From NCBI GenBank assembly GCA_030649735.1, contig JAUSFL010000018.1, positions 1-51,622 of the forward strand: 51,622 nucleotides of DNA, given 5' to 3'. The position numbers and the translations under genes were made by a program. Of this stretch, positions 1-51,622 are shown piece after piece. The number at the start of each line of letters is the position of its first letter. Positions within the stretch are counted from its first letter, which is position 1. This DNA comes from Candidatus Iainarchaeum sp. (GTDB taxonomy: Archaea; Iainarchaeota; Iainarchaeia; Iainarchaeales; UBA10191). Below the pieces are notes generated by a model. That model was not told the DNA's origin. It worked only from the letters and a program-made list of their open reading frames with translations, and searched no databases.

Positions 1-317
1 TCCAAAAAGGAAAAGGCGTTGGGGAAGACATTCATGAGGGAAAAAGGACCTTGATGGTCATTAAGACTTTGGAGAAGGCAGACCCTAAAGACAAAATCCG
101 CCTTGCAGAAATAATGAACGACCATCCTGAAGACCAAAAGACAATTGATGAAGCAATTGCAATAATCAAGAAGTACAAGACCATAGAATACGCTCGCGAA
201 AAAGCGAACAAGATAGTGAAAGACGCGTGGGCTAAAGTCGACAAGGCCTTGCCAGAATCAAAAGCGAAAGGAATCATGAAAGACTTTGCAGACTTCATGG
301 TTGACAGGAAAATCTAA
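1..317 (+). CDS. Polyprenyl diphosphate synthase (GGPP synthase/IdsA-like), C-terminal part, 5'-truncated by the window
   Basis: Frame is open from nt 3 (QKGKGVGEDIHEGKRTLMV...). The G-x-D-I-x-E-G-K-x-T motif and the C-terminal helices ending F-x-x-x-R-x-x are typical of trans-prenyltransferases. Confidence 0.85.
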   Translation, partial: QKGKGVGEDIHEGKRTLMVIKTLEKADPKDKIRLAEIMNDHPEDQKTIDEAIAIIKKYKTIEYAREKANKIVKDAWAKVDKALPESKAKGIMKDFADFMVDRKI

Positions 318-326
318 ATGCAGCTT

Positions 327-893
327 TTAGAGCTTTAAATCCAGCTGTTCCCTGACTTCCTGCTTTGAGAAGTCAATGCTGGCTGCAGGCTCGCACACGA
401 ACTCGCAGTTGCTTTGGTGCTGGGCGTGGCATTTAGTTTCAACGCATTCAATGTTTGTCTTGAAGGCGACTGAAAAAGTTCCTGCAAGTATTCCGCGAAG
501 CAAGTGGTCGCAGGGCTTTTTTACCTTGCCTTGCAGCAATTGAGCCACTGCGGAATTGCTCACGCTCACAATTGCGCGGTTGGTCTGGAAGTCCAGTTGA
601 ATGTTTTTCAAAAAACCAAAGCCTGAAGCAGTGAAAAAAGTCTCTGAAAACTTCAAGAAACGCTCTGGCTCCATTCCAAAATCAAGCTTGAATCTTGGGG
701 AAAGCTCTTTTGTCACTGAATTTTTTACCGCGTAATAAAGGCGCTTGTTGAATTCTTCATTCTCTGCCTCGCACAAGCCTGCAATGATGTCTGTCGGAAG
801 AATGACAAATGGAACATTGATTAGGGAAAAGTTATAGTCCTTGAATTTCAGCTGGTTTACGAAAACAAACTTGTCAAAAAACTTGTTCAGCAT
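327..893 (-). CDS. V4R (4-vinyl reductase) domain protein
   Basis: SGFG..., PCDHLLRGILAGTFS, CVETKC...CEF match the V4R C/E/C/C pattern. Confidence 0.8.
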   Translation of the reverse strand: MLNKFFDKFVFVNQLKFKDYNFSLINVPFVILPTDIIAGLCEAENEEFNKRLYYAVKNSVTKELSPRFKLDFGMEPERFLKFSETFFTASGFGFLKNIQLDFQTNRAIVSVSNSAVAQLLQGKVKKPCDHLLRGILAGTFSVAFKTNIECVETKCHAQHQSNCEFVCEPAASIDFSKQEVREQLDLKL

Positions 894-989
894 TTTAGAG
901 GGCCTTCAATTACCTATAAGTGCTTGCTGATTTTTTAAGTTTTTGCAAAAAAACACTGTTTTAATAAAGATTCAGGCATTTAAGGTATT

Positions 990-1946
990 ATGCGAGAGCA
1001 AATAATCACTGCAGACCTGCACACTCACTTGCTTGAAAAAAAGACAAAGCCTGCAAAATACTGGGAATTTGCGCAAAAAGCCTGCTTGAACGCGATTGCA
1101 ATCACCGAGCATTCGGAATACAATCCAAAAAAAGCCTACTTGGATGTTCTGGCAAAAAAGCCCGAAGACTTGCTTTTGATTCCTGGCATGGAAATGTCCA
1201 CAAGCCACGGCCATATTGTGGCATTGGGGGAAAGCGAGGAAATCTACGATTTTCCAGAACTCCAGCAAAAAGGAGTGAAGCTCGAGAAAGCATACAAAAT
1301 AGCAAACGAGAATGATATTTTATTGAGCTTTGCGCATCCTTGGGGCTTTGATTATGACAGCGTGGTTTACTTGCAGGGCCTGAGCCAGTTAAGGCATTAC
1401 GCAATTCACGGCAACATGGGCGCAGAGGCATACAATGGAATGATTGGAGAGCTGGCAGAGTCTTTGGTCAAGTCAAATTGGGTGAGAAAACCAATGGGAT
1501 TTTTCGCTTACCTGGAAAAAAACAAGCTTTTGAAGACTGCCGGCATTTCAAGAATAATGGCTCCCTTGAACAAAAAGCTCAACAAGCAGGCATTGGATAT
1601 TGTGCAAAGAAACCTGAACGCAATGTCTTTTGGAGAAGAGGCAAAGTTTATCACTGCTGGAAGCGACGCGCATTCTGCAGACAGGATTGGCTGCGGAATA
1701 ATCAAAGTTAAAGTGATTGCTGAAAAAATTGACAATCGCGCATTCCTGCATGCATTAAGGGACAAAAGCAATGTGCTTTGGGCGGGGCCGCCGGCTTTTG
1801 AGATTGGCGACGGGGTCTTTGCGAAAAGAAAGCAAGGCGTGAAAAGAATGGAAGTTTTGGCCGGCCTGAAGTATGCCGCAAAGAAAGTGATCCTTAGAAG
1901 AAGGCCAAAGCGCATTGAGCAAAAAAGCACAAAAGACAAGGTTTAA
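990..1946 (+). CDS. PHP-family metal-dependent phosphoesterase
   Basis: DLHTH, AITEH, GME...GH, AHP, EAYNG and GSDAH motifs; about 70-aa insertion before GSDAH. Confidence 0.85.
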   Translation: MREQIITADLHTHLLEKKTKPAKYWEFAQKACLNAIAITEHSEYNPKKAYLDVLAKKPEDLLLIPGMEMSTSHGHIVALGESEEIYDFPELQQKGVKLEKAYKIANENDILLSFAHPWGFDYDSVVYLQGLSQLRHYAIHGNMGAEAYNGMIGELAESLVKSNWVRKPMGFFAYLEKNKLLKTAGISRIMAPLNKKLNKQALDIVQRNLNAMSFGEEAKFITAGSDAHSADRIGCGIIKVKVIAEKIDNRAFLHALRDKSNVLWAGPPAFEIGDGVFAKRKQGVKRMEVLAGLKYAAKKVILRRRPKRIEQKSTKDKV

Positions 1947-1948
1947 AA
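1942..1948 (+). promoter_or_regulatory. Probable TATA box for a leaderless padR-isc transcript
   Basis: TTTAAAA about 24 nt upstream of ATG 1972, overlapping the stop of the PHP gene. Confidence 0.5.
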
Positions 1949-1971
1949 ACACTAGCCTGTTTCTATACTAT

Positions 1972-2316
1972 ATGTCGAAATCCGACAGGTTGAATTTAAG
2001 CATATTGGAGACCCGCGTCCTGTGGGCAATCTCCAGGCAGCCATTGCACGGCTATGCCCTCTTGAAGCACTTGAATTCCGGAAGGAAACGGGAAATAACC
2101 AACGGGACATTGTACCCGATTCTTCAAAAGCTCCTGAAGGAAAAAACCATCAAAATAAAGAAGACAGGCAATAGGGAAAAGAAAGTTTACGAGATTTCAA
2201 AATCCGGAAAAGCCATCTTGAAGGACGCATGCAATGAGATTTGCGCCACTTTCCAAAGCATTTTCAACGATTTTGTATGCAAGACTTGCGGGTCAAGATT
2301 GAAGGGAAAAGGGTGA
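1972..2316 (+). CDS. PadR-family transcriptional regulator with Cys-rich C-terminus (start moved from 1915 to ATG 1972)
   Basis: LHGYALLK...GTLYPILQKL...KKVYEISKSGK PadR winged-HTH signature; C-terminal CNEIC...CKTC. Confidence 0.85.
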   Translation: MSKSDRLNLSILETRVLWAISRQPLHGYALLKHLNSGRKREITNGTLYPILQKLLKEKTIKIKKTGNREKKVYEISKSGKAILKDACNEICATFQSIFNDFVCKTCGSRLKGKG

Positions 2317-2320
2317 ATTT

Positions 2321-2536
2321 TTGGGGGACAGCAAGAAGCGCTCGGTCTGCAAAACAGTCTCTTGGAGGCTTATTGCGACAGTAATAACATCAGTGGTTTC
2401 TTTTGCCATCACTGGAAATCTGGTGATTGCAATATCCATTGGAAGCATTGACACTTTGGTGAAATTGTTTGCGTATTATTTTCATGAAAGGGGCTGGGAA
2501 AAAATTGGCTTTGGAAGGCATAAAACAAGCGAGTGA
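2321..2536 (+). CDS. DUF2061-family small membrane protein
   Basis: RSVCKTVSWRLIAT...YYFHERGW signature; TTG start after GGTGA. Confidence 0.85.
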   Translation: MGDSKKRSVCKTVSWRLIATVITSVVSFAITGNLVIAISIGSIDTLVKLFAYYFHERGWEKIGFGRHKTSE

Positions 2537-2543
2537 TCATTGA

Positions 2544-3719
2544 ATGAAGGAAATTTACTTGGATTTTGCGGCAACTACTTTCACAAGGCCTGAAGTGCTG
2601 AAGGCAATGAATCCTTTCTTCACAAGGGATTTTGGAAACCCAAGCAGTTTGCACAATGCCGGCCTTAAGGCAAAAAAGGCATTGGCTGACTCTAGGCAGA
2701 AAGTTGCGGGAATTATTGGTGCAAGGCCGGAAGAAGTCATTTTCACCGGGTCTGGAACTGAAAGCATTAACTTGGCGATCAAGGGAGTAGCGCGCGCCTT
2801 GAAAAAGCAGGGAAAAGGAAACCACATTATCACAAGCAAGATAGAGCATCACGCTGTTTTGGATTCTTGCAGATTCCTGCAGGAAAATGAAGGGTTTGAA
2901 ATCACTTATTTGAGCGTTGACAAGTACGGAACAGTTGATTTGGAAGAGCTTTCTGAAAGAATCACTTCGAAGACAATCTTGATTTCAATAATGTACGCAA
3001 ACAATGAGATTGGAACAATCCAGCCAATCCATGACATTGCAAAAATCGCGAGGGAAAGCAATGTTTTATTCCACACTGACGCGTGCCAGGCAGGGTTTGA
3101 ACTGGACGTTAATGTGCAAAACCTGGGCGTTGACTTGATGACCTTGAATGGCAGCAAAATTTACGGGCCTAAAGGCACTGGAATGCTTTTCGTGAAGAAA
3201 GGAACTCCAATACAGGCAATAATCCAAGGCGGGGGGCAAGAGCGCGGATTGCGTTCTGGAACAGAGAATGTTCCAGGAATTGTCGGGTTTGCAAAGGCTT
3301 TGGAAATTTGCCAAAAGCAAAAAAGCAAGGAAGCAAAAAGGCAGGAAAAATTAAGGGACTATTTCATCAAGAAATTGAAGAAAATTCCTGGAGTGGTCTT
3401 GAATGGCCATCCTACAGAGCGCTTGCCGAATAACGTGAATGTTTCAATAATGGGAATTGAAGGGGAAGCAATGCTGTTAAGACTTAATGAACTTGGGGTT
3501 TGCGCTTCTTCAGGCAGCGCGTGCACTTCAACAAGCCTTGACCCAAGCCACGTGATTTTGGCTACTGGCGTTTCTTTCGAGCAAGCGCATGGAAGCCTGA
3601 GGTTTAGCTTGGGACTGACTACAACAAAGAAAGACTTGGATTTCATTATGCAAAAGCTTCCAAAAATCGTGAAAGACTTGAGGCAGTTAAGCCCGGTGGA
3701 TTTTGAAAAATTAAAGTAA
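2544..3719 (+). CDS. iscS: Cysteine desulfurase IscS/NifS
   Basis: YLDFAATT, GNPSS, EHHAV, NNEIG, HTDACQ, PLP-Lys motif LNGSKIYGPKG, catalytic SSGSACTS. Confidence 0.95.
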   Translation: MKEIYLDFAATTFTRPEVLKAMNPFFTRDFGNPSSLHNAGLKAKKALADSRQKVAGIIGARPEEVIFTGSGTESINLAIKGVARALKKQGKGNHIITSKIEHHAVLDSCRFLQENEGFEITYLSVDKYGTVDLEELSERITSKTILISIMYANNEIGTIQPIHDIAKIARESNVLFHTDACQAGFELDVNVQNLGVDLMTLNGSKIYGPKGTGMLFVKKGTPIQAIIQGGGQERGLRSGTENVPGIVGFAKALEICQKQKSKEAKRQEKLRDYFIKKLKKIPGVVLNGHPTERLPNNVNVSIMGIEGEAMLLRLNELGVCASSGSACTSTSLDPSHVILATGVSFEQAHGSLRFSLGLTTTKKDLDFIMQKLPKIVKDLRQLSPVDFEKLK

Positions 3720-3736
3720 AAAAATGGTGGTTTTTA

Positions 3737-5551
3737 ATGGTTGGAAAAAAGAAAAAAACAGCAGGAGCCGACGTTGCAAGCAAGACTGGAGAGCAGGAAT
3801 GGTTTTACAGCAAAATAGTCAAAAAGCATTTTTTCAACCCGAAAAACTTTTTGAAAAGCACGCAGGAATTGCAGAAGCTAAAGCCCAATGGTTATGGAAT
3901 TGTCGGCAGTCCGGCATGTTTGGTTTCAGGCTCTAAAATTCACACCAATCCAGATTTTAAGAACATTGAAAGCTTGGAGAAAGGCACGAAAGTATTAAGT
4001 CATGATGGAAAATATAACGAAATCATTCAAACATTTGAGAGAGATTATTCTGGAGATTTAATAACAATCCAAAACCAATTCGGGACAGTAAGCTTGACTC
4101 CAGAACATTTAGTATATGCAATGAAAAAGCCAGCAGGACACAAGTTTAATTATGCTGAAGGTAAGAAGAAGCTTTATCCTGCATGGTATTGTGCAGAACA
4201 ATTGGAAAGGAAAGACATTTTCCTTTACCCAATTCCAAAAGAGGTAAAGAATATTGGATTTCTGGAAATTTCTCAAGAGAAAGCAAAATGGGATTTCAAA
4301 AGCAAACAAGTGCCTGAGAAAGTCAAAATTACTCCGGAATTGCTTGAATTATTCGGGATTTACATTGCTGAAGGACATTCTAGAAGAAGTGAAATTGGCT
4401 TTACTTTGTCAATAAAAGAAGGCGCAATTGCTGAAATGATAAACAAGAACGCTAAAAGCATTTTTGGAATAAGCGCAAAAATCAAGGAAAGAAAAGAGCA
4501 AAATAGGCTAGACATAACAGTTGGAAATGTCTTTTTATCAAAATTTTTTGCCAAATTATTTGGAAAAGGAGCAGAAAATAAGCAAGTTCCAAACGAATTA
4601 ATACTTTTAGAGCCCGAACTGCAGAAAAGCCTAATTAAAGGAGTTTGGCAAGGGGACGGCTGCATTAACTTGAAAAGAAAGCACCCAAGAGCAGGATACT
4701 CTACAATTTCATACAAGCTTGCTCACCAGTTGAAATTGCTGCTTTTAAGGCAAAAAATTGGCTGTTCAATTTATACTGAGTTGGAAAAAACAAGAAAAGG
4801 AGTAAATCACAAGAAAAGCTACAGGCTACATGTTGGGGATCTTGAAAGCGTTGGAAAATTGGCAAAAATTTTGGGAATTGATTTTGACAGAAAAAGCATA
4901 AAACGCAGAACAGCAATTTTTGCTTGGTTTGACAACAATTATTATTACGCGGCCATCAAAAAAGTCACAAAAAGCCAGTTTAATGGGAAAGTTTACAATG
5001 CTGAAATAGCAAACGCCCATTCATACATTACTGAAAATCTGACCGCGCATAATTGCGGCGACAAGATGGACTTGTGGATTAAAGTGGACCCCAAGACCGA
5101 AAGAATCAAGGAATGCAAGTGGAAGACTTTTGGCTGCGCTTCAGCAATTGCAAGCACTTCAATGCTTTCAACAATGGTGTCAGAGAAGGGCGGAATGAAA
5201 ATTGAAAAGGCATTAAAAATCACTCCGCAAGACATCATGAAGCGCTTGGGCGGCTTGCCTGCAAGGAAAGTGCATTGTTCAGTGCTGGGCGACAAGGCGC
5301 TTCGCGCTGCAATAAATGACTATTACAGGAACACAAAGCAGTTTGACAAGGTTGTGGATGATGGAAAAAAGGTCATTGACAAAGTTTTGGGCACTACAGA
5401 CAATGACATCGAACACGCTGTTTTGGAAGGCGCAAAGACTTTTGAAGAAGTCCAGCAAAAAACCAAGGTCGGAGTGCACGACAAGGAATGCATTCCGCAA
5501 GTGATGGAATTGATTCATTACTACCGCAAGAAGCATTTCAACGAGGACTGA
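3737..5551 (+). CDS. iscU: Fe-S scaffold IscU/NifU-N with an intein and a C-terminal degenerate BFD-like domain
   Basis: YS..VKKHFFNPKN...GSPA|CGD...FGCASAIAS...RKVHCSVLG after intein removal; directly follows iscS. Confidence 0.92.
   Translation: MVGKKKKTAGADVASKTGEQEWFYSKIVKKHFFNPKNFLKSTQELQKLKPNGYGIVGSPACLVSGSKIHTNPDFKNIESLEKGTKVLSHDGKYNEIIQTFERDYSGDLITIQNQFGTVSLTPEHLVYAMKKPAGHKFNYAEGKKKLYPAWYCAEQLERKDIFLYPIPKEVKNIGFLEISQEKAKWDFKSKQVPEKVKITPELLELFGIYIAEGHSRRSEIGFTLSIKEGAIAEMINKNAKSIFGISAKIKERKEQNRLDITVGNVFLSKFFAKLFGKGAENKQVPNELILLEPELQKSLIKGVWQGDGCINLKRKHPRAGYSTISYKLAHQLKLLLLRQKIGCSIYTELEKTRKGVNHKKSYRLHVGDLESVGKLAKILGIDFDRKSIKRRTAIFAWFDNNYYYAAIKKVTKSQFNGKVYNAEIANAHSYITENLTAHNCGDKMDLWIKVDPKTERIKECKWKTFGCASAIASTSMLSTMVSEKGGMKIEKALKITPQDIMKRLGGLPARKVHCSVLGDKALRAAINDYYRNTKQFDKVVDDGKKVIDKVLGTTDNDIEHAVLEGAKTFEEVQQKTKVGVHDKECIPQVMELIHYYRKKHFNED
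3917..5053 (+). mobile_element. Intein (379 aa) with LAGLIDADG homing endonuclease in IscU
   Basis: Starts CLVSGSKIHT; block B LTPEH; LAGLIDADG-like LFGIYIAEG and LIKGVWQGDG; ends VYNAEI...TAHN followed by the +1 Cys. Confidence 0.93.
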
Positions 5552-5557
5552 TGTTTC

Positions 5558-5965
5558 TTGAAATACTGCATTAGCTCAAGCAAGGAAAACATTTCAAAGC
5601 TTCCGAAAGGCATTGAGGAAGTCTTGCTTGCAAGGCCTTTAAGGCTTTCAAAGCTCAAAGAGCTGGTTTTGGAAAAAGGCGTTCGGAAAATTTACTGCAG
5701 CAAAAGCTGCATTTCCCGCACTCCGTTGAAATCCCGAAAGTTTTTGGAAGAGCAAGGCGTTATTTTCGAAATGGAAAGCTTTCGCGGAAAGCCATTAAGC
5801 ACCAGCATGGAAAAAATCCTTGAATTCAACGAACTGCGCAAGGACGGCTTAAGCTACAGGAAAATCGCCGAAAAACTCGGAATCTCCAAAAGCACAGCGC
5901 ATTACCTGAACCATTACTCGCAGAGAAAAAAATTAAAGAACAAAGGCAGGATTTTAAGCGCTTGA
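5558..5965 (+). CDS. DUF1699-like protein with C-terminal HTH
   Basis: ISSSKENI..L....EEVLLA.RP N-terminus; GLSYRKIAEKLGISKSTAHY helix-turn-helix. Confidence 0.65.
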   Translation: MKYCISSSKENISKLPKGIEEVLLARPLRLSKLKELVLEKGVRKIYCSKSCISRTPLKSRKFLEEQGVIFEMESFRGKPLSTSMEKILEFNELRKDGLSYRKIAEKLGISKSTAHYLNHYSQRKKLKNKGRILSA

Positions 5966-6036
5966 AACGCTTAACAAGGAGCCAAAAACTTTATTAATAG
6001 AAAAAATACTATTTAGTCAACAAAGCAGGTAATTCT

Positions 6037-6261
6037 ATGGATGTGTCTGAAAAATTAAGATTGATGCTCTTGGCAGAAGAGCAAACCCTCAGGAAAAAGC
6101 AGCCAAAGGCTTGGACTGCAATAAAGTACAGGAAGAACGTGAAGCTTCCCAAAGACTTGCTGAGAAAATTAAAGAAGCAAATGAAAGGCAAGCCAATAAA
6201 CCAGAATAAAATCAAGCTGAAACGGAGAAAGTTCACTAACAGGAAGAAAAAACTGGTTTAA
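6037..6261 (+). CDS. Small, very basic hypothetical protein
   Basis: 74-aa K/R-rich ORF filling the gap, with a TATA-like TTTATTAA upstream; no recognisable motif. Confidence 0.5.
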   Translation: MDVSEKLRLMLLAEEQTLRKKQPKAWTAIKYRKNVKLPKDLLRKLKKQMKGKPINQNKIKLKRRKFTNRKKKLV

Positions 6262-6278
6262 CCTGTTTTTTCCTTTTT

Positions 6279-7301
6279 TTAATCTTTTAATTCCTTGATT
6301 TTTTCCCTAAATCCTTTAGAGCCAAGGAAGTCTTCAATCAAAATCATGCTTTCCTGGAATAATTCGTCAATTTTTGCAATTCCGGAAAAGCCTGCGGCTC
6401 CTTCATGGCCGCCGCTAGTTCCTTCAAACTTTCTCTCAAGCTTTGAAAGAATGTCTTTTTCCAAGTCAATTCCAGTCTTTTTCAAAAAAGACTCTGAAGC
6501 CCTGGCGTTAAGCTTTGCGTTTCCATTATTATCAGAAAACCCGACAATTACCAGGTCAGCGCCTAAAGAAATCAGGCTGTTTGCTGCATTGCTTGCAAAA
6601 TGGCTCACTTGGCTTAAGGCAATCAAGAAATCCCCTGCCTTGAAAAGCATTACTCTCTTTGCAGACTTTAAGGAGGCAATTCTTTCAGAAACATCCTGCG
6701 GGACTTCATAAACTGCCTGAACTTCAGAGACTGTTTTTCCGCAAATTTTCAAGAGGCTTGCGAGAGTCTGTAATGTTTTAGAGTCGGCAATTGCCAAATC
6801 ATTCGAGTCAGTAATTATTCCAGCGCTCAAGAGCACTGCATTGCCTGCTGAAACTTTGATTTTCAATTCTTGCAGGATTTGGAACACAATTTGCGTTGTT
6901 GAAACAGCGTTTGGGTCAATGATTGACTTGTTTGGAAAATCCAATGAATCCTTGGTTTTAGAATGATGGTCTATTATGAAGATTGGCTTCTTGAATTTTT
7001 CAAGCTCTAAAGCCTGCAATCCAAGCATTTCTGGAGTGTTAAAGTCTAGAACAATGACTGCGGCAAAGTCAGAAATTACTGGGTTTAAAGCGTGCTTTAT
7101 TTTCATGCTTTCCGAAAGCCTTAAGGCATGCTGGTTCAAGTAGCCTGGAACTCCAATAGTGAATTGCACATCATTCAATGAATTCTTCAAAACCGCTGCA
7201 GAAGCAATGCAGTCAACGTCTGCTGCCTTGTGCACCAAAAGCAAAACATGCTTTCCGCTCAATCCCTTGAGGAATTTTTGGAAAGTTAAAGTTAAAGGCA
7301 T
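6279..7301 (-). CDS. DHH/DHHA1-family phosphoesterase
   Basis: HKAADVD, LDF, IIDHH, GIITDS and GGH motifs. Confidence 0.9.
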   Translation of the reverse strand: MPLTLTFQKFLKGLSGKHVLLLVHKAADVDCIASAAVLKNSLNDVQFTIGVPGYLNQHALRLSESMKIKHALNPVISDFAAVIVLDFNTPEMLGLQALELEKFKKPIFIIDHHSKTKDSLDFPNKSIIDPNAVSTTQIVFQILQELKIKVSAGNAVLLSAGIITDSNDLAIADSKTLQTLASLLKICGKTVSEVQAVYEVPQDVSERIASLKSAKRVMLFKAGDFLIALSQVSHFASNAANSLISLGADLVIVGFSDNNGNAKLNARASESFLKKTGIDLEKDILSKLERKFEGTSGGHEGAAGFSGIAKIDELFQESMILIEDFLGSKGFREKIKELKD

Positions 7302-7379
7302 GAGAAAACCAAGGATTTTGGAGTAATTAAAGTTTTTTGGTTGCTTCGAAAGAAAAAAGTTTGGAAAAAAGCAAGAGTT

Positions 7380-7793
7380 TTACTTCTTGCCTTTGCTTTG
7401 CTTTTCTGGAGTCATTTTTGGCTCTTCTCCAGAATTTGAGCTTGGAGCTCTTTGGCCTTGCAGTTCAGCGGCTGCTGTTTCAATTTTTGAGCGGAGCTTG
7501 TTAAGCTTTTCAATCAGGTTGTCTTCTTGCTTTTGGACTGTTTTAATGCGCAAGTCAGTGCTTTCTTTTTGTTCTGAAAGCTCTTTTTTCAAGTCTTCAA
7601 CATCGCACAAAACCAGGATGTTTCCCACTGCCTTGTAGGCTTTTTTTTCCGAAGTCTTGTTCAATTCTGCCAATGCAGCGTCGGCTGCGGCGCTTTGCAT
7701 TTGTAATTGCTGCTTTTGCGCGCCAATGTTCATTAGCTGATTGCGGTTTTTTTCAAACTCCATCAAGTTTTGCTGTAATTCCTGCTGGTCCAT
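7380..7793 (-). CDS. pfdB: Prefoldin beta subunit
   Basis: Coiled coil with AYKAVGNILV hairpin; AGGAGG SD; superoperon position. Confidence 0.92.
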   Translation of the reverse strand: MDQQELQQNLMEFEKNRNQLMNIGAQKQQLQMQSAAADAALAELNKTSEKKAYKAVGNILVLCDVEDLKKELSEQKESTDLRIKTVQKQEDNLIEKLNKLRSKIETAAAELQGQRAPSSNSGEEPKMTPEKQSKGKK

Positions 7794-7822
7794 TCTAGAA
7801 CTCCTCCTATTTTTTCATTGGT

Positions 7823-7957
7823 TCAGCGCGCCGTGACCTTTTTTGGGTTTGAAGAACGCTGCTTGTAAAACACTTTGTTCGCGCAGTTAGGGCAGCGAAT
7901 AATGCCGTCGGGCAATGAGTCAACTTCAGTTCCGCATTTTCCGCACTTGTAAGTCAT
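7823..7957 (-). CDS. rpoP: RNA polymerase subunit P/Rpo12 (not in ORF track)
   Basis: Manual translation MTYKCGKCGTEVDSLPDGIIRCPNCANKVFYKQRSSNPKKVTAR; Zn ribbon; ATGA overlap with the rpl37ae stop. Confidence 0.93.
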   Translation of the reverse strand: MTYKCGKCGTEVDSLPDGIIRCPNCANKVFYKQRSSNPKKVTAR

Positions 7958-8355
7958 TCTTCAACAGCCTCCTCTTCATGCTTGTGTTTTTTGTGCTTTT
8001 CATGCTTTTCTGCATGCTCTTCTTCTGCTTCAACGCTTGGCTTGTGCTTGGTTTTTTCAGTGGCTTCCAAAAGCTCGACCATTGAAGGCACAAAGCTCTT
8101 TTGGGTCACCATTTTCCTGATGATTCTTCCAGTCAAGGTTTCCGGAATGTAGGCTCCGCCAGTGAATTTTGCGCCGCATTTCCTGCACTCGAAAATTCCG
8201 CGCGCCTGCCTTTTCACTTTTGCAAAGCCGCATTGCGGGCAGTTGTATTTTTTCTTTTGCTTTTGCTCTATTTCCAGAACACGGCTTTTGACGCCTGTTC
8301 CGTACCTGGCGCCAAACCTTGCAACGCTTTTGAGTTTTTTTGTAGCCACTTTCAT
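7954..8355 (-). CDS. rpl37ae: 50S ribosomal protein L37ae (eL43) with C-terminal extension
   Basis: RFGARYG, CPQC...GIFECRKC...GGAY. Confidence 0.95.
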   Translation of the reverse strand: MKVATKKLKSVARFGARYGTGVKSRVLEIEQKQKKKYNCPQCGFAKVKRQARGIFECRKCGAKFTGGAYIPETLTGRIIRKMVTQKSFVPSMVELLEATEKTKHKPSVEAEEEHAEKHEKHKKHKHEEEAVEE

Positions 8356-8364
8356 TACCTCTTT

Positions 8365-9144
8365 TTAGATTAATTTCCTTAATTCTTTCGAGTTCTTTAA
8401 TGCGGTGTCAAGCGCTGTGTCTATTTCTGAAGCCGTGAAGCTTCCCAAGCCGCCTTTTTGGAATGCTGAAAAATACTCGTCTTCAGTCACTGCGACTGAA
8501 AATCTTGCGCTTTGCGCTCTTTCTTCGGCAAAGGTAGCGTCAGAAACTATTGCATTGCCGATTTTTGAGACAGTGCAGAGAATTGGCTTTCTTGAAAGCT
8601 TTACTTTGCCCTTGAACTCGCCTTTCACTACTTTTCCGTCCTCAAACTTTGGCATTTTGCTGTCAAGGAGTGCAGTGATTGAAGCGATTGCCGCGGCATC
8701 GAACAAATTTCCGTCATGGTTTATTGCGTAAATGTCCACGAACGCGTTCCATGCGTACTTTCCTGATTCAATGCTCCATTCTGCAAAGTCAATGCATTTG
8801 CTTTCGCGAATTCCCCTGTCAACGACTCTTGAAAGCTCTATTGACTCCGGGCTTGGCGGCCCTGACTCGAAAGTCGGGGATGCTATTGGCAAAAATTCTG
8901 CGCCAACGCTCAAGCTTCCGTCGTCCGGAGTGTCCGGGAACGGCGTCATTGGAAGGATTTTTACTCCAACAATCACGTCTGTTTCTCCAAGCCTGACTCT
9001 TGCAGTTCCTTCGGCATTTTCTGAAATGTTCCTTTCAATGCTTAATTTCCTGTATTCGTCAAACTTTCTTCCGTCAAGCCTTTTTCCTTCACGAATTGTC
9101 TGTAACACTTTGTCTGTCCTTAAATCACAAATGAGGCTGCTCAT
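8365..9144 (-). CDS. rrp42: Exosome subunit Rrp42
   Basis: GKRLDGRKFDEYR, GPP...ELSRVVDRGIRES, DGNLFDA. Confidence 0.95.
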   Translation of the reverse strand: MSSLICDLRTDKVLQTIREGKRLDGRKFDEYRKLSIERNISENAEGTARVRLGETDVIVGVKILPMTPFPDTPDDGSLSVGAEFLPIASPTFESGPPSPESIELSRVVDRGIRESKCIDFAEWSIESGKYAWNAFVDIYAINHDGNLFDAAAIASITALLDSKMPKFEDGKVVKGEFKGKVKLSRKPILCTVSKIGNAIVSDATFAEERAQSARFSVAVTEDEYFSAFQKGGLGSFTASEIDTALDTALKNSKELRKLI

Positions 9145-9944
9145 TGCTTATCACTTCCGTCGTTTGATGGCGTTGATTCAAAATTCTTGTACTTTTCCAA
9201 AAGCGCCTGCTTTTGAAGCTCGTGCACTTTTTTTATTGCCGCAAATGCCTTTGTCCTTGCTTCAACCCATTCTTTTTTTGAAAGCAAGCCGTCCATTTGC
9301 AAAAGCACTATTTCTTCGCTGTTTGGCAAAATTGCTATTGGAATGTCGACTGCGTCAGGCGCGTCTTCCTCGTACTTGTTCAAGTCTACAATTATGTTTC
9401 CGCCTGCTTTTCCTACTGCAACTCCTGCAATCATGTCCCTCATTGGAATTCCTGCATCAGCGACTGCAACTGCCGCGGTTGTTAGCGCGGCAATTCTTGT
9501 TCCTGCATTGCTGTCCAAGACTTCAACGTAAATGTCTATTGCAGTGTTCGGGAATTTTTCAGTGAAAATTGCCCTTTCGAATGCTTCGCTCGAAACTTTT
9601 GAGATTTCAACGTCTCTTCTTCCAGGCCTTGGGTTTTTCCTGTCTGGAACTGAAAAAGTCGCCATTCTGTAAGTGTAGCGGACCATTGCCTTGTAAGGGT
9701 TTGCAGTGTGCTTTGGCAGGCATTCTCTCGGCCCGTAAACTGCTGCTATGACTTTGTTCTGTCCCCATTCTAAATATGCGCTTCCGTCAGCGTTTGGAAC
9801 TACTCCAACTTTTATCTTGATTGGGCGTGTTTCGTCAACAGTCCTTCCGTCAAGCCTTTTTCCTTGCTTGTTCACGTACTCCAAGTTTTCCTTGGATTTG
9901 CTTTCTTTCTTTGATTCTTTTTCTTCTTTCTTTTTAGTTGCCAT
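9141..9944 (-). CDS. rrp41: Exosome subunit Rrp41 (start moved to ATG 9944)
   Basis: RLDGR...ADGSAYLEWGQNK..AAVYGPRE, YRMATFSVPDRK, AGTR, LLQMDG. Confidence 0.95.
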   Translation of the reverse strand: MATKKKEEKESKKESKSKENLEYVNKQGKRLDGRTVDETRPIKIKVGVVPNADGSAYLEWGQNKVIAAVYGPRECLPKHTANPYKAMVRYTYRMATFSVPDRKNPRPGRRDVEISKVSSEAFERAIFTEKFPNTAIDIYVEVLDSNAGTRIAALTTAAVAVADAGIPMRDMIAGVAVGKAGGNIIVDLNKYEEDAPDAVDIPIAILPNSEEIVLLQMDGLLSKKEWVEARTKAFAAIKKVHELQKQALLEKYKNFESTPSNDGSDKQ

Positions 9945-10671
9945 TAAAATCACTCTCGTTTGATAATTCTTCAAAAACTTCCTTGTCCAATTTTTCAACC
10001 TCTTTTATTTCTTCAGGCTTTGCGGCTTCTCCAGCCAAAGGCTTTGAGGGAAACTTCACGCTCTTGTTGCTTTGTGAAATGAAGTCCTGCAGTTTTACTG
10101 TCAGGTTTTCCAAGTGCGCTTCAACCTCGATTTTTTTTATTGAGCCAATCAGCAATGGAAGGTTTCCTCCCTTTGCCCAAATCCAGCCGTTCCTTCCCAC
10201 AAGGATTGTCGAATTTGTTCCGCGCTTCAATACTTCAAGCATGCTTGCGTTCTTTCCAATCACTCTTGGAATTTTCACTGGCGAGATTGAAATTATTTCC
10301 CCGCCGTAAAAAACCCTGACTTGGGAAAGCTCTGCTTCCTTCAATTCGTTAACGTCAATCACTCTTGCTGAAATAATGTATCCTGGCTTCATTTGCTCCC
10401 TGACTTCTTTTTTTGAAATAAAGCTTTGCGTGAAAGAGTTCAATTCAACCATGTATCCTGTCGCTTTTTCGCTTGCTATTACTCCGACAATCACGTCTTC
10501 GCTTTTTGGAATGTAAAATCCTTCCAAGGCAACGACTGCCACTTCAGTGGGCCTTTCGTCAACAATGCCCAAGACATCAGAATAAATCCTTCCATTCTGC
10601 AGGAAAACGTGCTCTCCTGTCCTTTTTCTTTCAATGCTTACAATCTCTCCTGGCACTACTATTTTTTTCAT
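9934..10671 (-). CDS. rrp4: Exosome RNA-binding subunit Rrp4
   Basis: IVVPGE, YIPK..DVIVG (S1), PRVIGKNASM...GRNGWIW (KH). Confidence 0.93.
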   Translation of the reverse strand: MKKIVVPGEIVSIERKRTGEHVFLQNGRIYSDVLGIVDERPTEVAVVALEGFYIPKSEDVIVGVIASEKATGYMVELNSFTQSFISKKEVREQMKPGYIISARVIDVNELKEAELSQVRVFYGGEIISISPVKIPRVIGKNASMLEVLKRGTNSTILVGRNGWIWAKGGNLPLLIGSIKKIEVEAHLENLTVKLQDFISQSNKSVKFPSKPLAGEAAKPEEIKEVEKLDKEVFEELSNESDFNGN

Positions 10672-10714
10672 TGGTTAAAAACCTCCGGTTTCTTTTTTTT
10701 CCATAAATGCTTTT

Positions 10715-11404
10715 TTACAATATTTTTGTTTCAACATTCCCGTGCGTTAAATGGTTCAATTCATTGAACAGGTCGTTTTTCATTCCGACTGGCAGTTCAA
10801 AAACAGCCACAATGCTTCCGTCGCTTTGCCATTCCTGCTTTATTGCGGCATACTTGTGAAGCAATGGCCCGGCTTTTCCTGAAAATTCAGCGGGAACTTT
10901 GACCGCGACCTTCAATTTGTCCATTGAAAGCGGAATCAACTTTCGAATTTCCTTCAAAATTTCCGGAATTTGCTCTTGCACGCTTTTGAAAACATCAACC
11001 TGCACTTTTGCCTCATTCATTGCATTTTCAATCCTTACTGCAGGATGGGGCGCTTTTGTTTGCGGGTTGATTGCATTGCTTGAAATGAACGCTATGATTT
11101 CTTTCCTTTTTTGCTCGTGCATCCTCCGCCTTTGATCTGTCGTTAATTGGACTTCCCCGTCCTTGATTATTTTGAGCGCAATTTCCTTCAGGTCTGTTGT
11201 TCCGAAAACCTTTTTGACTGTTTCTTCAGAGGCTTCCTCGCCCTTGTTCGCGTCCTTGTACACTGCTTCGTTCGCCAAAAGGCTTTCGAAATCAATGCTT
11301 TTTCCCTGCCTTACAAGCAATGCAAGGTCTGGATCTACAAGGATTTCAAACTTGTGCCCCGAATGCTCAAAACGCGCAATTACTGCGTCCTCCATTTTCA
11401 CCAT
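10715..11404 (-). CDS. Ribosome maturation factor SBDS/Sdo1
   Basis: ARF...G.KFEILVDP, GEVQLTTDQRR, NPQTKAPHP..RIENAM. Confidence 0.95.
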   Translation of the reverse strand: MVKMEDAVIARFEHSGHKFEILVDPDLALLVRQGKSIDFESLLANEAVYKDANKGEEASEETVKKVFGTTDLKEIALKIIKDGEVQLTTDQRRRMHEQKRKEIIAFISSNAINPQTKAPHPAVRIENAMNEAKVQVDVFKSVQEQIPEILKEIRKLIPLSMDKLKVAVKVPAEFSGKAGPLLHKYAAIKQEWQSDGSIVAVFELPVGMKNDLFNELNHLTHGNVETKIL

Positions 11405-11498
11405 AATGGTTTCGCCCAGTTAACATGCATGCGTTATCTGCAGTTTGCAGACAGCGCTTTTCTTTTTTTAGAAAATGCATTAACAGTTCAAATATGAT

Positions 11499-12236
11499 TT
11501 ATTTTTTTGAAAAATTGGCCAAGTGGCTTTTCATTTCTTCCTTTGGGATTGAATTGTACTTCATTCGCAAGTCAATGTAGCCGAATTCAAGCCTTGAAGG
11601 GTCGAGCTTTTCGCTTTCAGGCAGTGTTTTCTTTATTGCCTTAAGCATTAATGCAATTCCGTCATCGTAAGCCATTTCGTCCTTGAATTCTTTCTCGAAC
11701 AAGTCCATTGCCTCGTTCCTTCCGGCGCCGATTGCAATTGCCCTGTATTCCGCAAGAGCGCCTGAAGGCTCTGTTTCAAAAAGCCTTTTTCCAGACTCGT
11801 CAACTCCGCCAATAATGAATGAAACTCCAAAAGGCCTCATTCCGCCGTACTGCGTGAAAGCCTGCTTTATTCCAGAAATTTCTTTTACCAATGTTTCAAC
11901 ATGAATTGGCTCTTCGTAATAGACCATGTTTTCCTGCGCTTTCTGCCTTGCGATTTCCACAAGTCGCCTGGCGTCTCCGACCAATCCAGAGCTTACTGCG
12001 GCAATGTGGTCGTCAATTACAAATAGTTTTTCAATGCTTTCCGGAATCAAAAGCTTGCTTGAAGTTTTCTTGTCAACTCCAAAAAGAACGCCCTTGTCGT
12101 AAACAAGTCCAAGGCCTAAAGTTCCTTGCGAAACGATTTTTGACGCGTATTCAACCTGGTACAGCCTTCCGTCTGGGGAAAACATTGTGGCCGCGCGGTC
12201 GTAAGCTGACATTTTAGGGCTAGGATACATTTTCAT
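11499..12236 (-). CDS. psmA: Proteasome alpha subunit
   Basis: YDRAATMFSPDGRLYQVEYA, SGLVGDAR, TQYGGMRPFGVS. Confidence 0.97.
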   Translation of the reverse strand: MKMYPSPKMSAYDRAATMFSPDGRLYQVEYASKIVSQGTLGLGLVYDKGVLFGVDKKTSSKLLIPESIEKLFVIDDHIAAVSSGLVGDARRLVEIARQKAQENMVYYEEPIHVETLVKEISGIKQAFTQYGGMRPFGVSFIIGGVDESGKRLFETEPSGALAEYRAIAIGAGRNEAMDLFEKEFKDEMAYDDGIALMLKAIKKTLPESEKLDPSRLEFGYIDLRMKYNSIPKEEMKSHLANFSKK

Positions 12237-12374
12237 TCACCTTTGCTTGACTTCTCTCAAAAAAATTGAGCCTATAATTATAATAAAAATTGTGCTTTTC
12301 TCTCAATTGTATAGCATTAAATGAAAGAAAAGGTTTAAAAACTTCCCATAATGTCCAAAAACATTAAACAAGCC

Positions 12375-12737
12375 TTAATGCGGTTTTTTGCGGTTTTTTC
12401 CCGCAATCCAGTTTGCTTTTTTTCTGGCAGCAGCCCTGATTGCAAGCGCATCACTCAAGTGCTTTTGCGATTCTTTTGCATAATTAATAGACTTTTGGGC
12501 CTGCTCTAGGATAATGCTTTCAACAAAACTGGGATCACTGCCCCGCTTTTTGAAATCTGCGGCAATTTCAACATATCCTTTTGCTGACCTGTGAGTCATT
12601 CTTGAAAGGCTTGCGGCAGCCCTGGAATTATACATGCTTGCGCTGGATTTCTTCCTTGCGTTTTTCAAAACATTCAGTGCGAGGGCTTTTCGCGGATGCC
12701 TTATTGTTAATTGGATTCTTTTCAACGAAGGGCTCAT
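12375..12737 (-). CDS. Basic, Ala/Lys/Arg-rich orphan protein
   Basis: 120-aa ORF co-oriented with and ATGA-coupled to pop5, inside the superoperon. Confidence 0.65.
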   Translation of the reverse strand: MSPSLKRIQLTIRHPRKALALNVLKNARKKSSASMYNSRAAASLSRMTHRSAKGYVEIAADFKKRGSDPSFVESIILEQAQKSINYAKESQKHLSDALAIRAAARKKANWIAGKNRKKPH

Positions 12738-13090
12738 TTTCCAACCAGTCCTTTGAGTTTTTTCACGCTTCCGGAAACTGAAACAATCCTTGGAATTGCC
12801 GGAAATCCAGCAATGCTTTTCACGAAAAGCAGCCCTGCCTTTACTTCCTCACAGGTTTCAAGAGAGCATTTCAAAACTCCGAGGTTTTTTTGGCCGTAAA
12901 AGCCAATGAAATGCAATTTTTGCAAGGCCATTCCGCGGCTGCCGAAAATTTCTGCAAACTTTTTTTCAACTTCTTTCTGAACTATTGCAGCACTTAACGG
13001 CTTGTCTGCCAAAAGCTCGAACAAGACATAGCGTTTTTTTCCGCGCTGGCTTGAAGGCAATGCTTTTACGCGCATTTTGATGTTGTTCAT
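12734..13090 (-). CDS. rnp2: RNase P protein Pop5/Rpp14
   Basis: LPSSQRGKKRYVLF...FGSRG...VSGSVKKL. Confidence 0.92.
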   Translation of the reverse strand: MNNIKMRVKALPSSQRGKKRYVLFELLADKPLSAAIVQKEVEKKFAEIFGSRGMALQKLHFIGFYGQKNLGVLKCSLETCEEVKAGLLFVKSIAGFPAIPRIVSVSGSVKKLKGLVGK

Positions 13091-13749
13091 TTTGAAGCCT
13101 CGCTTGCAATGATTTCAAACCCTTCGAGCTTTCCTTTTTTTGCAAGGAATTCTGAAAGCCCGCGCACTTGCTTCAATGCTTTCTCGCGGTCAAATCCCAA
13201 AAGCCCCAAAAAGCTTGCAAAGTCTTTCACTTGCCTTAATTCTTGCGGGCTTTTCGCGCATGAAAACACTGCAACTTGGATTTTGAATTTTTTGCAAAGC
13301 CTTAAGACAAAAATGTAATTCCTCAGCAAGTCTTGCAGGTCTTCAGGCTTGGCGTTCAAGAATTCTGAGAATGAAATCGCAATGCAGACCTTATTTTCTC
13401 CGGCCAAGCGCGCGAGCGCTGCGTCAAACTCCGGCTTTTTTGCAGTGCTGCAAGGCATTAGCAAAAAATCAACCTTGTCGCTGGAGACAGCAAACTTGTT
13501 TCTTTGGATGTTTTTTCCAAAAACAGCAATGAAGTCTGCCTTTTGCCTGAATTTTTGCAGTTCCTGCATGTTCGCGTTAAGCATTAAATGGCAAATTTTA
13601 AAGTTTTCTGCCTTTGCCTTTTCCTTCAACTGCTTTAATTCAAAATCATTCTTGAAAACCTTGCAAATAATGAATTCTTGGCAGAACTTTTTCGCAAAAA
13701 TTTTCAAGTCCAATGAATTGTCAAAAAAATCCAAATCCAGGAAAGGCAT
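13087..13749 (-). CDS. rnp3: RNase P protein Rpp30 (divergent)
   Basis: AVFG.NI..NKFAV...VDFL, LARLAGENKV.I.I.F, S.A.SP.ELR; adjacent to pop5. Confidence 0.82.
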   Translation of the reverse strand: MPFLDLDFFDNSLDLKIFAKKFCQEFIICKVFKNDFELKQLKEKAKAENFKICHLMLNANMQELQKFRQKADFIAVFGKNIQRNKFAVSSDKVDFLLMPCSTAKKPEFDAALARLAGENKVCIAISFSEFLNAKPEDLQDLLRNYIFVLRLCKKFKIQVAVFSCAKSPQELRQVKDFASFLGLLGFDREKALKQVRGLSEFLAKKGKLEGFEIIASEASK

Positions 13750-13788
13750 GAAGAATTTAGGAAAAATGCAGAATTTAAAACCAAGGCA

Positions 13789-14577
13789 TTAACGCACTGG
13801 TTTTTGCCGGAAAATCCCGTTAGAGTACTCAAATCCTTCCGCGCGATTCGGGACTGCCCGAACTCTCAATCCAAGCTTTTTTGCGTCATTGAAAAGAAAA
13901 TTCCGGAAATTGTCTATTTCTTTTTCCATGTCTGCAAATCTTCCATCCATGTAAAGCGCTTTGTATTTTTCCGCGTGCGAAATCGCGGCAGCGCCAATGG
14001 CCTTGATGTTTTCAACTTTCGGGCTTTTTTCGGGAAAACGCATGGAAAAATAGCCAACAAACCTGCCTTTCTCGTCAAGGCATGCCACGTGAGAGTTCCT
14101 GACCTGGTTTTTTCCAGCCAAACGGCGGTTGACATTTTCCAGGAAAGTCAATACATCAGTGGATGAAGGCGTGCTCAGTACTTTCTTGTTTTCGGATTCA
14201 GGAAGCCTTGGAAACCGCTTGTTGATTGCGCCAAGGGAATGCGTGTGAATCAAAGACCTGGTTTCTGGATTGCTGAGAATAATAACCCGGGATTCAGACC
14301 TTGCCCCAAGCTTTGTGTAATAAACTGTTCCGGCCTTTCCTTGCTTTTTTGTCAAAGCAATTTCCCTATTCCGCACGTCGGGCCATTGCTCAATAATCCT
14401 CTTCAATGAGTTTGGCTTTCGCGTGCTGACTTCAATCGGCCTTGCGCCTTCCTTCAGTGTTGAAGGGCTTGGAAGCATTTTCCACAATGCAGCAACTCCA
14501 GTGCCTGCAGCTCCAATCTTTGCTGCATTCCACAAAAAGCGCCTGCGCGTCATTTTTCCAATCGGTTTTGAAGGCAT
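13789..14577 (-). CDS. Orphan with twin-arginine-like signal and JAB/MPN-like motif (start moved to ATG 14577)
   Basis: MPSKPIGKMTRRRFL followed by a hydrophobic stretch; REI...IHTH...PSSTD resembles JAB E-HxH-S-D; TTTTATT about 25 nt upstream. Confidence 0.65.
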   Translation of the reverse strand: MPSKPIGKMTRRRFLWNAAKIGAAGTGVAALWKMLPSPSTLKEGARPIEVSTRKPNSLKRIIEQWPDVRNREIALTKKQGKAGTVYYTKLGARSESRVIILSNPETRSLIHTHSLGAINKRFPRLPESENKKVLSTPSSTDVLTFLENVNRRLAGKNQVRNSHVACLDEKGRFVGYFSMRFPEKSPKVENIKAIGAAAISHAEKYKALYMDGRFADMEKEIDNFRNFLFNDAKKLGLRVRAVPNRAEGFEYSNGIFRQKPVR

Positions 14578-14644
14578 GAAAAAACTAGCGCTTTTAGAGA
14601 ATAAAAGAATTTGCAAAGAATGGAGAATTGAAAAGCAAAATGAA

Positions 14645-15250
14645 TTATTTTGCCTTTCTTCCCTTTGCCCTTGATGAAGGCCTGACTCTTTCAGCGCCGA
14701 TTCCTTTCTTTGACAATCCGCGGCCTTTCTTCGCGCTGGAAGTCAAGCCCCTTAATGCCCTGTTGTCGTGCTGTTTTTCAGCAATCCATTTCAAGTCCTT
14801 GTCTGCCAAGACTGAAGGATGGGACTTGTCCACTAAAATTACTTCAAAGTATGAGTTTTGGCCGTCTTCTCCAACCCAGTAGCTGTTCAATGCTTCGCAA
14901 TTAGTGTATTTTTTTGCAGCGCGCTGTTCTGCAATTGTCTGAATGCCTATTTTTCTTGTAAGCTTGTTGACTCCCATTCTTTTTGCCCTGCGTCCTGCAA
15001 CTGGCCTTTTATGCCCTCCAGAGCCTTTCCTGACCCTGACTCGGACTATAATGACGCCTTGCTTTGCCTTAAACCCCAAGTTTCTAGCGCGGGCAATGTT
15101 TGAAGGATGCTCTAATTTTATGATTGCGTCCTTGTCTTTCCTGAAAGCCTGCATTTTTTCCTGAAAGATTTTCTTGTAATTGTAATCCGGCGATTTTTCC
15201 GCAGAGTATTCCTTTTCGAAGGTTTTCTGCAATTGCTTTGAAAAGCTCAT
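14645..15250 (-). CDS. rpl15e: 50S ribosomal protein L15e
   Basis: ARNLGFKAKQG..IVRVRV, AEQRA, LNSYWVGEDG..YFEVILVD, RGLTS. Confidence 0.97.
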   Translation of the reverse strand: MSFSKQLQKTFEKEYSAEKSPDYNYKKIFQEKMQAFRKDKDAIIKLEHPSNIARARNLGFKAKQGVIIVRVRVRKGSGGHKRPVAGRRAKRMGVNKLTRKIGIQTIAEQRAAKKYTNCEALNSYWVGEDGQNSYFEVILVDKSHPSVLADKDLKWIAEKQHDNRALRGLTSSAKKGRGLSKKGIGAERVRPSSRAKGRKAK

Positions 15251-15295
15251 AACATCCTGCTCCTAGAAAATTCAAAAAAACACTAGTTCAAAAAT

Positions 15296-15373
15296 ATTAT
15301 CAAAAGACACTTAGTAGAATTTCTCGAATAATGTCTTTTGATAATTTATCAAATGATTTTTATCATTTGATAA
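15296..15373. repeat. Two adjacent perfect inverted repeats sharing a TTATCAAA/TTTGATAA core
   Basis: ATTATCAAAAGACA (15296-15309) / TGTCTTTTGATAAT (15332-15345); TTATCAAATGAT (15346-15357) / ATCATTTGATAA (15362-15373). Confidence 0.85.
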
Positions 15374-15489
15374 TAGTGCTTAAAATGATTTGTAATAGAG
15401 TAATCTTTTAGAAAAACCTTTAAAAAGCCAATGCTGGCTTTTTAAAATTTCAAAAACTTGAAAGGTTTTTTGAAACCTTTAAAAATCCA

Positions 15490-16449
15490 ATGCTGGGAAA
15501 AAGGCGCTGTTTTATGCAAAAGTGCAATCGCTGTTCGAAAGAGGCAAAAGTTTTCCTTGCCTACGGGCCGCATTCTTTCTGCAAAATGCATTTTTTGGAG
15601 TTTTTTGAAAAGCGCGTTCGCAAAACAATCAACAAATTCAGGCTTGTAAAGCCGGGGGAAAGGATTGCTGTCGGGGTTTCCGGCGGAAAAGACTCAATAA
15701 CCACTTTGCATTTGTTGAAGAAGATTTTCCCAAAAGGGACTGAAATTCACGCAGTCTGCATTGACGAGGGAATCAAAGGCTACAGGGACAAGGCCTTAAA
15801 AATTGCAGAACAGCATTTTGAAGAGCTGGATGTTGATTACACAATTCTGAAAATGAAGAAAGAGCTTGGGTTTTCAATGGCGGAAATAGCAAAAAAGCTT
15901 AATGAAAGAAAGCACTTGCAGGGAACCCAAGGCACTTGCAGCTATTGCGGGGTTTTCAGGAGAAAAATGCTGAATGATTTTGCATTCAAGGAAAAATTTG
16001 ACAAACTGGCGACAGGCCATAATTTGGACGATGAAGTGCAGACGATTTTAATGAATGTCTTGCAGAATGACTTGGCAAAGTTTTCTCGCTTGGGGCCTAT
16101 TGCGGCTGGAGAAAGCAAGCTGTTTGTGCCGCGAATTAAGCCATTGTATGAAACTCCTGAGAAAGAAATCATTGCGTTTTCACAGTACAACGGATGGAAA
16201 GTTTACAATGCTGAATGCTGCCCTTTCAGCCGTCAGGCAAAGCGCAATGCTTTCAGGAAAGCAATGGACGAGATTGAAGGCAAGTACCCTAATGTGAAGT
16301 ATTCTGCAATTTCCTTTTATCAAGGCATCAAGCCGTTCTTGAAGGATTTTGGGAAAGAGTCCAAAATCAGGGCCTGCAAGAGCTGTGGAATGCCTTCTTC
16401 AGGATTTGAGTGCGCTTCCTGCATACAATTAAAAAAATTAAGCAATTAA
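15490..16449 (+). CDS. tRNA 2-thiolation protein TtuA/Ncs6 (TIGR00269-like); may start at ATG 15514
   Basis: N-terminal CxxC...C..HF, PP-loop SGGKDS, CSYC, TGHNLDD, RIKPL, CCPF, C-terminal CxxC...CxxC. Confidence 0.92.
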   Translation: MLGKRRCFMQKCNRCSKEAKVFLAYGPHSFCKMHFLEFFEKRVRKTINKFRLVKPGERIAVGVSGGKDSITTLHLLKKIFPKGTEIHAVCIDEGIKGYRDKALKIAEQHFEELDVDYTILKMKKELGFSMAEIAKKLNERKHLQGTQGTCSYCGVFRRKMLNDFAFKEKFDKLATGHNLDDEVQTILMNVLQNDLAKFSRLGPIAAGESKLFVPRIKPLYETPEKEIIAFSQYNGWKVYNAECCPFSRQAKRNAFRKAMDEIEGKYPNVKYSAISFYQGIKPFLKDFGKESKIRACKSCGMPSSGFECASCIQLKKLSN

Positions 16450-16472
16450 AGATAGTATTACACGGTTTTAAT

Positions 16473-16543
16473 GGGCCCGTGGTTTAACGGTAGAATTTCT
16501 GCTTGACGTGCAGAAGAAGGTGGTCCAACTCCGCCCGGGCCCA
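16473..16543 (+). tRNA. tRNA-Val(GAC), no encoded CCA
   Basis: GGGCCCG/CGGGCCC acceptor; TCTGC-TTGACGT-GCAGA anticodon arm; GGTGG-TCCAACT-CCGCC T arm. Confidence 0.9.
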
Positions 16544-16562
16544 TTCCAAAACTTTTGCAGAA

Positions 16563-18206
16563 TCAGTTTTTCTTTTTCTTTCCAGCGTTTTGCGCTGGCT
16601 GGGATGGCGCCGGCTTTGGCTTTTCTTGGGCTGCTTGGCTTGGTGCAGCTTTTGTCTTTTCCTTGTCCTTGCTGTAAAGCTCTTCAACCATTAATCCCAT
16701 TTCTTCAGCAAATTTTCTCTCAAAATTTTCAAGCTCTTTGATTTTTGCGTCAATCGCCACTGTTTGCTTTTGCCTGTCTTCATTGAATTCTTTAATGGCC
16801 TTGTTGAATGACTGCGTGTTTTTTTCAATTACTGCAATGAATTGCTCCTTGAAGAGATTGAATTCTTCCATTCTTTGGTTGATTGTGTCAGCGTCTTTTT
16901 GAAAGCGCTTTTCAAGCTCCATTATCCTCGACTCCATCATTCTTGGGTCAACGCGGGACTGAATGTTTGACAAGTCATTGATTTTTTCCTCGACTTCCAA
17001 GGCCAATGGCGCCACTTTTCTTGAAACGCTTTCCTGCACTTGGGCAGTCGCGTCCTGGACAAGAATGGCAAGACGCTCTTCGATTTTTCTGGGGTCAACG
17101 CGTTCCTGGATTGAATTCAATTCCGTTATTTTGTCCGAAATTTTCTTGTCAATTCCGTAAGTTTTTTGGTCAACGATTGCGCTAATCTTGTTTTCCGCAT
17201 CCTTCATTAATCCTTCGGCAATCTTGTTTTCCAATTCTAAAGTCCTTGTGACTCTCAAGTCCAGGTCTGTCAGTTTTTTTTGCGCTTCCTGCACGAAAGC
17301 CTCAACCTTGCTTTTTGACATTATCAATTCTGCATTCATTGAGCTGATGAGGCGGGATTTTGTTTTTTCCAGGTCAGCGAGCTTGTCGTTGACATTGGTG
17401 TACAATTCTGAATTCACTTGCTGTTTTGCCTCCAGCCTTGAGGTTGCGTCCTGGACTGAATTGTTTATTTGCCTAAGTTCGGAAAGCTTTGCGTTTATTG
17501 TTTCAGAAAACTCTTCAGTCTTTTCAGAAACCAAAGAGCTCATTCTGGAATTGTTCAAGTCGCGCTGCGCGTCAAAGAATGCCTTGATTTTTCCTGTTTC
17601 TTTTTCAACAGCGCCTGAAACTTTGTTGTCTATTAAAACGTCAATTTCTTTCCTTAAAGTGCGCATTTCCTCAAGCTTTGCGTCAACTGTTGTCAAAACC
17701 CCGGTTTCCCAAAGCTTATTCAAGTCAACGTGCTCGTAGACTTCTGCAGGCATTGATCTTGCCACTGGCTCAATGCGGGACTCAATTCTGGGTTCTTGCC
17801 TTTGCTGGACCGCGGCCCTTGGGGCTTCTTGGACTGCTTCCTGCTTTCGTTCAATGACTTCAGCCGCCCTTGCGGGCTTTCTTGAAGGCTTTGGGGTTTC
17901 TTCAATTGGCCTGAATTCTTCCTCTTCACTGGTTAAGTCTTCCTGGGCAGTATCGTCCATTGACTCTTGAACCATTTCTTTTTCCAAATTGTCAAAGCTT
18001 GGCTTTCTTGACTTTTTGAATCCTTCAGCAGGCTTTGGCGTTGGCTTTTTTTCAAATTGGCCTTGCTTTGCCTCTTTTATCAACGCGACAGCCTGCTCTT
18101 GAGTCAAGCCGACGCTTTTCAGGTTTTCAATAATGTCGTTTTCTGTAACGCCTTCCAAGGCCAGGAGCTTTTTTACAGAATCCAAAAGAATTTGCTTCTT
18201 GTCCAT
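16563..18206 (-). CDS. Long coiled-coil hypothetical protein
   Basis: 547 aa: small helical N-domain, acidic/Pro linker, long heptad-rich region with a duplicated IQxRVDPR unit. Confidence 0.8.
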   Translation of the reverse strand: MDKKQILLDSVKKLLALEGVTENDIIENLKSVGLTQEQAVALIKEAKQGQFEKKPTPKPAEGFKKSRKPSFDNLEKEMVQESMDDTAQEDLTSEEEEFRPIEETPKPSRKPARAAEVIERKQEAVQEAPRAAVQQRQEPRIESRIEPVARSMPAEVYEHVDLNKLWETGVLTTVDAKLEEMRTLRKEIDVLIDNKVSGAVEKETGKIKAFFDAQRDLNNSRMSSLVSEKTEEFSETINAKLSELRQINNSVQDATSRLEAKQQVNSELYTNVNDKLADLEKTKSRLISSMNAELIMSKSKVEAFVQEAQKKLTDLDLRVTRTLELENKIAEGLMKDAENKISAIVDQKTYGIDKKISDKITELNSIQERVDPRKIEERLAILVQDATAQVQESVSRKVAPLALEVEEKINDLSNIQSRVDPRMMESRIMELEKRFQKDADTINQRMEEFNLFKEQFIAVIEKNTQSFNKAIKEFNEDRQKQTVAIDAKIKELENFERKFAEEMGLMVEELYSKDKEKTKAAPSQAAQEKPKPAPSQPAQNAGKKKKN

Positions 18207-18329
18207 GCTATTATAGAGAAAGCATTTTAGGATTTAAAAAGGTATTTAAAATTTGAAAGAAAAAGCGGGTTTTGCGCTTTGGCGCGCACGGCAAAAGGCA
18301 CTGGCAAACCAGCCAATCTTTGGATTCCT

Positions 18330-18785
18330 TTATTTCCTTGCCGAATGGCTTAGCGTTTTTTGCATCCTGAAAAAGCGTTTTCTGACGTGCTCATTTGCCA
18401 ACGCCAGTTGCTTGGCAGCGAGAACGTGCCTTGCGTCAATCACTTGCTGGGCTTTTTTTCTCGCTTCTTTCAGTTCGGGAGCCATTTTTTCAAAAATTTT
18501 TCTTCGCTGCTTTGGAAGCATCTTAAGCGAAGCTTCCGCTAAAGCGTACTTTCTGACAGTTGAGAAAATAACCGGCCTTTTTGCTTTTTTTATCGCGGCC
18601 ACCATTTTTCGCCTTAAAATTTCCGCGTCATTCCTTGAAAGCGCGCCTTCTGGCTTTTGAATTTCGGGAAAACGATTTTCCAAAGAATCCCCGTATTTTG
18701 CCAGCCCAACCCTTGCAAGATGGCTTGCCCTTTCTTTGGAATATGCAAGCGCGGCCTTGGCTTTTGCGCGCATTGAAGGCTTCAT
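18330..18785 (-). CDS. Basic, Ala/Lys/Arg-rich orphan protein (start moved to ATG 18785)
   Basis: MKPSMRAKAKAAL...; TTTTATT about 25 nt upstream; the longer ORF start lies inside the tRNA. Confidence 0.65.
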   Translation of the reverse strand: MKPSMRAKAKAALAYSKERASHLARVGLAKYGDSLENRFPEIQKPEGALSRNDAEILRRKMVAAIKKAKRPVIFSTVRKYALAEASLKMLPKQRRKIFEKMAPELKEARKKAQQVIDARHVLAAKQLALANEHVRKRFFRMQKTLSHSARK

Positions 18786-18860
18786 GATTTTATAATGATT
18801 TACTTCAATAAAAGCCTTTTTGGAAAATGGGCGATTCTTTAGCCAATAAAAAAATTGGAT

Positions 18861-18931
18861 TGGACCTAGCGGGAATTGAACCCGCGTCCGCTCCACGCCA
18901 AGGAGCAGTCCTACCACTAGACTATAGGCCC
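18861..18931 (-). tRNA. tRNA-Ala(GGC), no encoded CCA
   Basis: GGGCCTA/TAGGTCC acceptor with G3:U70; GCTCC-TTGGCGT-GGAGC; GCGGG-TTCAATT-CCCGC. Confidence 0.95.
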
Positions 18932-18988
18932 TGCGATAATTAGAATTCTCTTGGGAAATTTAATTAAAAGAAACAGTTTTTCGCGGTT

Positions 18989-19207
18989 TTACGGCGAAAT
19001 GAACAGGACATTGTCTCCGCGGAGAATGAGCTTTCCGTACTTGGTCTTCATTTCCCCGTCCTTGATTTCTTGCGCGCCTTCAAGCACTAGGTTCATGTGA
19101 ATGTCGAATGCTTTGAGTGTTCCGCGGAACTGCATGTCGTCCTTTAGCATTACAAGCACTTCGCGGCCTATTGCGTCATTCAATAAATCAAAAGGTCTTT
19201 GGCTCAT
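18989..19207 (-). CDS. Sm-like archaeal protein (Lsm/SmAP1)
   Basis: RPFDLL...GTLKAFDIHMNLVL...LRGDNVLFISP. Confidence 0.96.
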   Translation of the reverse strand: MSQRPFDLLNDAIGREVLVMLKDDMQFRGTLKAFDIHMNLVLEGAQEIKDGEMKTKYGKLILRGDNVLFISP

Positions 19208-19218
19208 TTTTCATTCAC

Positions 19219-20031
19219 TTAATCCTTGCTGGCTTTTGGCTTCTTCTTGAATATTGAGAACAACTTATTAAAAAACTGCATTATTGGGTTTTTGGACTTT
19301 GGCGAGGCAATTGAAATTTCAATGCCCGCGATTTTGGACGCGGTCTTTTGCACTGCAAGAGCTGCAGGGCTGTCAGGAGTTCTGACCATTAAAGGCCCGC
19401 CTTTCTCGTGCAAAAAGGTTTTCCTTACTTCAGGATCGTAAGGGATTATTCCGTAAACCGGAAGCTCCAGCATTTTCATTACGTCAGTGTCTGAAATTTC
19501 GCCTTTTTCCCCGCGCACCAAATTTAGCACAATGCCTATTGTTTTCCTGTTCAGCCTTTGCGCGACAATTTTTGTCTTCAAGACATCGGCAATGCTTGGA
19601 GGGTCTGGAGTCGCTATCAAAAGCACTTCGTCAGAGGCCGCGATTGCGGAAAGGACGTTTTTTTCAATGCCTGCTGGAATGTCAAGCAATACAAAATCAA
19701 ACTGGTTTGCAATGCTGTTGATTACGCTTTCAAGCCTTTCGGAATCAACGCGCCTGTAGTTTTCAAGGCTTAGCCCTGATGGAATGAATTTCACTCCCTT
19801 TGGGCCTTCATAAATTGCGTCTTGGATTGTGGCCTCTCCCAAAAGAACGTCGTGCAGTGTTATTGGAGAGCTTTGCATTCCTAAAAGAAGGCTCAAGTTT
19901 GCCATTGCAATGTCCGCGTCAACCAAGCACACGCTGAAGCCGTGCTGGGCCAATGCAATTCCCACATTTCCTGTAAGGAATGTCTTTCCGACACCGCCTT
20001 TTCCTGACGCAATGCAAATTACCCGGCCCAT
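19219..20031 (-). CDS. minD: MinD-family ATPase (start moved to ATG 20031)
   Basis: SGKGGVGKT, DADIAMANL, TLHDVL, DIPAG; C-terminal amphipathic helix MQFFNKLFSIF. Confidence 0.9.
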   Translation of the reverse strand: MGRVICIASGKGGVGKTFLTGNVGIALAQHGFSVCLVDADIAMANLSLLLGMQSSPITLHDVLLGEATIQDAIYEGPKGVKFIPSGLSLENYRRVDSERLESVINSIANQFDFVLLDIPAGIEKNVLSAIAASDEVLLIATPDPPSIADVLKTKIVAQRLNRKTIGIVLNLVRGEKGEISDTDVMKMLELPVYGIIPYDPEVRKTFLHEKGGPLMVRTPDSPAALAVQKTASKIAGIEISIASPKSKNPIMQFFNKLFSIFKKKPKASKD

Positions 20032-20128
20032 TTCAACCAATTCCAAAACATGATTTTTTGCTGTTTTATTCATTAAGGTAGTTATTGAATAAAAAAACTA
20101 TCGCAAGAATCAATGCTTTTTGAGTCTT

Positions 20129-21367
20129 TTAAATTAAACTGCCTTGGCAGTATTGCGGAAGCTGTCCTTGAATTAATAATTCAAAGAAAGACTGGCTTAA
20201 TTGCTGGCTTGAAAGCTGGACAGTGCAGAGCATTGTCGAATTGACTTTTTCAGGCCGCAGCGGCGAAGAAATCAATTTTACAAAAAGCTTGCAGTTTGGC
20301 GCTGTGGAATATCCTTGCACTTCAGTATAGTATTGTTCTCCGGCAATCGAGAATGTCGAGCTTGATTTTGTGCAGCTAGCAAGAGTTGTAAGACTGCATT
20401 GAACGCTGCTTCCGCAATCGTAGAATTCCGAGCCGCAGACTGAATAATAGCAAAGTTTTCCGGCAGCGCAGTTTTTGTCAGAGTATTCTGCAATGCCGCT
20501 GCAGCAGTCAAAAGGGCAGACCGGCTTTAGGCAGGAATTGTTTTGGCAAGTGAATGGAAGAATGCAGTATTTTGGCTGGTAGTTTGAGTCTGAAGCATCG
20601 CAACATTCGAAAGAGCACGCGGCTTTGCTTGACGGCGTTGGGCTTGGACTGTCTGCCGCGCTTGAAAACGCGCAATTGTGGCTGCTATTGCACACTTGCC
20701 CTGAATTGCAGGATTTTGATTGGTAGTTTGAGTCTGAAACAGTGCAGCAGTTGAAAGGGCATGCTGGACTTACGCATTGCCTTGAAGAGCAGTGCTTTGG
20801 GGCATTGCAGTCTTTTTGGCTGTAGTTTACATCAAGTATTGAACAGCATTCGAAAGTGCAGGCCGGCTTTTGCTGTGCGATTGCCTGGCAGGAATTGCTA
20901 ATGCATTCACTTCCTACAGTACAGTCTTTTTCTGGATAGTTTTTAGAACTTTGGCAGCATTCAAAAGGGCAGACAGGATTTTCGCACTCGTTTCCTATGC
21001 ATTCCCCGCCTGAAGCGCATGGCTTGTCAATGTAGTTTTGGACTTCATTGCAGCATTCTGTAGGGCATTCTTCCATTTGTGGAATGCATTCATGGCTTGT
21101 GCATTCAAGACCTTCGCCGCATGCTTTCAATGCAAAATTTTTGTCGCTTTTTTCACAGCATGCGAAAGCGCAGGGGCATTTTTCATTTGCTCCCACCACA
21201 ACATTATTTCCGCATTCTTTGACGTTGAATTTAGGGATTTTCTGGCTTTCAAAATAATTTACAGCGGCAAAAGAAAATGCTGCAATCATTGCAACAGCAA
21301 CTATTGCAGCAAAGACTTTCAGAAAATCAATTGAATGCAACAAAGACTCTGGCTTTTCCCCAACCAT
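20129..21367 (-). CDS. Membrane-anchored Cys-rich repeat surface protein
   Basis: N-terminal TM (FAAIVAVAMIAAFSFAAV), then 7 copies of a 6-Cys unit CxxxCC...Y..KxC..G..C....C. Confidence 0.8.
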   Translation of the reverse strand: MVGEKPESLLHSIDFLKVFAAIVAVAMIAAFSFAAVNYFESQKIPKFNVKECGNNVVVGANEKCPCAFACCEKSDKNFALKACGEGLECTSHECIPQMEECPTECCNEVQNYIDKPCASGGECIGNECENPVCPFECCQSSKNYPEKDCTVGSECISNSCQAIAQQKPACTFECCSILDVNYSQKDCNAPKHCSSRQCVSPACPFNCCTVSDSNYQSKSCNSGQVCNSSHNCAFSSAADSPSPTPSSKAACSFECCDASDSNYQPKYCILPFTCQNNSCLKPVCPFDCCSGIAEYSDKNCAAGKLCYYSVCGSEFYDCGSSVQCSLTTLASCTKSSSTFSIAGEQYYTEVQGYSTAPNCKLFVKLISSPLRPEKVNSTMLCTVQLSSQQLSQSFFELLIQGQLPQYCQGSLI

Positions 21368-21419
21368 GCATTAAAACAGAATCTTCTGGCTTTTTAATTT
21401 TTTCATTAGAGAAAAAGCG

Positions 21420-21881
21420 CTATTCCGCGTGCTTTTTGAGGAATTTTTCCAAATCATGCGCTATTGCCCTTAATTCAACGCCATGAAGGTTGTTTGCGGC
21501 GTGGACAATGTACACTTTTTTCCCGAAAGGGTAAAGCATGTACCATCCCTTGCTTCTTTGAATGAAGACTGACTCTGATTTTGGGATTTCAGAATTAATG
21601 TAGGACAATAATGCGGTTCCAGTGACTGCTTCCTTAAGGTCAGAGCCGCTTGAGGAAACAAGCAAAGAGCCGTTGTTGTAGGCGACTATTATATTGTCTA
21701 CGGCGTGCTTTGTTTTCAAAATGCCAATCAATTCCTTCAATTCCTTGACTTCCAAATCGTACTTGTTGTTTCTTGAGGCTTCTTTCAAGAGCTTGTATTG
21801 CTCGTTAGGCCTGTCGTCGCCCAAGTCAAGGACTTTTGCAGCGATGGTTTTCATTACTGAAGAAACTTTTCCCATTACCAT
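21420..21881 (-). CDS. Hypothetical protein, probable roadblock/longin/profilin-like fold
   Basis: Helix, IIVAYNNGSLLVSS, helix, three short strands, C-terminal helix pattern. Confidence 0.55.
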   Translation of the reverse strand: MVMGKVSSVMKTIAAKVLDLGDDRPNEQYKLLKEASRNNKYDLEVKELKELIGILKTKHAVDNIIVAYNNGSLLVSSSGSDLKEAVTGTALLSYINSEIPKSESVFIQRSKGWYMLYPFGKKVYIVHAANNLHGVELRAIAHDLEKFLKKHAE

Positions 21882-21900
21882 TTTTGGCTCACCGTAAAAT

Positions 21901-22404
21901 CTAATTCATTTGCCCTAATCCAAACTTCTTGAACAATTCCTTTTTAGAGGATTCGTTCGGAGTTTTTAAATCGATTGCCTCGCGGAGCGTTTTTTGCGCG
22001 AAAGAAGCGTCAAACTTTCCGATATTGAATTTGTCAAGCAATTTCCTGTCAAGCGCTGTTGAAAGCTTTATTTTTTCGTCAAATGCAATGCTCATGTCGA
22101 CTTGAAGCTCTGAAAGCTGCACTACATCAATTATTCCAAAGTCCGCGCCCGCGGCATTAAGGCAGTGCGACAATGCCAAATCGCTGATTACTGTAATGTC
22201 AAACCGCAAGTATTCAAAAACGCAGGCCACTCCAAATCCTTTCTTGAAAAGCAGTGTCGCCTCTTCCAAGCCGTCAAATCCTTCAATCAACAATGCAACA
22301 TAGCCGGAGAATTTTTCCTCAATCAATCCAACAAGCAGGTTTTTGAAATTGTTCTCTTTCAGAATCAGCCCTTGCTTTTGCATGTTTCCTGAAGGCAAGT
22401 TCAT
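21901..22404 (-). CDS. DUF2226-family protein
   Basis: MNLPSG...FSGYV.L...G.EE..LLF..G; C-terminal KKELFKKFGL. Confidence 0.7.
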   Translation of the reverse strand: MNLPSGNMQKQGLILKENNFKNLLVGLIEEKFSGYVALLIEGFDGLEEATLLFKKGFGVACVFEYLRFDITVISDLALSHCLNAAGADFGIIDVVQLSELQVDMSIAFDEKIKLSTALDRKLLDKFNIGKFDASFAQKTLREAIDLKTPNESSKKELFKKFGLGQMN

Positions 22405-22410
22405 TCAAAA

Positions 22411-22884
22411 TCACTTTTTCAATACAATCACGAAATCGACAGTGTTTTTCAAGGCCGCTGCCGAGGCCTCTTCAACAATGACCGCGATTGTTTCCTTTCC
22501 ATAACGCTTTGCCTTCACTACTGAAGGCAAAAAGTCAGAGTCCCTTGTTACCCAGACTATGGTGTCAATTGTGGAGTTAAAGCAGGTTTCTGTCGCGTCA
22601 ACAGCCATTGCAACGTCAACGTCGCCTACAGTGATTATTGTCTCAAAGCCTTGGTTATTGCAGGCTTCAATCAATTTTTGCGAGGCAAATTGGTTCAGGA
22701 ATACTTTGCCGACCTTTATCTGCCCGAAAGGCTCGAGCGATTTTTTCACGTCTTTTAAGTCAACGCTGAATTCTTTCCTTAGAATGTTCGGGCCGTCGAC
22801 AAAGACCGCGAGCTTCTTGTTGTTCTTTGAGAACCCGAGCTTTTTTTTGATTTCCTTCAAGACCATGCAAAATTCACTGTCCAA
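22411..22884 (-). CDS. NYN (PIN-like) domain protein, TIGR00288-like; may start at ATG 22866
   Basis: VFVDGPNILRKEF, GDVDVAMAVDA, TRDSDFLP. Confidence 0.9.
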   Translation of the reverse strand: MDSEFCMVLKEIKKKLGFSKNNKKLAVFVDGPNILRKEFSVDLKDVKKSLEPFGQIKVGKVFLNQFASQKLIEACNNQGFETIITVGDVDVAMAVDATETCFNSTIDTIVWVTRDSDFLPSVVKAKRYGKETIAVIVEEASAAALKNTVDFVIVLKK

Positions 22885-23001
22885 TCGATTAATGCAATTT
22901 CTTTTATTTAATCTTTAGCTCAAAAAAAGCTGTTTTTAGAGTAATATATTAATATAGGAAAAATCTATTTTCTCCAGTCGTGGATTTTTGAGAGGGGTTT
23001 T

Positions 23002-26000
23002 ATGAGTTTTGGGAAATTGCCGCTAGCCATTTTTATTTTATTTCTTTCAAGTTCTGTTTTTGGGATTGTAACACAAATCACTCTTGGCGATTCTTCACTT
23101 GGCTTTGTCAAGACTTTTGAAGTCAGCGAAGCAGGGGCAATGACTTACAAGGGTTCAGTTGCAACAACCCCTTCAAACGTGCAGCACAGCAGCGATGCAA
23201 TTTACGCACTGTCAAGCACCACTACTCTAAAGAAATTCTCAAACGCCACTCTTGCGCTGGTTGATTCTGCAACAACAAGCTCTGGCTATTCGGCAAAAAC
23301 GTTGACAGCGGACAACGACTATGTTTATGTGTTATTGCAGGGAAGCGGCGGATCAAGCAACAAGTACTACATTTCAAAATACAGAAAATCAGACTTGACA
23401 ATTATTGGAAGCCCTGTCCAAATTTACGCCTTGATAGCCGGCGACGCAGTAAAATACATGATTAAAACAGATGGGCAAAAAGTTTACGCCTTGATAACCA
23501 CCAAAAAAATAGTTTCAATAGACAATGATCTTGCTTCAGCAAGCATTAGGACCCTTTCCCTGCCTGCGACTGGAATAGCGTACAATTTTGCATTGGATGA
23601 AGACAGCATTTACATCACTGACACTGTTCCGGCAACTGCAGATTTGAGTTTGCTAAAATATTCAAAATCTTCATTAACTCTCACGCTCTCAAAGAAAGTT
23701 TATGACTTTGGGATTGTGGCTGCATCAAAATCCCCAAGCGTTGCAGTCGATGACACTTATGTTTATGTGAGCTATTTTACAAGTTACAGCAGCAGCGATA
23801 GCAGCGGCCGCACAAGCCAGTATAATAAGGTTGATTTTTCAGGAAGCGCGAATTGGGCAAACGGGTGCGATGACCTTGCGGCAGACAACCGCTACCTTTA
23901 CTGCATCAATGACCCGGCTGGCGCAAGCTTTGCATTCAGAAAATCAGACATGACGGCAGTTTCTGGAATGTTTTCAGGGGCTGGAGACACTGGAGGAAAC
24001 TTCATTTCAACATTTGATTACATTACCCAGACAATAACTCCTGTTTCTTGTGAAATAGCGCCGTCAAGCTCAACATTGACTGGAAGCGGACAGGTTTTAG
24101 CGCTTGATGCAACCTGCACTGACGTTTCAGGGACTGAAAGAACCTGCCCAACACTGAATTGGTCTTTGACAGGAAGCAACGGAAGCCTGGCCAATGTTTC
24201 AAACACTTCCAGGAATTTCACTTCCAACACAACTTACGGCTCTTCGACAGTCAGGGTAAACGCTGGATTGTATTCTTGCACTGCAAGCATTACAACAGTA
24301 GCGCCCCCTGCGGGACCAAGCTGCAATGTTGCACTGACTCCAAGCACAATTGACAATTTCGGGACAATTTTGGTTCAAGTGAATTATTCTGGACTGAGCT
24401 TTACTCCAAGCACAAGCTCTAGGGTTTACTGCAATGACTATTATGGCGGAGACGGAAGAAGGCTTGTTGGATACAGCGAATGCGACAATAGAAAATGCAT
24501 TATAAAATGCGGGCCTTACCTTTACGCCAGCAACCCAAGCCCGAACATTAGCGTAAGCTTGAGGGACCCTGCAGATGTGGCTCCCAGAATATACTGCAAT
24601 ACCACCCTTGCAATAAATCCGCCGTCCCTTGATTTTGATTCTAGAGTGACAATTGAGAACATCACTGAAAAGTCCACTGGAAAGCTCTTGGACACTTCAC
24701 TAACCAGTGAAACCCCGACAAAAATCCCTTACTTGACTTATTCAACAACTGGCCCTCAAGAGGAATATATTATAAAATTGAAGATTGAAAATCCAGCAGG
24801 CAAAGACAATTGGACTCCAACATGCGCCAAAGGCGCAACAACCTGCGAGGGAAGCTTTGCATTATCAACCGGGGTAACTGGAAGTACTTTTTCAGGCTTT
24901 TTCCAAACTTACGACAGTAATTTAGTAAACAGCGGACTTTTCACAGTGCTTAGGACAAACCAAACAGATCCATTCAGGAATGGAACAAGCAGGACTATTT
25001 CAATAAACACAAAACCAAAAATGAGTGGAGATCCTGAAATCAACTTTGCAAACAATGCAGTGAACGTGAGCAATTCAAGCCCTAACCATATCGCAGTTTT
25101 CATGCTGTTTGATGTTTCAGGATCCATGTCTGAGGGTGATTTTAACCCTGACAAAATTGTGGCTGCAAGAGTGGCTGGAAAGAGATTTATTGATGAAGTA
25201 TACTCAGCATACCAATCAGTAAGCCTTGCTCCAGAAGATTATGTTAAAATCGGATTAATCACTTTTGAAACAGACGTTGATTTGCAAAAAGACCTGGCAA
25301 GCTTGACAAGCAGCTACAAGACAAGCTTGAAAAACAAAATTGATGACTTTGAGGCTGGCGGCGGAACCAACATGGCTGACGCGTTAAAGCTTGCAAGGGA
25401 ACGATTTAACGCAAAGGCAGGAACTGACAAGAGAATAATTGTTGTCTTAAGCGATGGAAACCCAAAAAACGTTCCGGACAATACTGATTCAGTAATTTAT
25501 GCCAATGTTAGATATGATAATGATGATGAGGCAAAAGACTTTGCTGAAGAAGAGGCATTATTGAGCAAGACTCAATGGAAAAATTTTTCTACAGAAAGAG
25601 CAATAATTTACGCAATCAAAGTAGGGTATGAAGACGGAACTTACGATTTCTTAAAGGACCGAATTGCAGAGGCGCCTTTAGAACCGTATTACATTTACGT
25701 TGACCCAAACCAAAGCGGCTATTCAGACATCCTTGCTGGAAAATACGCGCAAATAGCAAAAGATATTGTGAAAACAAACATTGCTTTCGGAAACACGGCT
25801 TCGAAAATAATTCCAATAAGGAGCCAAAGCACTACTGCAAAAAGATGCACTTTAACTCCAAACCCGGCAAACATTATTGGGGTTGCGCCGCAAACCCAAT
25901 TGTTCAGTGCAACATGCTATGATGCTGTTACTTTAGGATCCCAACTGCCTTGCCCAACATTGACTTGGACTCATATCATTACAGGAACTGGCTTGACAGA

Positions 26001-27465
26001 CAATGGAAACATTTTAGTTTCAGCAATAGACAATTCTAAAGTGACATTCACTTCAACAACAAATTATGGAACTTCAAAAATAAAGGCCGAAACTTCTGGC
26101 GCGGGAGCATTTAACTGCGAAACAACAGTTACAACTTCCATAACTGGCACTGGAAACAATGCAGAATGCGTTTCATATGATTTTGGGCTTGGATTAAATG
26201 AAGATTACATTGTAATGGCGCCTAATGAGACAAAAACTGTTTCTGTTACAATGAAAAACATTGGAACAACAACTTGGACTACTGGAAGCGCTGATGGAAA
26301 AGATTACAGGCTGGGCGCACAAATTCCTTGGGATAACGCGCTTTGGGGATTGAGCAGAATTGGCCTAAATACTGGAGAAACCATAGCGCCTGGAGCTAGC
26401 AAAACATTCACTTTCCAGATTACTGCAACTCCAGCATTGCTTTCAGGCAACACTTACCCAAGCAAATGGAAAATGCTGAAAGAGCTAGTGGAATGGTTCC
26501 CTACTTGGAACGAATTGATAGGAACTTGCGGGCCAGACCACATTACAATAATCGACCCATGCAATACTGCTGGAGCAACCTGCAGACTCAATAATTGCAT
26601 GATTGGTGAAACAAAAGACCTCACAGACTTAACTTGCAGCTTGAATGGGGGAAATACTTGCTGTATTCCAATACCAGTCCCTTCTGAAAGCTGCACAGTA
26701 ACAAGCCCTCCGACTGGAGGAGATACAGTCAACAATAACAGCGACTACTTGCTTGAGTGGAACTACAACAATGTTTCAGGCATTTCAGCAATCACTACTT
26801 TTGATGTGACTTGCGGAGACAGTGCTGCATTAGCAAGCAAAAACTGTGCGGAAGATTCAGTAATAACCGACCAAGTCAATTGCACTGCAAACTGTTCAGG
26901 CTACAAAAATCCTGGAAGCTCAGGCCTTGCTGTAACGCCAGTGATTACGCAATCAATCAACGCCGCTCCTGCAAACTCGACATTATGCACTGTTCCGTCA
27001 ATAACCATAAGTCCTGGAACAGCGACAATTGAAATCAAAAGCGTAATTCCAGACCCAAGCCCTCCGCAAAAAGACCAGTCGTTAAGCTTGAGCGTTATTG
27101 TCAGGAATTACGGCAGCAATCCAGTCAACGGGTCGCTTACAGCAAAAATGACAGGGCCTGGAATTGCAAGCCCGATAGAATTAATGAGGCCAAAGACATT
27201 CTCAAGTGGAGAAACAAGCCACCAGCTTGGAGAAATCATAGCAGACACTGGCTGGACAAACTTCCAATACAACCAAGTTTACACAATAACAATCAAGGCT
27301 TTTGACAACGCAACAGCAACGCCGCCTGCAGTAAGCTCTTTTCCAATTCATTTCATCCTAAAACAGCCGGCAGCCGCAGTGCCTGAAGCCAATCCGCTCT
27401 TCGCAGTGCTAATAGTTGGAATAGTGCTGGGAATCATCGGGTTTAGAAAAAAGCAATGGGTTTGA
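23002..27465 (+). CDS. Large surface protein/adhesin: signal peptide, beta-rich N-domain, Ig-like repeats, vWA, NBR1-like Ig, C-terminal sorting signal and TM
   Basis: vWA MIDAS DVSGS...GGGTNMADAL...VLSDG; two related C..PT L.W Ig units; C-terminal VPEANP-TM-RKK. Confidence 0.85.
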   Translation: MSFGKLPLAIFILFLSSSVFGIVTQITLGDSSLGFVKTFEVSEAGAMTYKGSVATTPSNVQHSSDAIYALSSTTTLKKFSNATLALVDSATTSSGYSAKTLTADNDYVYVLLQGSGGSSNKYYISKYRKSDLTIIGSPVQIYALIAGDAVKYMIKTDGQKVYALITTKKIVSIDNDLASASIRTLSLPATGIAYNFALDEDSIYITDTVPATADLSLLKYSKSSLTLTLSKKVYDFGIVAASKSPSVAVDDTYVYVSYFTSYSSSDSSGRTSQYNKVDFSGSANWANGCDDLAADNRYLYCINDPAGASFAFRKSDMTAVSGMFSGAGDTGGNFISTFDYITQTITPVSCEIAPSSSTLTGSGQVLALDATCTDVSGTERTCPTLNWSLTGSNGSLANVSNTSRNFTSNTTYGSSTVRVNAGLYSCTASITTVAPPAGPSCNVALTPSTIDNFGTILVQVNYSGLSFTPSTSSRVYCNDYYGGDGRRLVGYSECDNRKCIIKCGPYLYASNPSPNISVSLRDPADVAPRIYCNTTLAINPPSLDFDSRVTIENITEKSTGKLLDTSLTSETPTKIPYLTYSTTGPQEEYIIKLKIENPAGKDNWTPTCAKGATTCEGSFALSTGVTGSTFSGFFQTYDSNLVNSGLFTVLRTNQTDPFRNGTSRTISINTKPKMSGDPEINFANNAVNVSNSSPNHIAVFMLFDVSGSMSEGDFNPDKIVAARVAGKRFIDEVYSAYQSVSLAPEDYVKIGLITFETDVDLQKDLASLTSSYKTSLKNKIDDFEAGGGTNMADALKLARERFNAKAGTDKRIIVVLSDGNPKNVPDNTDSVIYANVRYDNDDEAKDFAEEEALLSKTQWKNFSTERAIIYAIKVGYEDGTYDFLKDRIAEAPLEPYYIYVDPNQSGYSDILAGKYAQIAKDIVKTNIAFGNTASKIIPIRSQSTTAKRCTLTPNPANIIGVAPQTQLFSATCYDAVTLGSQLPCPTLTWTHIITGTGLTDNGNILVSAIDNSKVTFTSTTNYGTSKIKAETSGAGAFNCETTVTTSITGTGNNAECVSYDFGLGLNEDYIVMAPNETKTVSVTMKNIGTTTWTTGSADGKDYRLGAQIPWDNALWGLSRIGLNTGETIAPGASKTFTFQITATPALLSGNTYPSKWKMLKELVEWFPTWNELIGTCGPDHITIIDPCNTAGATCRLNNCMIGETKDLTDLTCSLNGGNTCCIPIPVPSESCTVTSPPTGGDTVNNNSDYLLEWNYNNVSGISAITTFDVTCGDSAALASKNCAEDSVITDQVNCTANCSGYKNPGSSGLAVTPVITQSINAAPANSTLCTVPSITISPGTATIEIKSVIPDPSPPQKDQSLSLSVIVRNYGSNPVNGSLTAKMTGPGIASPIELMRPKTFSSGETSHQLGEIIADTGWTNFQYNQVYTITIKAFDNATATPPAVSSFPIHFILKQPAAAVPEANPLFAVLIVGIVLGIIGFRKKQWV

Positions 27466-27535
27466 AAAAGAAAGTGTTTTAAACCAAATTACTGAAGTAT
27501 TGTTATTGCTTTAATTTTTTTGATTTTTTGAAAAG

Positions 27536-27931
27536 GTGGATTTTTTGGAAAAAAGATTTGTTAGAACAAGCCATTTGAAGCCAGGCAGTTATGTGCTGGT
27601 GGACGAGCAAGTTTGCCAAGTGAAAGACCTGGACATTTCAAAGCCTGGAAAGCACGGGGCTTCAAAGGCAAGGATTACCGCAATCGGGGTTTTTGACGAT
27701 GTGAAAAGAAATTTAATGCAGTCAGCGACTGACGATGCCGAAAGCCCAATCATTGACAGGGGAACAGCGCAAATTGTCGCGGACTTGGGAGCAAGCCTGC
27801 AAATAATGGACACCGCGTCATACCAGACTTTCGACTTGCCAAAGCCAAAAGACATTACAGGCCTGAAAGCAGGCGATGAAATAGAATACATAAAGTGCGA
27901 CGAGAAAATCAGGATTGTAAGGAAGAAGTAA
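27536..27931 (+). CDS. eif5a: Translation factor aIF5A (likely TTG start at 27545)
   Basis: SKPGKHGASKARI hypusine loop; QIMD..YQTF. Confidence 0.95.
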   Translation: MDFLEKRFVRTSHLKPGSYVLVDEQVCQVKDLDISKPGKHGASKARITAIGVFDDVKRNLMQSATDDAESPIIDRGTAQIVADLGASLQIMDTASYQTFDLPKPKDITGLKAGDEIEYIKCDEKIRIVRKK

Positions 27932-27949
27932 ATTCCTCGCGGTTTTTTC

Positions 27950-29446
27950 CTATTTTTTGCCTGCTTCTTTTTCAATTTCTATTTTCTTGAAAAGCACTTC
28001 GCCTTTTTTTGCTTGCGTGCCTGCCTTAAGCAAATTGAACTTGCAGTCTTTCAAAGTTCCTGCCTTAACCCCTAATTGGGAATTGATTTTTTCCGAAGTT
28101 TCCGGAATGAAAGGAGATAAAAGTATTGAAATTATGCGCAAGGCATCAGCCACTGAATAAAGCGTTTCTTCAAGCTCTTTTCCAGACTGCTTCCAAGGCT
28201 GCCTGTCGTTGACAAACTTGTTGCAGGCGTTAATGAAGGAAAAAATTTCAGAAAGCGCCATGTGCAGCTCGAATTTTTCCATGTACTTTTGGATTTTCTT
28301 CAAATCAAGCTTTTTCTGCAATTCAGCATTGGTTCTGGCATTTGGGATTTTTCCCTGAAAGTCCTTTTCAATCAATGAAAGAGAGCGGTTCAGCAAATTG
28401 CCCAATTCATTCGCCAATTCATTATTGTGCCTTTCCGCAAGCGTTTTTTCGCTGAAGTCTCCGTCCTCGCCAAAGACAAACTGCCTGCAAATGTAATACC
28501 TTGTGCTGTCTGCCCCGTATTTGCCAGCCAAGTAAATTGGGGAAATCACGTTCCCCAGGCTTTTGCTTATTTTTTGCCCGTTGAAAGTCAAAAACCCGTG
28601 CACGAAAATTGTTTTTGCAGGCTTTATTCCCGCAGACATCAGCATTGCCGGCCAAATCACGCAATGAAACCAGGAATTGTCAACTCCCAAAAGCTCAATG
28701 TCTGCAGGCCAGAATTTTTTGAAGTTTTTTCCATTAGGCCAGTCCAAGGCAGTGATGTAATTCAGCAATGCATCAAACCATACATAAATGACCAGAGAAT
28801 TGTCTTCAGGGTATGGAATTCCCCAGGTTAGATTCTTTCTGGAAATGCTCAAGTCCTTCAATCCTTCCTTGACCCTGTTTATTATTTCATTCGCCCTTTT
28901 CCTTGGAAGAATGCAGTCAGGGTTTTTTGAGTAGAATTCCAAAAGCTTTTTTTCAAACTTGCTCAGCTTGAAAAAGTAAGTCTCTTCCTTCAAAGGCTCG
29001 GGGATTTTGTCAGGATGGAAAGGGCAGCGGCCGTTAACAAGCTCTTTTTCAGTAATGTAGGCTTCGCACCCGACGCAATACAAGCCTTCATAAACTCCCT
29101 TGTAAATGTCGCCTTTGATTTTTTGCGCGAACTTTTGAACAATCAATTTGTGCTCCGGGTCTGTTGTCCTTATGAATTTGTCAAAATTAATCCCCAATTT
29201 TTTCCACGCTTCCAGGAATTTTGCGGAATTTTGGTCGGAAAATTCCTTGGGCGCAAGGCCCGCGGCCTCGGCGCTTCTTGCAATCTTTTGCCCGTGCTCG
29301 TCAGTTCCAGTAAGGAAAAACACTTCTTCGCCTGAAAGCCTGTGCCATCTTGCAAGAACATCGGCAATGACCTTTTGGTAAGTGTGGCCAATGTGCGGTT
29401 CTGCATTCACATAATCAATTGCAGTTGTTACGTAAAATTTTCCCAT
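27950..29446 (-). CDS. metG: Methionine--tRNA ligase, short single-knuckle type
   Basis: YVTTAIDYVN..PHIGH, GTDEHG, CVGC...CPFH, YVWFDAL, KISKS. Confidence 0.95.
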   Translation of the reverse strand: MGKFYVTTAIDYVNAEPHIGHTYQKVIADVLARWHRLSGEEVFFLTGTDEHGQKIARSAEAAGLAPKEFSDQNSAKFLEAWKKLGINFDKFIRTTDPEHKLIVQKFAQKIKGDIYKGVYEGLYCVGCEAYITEKELVNGRCPFHPDKIPEPLKEETYFFKLSKFEKKLLEFYSKNPDCILPRKRANEIINRVKEGLKDLSISRKNLTWGIPYPEDNSLVIYVWFDALLNYITALDWPNGKNFKKFWPADIELLGVDNSWFHCVIWPAMLMSAGIKPAKTIFVHGFLTFNGQKISKSLGNVISPIYLAGKYGADSTRYYICRQFVFGEDGDFSEKTLAERHNNELANELGNLLNRSLSLIEKDFQGKIPNARTNAELQKKLDLKKIQKYMEKFELHMALSEIFSFINACNKFVNDRQPWKQSGKELEETLYSVADALRIISILLSPFIPETSEKINSQLGVKAGTLKDCKFNLLKAGTQAKKGEVLFKKIEIEKEAGKK

Positions 29447-29557
29447 TCCAAAAACCTTTTTTTAGAGAATAATGTGGGTTTTTCATTAAAAAAGAATTGC
29501 TGAAAAGCCGCAAAAACTTCAAAGAAAAAGAAAAAAATGGAAAAACAACGGTTTTTG

Positions 29558-29929
29558 TCAAACCGCGGTTTTTTTGAACACTGAAGAAAGCTCTTTTTGC
29601 GAAAAGCCGGCCTTTTCAGCCTCTATTGCAGTGAAGCCAGCGCTTTTTATTGCAAAAATGCTGAATCCGGCCTGCTTCAAGTCTGCGGCATTAAAGCCTG
29701 CTTCCTTCAACTGCCTTACGTTATAGCCTGCAAGCATTAAATCAGAGGCCTGAAAGCCCAAATTCTTCAATGCGAATGCAGTGAATCCCATTCCTTTAAG
29801 CCTTAAGGCGTCATATCCTTTGCCTTCAAGCTTTTTTGCCTCGCTTGAATGCTCCATAATATACAATGTCTTAGCCTGGTTTTGTGCAAAAAATCCCTTG
29901 GCTAAAAAATTGTTGTTTTCTTTATTCAT
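29558..29929 (-). CDS. Small decapeptide-repeat protein (LKxAGFxAxx); alternative start ATG 29857
   Basis: About 8 tandem 10-aa units, e.g. LKEAGFNAAD LKQAGFSIFA IKSAGFTAIE AEKAGFSQKE. Confidence 0.75.
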   Translation of the reverse strand: MNKENNNFLAKGFFAQNQAKTLYIMEHSSEAKKLEGKGYDALRLKGMGFTAFALKNLGFQASDLMLAGYNVRQLKEAGFNAADLKQAGFSIFAIKSAGFTAIEAEKAGFSQKELSSVFKKTAV

Positions 29930-30311
29930 TTTTACTCACCCTTTATTCTCTAAAAATTCGGGAAATTGGTTGGTTTTTGCCCTTTTTTCTTAGGAACATG
30001 AAAGAAAGATAATAAGGAATAAAAACAAATCGCAAGAGTTTCTCAAACATAATTTCCAAGCAAAAAACAACTATACAAACAATAGTTTTTTCGCTTTTTG
30101 GCAGCCTCAAACACAGCGCAGTTTGTTTTTTGAACTTGATAAAGTAATTAACAGGAATGCCGTAAGTTATTAGAATTATTTTTACAAACTAAAAAAAACT
30201 CCCAAATACTAGTTTTTTCAAAAATAAAAGCCGCAGAAACTTTTCTCGACCGGAAGAACGGCCTGAAATAGTTTAATAAAGGAAAGAGACAGGATTCGAA
30301 AGGTGTAGTGT

Positions 30312-33300
30312 TTGGTTGAAGAATTACGGGAAGTGCAGGCAGAAAGCTCTGAAAACCCTTTTGTTGAAAAGTTCGAGGAATTCTTCAAAGTACAGTCAAT
30401 CAAAAAGCAGGTTGAACGGCTGATTGGAAGCTATCCTGAAAAAAAAAGCCTCACAATTGATTTTAAAGAATTGGAACAATTTGACTACCAGCTCGCAGAC
30501 GAGCTTTTGGCAAACCCGGATAACGTGCTGCAAGGCGCGCAAATCGCAATCCAAAAAGTAGAAGTTCCGGCATTAGAAATTGATGCTTTTTCCCCGCACG
30601 TGCGCTTTTTCAACCTCCCAAAAGACAGCACAGTGCTCATTAGGGATGTCAGCGCAAAGCATTTGGGAAAACTAATGGCCATTGAAGGGGTTGTCCGCCA
30701 ATTCAATCAAGTGCAGCCAAAACTGAAAATGGCAATTTGGAAATGCCGAAGGTGCGGAAACTCCTACAAAATGGAACAGGACGGTTTTTCCATAAAAATG
30801 CCCGCAATGTGCGAATGCAAGCACAGGGACTTCGAGCTTAACGAGCCTGAAAGCACTTTCATAAACCACCAAAAAATCGGGGTCCAAGAGCCATTGGAAA
30901 AATTGAAGGGAAGCGAACAGGCAAACACTCTCGATGTTCACGCGCTTGATGACTTGGTAAACAAAGTGACTCCAGGAGACAAGACAATAATTGTTGGAAT
31001 TTTGCGCCTGTACCCGCCGCAAAAAGACAAGCACTTGATTTACGGAAGATACCTGGAAGCACTAAGCATTCAGGAAAAAGAAAGAGAATTCGAAGAAATG
31101 GAAGTTTCAAAGGAAGAAGAGGAAGAAATAAAAAAATTCTCGAAAAAAAGAAACGCTTTTGAAGTATTAAGGCAAAGCATTGCCCCAAGCATTTACGGCC
31201 ACGACACTGTAAAAGACGCAATAGTCCTGCAGCTTTTCAACGGAGTGAAAAAAACCCTTCCCGGAGAGATGAAAGTCAGGGGAAACATTCACGTTTTATT
31301 GGTTGGAGATCCTGGCTGTTTAGTGGGCGATGAAAGAGTCGCCTTAGGAAATGGATCCATTGAAAGAATTATGGACTTGGGAAAAGAGCACCTTCAGGAA
31401 TTGCAAACGCAAGTCTTGACAGGCGAAGGCGGAAAGAAAAGAGACTGGGCAACCTGCTTTCACTATTACAAGCAGCAGCCAGTTATTGAAATAATCACTG
31501 AAAGCGGAAAAAGCATCAAAGGAACACTAAACCATCCGCTTCTTTGCGTTTCAAAAGAAAACAGCAGCGTGAAAAGAGCGTGGAAAAGGCTTGACGAATT
31601 CAAAATAGGCGACAAGGTCGCTTCAGTCACAAAAATCCCTTGCACTATCACTGCAGAAATCCCAACTGGCTTTAAGACAGTTCTCCAAGAAAATAATTCA
31701 AAAGCCAAAGGAAAGCTTCCTGAAAAAGTTTCAAAAAAGCTTGCTGGCTTTCTAGGGTATTGCATTGGTGATGGGTGGGCGCAAAAATACAGGATTGGAT
31801 TTGTCGTCTCTGAAGAAGAAATCGACCTATTGCCAAAACTGCTCGAGGCAAGCGAAGAATTGTTTGGAATAAAGCCAAGCTTGGAGAAAAAGAAACTCAA
31901 GAACGGGCGCAAAGTCCAAATGCATTATGCAATAATCCATTCCAAAAACATTGCAAAAAACCTTTCATTCCTGCAGGAAAAAAGAATCCCAAAATTAATA
32001 ATGCGCTCCGGAAACAAAGTGGCTGCAGAATTCATTAAATGGCTTTTTGAGGCTGACGGCTGCGTTTTCAGCAAAGGCCGAGGCAAAAGAGCAATAGCGC
32101 TAAAGGCAAAAAACATCGAGCTTTTGCGCGATGTGCAAATGCTCTTGCTCAGGTTTGGAATCCACTCCAGAATCACGGAAAATGCACTGCAAATAAGGCG
32201 CGGCAAGGACATTATAAAATTCTCAAAAAGCATTGGCTTCGCTTCAGAAAAAAAGAAATCTCGAATGAAGCAATTGGCAAAAGACGCTGAAAGCTTTGGA
32301 AGATTCAATTCTCAAAGAAGCGAAAGAATCGTGAAAATAATCAAGCACTCTCCAGAAGACGTTTTTGACATTGAAGTCCCAAAAACCCACAGGTTCATAG
32401 CAAATGGAATAATATCCCACAACACTGCAAAGTCTCAAATGCTCCGCGCAATAGGGCAAATAGCGCCAAAAAGCATTTACGCCGCAGGAAAAACCACAAG
32501 CGGTGTGGGCCTTTGCGTTGCGCCAGACACCTTAATACTAAATGACAACGGATTTAAGGAAATCAAGGAATTCGTTGAAGACTCGTTTGATGAGAAAAAA
32601 GCAATTGAGGAAATTCAAGGGGCTTTCAGCAACCAGTTCAATTCAAAAAACGCAAACTGCTTAAGCCCAAGCTTGAAAATGGAAGAAAAGCCAATTTACA
32701 AGATTTGGAGAATTAAAGCGCCTGAAAAAATGTTCAAAATCAAGACAAGAAGCGGAAAAGAAATCAAGCTCACACCAAACACCAGCCTGCCGAGAATTAA
32801 AGATGGGAAAGTTGAATGGATAAAAAGCAGCTTGCTTGAGGCTGGAGACTTTGTTGCAACTGCAAGAAAGCTCCCTCAAGGAAAGCAAAAGGTTTACTGC
32901 GCTGAAATATTAAGCAGTCACCAAACCATCAGAATCCAAAACAACGTGTCAAAAGAATTCAGTGAAATCACTAATAAATTAATTAAGAAAAAGAATTGCA
33001 CGCTTGAAGAACTTGCCAAAAGCATTGGCTTGAAAAAAGAACGATTTTATCGCTGGAGAATGCAAAAATTCTATCAAGGAATCCCATTGAGTGTTTTCTG
33101 GAAGCTTGGAATTGAAGCAGGAATTCCAAAAAATCAACTGGCTGGCAAGATAAAAACAGTGTTTTCAAGATATGGAAAAAACATTAATATTCCAGAAAGA
33201 CTTGACAATGAAAAACTTTGCTATCTTGCAGGATTGGCCTTGGGAGACGGAAGCCTTTATGAAGGAAAAAACACCGCCCAATTAAGGATTTGGAGCGCTG

Positions 33301-35096
33301 ACAGGCAAATCCTGGAAACAATTGAAGAGTATGTTGAGGAATTATTTGCGATTAAGGCAGAAAAGATAAAAGACCATAATGGCCTTGAAGGAAGGCGAAT
33401 AAAATACTTTGAAGCAATAGAGCTCTTGAAAGAGCTTGGGTTGGCAAAAAAAGAAAAAATTGCATTAAGCCATTCAACCACAGAGCAATCAAATAAAAGC
33501 ATCAAAGAAATTCTTTCAGGCCTGTTTGACACTGATGGATATGCAAGCAATGCAAGAGCTGGATCATCACACGTTGGGTTTACAACAATCAGCAAAAAGC
33601 TCGCCCAAACAACAAGCCTTGCGCTCTTAAAATTTGGAATCCTGTCAAAAATCAGGTTGAGAAAAAGGGCAGGAAACAAGGCATTCTCAAAAGGACTGTT
33701 GATTCAAAGCAAGCACGACCAATACTGTGTTGAAATTAGGGGCAAAAATAACCTTGAATTGTTTGAGCAAGAAATAGGATTCAAGCTTGAAAGGAAAAAG
33801 AAAGCCCTTGAAATAATAATTGGAAAAATTTCAAAAGAAAACACAAACATTGACACAATTCCAGAAATTAAGAAACTAACGGGCTTTTCATTCAATCCTT
33901 CAAGAAAATTCCTTAAAGCAAATGTTGAGAATGATAAATTGCTAAATCTTTCAGAATCTGACGTTTTTTGGGATGAAATTAAGGAAAAAACAGAATTTTC
34001 TCCAGACTTTGAGTTTGTTTACGATTTTAGTGTTAGAGAAAACCATAATTTCATAGCAAATGGATTCTTCGTGCATAATACTGCTTCGGCAGAGAAAGAC
34101 GAGTTCGGGGAAGGCGGTTGGACTTTAAAGGCCGGAGCATTGGTTTTGGCTTCTGGTGGAATGGCAATGATTGATGAATTTGACAAAATGAACCCTGAAG
34201 ACCGCTCTTCAATGCATGAAGCATTAGAGCAAGGAACCATAAGCATTGCAAAGGCGGGAATTGTGACAACATTCCGCACTGACACCAGCGTTCTTGCGGC
34301 AGCAAACCCAAAATACGCAAGGTTTGACGCTTACATGAATTCTTTAGAGCAAGTCGACCTTCCGCCAACATTGATCAGCCGCTTTGACTTATTGTTTTTG
34401 ATAAAGGACAATTTGGACAGGAAAAAAGACGAAGACATTACAGACTTCATCCTGAAAAGGCACCAGGAAGGCGAAAAGGCAATTCATGAAAAAAAATTCC
34501 AGGTAAAAATGGATGAAGTGAAAACAGAATCAGTAAATGAGGAAAGCGTTGACCCGGAATTCCTGAAAAAATACATTAGTTACGCAAGGCAGAAAATATT
34601 CCCAATAATGACTGACGCCGCAATGAACCACATCAGGGAATTTTACCTGAAGTTAAGGGACATGGGAAGGCAGGACAAGGTTTATGCCGCAACGCACAGG
34701 CAATTGGAAGCCCTAATCCGCCTGTCTGAAGCAAGCGCGCGTGTGCGCCTGAAAGATTTTGTCGAGGAAGAAGACACTGAAAGGGCAACGCGCATTTTCA
34801 GGGCATCTCTTGACGAGCTTGCAATTGACAAGGAAACTGGAAAATTGGACATTGACTTGATTACTTCAGGCCAGGCTTCAAGCAAGACTTCGCAAATCAA
34901 GAAAATTGTCGGAATCATCAGGGAAAAAACACAGGATGGAAGAAGCCAGGCAGCCTATGATGAAGTGGTAAAAATTGCGGTGTCTGAAGGAATTGACGAA
35001 GACCGCGCCAAAGAACTCATTAGCGACTTGAAAAAGAAAGGCGAGCTTTACGAGCCAACGCTCGGCTGGCTTAAAATGACAGACAGGAAAGACTGA
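30312..35096 (+). CDS. mcm: MCM replicative helicase with two inteins (703 aa after splicing)
   Basis: CRRC..CEC Zn finger, GDPG|TAKS Walker A, IDEFDKM Walker B, AANP, SRFD, winged-helix C-terminus. Confidence 0.97.
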   Translation: MVEELREVQAESSENPFVEKFEEFFKVQSIKKQVERLIGSYPEKKSLTIDFKELEQFDYQLADELLANPDNVLQGAQIAIQKVEVPALEIDAFSPHVRFFNLPKDSTVLIRDVSAKHLGKLMAIEGVVRQFNQVQPKLKMAIWKCRRCGNSYKMEQDGFSIKMPAMCECKHRDFELNEPESTFINHQKIGVQEPLEKLKGSEQANTLDVHALDDLVNKVTPGDKTIIVGILRLYPPQKDKHLIYGRYLEALSIQEKEREFEEMEVSKEEEEEIKKFSKKRNAFEVLRQSIAPSIYGHDTVKDAIVLQLFNGVKKTLPGEMKVRGNIHVLLVGDPGCLVGDERVALGNGSIERIMDLGKEHLQELQTQVLTGEGGKKRDWATCFHYYKQQPVIEIITESGKSIKGTLNHPLLCVSKENSSVKRAWKRLDEFKIGDKVASVTKIPCTITAEIPTGFKTVLQENNSKAKGKLPEKVSKKLAGFLGYCIGDGWAQKYRIGFVVSEEEIDLLPKLLEASEELFGIKPSLEKKKLKNGRKVQMHYAIIHSKNIAKNLSFLQEKRIPKLIMRSGNKVAAEFIKWLFEADGCVFSKGRGKRAIALKAKNIELLRDVQMLLLRFGIHSRITENALQIRRGKDIIKFSKSIGFASEKKKSRMKQLAKDAESFGRFNSQRSERIVKIIKHSPEDVFDIEVPKTHRFIANGIISHNTAKSQMLRAIGQIAPKSIYAAGKTTSGVGLCVAPDTLILNDNGFKEIKEFVEDSFDEKKAIEEIQGAFSNQFNSKNANCLSPSLKMEEKPIYKIWRIKAPEKMFKIKTRSGKEIKLTPNTSLPRIKDGKVEWIKSSLLEAGDFVATARKLPQGKQKVYCAEILSSHQTIRIQNNVSKEFSEITNKLIKKKNCTLEELAKSIGLKKERFYRWRMQKFYQGIPLSVFWKLGIEAGIPKNQLAGKIKTVFSRYGKNINIPERLDNEKLCYLAGLALGDGSLYEGKNTAQLRIWSADRQILETIEEYVEELFAIKAEKIKDHNGLEGRRIKYFEAIELLKELGLAKKEKIALSHSTTEQSNKSIKEILSGLFDTDGYASNARAGSSHVGFTTISKKLAQTTSLALLKFGILSKIRLRKRAGNKAFSKGLLIQSKHDQYCVEIRGKNNLELFEQEIGFKLERKKKALEIIIGKISKENTNIDTIPEIKKLTGFSFNPSRKFLKANVENDKLLNLSESDVFWDEIKEKTEFSPDFEFVYDFSVRENHNFIANGFFVHNTASAEKDEFGEGGWTLKAGALVLASGGMAMIDEFDKMNPEDRSSMHEALEQGTISIAKAGIVTTFRTDTSVLAAANPKYARFDAYMNSLEQVDLPPTLISRFDLLFLIKDNLDRKKDEDITDFILKRHQEGEKAIHEKKFQVKMDEVKTESVNEESVDPEFLKKYISYARQKIFPIMTDAAMNHIREFYLKLRDMGRQDKVYAATHRQLEALIRLSEASARVRLKDFVEEEDTERATRIFRASLDELAIDKETGKLDIDLITSGQASSKTSQIKKIVGIIREKTQDGRSQAAYDEVVKIAVSEGIDEDRAKELISDLKKKGELYEPTLGWLKMTDRKD
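31317..32423 (+). mobile_element. MCM intein 1 (369 aa, LAGLIDADG) in Walker A
   Basis: CLVGDERV...GTLNHP...LGYCIGDG...LFEADG...VFDIEV..THRFIANGIISHN|T. Confidence 0.95.
32514..34079 (+). mobile_element. MCM intein 2 (522 aa, LAGLIDADG plus HTH insert)
   Basis: CVAPDTLI...LTPNT...LAGLALGDG...LSGLFDTDG...VYDFSV..NHNFIANGFFVHN|T. Confidence 0.95.
35072..35096 (+). repeat. Degenerate direct repeat, copy 1 (mcm 3' end)
   Basis: TAAAATGACAGACAGGAAAGACTGA, 20/25 identical to 35935-35959. Confidence 0.7.
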
Positions 35097-35098
35097 AA

Positions 35099-35959
35099 AT
35101 GAACGAGCATAATGCGTTGGTAGTGTTTCAGGACAAAAAAATCCGGAGAACCTGGCACGAAAACGAATGGCATTTTTCAGTGATTGACGTTGTCGCAGCA
35201 TTAACTGAAAGTGATAATCCTCGAAATTACTGGCATATGATTAAGATAAGGGAAAAAGAAGCTGGAATCGAACTGTCCACATTTTGTGTACAGTTGAAAC
35301 TCACTGCAGAAGATGGAAAATTAAGAGAAACAGACTGCGCCAATACAAGAAGCATGTTCCGCGTAATTCAGTCAATCCCCTCGCCAAAAGCAGAACCATT
35401 CAAGCAATGGCTCGCCCAAGTGGGCTTCGAAAGAGTCCAAGAGATAGAAAATCCAGAACTTGCGCAAAAACGCATGAAAGAAATTTACCAAGCAAAAGGA
35501 TACTCTGAAGACTGGATTGAAAAAAGAGTCCGTGGAATAGCAGTCCGTCAAGAACTCACTGATGAATGGAAAAAGCGAGGAGTGCAAGAAAGCAAAGAAT
35601 TTGCGATTTTAACAAATGAAATAAGCAAGGCAACTTTCGGCAAGACAGTGGAAGAATACAGGCAATTCAAAAGCCTTTCAAAACAAAACCTCCGAGACCA
35701 CATGACAGACCTGGAACTGATTTTTTCAATGCTTGGCGAACGCGCCACAACAGAAATTACCCGGACAAAAAACTCGCAAGGCTTTGACGAAAATTCAACC
35801 GCAGCACGCAAAGGCGGCAAAATTGCGGGAGATGCGCGCAAAAAACTTGAGATAGAAACAAAAAAGCAAGTTGCAAGCAAAGAAAACTACCTGCAAGAAC
35901 CAGAAAAAGAAAAGCGAAAAAGACTAGCAGACCCTAAAATGAGTGGTAGGAAAGATTGA
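35099..35959 (+). CDS. Bro-N domain (phage antirepressor-like) protein
   Basis: IRRTW.ENEW.FSVIDVV..LT.S..PRNYW, QSIPSPKAEPFKQWLA, LRDHMTDLEL. Confidence 0.88.
   Translation: MNEHNALVVFQDKKIRRTWHENEWHFSVIDVVAALTESDNPRNYWHMIKIREKEAGIELSTFCVQLKLTAEDGKLRETDCANTRSMFRVIQSIPSPKAEPFKQWLAQVGFERVQEIENPELAQKRMKEIYQAKGYSEDWIEKRVRGIAVRQELTDEWKKRGVQESKEFAILTNEISKATFGKTVEEYRQFKSLSKQNLRDHMTDLELIFSMLGERATTEITRTKNSQGFDENSTAARKGGKIAGDARKKLEIETKKQVASKENYLQEPEKEKRKRLADPKMSGRKD
35935..35959 (+). repeat. Degenerate direct repeat, copy 2 (Bro-N 3' end)
   Basis: TAAAATGAGTGGTAGGAAAGATTGA. Confidence 0.7.
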
Positions 35960-36379
35960 GTGGTGTTTTCATTGACTGAATTCAAACACATTGCAAAAGA
36001 CGTTCAGGAAGATAGAAAAGTAGTTTTCACAGCACAGTCTGCAAGAAACTTTCACCAACGAATGCTAATCTGCAAGTTTGCCTTCGGGCAAGGTGTTGTT
36101 CCAGTAAACCCGTTCAACACTTTCGGATACTACTTGTACGAGCTTGTTGACAGAAATGCAGTAAGGAACGGCAATAATAATCTCCTGAAGCGCTGTGACG
36201 AGCTCTGGGTTTTTGGAGAAATAAGCAATGGAGTGCTGGCCGAAATTCAAATGTTCAAAAAACTGGGCAAGCCAATAAAATACTTTGACATTTCACAATT
36301 GCCTGAAAGCATTGTGGAAATTGCCAAGGAAAAAGCAATAATGGAAGAAGACACTGAGCAATTCAAGAACGAATTATAA
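35960..36379 (+). CDS. DUF4406-like / nucleoside 2-deoxyribosyltransferase-like fold protein
   Basis: G.VPVNP, LLKRCDELWVFGEISNGVLAEI...GKPIKYF. Confidence 0.75.
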   Translation: MVFSLTEFKHIAKDVQEDRKVVFTAQSARNFHQRMLICKFAFGQGVVPVNPFNTFGYYLYELVDRNAVRNGNNNLLKRCDELWVFGEISNGVLAEIQMFKKLGKPIKYFDISQLPESIVEIAKEKAIMEEDTEQFKNEL

Positions 36380-36430
36380 TCAAGCTCTAAATTGAAGGCT
36401 TTTTAAAAACAACCAAATCCAGTTTCTATC

Positions 36431-37234
36431 ATGAACTCAAAGCTGATTGCAGAATTAGTAATAGTGTTCTTGATTGTGCAGTCCTTGGGACTGTATGTTG
36501 CAAGCTCGCTCGTGGCACAGGACGTGCATGCGACAATTGTTTCAGACAATCCGGACGACATTGCAAACACTGCCGGGCTTTTGCTTTACATTCTCTCTTT
36601 CACGGTGATTTTGCTTTTGGTGATAAAATTCTTCAAGGCAAAAACAAGTTATTTGGTTTTGAAGGCTTTTGAAACTCTCGCGATTTTTGGAAGCTCTGTC
36701 ATTGTTTTCTCAATATTCTTTGGAGACGCTTTCGGGCTTGCGCTGGCATTGCTTTTGGTTGCATTAAGGATTGGAGTTTCAAAAAACATTTGGATACGGA
36801 ACATTGCAAGCATGATTGCAGTTGTTGGAGCAGGCTCCTTGATTGGAGTTTCCTTGGGAATAATCCCAATAATTCTTTTCATTGTTGCATTGATAATTTA
36901 CGATTACATTGCAGTCTTCAAAACCAAGCACATGGTGAGCATTGCAAAGGCAGTCGTTGACAAAAACCTGGCCTTCACTATTGCCTTGCCGACAAAAGAG
37001 CACAAGTTCGAGCTGGGCACTGGAGACCTTGTGATTCCTTTAGTGTTTGCAAGCGCGTCAGTGCAAAATTCCGGAATGATTGCGGGAATTTTTGTTCTTG
37101 CAGGATCATTGGCTGGACTGCTTTTGACAATTGACTACAGCAGCAAGCATGTTGGAAAAGCCTTGCCTGCAATTCCACTGCAGGGAATTTTCATGATTGC
37201 GGCCTTTGGAGTGGCAAAAGTTTTGGGGTTTTAA
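36431..37234 (+). CDS. Presenilin-family intramembrane aspartyl protease
   Basis: Multi-TM; YDYIAV.KT.HM, LGTGD, PAIP. Confidence 0.92.
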   Translation: MNSKLIAELVIVFLIVQSLGLYVASSLVAQDVHATIVSDNPDDIANTAGLLLYILSFTVILLLVIKFFKAKTSYLVLKAFETLAIFGSSVIVFSIFFGDAFGLALALLLVALRIGVSKNIWIRNIASMIAVVGAGSLIGVSLGIIPIILFIVALIIYDYIAVFKTKHMVSIAKAVVDKNLAFTIALPTKEHKFELGTGDLVIPLVFASASVQNSGMIAGIFVLAGSLAGLLLTIDYSSKHVGKALPAIPLQGIFMIAAFGVAKVLGF

Positions 37235-37322
37235 GAGGCAAAAACCAGGGTTTTTTCTGAAATTGTTATAAAAACACATTGCCCCACAAAGCTATTTAGA
37301 AGAAAGAAACAGGTTTTGAAAA

Positions 37323-37730
37323 TTGATTGAGTATGAAAAAATGCTTGACAGGCTTTACATGCTTGTTCCAAAAGAAGCCTTGATGAAAGAACGCTTTGAA
37401 ATGACAGAGCCTGACTCGTTCATTCAAGGAAACAAGACACTAGTGAAAAATTTTGGAGTAATCCTGAAGCAAATACGCCGCGAACAAAGGCACTTGCAAA
37501 AGTTCTTGACTAAAGAGCTCGCAACTCCTGCAGGCGTTGAGGAAGGAAGGCTGGTTTTGGGGACAAAGCTTTCAAGAACCCAAGTGATTAACGCCTTCCA
37601 AAACTATGCAAAACAGTACGTGCTTTGCGGAACCTGCGGAAAGCCAGACACTCATTTTGAAGACGTGCAAGGAATCAAGGTCTTGAAGTGCGAAGCCTGC
37701 GGGGCAAGAACAGCAATCAAGAAAATCTGA
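37323..37730 (+). CDS. eif2b: Translation initiation factor aIF2 beta
   Basis: YEKMLDR, ERF, GNKT...NF, KELAT.G, YVLCGTCGKPDT...CEACGA; TTG start. Confidence 0.95.
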   Translation: MIEYEKMLDRLYMLVPKEALMKERFEMTEPDSFIQGNKTLVKNFGVILKQIRREQRHLQKFLTKELATPAGVEEGRLVLGTKLSRTQVINAFQNYAKQYVLCGTCGKPDTHFEDVQGIKVLKCEACGARTAIKKI

Positions 37731-37746
37731 TTTTTAAGGTGAAAGA

Positions 37747-38037
37747 ACGTTCGCTAAAATCCACAACGCGCAAGGAATTGAAGTGCTGGCATGCTGTGAC
37801 AAGGAGCTTGTTGGAAAAACATTGTGCGATGGGGAAATAATTTTTGAAGTGAGGGAAAGATTCTACAAAGGGTTTCCAGTCACTGAAAAAAAGCTTTCAG
37901 GGCTTTTGAAAAATTCGCAAAACGCAAACCTTGTCGGAAAAAAAGCGGTCGGAGTTGCGTTAAAGCAAGGCTTAATAACACAATCAAGCATTAGATTAAT
38001 TCAAGACGTGCCGCACGTTCAAATATTCAAAATTTAA
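37747..38037 (+). CDS. DUF424-family protein, apparent ACG start (ORF track start GTG 37783)
   Basis: (T/M)FAKIH...VLACCDKELVGK...V.ERFY.G...ANLVG..AV; in-frame stop at 37735; GGTGA at 37738-37742. Confidence 0.85.
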   Translation, partial: TFAKIHNAQGIEVLACCDKELVGKTLCDGEIIFEVRERFYKGFPVTEKKLSGLLKNSQNANLVGKKAVGVALKQGLITQSSIRLIQDVPHVQIFKI

Positions 38038-38049
38038 AAAAAAAGCAGA

Positions 38050-38382
38050 GTGAGTGAAAAAATGCCAGCACCAGCACCGCCTGAAGGAGAAGAGCAGTTT
38101 ACTAGGCTGCGCTTGCCGAACAGGAAAGAAGGCGAAATTCTTGGAATTGCAATCCAATTGCACGGCGGAGACCAAATCAAGGTTGCTTGCGAGGACGGCA
38201 AGGAAAGAATGTGCAGGATTCCAGGCAAGCTGAAAAAAAGAGTTTGGATTCGCGAAGGCGATGTTGTAATCATCAGGATTTGGGACTTCCAGCCTTCAAA
38301 GGCAGACATTGTCTGGAGATACTTGGGAATGCAGGTTGAAAGGCTTGAAAGGCAAGGGCTTTTGAAAAACCTGCCGCGTTAA
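38050..38382 (+). CDS. eif1a: Translation initiation factor aIF1A
   Basis: RLRLP...[26 protein letters not shown]...[12 protein letters not shown]. Confidence 0.96.
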
Positions 38383-38384
38383 AA

Positions 38385-38768
38385 GTGAAAAAAATGCCGA
38401 TTTTTAAGAAAGCCAGGAAAACAATTTCTTTAAGGATTCTGAAAGCTTCAAGAAAAAAAACTAGCCCAATGCTCGCGCGGGCAAGAAGCCTGAAAAAAGA
38501 GGCAAGGAATGCAAAAGCAAACGCAAGGCTTGCTTTCCAAATCGGGCAAGGGTATGATTCAACCATCCAAGATTACGGCAGGACAATGCCCAAGGCCGGC
38601 TTTGTGCAGGACGCAAGGGCCAGATTAAGGGAAATGAACTCAAGGCAGGGAAACAATGAAAGAGTTTTCAGGGAAAAAATAAATGCCGCGGATTTTTTGA
38701 AAGCCCAAGCCTTGCAGAAAAGGGCAAGGGCCAAAAGGGCCGCGAAATTCATTGCGGGAAAGCGCTGA
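38385..38768 (+). CDS. Basic, Ala/Lys/Arg-rich orphan protein (start GTG 38385 or ATG 38394)
   Basis: MPIFKKARKTISLRILKASRKK...; fills the gap between aIF1A and rio1. Confidence 0.65.
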   Translation: MKKMPIFKKARKTISLRILKASRKKTSPMLARARSLKKEARNAKANARLAFQIGQGYDSTIQDYGRTMPKAGFVQDARARLREMNSRQGNNERVFREKINAADFLKAQALQKRARAKRAAKFIAGKR

Positions 38769-38772
38769 AAAG

Positions 38773-38780
38773 TTTTATAA
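38773..38780 (+). promoter_or_regulatory. Probable TATA box for leaderless rio1
   Basis: GAAAAG-TTTTATAA, about 24 nt before ATG 38804. Confidence 0.6.
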
Positions 38781-38803
38781 CCAAAAGCAACACTAATTTT
38801 ATC

Positions 38804-39565
38804 ATGCAAGAGAAAGAAGACAAGGAACTGACAAAGGAATTAAAGGACGAGAATGTCCGGAAAGTATTCCAGCGGGTTTTCGATAATCAAACAATCCAGA
38901 CAATCCACTCGCTTGCAATGAAAGGCAATTTCAAGCAGCTTGAAAGCCTGGTGAACGAGGGAAAGGAAGCGCTGGTGTTTCGCGCGACAGACAATTCGGG
39001 CAATTACAAGGCAGTGAAAGTCTACAAAATCACTGCCTCGACTTTCAACAACATGCTGCCTTACATTCAAGGAGACGAAAGATTCAGGAAAATCAAGCAC
39101 GAAAAAAGCGACCTGGTTTTTGCATGGTGCAGGAAAGAATTCAAGAACCTTGAAGCCTGCATGGCAGCCAAAGTCTCGGCGCCAATGCCAATCGCGTTCA
39201 AGGACAACGCTCTGGTGATGGAATTCATTGGGGATTCTGAAGGAAATTCAGCGCCAATCCTGAAGACAATTGTTTCAGAGCTTGACTGGCAGGACTGTTA
39301 CAATCAAACCATTGAAGGAATTGCAAGAATGTTCTACAAGGCAAAAATTGTTCACGCCGATTTGTCAGAGTACAATTTGCTTTTCCATGAAGGAAAAATT
39401 GTCTTCATTGACGTCGGGCAGGCAGTTTCACTGTCGCATCCACGGGCAAAAGAGTTTTTGGAAAGGGACTTGAAAAACATCTCGAACTTTTTTTCGAAAA
39501 AAGGCCTTGCGAAAAACGTCCAGGAAATAAAGGAAGACTTGAAAAAAACTAAGGAGTCATTGTGA
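38804..39565 (+). CDS. rio1: RIO1 serine kinase
   Basis: GKEA.VF, AVKVY, YI.GD.RF, W..KEF.NL, VHADLSEYN, IDVGQAV. Confidence 0.95.
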   Translation: MQEKEDKELTKELKDENVRKVFQRVFDNQTIQTIHSLAMKGNFKQLESLVNEGKEALVFRATDNSGNYKAVKVYKITASTFNNMLPYIQGDERFRKIKHEKSDLVFAWCRKEFKNLEACMAAKVSAPMPIAFKDNALVMEFIGDSEGNSAPILKTIVSELDWQDCYNQTIEGIARMFYKAKIVHADLSEYNLLFHEGKIVFIDVGQAVSLSHPRAKEFLERDLKNISNFFSKKGLAKNVQEIKEDLKKTKESL

Positions 39566-40591
39566 ATGCCCTTGAAAAGAAAGGCTTTCGTAATAGCTCC
39601 GTCAAAAGAAAAGGCAGACATTGAAAGAAGGCTTTTTGAAAAATTCAAGGCAGACAAAGGTTCAGGAATTCCGCTTGGAAAATTGCGTGAAATCAAGGGA
39701 GTGAAATTCTCGCAAAAAGGCATTATAATTGATGAAGAAGCCCACCCACTGCTACGGCAAGTAAGAACTATTTCAACACTGGTCAGGAATCCTTTAGAAG
39801 TTGCAAGGGTTGCTGCTGAACGGCTTGCGCTGATAAAGCAATTAAGCCAGCTTGGCTATAGAGTGGCTGTGCCAAAGTACGGAATTTTCAAGGGAAGCAG
39901 GTTTTTTGAAAAGGCAGGAAAGCACGCCAGGATTTTTCCAGCAAGACAGCCAATCAGGGAAAAGAAAGTTATCGAAGGCAGGGAAATCAGCGAAGTCGAC
40001 AACAGCGCCTTGTGGGCCAGGGACTTGTGGACCAAGGTTGAAGGAAAGCGCATAATGCGCTTTTCCAAATCCGGCAAAAACGCGTTCGGAGAAGGCGGAA
40101 AGCTTGTCCAAATTGCAAAGAAGTGCTTTATTGCAAATTTTGATTTGAGGGAAGACCCTAAAGTCAGGGAGCTGCAAAAGAAAGGGTTTAGGTTCTTTTT
40201 TACAAACCGAGGCCAAGCATTTGACCGGCCATTAACCAATTTTCTCGGAAGAAAAACTTATATTTTGTTTGAACATCCTGACTTGTTCGTTGGCTCTGTT
40301 GGAAAAGTAATGCTTGCAGACCATGATTTTTACAGGCAGAACTTGGGCCAAATCAAGGATGCTGCAAGGGCCTCTGGCTTGAAAATAGTTTATGTTCCTG
40401 AAAAAGATGCAGACCTGCATCCTGCAAACTTTCTTCAGCTTGAAGAAAACAAGGTTTTGGTTGACAAGGACGCTGTTGAAACAATAAGTCTTTTGAAAGC
40501 CAACGGCGTTGAAGTCATTCCAACAACAGTTTCTTTAAGGGCAAACCGCAATGCAGGCGGCGGCTTGAGATGCATTGTTAATGAGCTTTAA
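39566..40591 (+). CDS. Pentein (amidinotransferase/arginine deiminase-like) protein with basic N-terminal extension
   Basis: WARD, GEGG, EHPD, ANFLQL, C-terminal GGGLRC. Confidence 0.75.
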   Translation: MPLKRKAFVIAPSKEKADIERRLFEKFKADKGSGIPLGKLREIKGVKFSQKGIIIDEEAHPLLRQVRTISTLVRNPLEVARVAAERLALIKQLSQLGYRVAVPKYGIFKGSRFFEKAGKHARIFPARQPIREKKVIEGREISEVDNSALWARDLWTKVEGKRIMRFSKSGKNAFGEGGKLVQIAKKCFIANFDLREDPKVRELQKKGFRFFFTNRGQAFDRPLTNFLGRKTYILFEHPDLFVGSVGKVMLADHDFYRQNLGQIKDAARASGLKIVYVPEKDADLHPANFLQLEENKVLVDKDAVETISLLKANGVEVIPTTVSLRANRNAGGGLRCIVNEL

Positions 40592-40614
40592 ACATTTCGC
40601 CCCAGGTTTTAGTC

Positions 40615-41154
40615 ATGGAAGAAATCATCCGGGTTCCGAAAGACCGCATTGCAGTATTGATTGGAAAGAGCGGCGAGACAAAAAAAATGCTTGAAAAGGC
40701 GACAAAGACAAAAATCAACATTGATTCCAAAAGCGGCGAGGTTGAAGTTGAAGGGACTTCTGAAAAAGCATTGGAGTTTTACATTACAACGCAAATCGTG
40801 AAGGCAATAGCGCGCGGGTTTTCGCCAGAGCATGCATTGAGGCTTTTGGACGAAAACTACTATTTTGACATCATTGACCTGGAAGATTTTGTGGGAAAAA
40901 GGGAGAAAGAGCTGCAAAGCAAGAAAGGCAGGCTGATTGGAAAGGAAGGAAAAGTGCGCGAAAAAATTGAGGAAGAGACAGGCTGTTTTGTGAGCGTTTA
41001 CGGAAAGACTGTCTCAATAATCGGGACTCCTGAAGGAATGGACTCCTGCAGGAAAAGCATTGAATTGATTTTGAACGGAAGCAGCATTGACACTGCCTTT
41101 GGCGCCTTGAAAAGAAATAGGCTAAGCCAGGATTTTGAAGAATTCGACCTCTAA
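40615..41154 (+). CDS. KH-domain pre-rRNA processing protein Dim2/Pno1
   Basis: RIAVLIGKSG, KAIARGFSPE.A, KGRLIGKEG, VYGKTVSIIG. Confidence 0.93.
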   Translation: MEEIIRVPKDRIAVLIGKSGETKKMLEKATKTKINIDSKSGEVEVEGTSEKALEFYITTQIVKAIARGFSPEHALRLLDENYYFDIIDLEDFVGKREKELQSKKGRLIGKEGKVREKIEEETGCFVSVYGKTVSIIGTPEGMDSCRKSIELILNGSSIDTAFGALKRNRLSQDFEEFDL

Positions 41155-41363
41155 AAACAGGCAAGAATTGGGCTTTTTTGCTAGGCAAGAATATAAACGT
41201 TTTCAAAACCCATCAAGAGTTTGAAAAATTTAAAAACAGGGTTTTTAAAGGTTTTCTACCTAATATTATTGGTGAAAACGCCTGAAATTAAGGTTTTTTT
41301 TCACTATTTTTAGGGAAATTTTGCTTAAAATTCAGCCCAAAAAACAATTAAAGTGAGCCTAAA

Positions 41364-43103
41364 ATGTCCAATGGAAAAACAGTTGAAGCCTTGGCTGACA
41401 AAGCCCAAATAGGAATGACAGCAGATGACTTGGCGAAAGAATTCAAGGAGCATTCAGTCGCTGAATTCTTCAAAAAAAACAGGCAAATGCTTGGCTTGAC
41501 TGGAAAAATCAAGACTTTGACAGTCATAGTCCACGAGTATGTTTCAAACGCCTTGGACGCTTGCGAAGAGGCAAAAATCCTGCCTGAAATTGAAGTGAAG
41601 CTTTCAGAAATCGGCGACGAATATTACGAAATGTACGTTCGCGACAACGGCCCTGGATTGAATAAAGAAACTGTTGGAAAAGCCCTCGGGCAATTGCTGG
41701 CTGGAACAAAATTCCACAGGCTGATCCAGCAAAGAGGACAGCAAGGAATTGGAGCCGCGGGCTGCACAATGTTTTCCCAAATCACCACTGGAAAGCCAAT
41801 TCAAGTGATCAGCGGCACTGGAAAAGGAAAGGCATTCAAGTGCGACTTGACAATTGACCCAAAAATCAACGAGCCAAAAATAATGAATTTGGAATACATT
41901 GACAAGCCATTCCAAGGCGTTGCAATAAAGGCAAAATTCAAGGAAGTAAAGTACCAAAAGTCAGACCAAAGCCCTTTGGAATACTTGAGAAGGACTGCAA
42001 TAGCAAACCCTCACGCCAAGATTTCTTTCACAGAGCCTGACGGGACAACAACAGTGTTTGACAGGAGCAACAAGGAAATTCCAAAAAGGCCAGTGCCAAT
42101 AGCGCCTCACCCTAAAGGAGTGACTATCGACGAGCTTGTGACAATGGCAAAGTACACTAAAAGCCGGAAGGTCTCAAGCTTTTTGAAAGAAGAGCTTGAC
42201 AGAATGGGAGACAAGTCAATTGAAGAAATCGCAAAAGCAGTTGACTTTGACTTGAACACAGACCCTAAAAAGTTGAATTGGGAGCAATGCGAAGAAATAG
42301 TCAAGCAATTCAAGAAAATGACATTCATTGCGCCGCGCCTGGACTCTTTGATTCCGATCGGCGAAGACAGGATTAAAAAAAGCATCAAGTCAATTGTGGA
42401 ACCGGAGTTTTTGGAAGTTGTTGAAAGAAAGCCTTCAGTCTACAAGGGCGGCTTTCCATTCTGCGTTGAAGTTGGAATTGGATATGGCGGAAATGCCGGA
42501 AGAGCGGCCGGAGTTGACGAGGAAGGAAGAAACGTGTGGAAGTCAGAGGTAATGCGCTTTGCGAACAGGACTCCCTTGCTTTTTGACACTGGCGGATGCG
42601 CTTTAAACCAGGCAGTGCAGTCAATTGACTGGAAAAGATATGGCGTTAGGGACTTTGAAAACTCTCCACTGACGATTTTCATCCACTTGCTTTCAGTGCA
42701 CATTCCATACACTGGGGCAGGAAAGCAGGCAGTAAGCCCTGAAGAGGAAATAATGGAAGAAATCCGCCTGGCCTTAATGGAAGCCGGAAGGAAAATTTAC
42801 AGGTTCATTGGATTCCAGAGAAGAATGGCTGAAAAAGAGGCCAAAAAGAAAATGTACTACAAGTACGCGACAGAACTCGCGATTGCAGTTGCAGAAATGA
42901 CAGGCAAGGACAAGGCAGACATTGAAAAAAAACTGCACGACATTGTCTTAAAGCACTTGAAGATTGAAGAGGCCAAGGAAAAGGCCGAAGAGAAAAAATG
43001 GGACACTATTTCAGAAGACAAAATAGAAAAAGACTTCGAAAAAACAAAAGAGAAAGAAAAAAAGAAGGCATTAAAAGGCAAGAAAAAGAGTGACGAAGAT
43101 TAA
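41364..43103 (+). CDS. top6B: DNA topoisomerase VI subunit B
   Basis: SVAEFF.KNRQMLG, E..NALDACEE, DNGPG, RGQQGIG, RFANRTPLL. Confidence 0.97.
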   Translation: MSNGKTVEALADKAQIGMTADDLAKEFKEHSVAEFFKKNRQMLGLTGKIKTLTVIVHEYVSNALDACEEAKILPEIEVKLSEIGDEYYEMYVRDNGPGLNKETVGKALGQLLAGTKFHRLIQQRGQQGIGAAGCTMFSQITTGKPIQVISGTGKGKAFKCDLTIDPKINEPKIMNLEYIDKPFQGVAIKAKFKEVKYQKSDQSPLEYLRRTAIANPHAKISFTEPDGTTTVFDRSNKEIPKRPVPIAPHPKGVTIDELVTMAKYTKSRKVSSFLKEELDRMGDKSIEEIAKAVDFDLNTDPKKLNWEQCEEIVKQFKKMTFIAPRLDSLIPIGEDRIKKSIKSIVEPEFLEVVERKPSVYKGGFPFCVEVGIGYGGNAGRAAGVDEEGRNVWKSEVMRFANRTPLLFDTGGCALNQAVQSIDWKRYGVRDFENSPLTIFIHLLSVHIPYTGAGKQAVSPEEEIMEEIRLALMEAGRKIYRFIGFQRRMAEKEAKKKMYYKYATELAIAVAEMTGKDKADIEKKLHDIVLKHLKIEEAKEKAEEKKWDTISEDKIEKDFEKTKEKEKKKALKGKKKSDED

Positions 43104-43115
43104 GAGTGATTTTTT

Positions 43116-44225
43116 ATGGCAAAAACAGAAATGACAAAAAGAGACAAGGAAGTTTCAGACAAGCTCCAAAATGTAGGCACTGAAATTTTAAAGCAAGTGA
43201 ACAAGGGAGAAGGCCCGACTTACCAGCTTCCAGTCAGGACTTTGAACAATGTTTTCTTTGACCAAAAGTCAAAGACAATCAAGCTTGGAGACAAGATGTC
43301 GCAAAGGCAATTCTTGAATGTCGCGCATTCGAGAAAATTCATGCAAACAATCCTTGTGGCCGCTGAAATCAGGAAAGTCATTGACGAGCAGGCGACAGTG
43401 TCAATCCGTGACCTGTATTACGCATTAAAGCACACGATTGCAGGAACTGACGAAAACACATTCGAAGAGCAGGGAGAAAGCGATCCAGTAATTGAAGACA
43501 TTGAAGCATCGCTTGACTTGCTCCGCGAAGAACTGCACTTGGCAGCCTCTGCCAAGGGAATAATTGCGGGAGACTTGAAAATTAAAGACGGAAAAGACAT
43601 GATTGACTTGACAAAAATGGGCTCTGGAGGATGGAGCGTTCCGTCAAACGTGGAGCCAGACAAGCTTGAAATAAAAGATTTGGATGCAGAGTATGTCCTG
43701 TTCATTGAAAAAGAGGCAGTCTGGAGAAGGTTTAACGAAGACCAATACTGGAAAAAAGAAAAATGCATTATCCTGACGGGAAAAGGACAGCCTGGAAGGG
43801 GAGAACGAAGGCTTGCGCAAAGATTGAGCAAAGAGCACAAGCTCCCAATTTATGTTTTGACAGATGCAGACCCTTGGGGAATGTACATTTACTCAGTAAT
43901 AAAGCAAGGCTCTATTTCGCTTTCTTACAGCGAAGAAAAGCTTGCAACTCCGGACGCAAAATTCCTTGGATTGACCACAATGGATGTTGAAAAATTCAAG
44001 ATTCCAAAAGAAGTCACAATAAAATTGAATGCTGAAGACACAGGGCGCTTGAAAGAAATGAGCGCTTACGAATGGTTCAAGAACAAGGAATGGCAGAAAG
44101 AATTCCAGAACATGAAAGACAAGAACTACAAGCTGGAACTTGAAGCATTAAGCCGTAAAGGAATCAGGTTCATTACTGAAACATACGTTCCGGAAAAAAT
44201 CAAGAACAAAGACTTTTTGCCTTGA
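43116..44225 (+). CDS. top6A: DNA topoisomerase VI subunit A
   Basis: SIRDLYY (catalytic Tyr), IEKEAV, GKGQP, TDADPWG, KLELEAL. Confidence 0.97.
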   Translation: MAKTEMTKRDKEVSDKLQNVGTEILKQVNKGEGPTYQLPVRTLNNVFFDQKSKTIKLGDKMSQRQFLNVAHSRKFMQTILVAAEIRKVIDEQATVSIRDLYYALKHTIAGTDENTFEEQGESDPVIEDIEASLDLLREELHLAASAKGIIAGDLKIKDGKDMIDLTKMGSGGWSVPSNVEPDKLEIKDLDAEYVLFIEKEAVWRRFNEDQYWKKEKCIILTGKGQPGRGERRLAQRLSKEHKLPIYVLTDADPWGMYIYSVIKQGSISLSYSEEKLATPDAKFLGLTTMDVEKFKIPKEVTIKLNAEDTGRLKEMSAYEWFKNKEWQKEFQNMKDKNYKLELEALSRKGIRFITETYVPEKIKNKDFLP

Positions 44226-44278
44226 AAAGCAGGTTTTTGCCCAAACAACTTTTATTCTATTCTTGAAACAAAAAATGT

Positions 44279-44734
44279 ATGCTTGATGAAGACAACGTCC
44301 GGCGGAACATGAAACGAATTTCAAAATCCCTGAAAATCAAGGATTTTTCAGCAGTAAATTCTGAACTGTCAGCAAAACGCCTTGCCTGGCTTGAGCAAAA
44401 CAAAGAATTGCTGGAAACCATTGAAGGAAGCAGCGTCAGAAAGGCCTTTGAAATCATACTCTTCAAATACATGAAGCTTGAGCCAAGCGACATTCAAGTG
44501 GTTTTTGAAAATGACAGGAAAATAGTTTGGAACGCGTTTAACGAATGCCCTGTGCTGGAGGCCTGCAAGCGCCTGAATGCAGACACTAGAATTGCGTGCA
44601 AGGAAGGCTGGGAAAAACCAGTGCAGGAAATGGCTTCATTCATCAACCCAAAACTCAAGTTTTCCCGGAATTATGAAACACTCAGGCCTTTTGGGAAATG
44701 CTGCAATGAAACAATAGAACTTGCAAAAAGTTGA
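44279..44734 (+). CDS. Hypothetical protein, ATC-hydrolase/V4R-like Cys pattern
   Basis: CPVLEAC....DTR..C...INPKL.F.RNY..LRP....C.E.I; own TATA-like box upstream. Confidence 0.6.
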   Translation: MLDEDNVRRNMKRISKSLKIKDFSAVNSELSAKRLAWLEQNKELLETIEGSSVRKAFEIILFKYMKLEPSDIQVVFENDRKIVWNAFNECPVLEACKRLNADTRIACKEGWEKPVQEMASFINPKLKFSRNYETLRPFGKCCNETIELAKS

Positions 44735-44760
44735 GTCAAAAAAAAGTTTTGAAGAAGATT

Positions 44761-44913
44761 TCACTCTTCTTCAGCGAACTGTTTTATTGCATCAAAGTTT
44801 TCAACAATCAGCTTGGCTTTTGTCTTGCCAAAAGTGAAAGGATAGCGGTCGTTCTCGTCCTTTCGAATTGTCATTACCTTGTTTCCTTTAAATTCCCCGA
44901 ATTCAATAGCCAT
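44761..44913 (-). CDS. 50-aa small protein, possible PC4-like ssDNA/RNA-binding fold (not in ORF track)
   Basis: Manual translation MAIEFGEFKGNKVMTIRKDENDRYPFTFGKTKAKLIVENFDAIKQFAEEE, preceded by an AGGTG SD. Confidence 0.8.
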   Translation of the reverse strand: MAIEFGEFKGNKVMTIRKDENDRYPFTFGKTKAKLIVENFDAIKQFAEEE

Positions 44914-44965
44914 TTTTTAAACACCTTGAATCAAAATTGCGTGAAAAAAATTAAAAACCAGTCAG

Positions 44966-45412
44966 TCAATAAAAACGCAAGGCTTTCCGAAACACAAGCT
45001 TTGAATCCTGAAAATCAATCATTCTCAGGAATTTTTCCTTCGAAACCCAGCGAAAGCTAGAGTGCTCTGCATCAGGGTTTTTTGAAAGCAGGATTTTTGC
45101 TTTCGGCGAAAGCTCTGCGACAAAAGCGCGGTTTTTGTGATGCCGCAGCCTGACAAAATCCTCGAATTCCTGAAAGAAAGCAAGCTTCTTGAACTTTAGC
45201 AATTGCTTTTTTGAAACTCCAAGCTCTTCTTTAAGCTCCCTGAAAAACGCCTGCTCGCAAGTTTCGTTTTCCTTGCGGCCGCCTTTGGGAAACTCCCAGC
45301 CTTTCCAGTGCAAAACGCGGTGCAAGAGCAAAAACTCTGTTTTTTTCCCTCGCTTCCTGAAAACAACAGCGCAAATTCCCTTCCTGGCTTTCAATTTAAC
45401 CACAACGCTCAA
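44966..45412 (-). CDS. NUDIX hydrolase
   Basis: WEFPKGGRKENETCEQAFFRELKEELG Nudix box; EH..FRW. Confidence 0.92.
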   Translation of the reverse strand: MSVVVKLKARKGICAVVFRKRGKKTEFLLLHRVLHWKGWEFPKGGRKENETCEQAFFRELKEELGVSKKQLLKFKKLAFFQEFEDFVRLRHHKNRAFVAELSPKAKILLSKNPDAEHSSFRWVSKEKFLRMIDFQDSKLVFRKALRFY

Positions 45413-45457
45413 CGCAATTTATTTATTCATTGAAGGTTAATAATATTGAGTGGTAAA

Positions 45458-46423
45458 ATGAGAAGAACGCAGGCAAGAGTCAGGCTTTTCAAGCGAGAGG
45501 CAAAAAAAAGCATTATTAAGATTGGGCGAAAGGCAATTCCAATGGCCATGGGCTTGACAATGCTTGCAAACACTGCCGGCGCGCCAAACGTCGTTAGAAA
45601 TCCGGCAATGCCTAAAAGGCTCATTCAGGCTGCAATGCCTAAAGCAGTGGAAAGCTTGAAACAGCAAGTTGGAAGAAGGCTTGTTGGAAAAGACTGGAAA
45701 GAACTGGCGAGAAAGGCTTTGGAGAAAAAGCAGCGGCTTAAAATGAAAACAGCCCCAAAGAACTGGAAAATAAAGTTCGCAACCCCAATAGAAAATGACG
45801 TCATGAAAATGCTTGAAAGACTGAACTCCAATGAAAGAATTCATTCTCAAATAGTCAAGAATTGCGAGCAATTCAAGATGGACTCGACTTTCATGAAGTC
45901 TGTCTTTTTGAAGGAAAGCAGCGGAAATCCTGAAGACAGTTCGCGCAGCGGTTCTGGGCTTGGCGGTTTGACAAACGCTTCAGTCCAAGAATTAAAAAAA
46001 AGATTCCACATAACTATTACAGACCGCTTGGATGAAGGGCAAAACATCATGGGAGTGACTCGCATGAACGCATATTATTCGGGCATTGTGAAAGACAGTT
46101 TCTTTTACCACGGTGGAAAGCTAAAGCCATTCAGGGAATTGCCAAAAGACACTCAAGTAACCTTGCAGTATGCGGCTTGGCGGCAGGGAATAAACAAGGT
46201 AGTTAGAACAAGAAAAATATTCAACAAAGACTATCAGGCAGTTGTGGAAATGCAAGTTGGAGATGTTAAGCGAATAATCAGGCAAAAATCTCCTGAAACA
46301 AGGTTTCTTGCAATTTACAAGCAAGTTGACGAATTAGAGAAAGCAAGGGAAGCGCGAATTGCAAAACCAATTGAAAGAAAAGGTTTAAATCAACCAAAGC
46401 GTGTTTCTTTACGATACCAATGA
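45458..46423 (+). CDS. Lytic transglycosylase (SLT)-like protein with basic N-terminus and signal-like segment (ORF track start GTG 45446)
   Basis: I...C.Q...D..F..SV...ESSGNP...S..G.GL..L...D...NI.G...Y...AAW..G follows the SLT motif order. Confidence 0.6.
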   Translation: MRRTQARVRLFKREAKKSIIKIGRKAIPMAMGLTMLANTAGAPNVVRNPAMPKRLIQAAMPKAVESLKQQVGRRLVGKDWKELARKALEKKQRLKMKTAPKNWKIKFATPIENDVMKMLERLNSNERIHSQIVKNCEQFKMDSTFMKSVFLKESSGNPEDSSRSGSGLGGLTNASVQELKKRFHITITDRLDEGQNIMGVTRMNAYYSGIVKDSFFYHGGKLKPFRELPKDTQVTLQYAAWRQGINKVVRTRKIFNKDYQAVVEMQVGDVKRIIRQKSPETRFLAIYKQVDELEKAREARIAKPIERKGLNQPKRVSLRYQ

Positions 46424-46944
46424 TTGAAATGCGCATTCATGGAAGGGGCGGGCAAGGCGTGCAGAAAAGCGCGCAAATCTTAAGCCGCGCGGCATTCTTG
46501 AAAGGATTCGAAACCCAAGACTTCAGCATTTACGGGGCAGAAAGGCAAGGCGCTCCATTGACCAGTTTTGTAAGGCTTGAAAGGCTTTGCGTGCCAACCC
46601 GCGGGTATGTTTTCGAGCCTGACGTCATTGTAATACTTGACGATTCAATACCCAGGGAAAAAACCCTTGCGGGAAAGAAAGAAAGCACCAAAGTTTTCAT
46701 CAACACCCAGGACAAAGTTTCAGGAAAAGAATTTTATGCCTTGGACGCGACTGGAATTGCCTTAAACGAGACTGGAAAGGCAATTGCAAACACCGCGCTT
46801 CTTGGAGCATTGGCAAAAAAACTTCCGGAATTCATCACTTGGGAAAACTTGGAAAAAGCAATCAAGATAGAACTGGCAAAATACGCTCCGGAAGTCATTG
46901 AAAAGAACGTGAACGCTGCAAAAAAATGCTTTGAGATGGTTTAA
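46420..46944 (+). CDS. porG: 2-oxoacid:ferredoxin oxidoreductase gamma
   Basis: EMRIHGRGGQG, YGAERQGAP, NTALLGA. Confidence 0.93.
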   Translation: MIEMRIHGRGGQGVQKSAQILSRAAFLKGFETQDFSIYGAERQGAPLTSFVRLERLCVPTRGYVFEPDVIVILDDSIPREKTLAGKKESTKVFINTQDKVSGKEFYALDATGIALNETGKAIANTALLGALAKKLPEFITWENLEKAIKIELAKYAPEVIEKNVNAAKKCFEMV

Positions 46945-47288
46945 TGAACAAAAAACTAATAATGCAAGAAAAATTGAAAAGCAAGGGCGTTGAAGGAATT
47001 CCCGCAAGCATTCAAGGAAAGGGAAAAACCCCGGACACTGGAAGCTGGAAGACATTCAGGCCAGTAATTGATTATTCAAGATGCATTAAATGCCACTTGT
47101 GCTGGATTCACTGCCCGGACACTGCAATTAAAATCCGTTCAGACAGCTATCCATTTTCATTCTATATTGAATGCAAGGGCTGCGGGGCATGCGCTGAAGT
47201 CTGCCCTGTAAAATGCATTGAAATGCAAAGAAACCGCAATGACAAAATTGAAAGAAGCGATTTATTGCAGTTCAAGAAGGAAGTTTGA
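46944..47288 (+). CDS. porD: 2-oxoacid:ferredoxin oxidoreductase delta
   Basis: TGSWKTFRP, CIKCHLCWIHCPD, CKGCGACAEVCP. Confidence 0.93.
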   Translation: MNKKLIMQEKLKSKGVEGIPASIQGKGKTPDTGSWKTFRPVIDYSRCIKCHLCWIHCPDTAIKIRSDSYPFSFYIECKGCGACAEVCPVKCIEMQRNRNDKIERSDLLQFKKEV

Positions 47289-47297
47289 GTTGAGATA

Positions 47298-48503
47298 ATG
47301 AAAAAGCAAAACAAAAAGCCGGCAAAAAAGTTCAAGCTTTCAAAAAAGCGCGAGCTTGAATTGAAAAGCCGCGAATTGATTGACGGAAACTCTGCCTGCG
47401 CTTTTGCAGTAAAACTCTGCCATGTTGAAAGCATTCCAGCATTCCCAATAACGCCGCAAACAGAGCTGATGGAAAAGCTTGCTTTATGGATTTCCACTGG
47501 AGAATTGGATTCTTACTTGAACGTGATGGAAAGCGAGCATTCTGTCCTGTCAGCGGCAGTCGGAAGCGAAATGACAGGAGTCAGGACTTTTGTAAGCTCT
47601 GGAAGCCAGGGATTAATGCTGATGCACGAGATTTTGCCAATTGCTTCAGGAACCAGAATGCCAATCGTGATGATTTGCGGCTCGCGCGCTTTGTCCGCGC
47701 CAATCGCGTTATGGCCGGACCATAATGACTTTTTGAGCTGCAGGGATTTTGGATGGCTGATGATGGCTGCTGAAATAAACCAGGAGCTTTTGGATTTCAT
47801 TTGCATTGCATACAGGGTTGCAGAAAGCAAGAACGTGCTATTGCCCGCCTTGATTGAAATGGACGGCTTTATTCTTTCAGAAACGCGAGAGCCAGTGGAA
47901 ATTCCAAGGCAGGAAATCGTTGACAGGTTTTTGCCAGAATTAAAGCTTGAAACAATGCTTGATGTTGAAAAGCCAATGACTTTGGGAACTCCAGTACTGG
48001 AAGACTACCAGAATTTCAAGGAGCAAATGCAGGCAGCGCAAAACAATGCATTAAAGGAATTTGAGAAAGCATTCAAGGAATGGAAAATCCTTACTGGAAG
48101 AAAGTATGATTTTGTGGAAAAAGTCTGGATGGAAAATGCGGAAATTGCCATTGTAATGATGGGCGCCAATGCTACAATCGCAAAGGCGGCAGTGCGAAAA
48201 ATGCGCAGTGAAGGAAAAAAAGTCGGGCTAGTAAAATTGAGGATTTTAAGGCCATGGCCTGAAAAAAGCATTATGCAAGCCTTGAAGAAATGCAAAAAAA
48301 TTGCTGTTGTTGACCAAAACATCAGCTTGGGAAAGAACGGAATAATATACAATGAAATTTGCGAAACATTGAAGGACGAGGGAAAAATCCTGAGCAATTA
48401 CATTGCGGGCCTTGGCGGAAAGCACTTGAGCATTCAAGACTTCGAGCAAATTTTAGCTGATTTGGAAAAGTCAAAGAAGAGTGAAAAAAAATGGTTGAGC
48501 TAG
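47298..48503 (+). CDS. porA: 2-oxoacid:ferredoxin oxidoreductase alpha
   Basis: GN.A.A, FPITPQT, ESEHS, SQGL.LMHE, DGF.LS, RPWP, GLGG. Confidence 0.93.
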   Translation: MKKQNKKPAKKFKLSKKRELELKSRELIDGNSACAFAVKLCHVESIPAFPITPQTELMEKLALWISTGELDSYLNVMESEHSVLSAAVGSEMTGVRTFVSSGSQGLMLMHEILPIASGTRMPIVMICGSRALSAPIALWPDHNDFLSCRDFGWLMMAAEINQELLDFICIAYRVAESKNVLLPALIEMDGFILSETREPVEIPRQEIVDRFLPELKLETMLDVEKPMTLGTPVLEDYQNFKEQMQAAQNNALKEFEKAFKEWKILTGRKYDFVEKVWMENAEIAIVMMGANATIAKAAVRKMRSEGKKVGLVKLRILRPWPEKSIMQALKKCKKIAVVDQNISLGKNGIIYNEICETLKDEGKILSNYIAGLGGKHLSIQDFEQILADLEKSKKSEKKWLS

Positions 48504-49453
48504 AGCAAGAGTCAAGGCAGAAGATTTCCGGAAGCCTGGGGCAAAAGCCGGTCCAGACAATAAAAGACATTGACACTGAAGACTACATCAAGGCGGGGAC
48601 TTTCGCGTGCTCTGGTTGTCAGCCGGTCTTGGGAATAAAGCTCGCGCTAAAGGCGCTTGGGAAAAACACTATAATGGTGAACAGTTCAGGCTGCATGACA
48701 TTGACTGCAACTTATCCTTTCACGCCTTACAAAATCCCTTGGGTGCATAATGCAATAGAAAACGCTGACTCAACAGCTTCAGGAATTTTCATGGGCCTAA
48801 AGCGCAAAGGATTGGAAAAAAAAGTCAACATCCTGGTTTATGCGGGGGACGGGGCAACTTACGACATTGGATTCCAGGCGCTTTCAGGAATGTTCGACAG
48901 GTTTGAGAACGTAATTCACGTTTGCTACAATAACGAGATTTTTGCAAACACTGGCTATCAAAGGTCTGCCGCAACCCCGCTTTTCGCGCGCACTACAACA
49001 ACGCCGATTGAGAAAAAATCCCGCGGAAACTTGATTCCAAGAAAGCACATGGCAAAAATAATGATGGCGCACGACTCGCCTTACGTTGCGACTGCCTGCA
49101 CGTCATACCCTTTGGATTTCATGAAAAAAGTGCAAAAGGCCTCCACAATTTACGGCCCCAAATACATTGAGCTTTTGGCGCCTTGCATTCCGGGCTGGAT
49201 TTTAAGCACAGAGCAGGGAAGAAAGTCAGGCGAGCTTTCAGTCCAAAGCGGCCTTTGGCCATTGTATGAACTAGAGAATGGAAAGTTTTCTGTCTCAATG
49301 CAGCCAAAAATGATTCCAGTGAAAGAAGCCCTGAAAATGCAGGGGAGATACGCGCACTTGAATGATGAGGAAATTGACGAAATCCAGGAAATGGTAAACA
49401 AGGAATGGGAATCCTACAACAAAGGAGAATTCTGGACAGTCCACGAGTATTAA
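48491..49453 (+). CDS. porB: 2-oxoacid:ferredoxin oxidoreductase beta
   Basis: ACSGC, SGC, GDGATYDIGFQALSG, YNNE..NTG.QRS, PC..GW. Confidence 0.93.
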   Translation: MVELEQESRQKISGSLGQKPVQTIKDIDTEDYIKAGTFACSGCQPVLGIKLALKALGKNTIMVNSSGCMTLTATYPFTPYKIPWVHNAIENADSTASGIFMGLKRKGLEKKVNILVYAGDGATYDIGFQALSGMFDRFENVIHVCYNNEIFANTGYQRSAATPLFARTTTTPIEKKSRGNLIPRKHMAKIMMAHDSPYVATACTSYPLDFMKKVQKASTIYGPKYIELLAPCIPGWILSTEQGRKSGELSVQSGLWPLYELENGKFSVSMQPKMIPVKEALKMQGRYAHLNDEEIDEIQEMVNKEWESYNKGEFWTVHEY

Positions 49454-49504
49454 TTTTTTGAGAGGAAGTGGGAAAAAATAGTAACTGTAATATTAGGCTA
49501 TGAT

Positions 49505-49717
49505 TTGCTGTTCTGGGCAGCTGTTGCCTTAACCATTGCATTCTTTGTGGACTTGATGACCTGCTGGTGGTATAACAGCCTTAATTGGGGCCCGTTAAAA
49601 AAGTTCAGGACTAGCCTGGTTAAGTACCACAAATACACGAGAAAAATTTTGATATTTCTTGTAATTGTCCACATTGTTTTGCACGTTTTATTCCAAGTTT
49701 ATGGAATTGCGGTTTGA
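49505..49717 (+). CDS. Small two-TM membrane protein with His residues
   Basis: Two hydrophobic segments; YH...VH...H pattern; start uncertain. Confidence 0.6.
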   Translation: MLFWAAVALTIAFFVDLMTCWWYNSLNWGPLKKFRTSLVKYHKYTRKILIFLVIVHIVLHVLFQVYGIAV

Positions 49718-49816
49718 GCAGGCAAGAATGCACAGTCACTGGATTTTGCAAAACTCTGGGAGAAAATCAAAGAAATAACTAATTTTAAGGCATTTTGCAA
49801 GGTATTTTTCGGCAAA

Positions 49817-49900
49817 TTATATAAACTCAAAGTGCATAATTATGACAAGAAAAAACACTTATTAGACAATCAACGAATTTAAGATTGTTGATTGGCTAAT
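49817..49900 (+). promoter_or_regulatory. TATA box plus 5'-leader hairpin upstream of acdA
   Basis: TTATATAA at 49817-49824; imperfect inverted repeat ATTAGaCAATCAAC...GTTGATTGgCTAAT at 49861-49900. Confidence 0.55.
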
Positions 49901-49927
49901 GCGGTTTTTGAAAATTAGGAAGCAAAA

Positions 49928-51436
49928 ATGGCTCAAAAAATCCACACTCTAGAACCTTTCTTTTCGCCAAAAAGCATTGCAATAATTGGAGCCTCTGCAA
50001 AAGAAGGCAAAATAGGCAATGTAATTTTTTCAAACTTCGTGCGCTCTTTCAGGGGAAAAATATATCCAATAAACCAGCATGAAGAGCAAATTTTTGGAGT
50101 CAAATGCTTCAAAAGCATTAAGGAAATAAAGGAAGAAATTGACGCGGCAGTAATCGCAATTCCCGCCTTGGCAGTCCCGAAAGCGCTTGCAGAATGCGGG
50201 CAAAAAAAAGTCAAGGCAGTGACAATAATTTCCGCGGGCTTTAAAGAAATCGGGAACGAAAAGCTTGAAGCAGAGCTTGAAAAAGTCATGAAGCAATACA
50301 CGCAAACAAAAGTCATCGGGCCAAACTGCCTTGGAGTTTTTGACTCAAAATCAGGAGTGGACATGCTCTTCCTGCCAAATGAAAGGCTTGGAAGGCCAAA
50401 GCAGGGAACAACAAGCTTTATCTCACAGTCCGGCGCCTTGGGCTCAGCAATCCTTGACTGGGACGCAATGAAAGGCTATGGCATTAACAAATTCATAAGC
50501 TATGGAAACGCCGCAGAAATCAGCGAAACAGAATTGCTTGATTATTTAGGGCAGGACGAAAGCACTAAAGTAATAGTCGCTTATTTTGAAGGCATTCATA
50601 ACGGAAAAAAATTCTTTGAAACACTAAAGCGCATTTGCGAAACAAAGCCAGTCATTGTATTAAAGGGCGGAATTAGCGAAAAAGGCGCTCTCGCGGTAAA
50701 ATCGCACACTGCCTCAATGGCAGGCAATCATGAAGTGTTTTTGGCAGCACTAAAGCAATGCAATGCAATAATCGCGGAAAGCATGGAAGAAGTGTTTGAC
50801 TTTGCGCGCGTCCTAACCACAGAGCCGGCCCCAAAAGGCAAAAGAGTGCAGATAATAACTGACGGCGGCGGCTATGGAGTGCTTGCAACAGACGCGCTTT
50901 CAAAAGAAGGAATGGAATTTGCTGAAATGAGCGAGGCGCGCAAGGAAACAATCCGAAAAGCATGCCCGAATTATGCGGTAGTGAAAAACCCAATAGACCT
51001 GACTGGAGACGCCAATAACGAAAGATACAAGATTGCGGTAGAACAGGCAATGCAGGACGAAAATGTAGACGCAATACTCACAATTTTATTATTCCAGCTT
51101 CCAAGCCTGGATGAGAAAATAGTTGAAGATATGCAAAAAATTTCCGCCACTAAAACAAAGCCAATGCTTTTCATTTCAGCAGGCGGAATCTTTTCAGAAA
51201 AGCAAAGGCAAAGAATGGAAGCTGGCGGAGACAGCACTTTCCAAAGCCCTTTTGACGCGGCAAAAGCACTCAAGACGCTAGTGCAGTACTACTCAATCAA
51301 AGAAGCAAGGAAAAAAGCAGTTGAAAAGCCGGCCACGCAAAAAAACCCTGAAAAAGCAAAGCCAGAAAAGCCCGCAAAAGCGCACACTGCAAAAAAGCCA
51401 AAAGCAAAGCCTGCAAAAAAATCAAAGAAGAAATAA
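49928..51436 (+). CDS. acdA: ADP-forming acyl-CoA synthetase alpha subunit with Lys/Pro/Ala tail
   Basis: PKSIAIIGAS, ISAGFKE, IGPNCLG, SQSGALG, SHTASMAG (phospho-His), NPIDLTGDA. Confidence 0.93.
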   Translation: MAQKIHTLEPFFSPKSIAIIGASAKEGKIGNVIFSNFVRSFRGKIYPINQHEEQIFGVKCFKSIKEIKEEIDAAVIAIPALAVPKALAECGQKKVKAVTIISAGFKEIGNEKLEAELEKVMKQYTQTKVIGPNCLGVFDSKSGVDMLFLPNERLGRPKQGTTSFISQSGALGSAILDWDAMKGYGINKFISYGNAAEISETELLDYLGQDESTKVIVAYFEGIHNGKKFFETLKRICETKPVIVLKGGISEKGALAVKSHTASMAGNHEVFLAALKQCNAIIAESMEEVFDFARVLTTEPAPKGKRVQIITDGGGYGVLATDALSKEGMEFAEMSEARKETIRKACPNYAVVKNPIDLTGDANNERYKIAVEQAMQDENVDAILTILLFQLPSLDEKIVEDMQKISATKTKPMLFISAGGIFSEKQRQRMEAGGDSTFQSPFDAAKALKTLVQYYSIKEARKKAVEKPATQKNPEKAKPEKPAKAHTAKKPKAKPAKKSKKK

Positions 51437-51439
51437 AAC

Positions 51440-51622
51440 ATGAAGAAGAGAATTTCCCCCACAACAGCAATTCTAATCTCAATCATTCTTCTTATTGCAA
51501 TAATCGGGTTTTCAATTTTTTTGTATAATATCCTTGGCAAAATAGTATACTTTTTCGCAATGCTAATAATAACCCTAATTCTCTCAATAGCAACAATTAG
51601 CAAATTCGAAAATAAAGCCACA
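51440..51622 (+). CDS. Membrane protein, 3'-truncated by the window
   Basis: ATG 51440: MKKRISPTTAILISIILLIAIIGFSIFLYNILGKIVYFFAMLIITLILSIA..., open to the window end. Confidence 0.6.
   Translation, partial: MKKRISPTTAILISIILLIAIIGFSIFLYNILGKIVYFFAMLIITLILSIATISKFENKAT

Follow-up and report, generated by a model that had tools for sequence, protein, structure and literature searches.

Why does the gene for an iron-sulfur (Fe-S) cluster scaffold carry an intein immediately before the codon of a cluster-ligating cysteine, and is this element a parasite of its host gene or a regulator of it? The question is raised by a 51,622-nucleotide stretch of DNA from Candidatus Iainarchaeum sp., analysed at its full length and referred to here as the window, in which an open reading frame of 604 amino acids plus stop (positions 3737..5551, + strand; identified from the ORF list and by Pfam) encodes an IscU/NifU-type scaffold precursor with an intein in frame. 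The initial annotation proposed that splicing of this intein could act as a redox, metal or persulfide switch on IscU maturation. The evidence presented below instead indicates that the element is most probably a class-1 intein of the selfish, mobile kind, residing in iscU and equipped with a LAGLIDADG homing endonuclease.

The iscU gene and its genomic setting

The precursor gene belongs to a tightly spaced run of genes on one strand (+) that opens with a PadR-family transcription regulator (1915..2316; Pfam PadR, 51.4 bits, and the ORF list), and continues with a 71-residue DUF2061 predicted membrane protein (2321..2536; PF09834, 76.6 bits), a 391-residue IscS/NifS-type cysteine desulfurase (2544..3719; Aminotran_5, 285.9 bits, and NCBIfam models), iscU itself and, directly 3' of it, a 135-residue helix-turn-helix protein (5558..5965; Pfam HTH_23/HTH_24). 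Only 17 nucleotides separate the end of iscS from the start of the iscU reading frame, which bears out the earlier description of an adjacent IscS. The desulfurase scores 328 bits against the IscS subfamily model NF002806, above its cut-off of 304, and 517.9 bits against the NifS model TIGR03402, slightly below its cut-off of 530.75; it is the sulfur donor for the IscU scaffold. A promoter and terminator scan of positions 1800-6300 gave counts near those of shuffled sequences (10 vs 6.3 promoter-like and 6 vs 5.8 terminator-like elements); the models are bacterial, and no conclusion is drawn from them.

The host genome is a 51-contig draft of 1.28 Mb that is 92.7% complete, with an estimated contamination of 2.3%. 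Its sole NifU_N match is the iscU reading frame and a search for SUFBD_core gave no hit, which, at this level of completeness, leaves IscS-IscU as the one Fe-S assembly system detected. Endonuclease-bearing elements abound in this genome, with 16 LAGLIDADG_3 matches, among them two inteins in the MCM gene of the window.

Architecture of the intein and the exteins

Direct reading of the frame confirms the coordinates, length and junction first assigned to the insert, a 379-residue LAGLIDADG intein that splits GSPA from CGD. The intein occupies residues 61-439 (3917..5053, + strand; 1137 nt), and is of the class-1 type with an inserted LAGLIDADG domain, as defined by an alignment of 23 IscU-intein proteins (alignment A1, the source of all residue conservation figures), an AF2 model and Foldseek. 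Its junctions are codon-exact: residues 57-60 (GSPA) are followed by C61 (CLVSG...), and the insert ends in TAHN at residue 439, after which C440 begins CGD. Block A contributes Cys1 (C61; 3917..3919), the N-terminal splicing nucleophile, which is invariant in 23/23 sequences. Block B, whose role in splicing is treated in PMC10663303, has the form T-x-x-H (T121 P E H124; 4097..4108), with H124 invariant and T121 conserved in at least 90% of the sequences. The first LAGLIDADG motif (L203...A211 E212 G213; 4343..4375) provides the acidic residue E212, and G207, E212 and G213 are invariant; the second (L299...W304 Q G306 D307 G308; 4631..4660) provides the acidic D307, with W304 and G308 invariant and G306 and D307 conserved in at least 90%. 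Block F (V419 Y N421 A E423 ... H428 S Y430; 4991..5026) has three invariant residues, N421, E423 and H428, and the penultimate His438 and terminal Asn439 that close block G (5048..5053) do not vary either. All of these elements lie on the + strand. The Cys+1 residue (C440) is likewise invariant in 23/23 sequences, and apart from Cys1 there is no conserved cysteine within the intein in these 23 sequences.

Profile searches detect the endonuclease domain readily, with LAGLIDADG_3 (PF14528) matching residues 296-380 at 49.7 bits, above a cut-off of 22.5. The Pfam intein models stay below their curated cut-offs (Intein_splicing, 26.1 vs 35.8 bits; Hint_2, 22.4 vs 28.4 bits), and these low scores are offset by the fold search. 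In the AF2 model of the precursor, which has a mean pLDDT of 83.5, the best Foldseek matches are the TliVMA intein 7qsu (E 1.2e-21, TMt 0.76), PI-SceI, PI-PfuI and PI-PkoII; I-DmoI, I-Tsp061I and PI-SceI are among the fold matches, in keeping with the alpha-beta-beta-alpha-beta-beta-alpha core of LAGLIDADG homing endonucleases, and phmmer relates the intein to 2cw7 and 7qsu with E values of about 4e-5. The solved endonuclease inteins TliVMA/PhoVMA (7qsu, 7qss, 7qst), PI-SceI (1vde, 1ef0), PI-PfuI (1dq3) and PI-PkoII (2cw7) likewise consist of a HINT domain with an inserted two-motif LAGLIDADG endonuclease, and Foldseek matches them with E values of 1e-21 to 1e-13 and a probability of 1.00. They differ in that identity is just 12-18% and in their host proteins, which we take to be V-ATPase subunit A, ribonucleotide reductase and DNA polymerase. 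Judged by its sequence, the insert is a genuine class-1 LAGLIDADG intein that has preserved every splicing block and the two LAGLIDADG motifs.

The N-extein (residues 1-60; 3737..3916, + strand), delimited by ORF reading and cysteine positions, ends in GSPA and contains no cysteine; its Lys-rich start and a WFYS...HFF block are conserved in relatives. The C-extein (residues 440-604 plus stop; 5054..5551, + strand) comprises the IscU core followed by a BFD-like tail, and was recognized by phmmer matches to 4eb5_C, 9wfy_D, 2z7e and others, with 4eb5_C aligning to C-extein residues 1-111 at E 2.3e-23. NifU_N (PF01592) matches residues 431-534 of the precursor at 117 bits, against a cut-off of 22. 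The ligand residues of the C-extein are C440 (the +1 residue, nt 5054-5056), D442, C467 (nt 5135-5137) and H513-C514 (nt 5273-5278), all read on the + strand, and C440, G441, D442, C467, H513 and C514 are invariant in alignment A1. The BFD-like domain (residues 552-593; 5390..5515, + strand; Fer2_BFD, 33.3 bits, cut-off 26) has a single cysteine, C585, in a column where the other members of the family have V, A or I.

That the +1 nucleophile is also the first cluster-ligating cysteine of IscU, as had been claimed, holds up in comparison with solved IscU chains. C440 is position 1 of the C-extein in these alignments; it pairs with Cys33 of Archaeoglobus fulgidus IscU (4eb5_C) and Cys36 of the 157-residue IscU chain 9wfy_D, and, by the ranges of the alignment table, with residue 36 of Aquifex aeolicus 2z7e and residue 37 of 2l4x. 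We take these four residues to be cluster ligands. Outside the intein, the model of the precursor matches the IscU structures 4eb5_C and 2z7e, with an rmsd of 1.8 Å at 49% identity for 4eb5_C. The IscU proteins of the A. fulgidus IscS-IscU complex (4eb5) and of A. aeolicus (2z7e) thus share the fold and ligand residues of the exteins, but unlike the iscU product described here they have neither an intein nor a BFD-like tail. Equivalog-level NCBIfam scores fall below their cut-offs (NifU model TIGR02000, 126.5 vs 273.3; clostridial NifU model TIGR03419, 104.4 vs 187.9; IscU model TIGR01999, 91.9 vs 192.4), because the interruption by the intein takes the N-terminal part out of the match. The frame at 3737-5551 is accordingly read as that of an IscU/NifU-type Fe-S scaffold interrupted by an intein.

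Distribution and history of IscU inteins

A genome of the same genus (G001) contains an uninterrupted iscU of 240 residues between the same neighbours, with iscS upstream and the helix-turn-helix gene downstream. The joined exteins align with its product from end to end at 73% identity (164/224 aligned residues) and gapless at the junction, around which 43 of 60 nucleotides are identical to the intein-free allele. With such a counterpart in the genus, the interruption is no mere chance pattern. The intein has a GC content of 35.3%, versus 42.2% and 45.8% for the two exteins and 42.3% for the window.

Within the phylum sample, 190 of 215 genomes have a NifU_N gene and 13 of the 215 carry the same intein type, the source genome (G000) being counted; the type is also present in 6/60 relatives. 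Occurrence is uneven even within genera (2/6 genomes in g34, 2/10 in g54 and 1/2 in g36), and eight genome-encoded close orthologs of the BFD type have no intein. In the protein collection, 86 of the 91 long IscU relatives carry inteins. These occupy two insertion sites, a and b, each immediately before a ligand cysteine, and one protein has both. Several unrelated inteins are found at these two sites, 23 of the 32 at site b beginning with Ser rather than Cys, and mini-inteins that have no endonuclease (P0008, P0044 and P0054) persist at the site occupied here. In DPANN archaea and CPR bacteria, IscU therefore often hosts inteins and has been invaded several times over, which corrects the impression in the initial annotation that it is not a common host. 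Most known intein hosts are proteins of replication and repair (Novikova et al. 2015, PMC4760082), and IscU, NifU and Fe-S are unmentioned in the available part of that survey; no description of inteins in IscU or NifU was found in the literature as far as its accessible text goes, and supplementary tables of surveys (e.g. PMC4760082) might list some.

The histories of intein and host were compared through a tree and pairwise identities, with 142 columns available for the exteins; both the tree and the pair counts are confined to the 47 proteins among P0001-P0240 that have a pattern-detected site-a intein of at least 360 residues, the rest being left out. The intein tree mostly tracks IscU subtype, and it requires at least three changes of subtype on well-supported branches. 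Of 1081 pairs, 60 show a higher similarity between the inteins than between the exteins (e.g. P0058/P0093, 59% vs 50%). This incongruence may be taken as signs of host switching in the IscU-intein family. For the present copy there is no trace of a recent horizontal arrival: a search for a protein that resembles it more in the intein than in the exteins yielded none, and the nearest one, P0002, shares 65.7% of intein residues vs 74.6% of extein residues with it, values that fit vertical co-descent of this copy with its host.

Discussion

A selfish homing intein would account for the locus in the following way. Translation would yield a 604-residue precursor unable to build clusters, because 379 residues part the first ligand cysteine from the rest of the N-terminal part. 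Cys61 would undergo an N-S acyl shift, Cys440, the later cluster ligand, would receive the N-extein by trans-thioesterification, cyclisation of Asn439 would release the intein, and an S-N shift would leave an ordinary 225-residue IscU with a GSPA-CGD junction. The free intein would then function as a site-specific DNA endonuclease, cutting intein-free iscU at the conserved ligand-cysteine codons and being copied in by repair (homing). Its position would follow from two properties of the site: the DNA at the ligand cysteine hardly varies and is thereby well suited to homing, and the residue provides the obligatory +1 nucleophile. For the cell to have a scaffold the intein must splice, since neither a second NifU_N gene nor any SUFBD_core gene was detected in the 92.7%-complete genome; we infer that it does splice, that it is active as an endonuclease, and that its splicing is essentially constitutive in an anaerobe-like cell. 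As far as can be read from the sequences, the patchy occurrence, the intein-free congener, the low GC content and the partial incongruence of intein and extein would all fit mobility, and the presence of several unrelated inteins at two ligand-cysteine sites is what parasites that target conserved sites should produce. The persistence of mini-inteins implies that the element can stay without mobility; it leaves room for a host function and is neutral evidence.

The strongest competitor of the selfish reading holds that gating of scaffold maturation is the reason for the intein's retention, with IscU made only in reduced, metal-balanced cells, and we consider it unlikely. Trans-thioesterification would be blocked by a Cys61-Cys440 disulfide, by Zn, Cu or Fe on C440/C467/H513/C514, or by a persulfide placed on C440 by IscS, a set of mechanisms to which we likewise assign a low probability. 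In a wider form, which is just as doubtful, inteins at both ligand cysteines would constitute a maturation checkpoint in organisms in which IscS-IscU is the sole Fe-S machinery; the +1 thiol also takes persulfide and binds metal, and there is a slight chance that oxidation, Zn, Cu or Fe on the half-formed ligand set, or persulfidation by IscS would stall the second splicing step and delay scaffold production until the thiol pool is reduced. The chemistry is plausible, since Cys1 and Cys+1 are both cysteine in all 23 aligned family members and the +1 residue also serves to bind metal and cluster. Moreover, any block would affect the whole pathway if IscS-IscU is indeed alone, and the mini-inteins show that an intein can be retained at the site once its endonuclease is gone.

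Precedents for such control exist in other hosts. That oxidants or metals can arrest Cys1/Cys+1 inteins, for which the initial annotation had invoked the mycobacterial SufB intein, is borne out by PMC8529194: oxidation of the SufB intein links Cys1 to Cys+1 in a disulfide, and several inteins are inhibited by zinc and copper. According to the same review, the Mycobacterium tuberculosis SufB (Pps1) intein likewise lies in an essential Fe-S assembly protein, uses Cys1 and Cys+1, and has to splice for the assembly complex to come together (PMC8529194). It differs in that its host is SufB of the SUF system in an actinobacterium and not IscU, and in that redox sensitivity was measured there, whereas it is predicted chemistry here. 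No close sequence relation to the SufB intein was seen among the best NCBIfam intein-bearing matches, which are to Tes, PolII, DnaB, GyrA, RpoA'', VMA and RecA models. The Pyrococcus abyssi MoaA intein likewise occurs in an archaeal, oxygen-sensitive host, where a disulfide to Cys1 is reported to keep the precursor unspliced as long as the surroundings are not reducing (PMC10663303). That trap uses a cysteine of the N-extein (PMC10663303), whereas the IscU N-extein has none, and a link from the N-extein to Cys1 is therefore impossible here; the options left would be a bond between Cys1 and Cys+1 or one to the remaining ligand cysteines.

These precedents are set against features of the IscU intein itself. 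Neither the sequence nor the distribution gives a pointer to an evolved function: the intein occurs sporadically (in 13 of 215 genomes), is absent from the congener and from eight close BFD-type orthologs, is AT-richer than its host gene, and has an apparently intact homing endonuclease. It has no conserved additional cysteine, and there is none in the N-extein. The occupation of the ligand sites by unrelated inteins, and the prevalence of Ser at the first position of those at site b, argue that site conservation, not thiol chemistry, is the common cause. Sensitivity to oxidants or zinc in vitro is, in addition, common to Cys-dependent inteins and is by itself no proof of function. The proposed switch thus finds no backing in our data, although an intein of selfish origin could still be sensitive to redox state or metals in its splicing.

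DPANN-type genomes are reduced and often host-dependent, and in principle the insert could be dead or decaying, with no splicing, an iscU pseudogene and Fe-S clusters obtained by other means or from a host. Two genomes of the same family (G002 and G003, 91% and 85% complete) that have no NifU_N match lend this some support, but we judge it very improbable: the 604-codon frame stays open through a 35%-GC insert, all splicing blocks and all IscU ligand residues are intact, an intact iscS adjoins, and dozens of protein clusters, as well as 12 further genomes of the phylum sample, share this architecture. A chimeric contig or binning error that joined the intein of another gene into iscU, as might be feared in a fragmented draft with some estimated contamination, has next to no probability, given that both junctions are codon-exact, that independent assemblies carry the same insertion at the same codon, and that the 51.6-kb contig holds coherent archaeal genes.

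Intein-bearing IscU in tiny-celled archaea and bacteria is, as far as the accessible literature extends, seemingly undescribed in print, and "iron-sulfur cluster assembly scaffold proteins" of 500-600 residues of this sort should be annotated as precursors. If the gating of maturation were true, it would place an intein switch at the entry point of Fe-S biogenesis, recurrent in DPANN archaea and CPR bacteria. In the debate over selfish and regulatory inteins, the IscU intein offers a clean test case: its +1 nucleophile doubles as a redox-active metal ligand, Fe-S biogenesis has its single point of entry in the host protein, and close relatives supply natural intein-free alleles for comparison.

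An intein precedes the first cluster ligand of IscU

The frame at 3737..5551 (+ strand) appears in the ORF list as one uninterrupted open reading frame of 604 residues, by which the precursor is numbered here. Read directly, its Lys-rich start is followed by an IscU-type N-terminal segment that closes with GIVGSPA at residue 60, then by an insert of 379 residues from Cys61 (CLVSG, nt 3917) to TAHN (residue 439, nt 5053), after which the IscU sequence picks up at Cys440-Gly-Asp; the coordinates of the initial annotation, and its description of a GSPA/CGD split, are exact. Pfam places LAGLIDADG_3 at residues 296-380 (49.7 bits, above cut-off), NifU_N at 431-534 (117 bits) and a BFD-like domain at 552-593, together with weak Intein_splicing and Hint_2 matches, each under its gathering score. 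Several NCBIfam 'intein-containing' exception models match through the endonuclease part, and the NCBIfam NifU/IscU equivalog models also match, but the splitting of the domain keeps their scores under the cut-offs.

When the C-extein (residues 440-604) alone is compared with solved structures, the alignment begins at its very first residue. The partner of Cys440 is Cys33 in A. fulgidus IscU (4eb5_C, E 2.3e-23) and residue 36 or 37 in other IscU chains (9wfy_D, 2z7e, 2l4x), all of them ligands of the [2Fe-2S] cluster. The pairing with Cys33 bears out the proposal that the +1 residue of the intein is the first cluster ligand, and the remaining cluster-site residues (D442, C467 and H513-C514) are present and invariant among relatives. 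The BFD-like [2Fe-2S] domain of the tail (window 5390-5515) has one cysteine, C585, in a column that is V, A or I in several family members; as its only cysteine is not conserved in position, cluster binding by this tail is improbable. The N-terminal splice junction coincides exactly with the end of a small G+C-rich hairpin and its trailing T-rich stretch (3901-3916, + strand), probably by chance, since the overall scan count equals that of shuffled sequences.

The interrupted gene lies within a tightly spaced run on the + strand that comprises a PadR regulator (1915-2316), a DUF2061 membrane protein (2321-2536), an IscS/NifS cysteine desulfurase (2544-3719), iscU and a small HTH protein (5558-5965); the adjacent IscS noted initially is thus directly upstream, on the same strand. 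Downstream, the opposite strand encodes a DHH/DHHA1 protein, a prefoldin subunit, ribosomal protein L37ae and an RNase PH-type exosome subunit, and an MCM helicase with an archaeal winged helix lies farther along. The prefoldin, L37ae, exosome and archaeal-type MCM genes identify the organism as an archaeon.

Anatomy and fold of the intein

We aligned 23 IscU proteins bearing the same insert type. Cys1 and Cys+1, Thr121/His124 of block B, both LAGLIDADG motifs with their acidic residues E212 and D307, N421, E423 and H428 of block F, and the terminal His438-Asn439 are all invariant or at least 90% conserved; judged by its sequence, the insert is a complete intein. Besides Cys1, no cysteine within the intein is conserved among the 23 sequences, and the further cysteines of the window's copy are confined to intein positions 92, 249 and 283. 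An AlphaFold2 model built on this alignment has a mean pLDDT of 83.5, and in a Foldseek search of the PDB endonuclease-bearing inteins rank first, led by TliVMA (7qsu, E 1.2e-21, TM 0.76 on target) and followed by PI-SceI, PhoVMA, PI-PkoII and PI-PfuI. Below these come IscU structures, matched by the exteins, and free LAGLIDADG enzymes, I-DmoI among them, matched by the endonuclease. Among solved inteins, sequence search detects only PI-PkoII and the VMA inteins (E about 4e-5).

Two insertion sites among IscU relatives

A search of a large protein collection with the C-extein, restricted to 332-1057 aa, yielded 91 proteins including the query, which were classified by locating three extein segments in each. 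An intein directly before the first ligand Cys (site a) is found in 54/91 and one directly before the second (site b, between TFG and C-A/G-S) in 31/91, while one protein (P0054, 756 aa) has both, four have none and one is an unclear fragment; these counts are not a prevalence, because the length window favours interrupted forms. Insertion in these proteins maps to two sites, each before a ligand Cys. The 54 site-a inteins comprise 39 of 360-383 aa of the window's LAGLIDADG type, eight of 320-340 aa, two mini-inteins of 159-161 aa and five in records cut at the N-terminus. Seven of the eight measure 320-321 aa (P0013, P0014, P0019, P0023, P0036, P0045 and P0062), begin C-x-x-G-(D/E)-T and, in five cases, match HNH_3 of Pfam; they end in Lys-Asn or Arg-Asn rather than His-Asn, and so lack the usual penultimate histidine. 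Mini-inteins at site a include those of P0044 and P0054. The eighth (P0063, 340 aa) has a His-Asn end and LAGLIDADG_3. In P0054, a 159-aa mini-intein at site a accompanies a 361-aa intein at site b. Site b holds at least three intein kinds (among P0009-P0091), with Ser as first residue in 23/32, Cys in 7/32, and Tyr and Ala in 1/32 each; the Ala- and Tyr-start copies could be class-3-like, inactive or errors. Three of the four intein-free proteins (P0060, P0066 and P0070) have ferredoxin-reductase-type FAD/NAD-binding domains (PF00970, PF00175, PF08030) as fusion partners.

The source names of the relatives include Woesearchaeota, Pacearchaeota and Nanoarchaeota archaea and CPR bacteria (Yanofskybacteria, Taylorbacteria). 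When 1.84 billion representatives were searched exhaustively with phmmer, 10,376 matches were obtained at E up to 0.001, with full-length IscU-intein proteins at the top and, below them, 24-37% identical inteins in many other, larger proteins. The suggestion that IscU is an unusual intein host stands only in part: full-text literature searches found no paper describing an intein in IscU or NifU, and the main text of a 2015 intein-host census (PMC4760082) makes no mention of IscU, NifU or Fe-S, but 86 of 91 long relatives carry an intein. IscU is a new host protein for a well-known kind of element, not a new kind of system.

Patchy occurrence, an empty allele and signs of transfer

The window's intein type interrupts iscU in 6/60 relatives' genomes and in 13/215 phylum-sample genomes (counting the window's own and one whose copy is truncated at the end of a contig); a NifU_N gene is present in 190 of the 215, most often in a frame of 122-270 aa. 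Occupancy varies even within genera (2/6, 2/10 and 1/2). In a same-genus genome, an uninterrupted iscU of 240 aa is flanked by iscS and the same HTH gene; the joined exteins of the window share 73% identity with it, and 43/60 nucleotides agree in the junction region. None of the eight nearest BFD-type orthologs among the sampled genomes (C-extein 68-80% identical) carries an intein. GC content is 35.3% in the intein, 42.2% and 45.8% in the exteins and 42.3% in the window. In another relative's genome, a match resembling the IscU C-extein (G043:C73:2770-3048) lies inside a 589-aa open frame that may represent a fusion or a different type of intein, and two same-family genomes (G002 and G003) have no NifU_N match despite 91% and 85% completeness.

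A tree of 47 site-a inteins, which takes in every protein of P0001-P0240 with a pattern-found intein of at least 360 aa and excludes the rest, mostly tracks the division of IscU into a subtype with the BFD tail and one lacking it; the tree needs four subtype changes, at least three of them forced by well-supported branches. Intein identity exceeds extein identity in 60/1081 pairs (for example, 59% versus 50% for P0058/P0093), a pattern consistent with inteins having passed now and then between diverged iscU alleles. The window's copy is closest to that of P0002 (intein 65.7%, extein 74.6% identical), which fits shared descent and not recent arrival.

A homing intein or a switch

The best-supported reading is that the insert is a selfish homing intein, which we consider probable from its observed anatomy, fold, empty allele and distribution; its splicing, cleavage and homing are inferred. 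Splicing would follow the four standard class-1 steps on Cys61, Cys440 and Asn439, with block B and block F residues assisting (the mechanism as outlined in PMC10663303), and would yield an IscU of 225 aa together with a free LAGLIDADG endonuclease directed at empty iscU alleles. A ligand Cys combines a DNA target that hardly varies with the +1 nucleophile that splicing demands, which accounts for the presence of unrelated inteins at both ligand sites.

The initial annotation, right about the intein at a ligand cysteine, also raised splicing as a possible redox, metal or persulfide switch of IscU maturation. Such a switch is chemically reasonable: PMC8529194 describes how, in the mycobacterial SufB intein, oxidants link Cys1 and Cys+1 in a disulfide, and how zinc and copper inhibit several inteins via Cys1 or the C-terminal site, and in the P. 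abyssi MoaA intein a disulfide between an N-extein cysteine and Cys1 holds back splicing (PMC10663303). However, the window's N-extein has no cysteine, which closes the MoaA-type route. An evolved switch is improbable, given that the intein occurs patchily, keeps its endonuclease intact and has no conserved accessory cysteine, and that 23/32 site-b inteins start with Ser. Sensitivity to oxidants or zinc in vitro would be unsurprising, as it is expected of any Cys-dependent intein, and alone would be no proof of regulation.

Meaning for the organism and for IscU

Intein-like sequences recur in the genome holding the window (1.28 Mb, 51 contigs, 92.7% complete). The MCM gene (30312-35096, + strand, 1594 aa) contains two inteins, with two Intein_splicing and two LAGLIDADG_3 stretches in Pfam and a third, weak LAGLIDADG match at 33213-33374. 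The genome has 16 LAGLIDADG_3 matches, several within large open frames, with contigs C3, C9, C24, C30, C39, C44, C46, C49 and C50 among their locations; frames of 851, 885, 1138 and 1496 aa are probably further intein hosts, and those of about 230-340 aa may be free-standing endonucleases.

The interrupted iscU is the only NifU_N gene in this 92.7% complete genome, in which no SufBD core gene was found, so that if the cell makes its own Fe-S clusters, the precursor has to splice. To a specialist, the extent to which inteins have invaded IscU is noteworthy and the switch is easy to test, but the element as such is ordinary.
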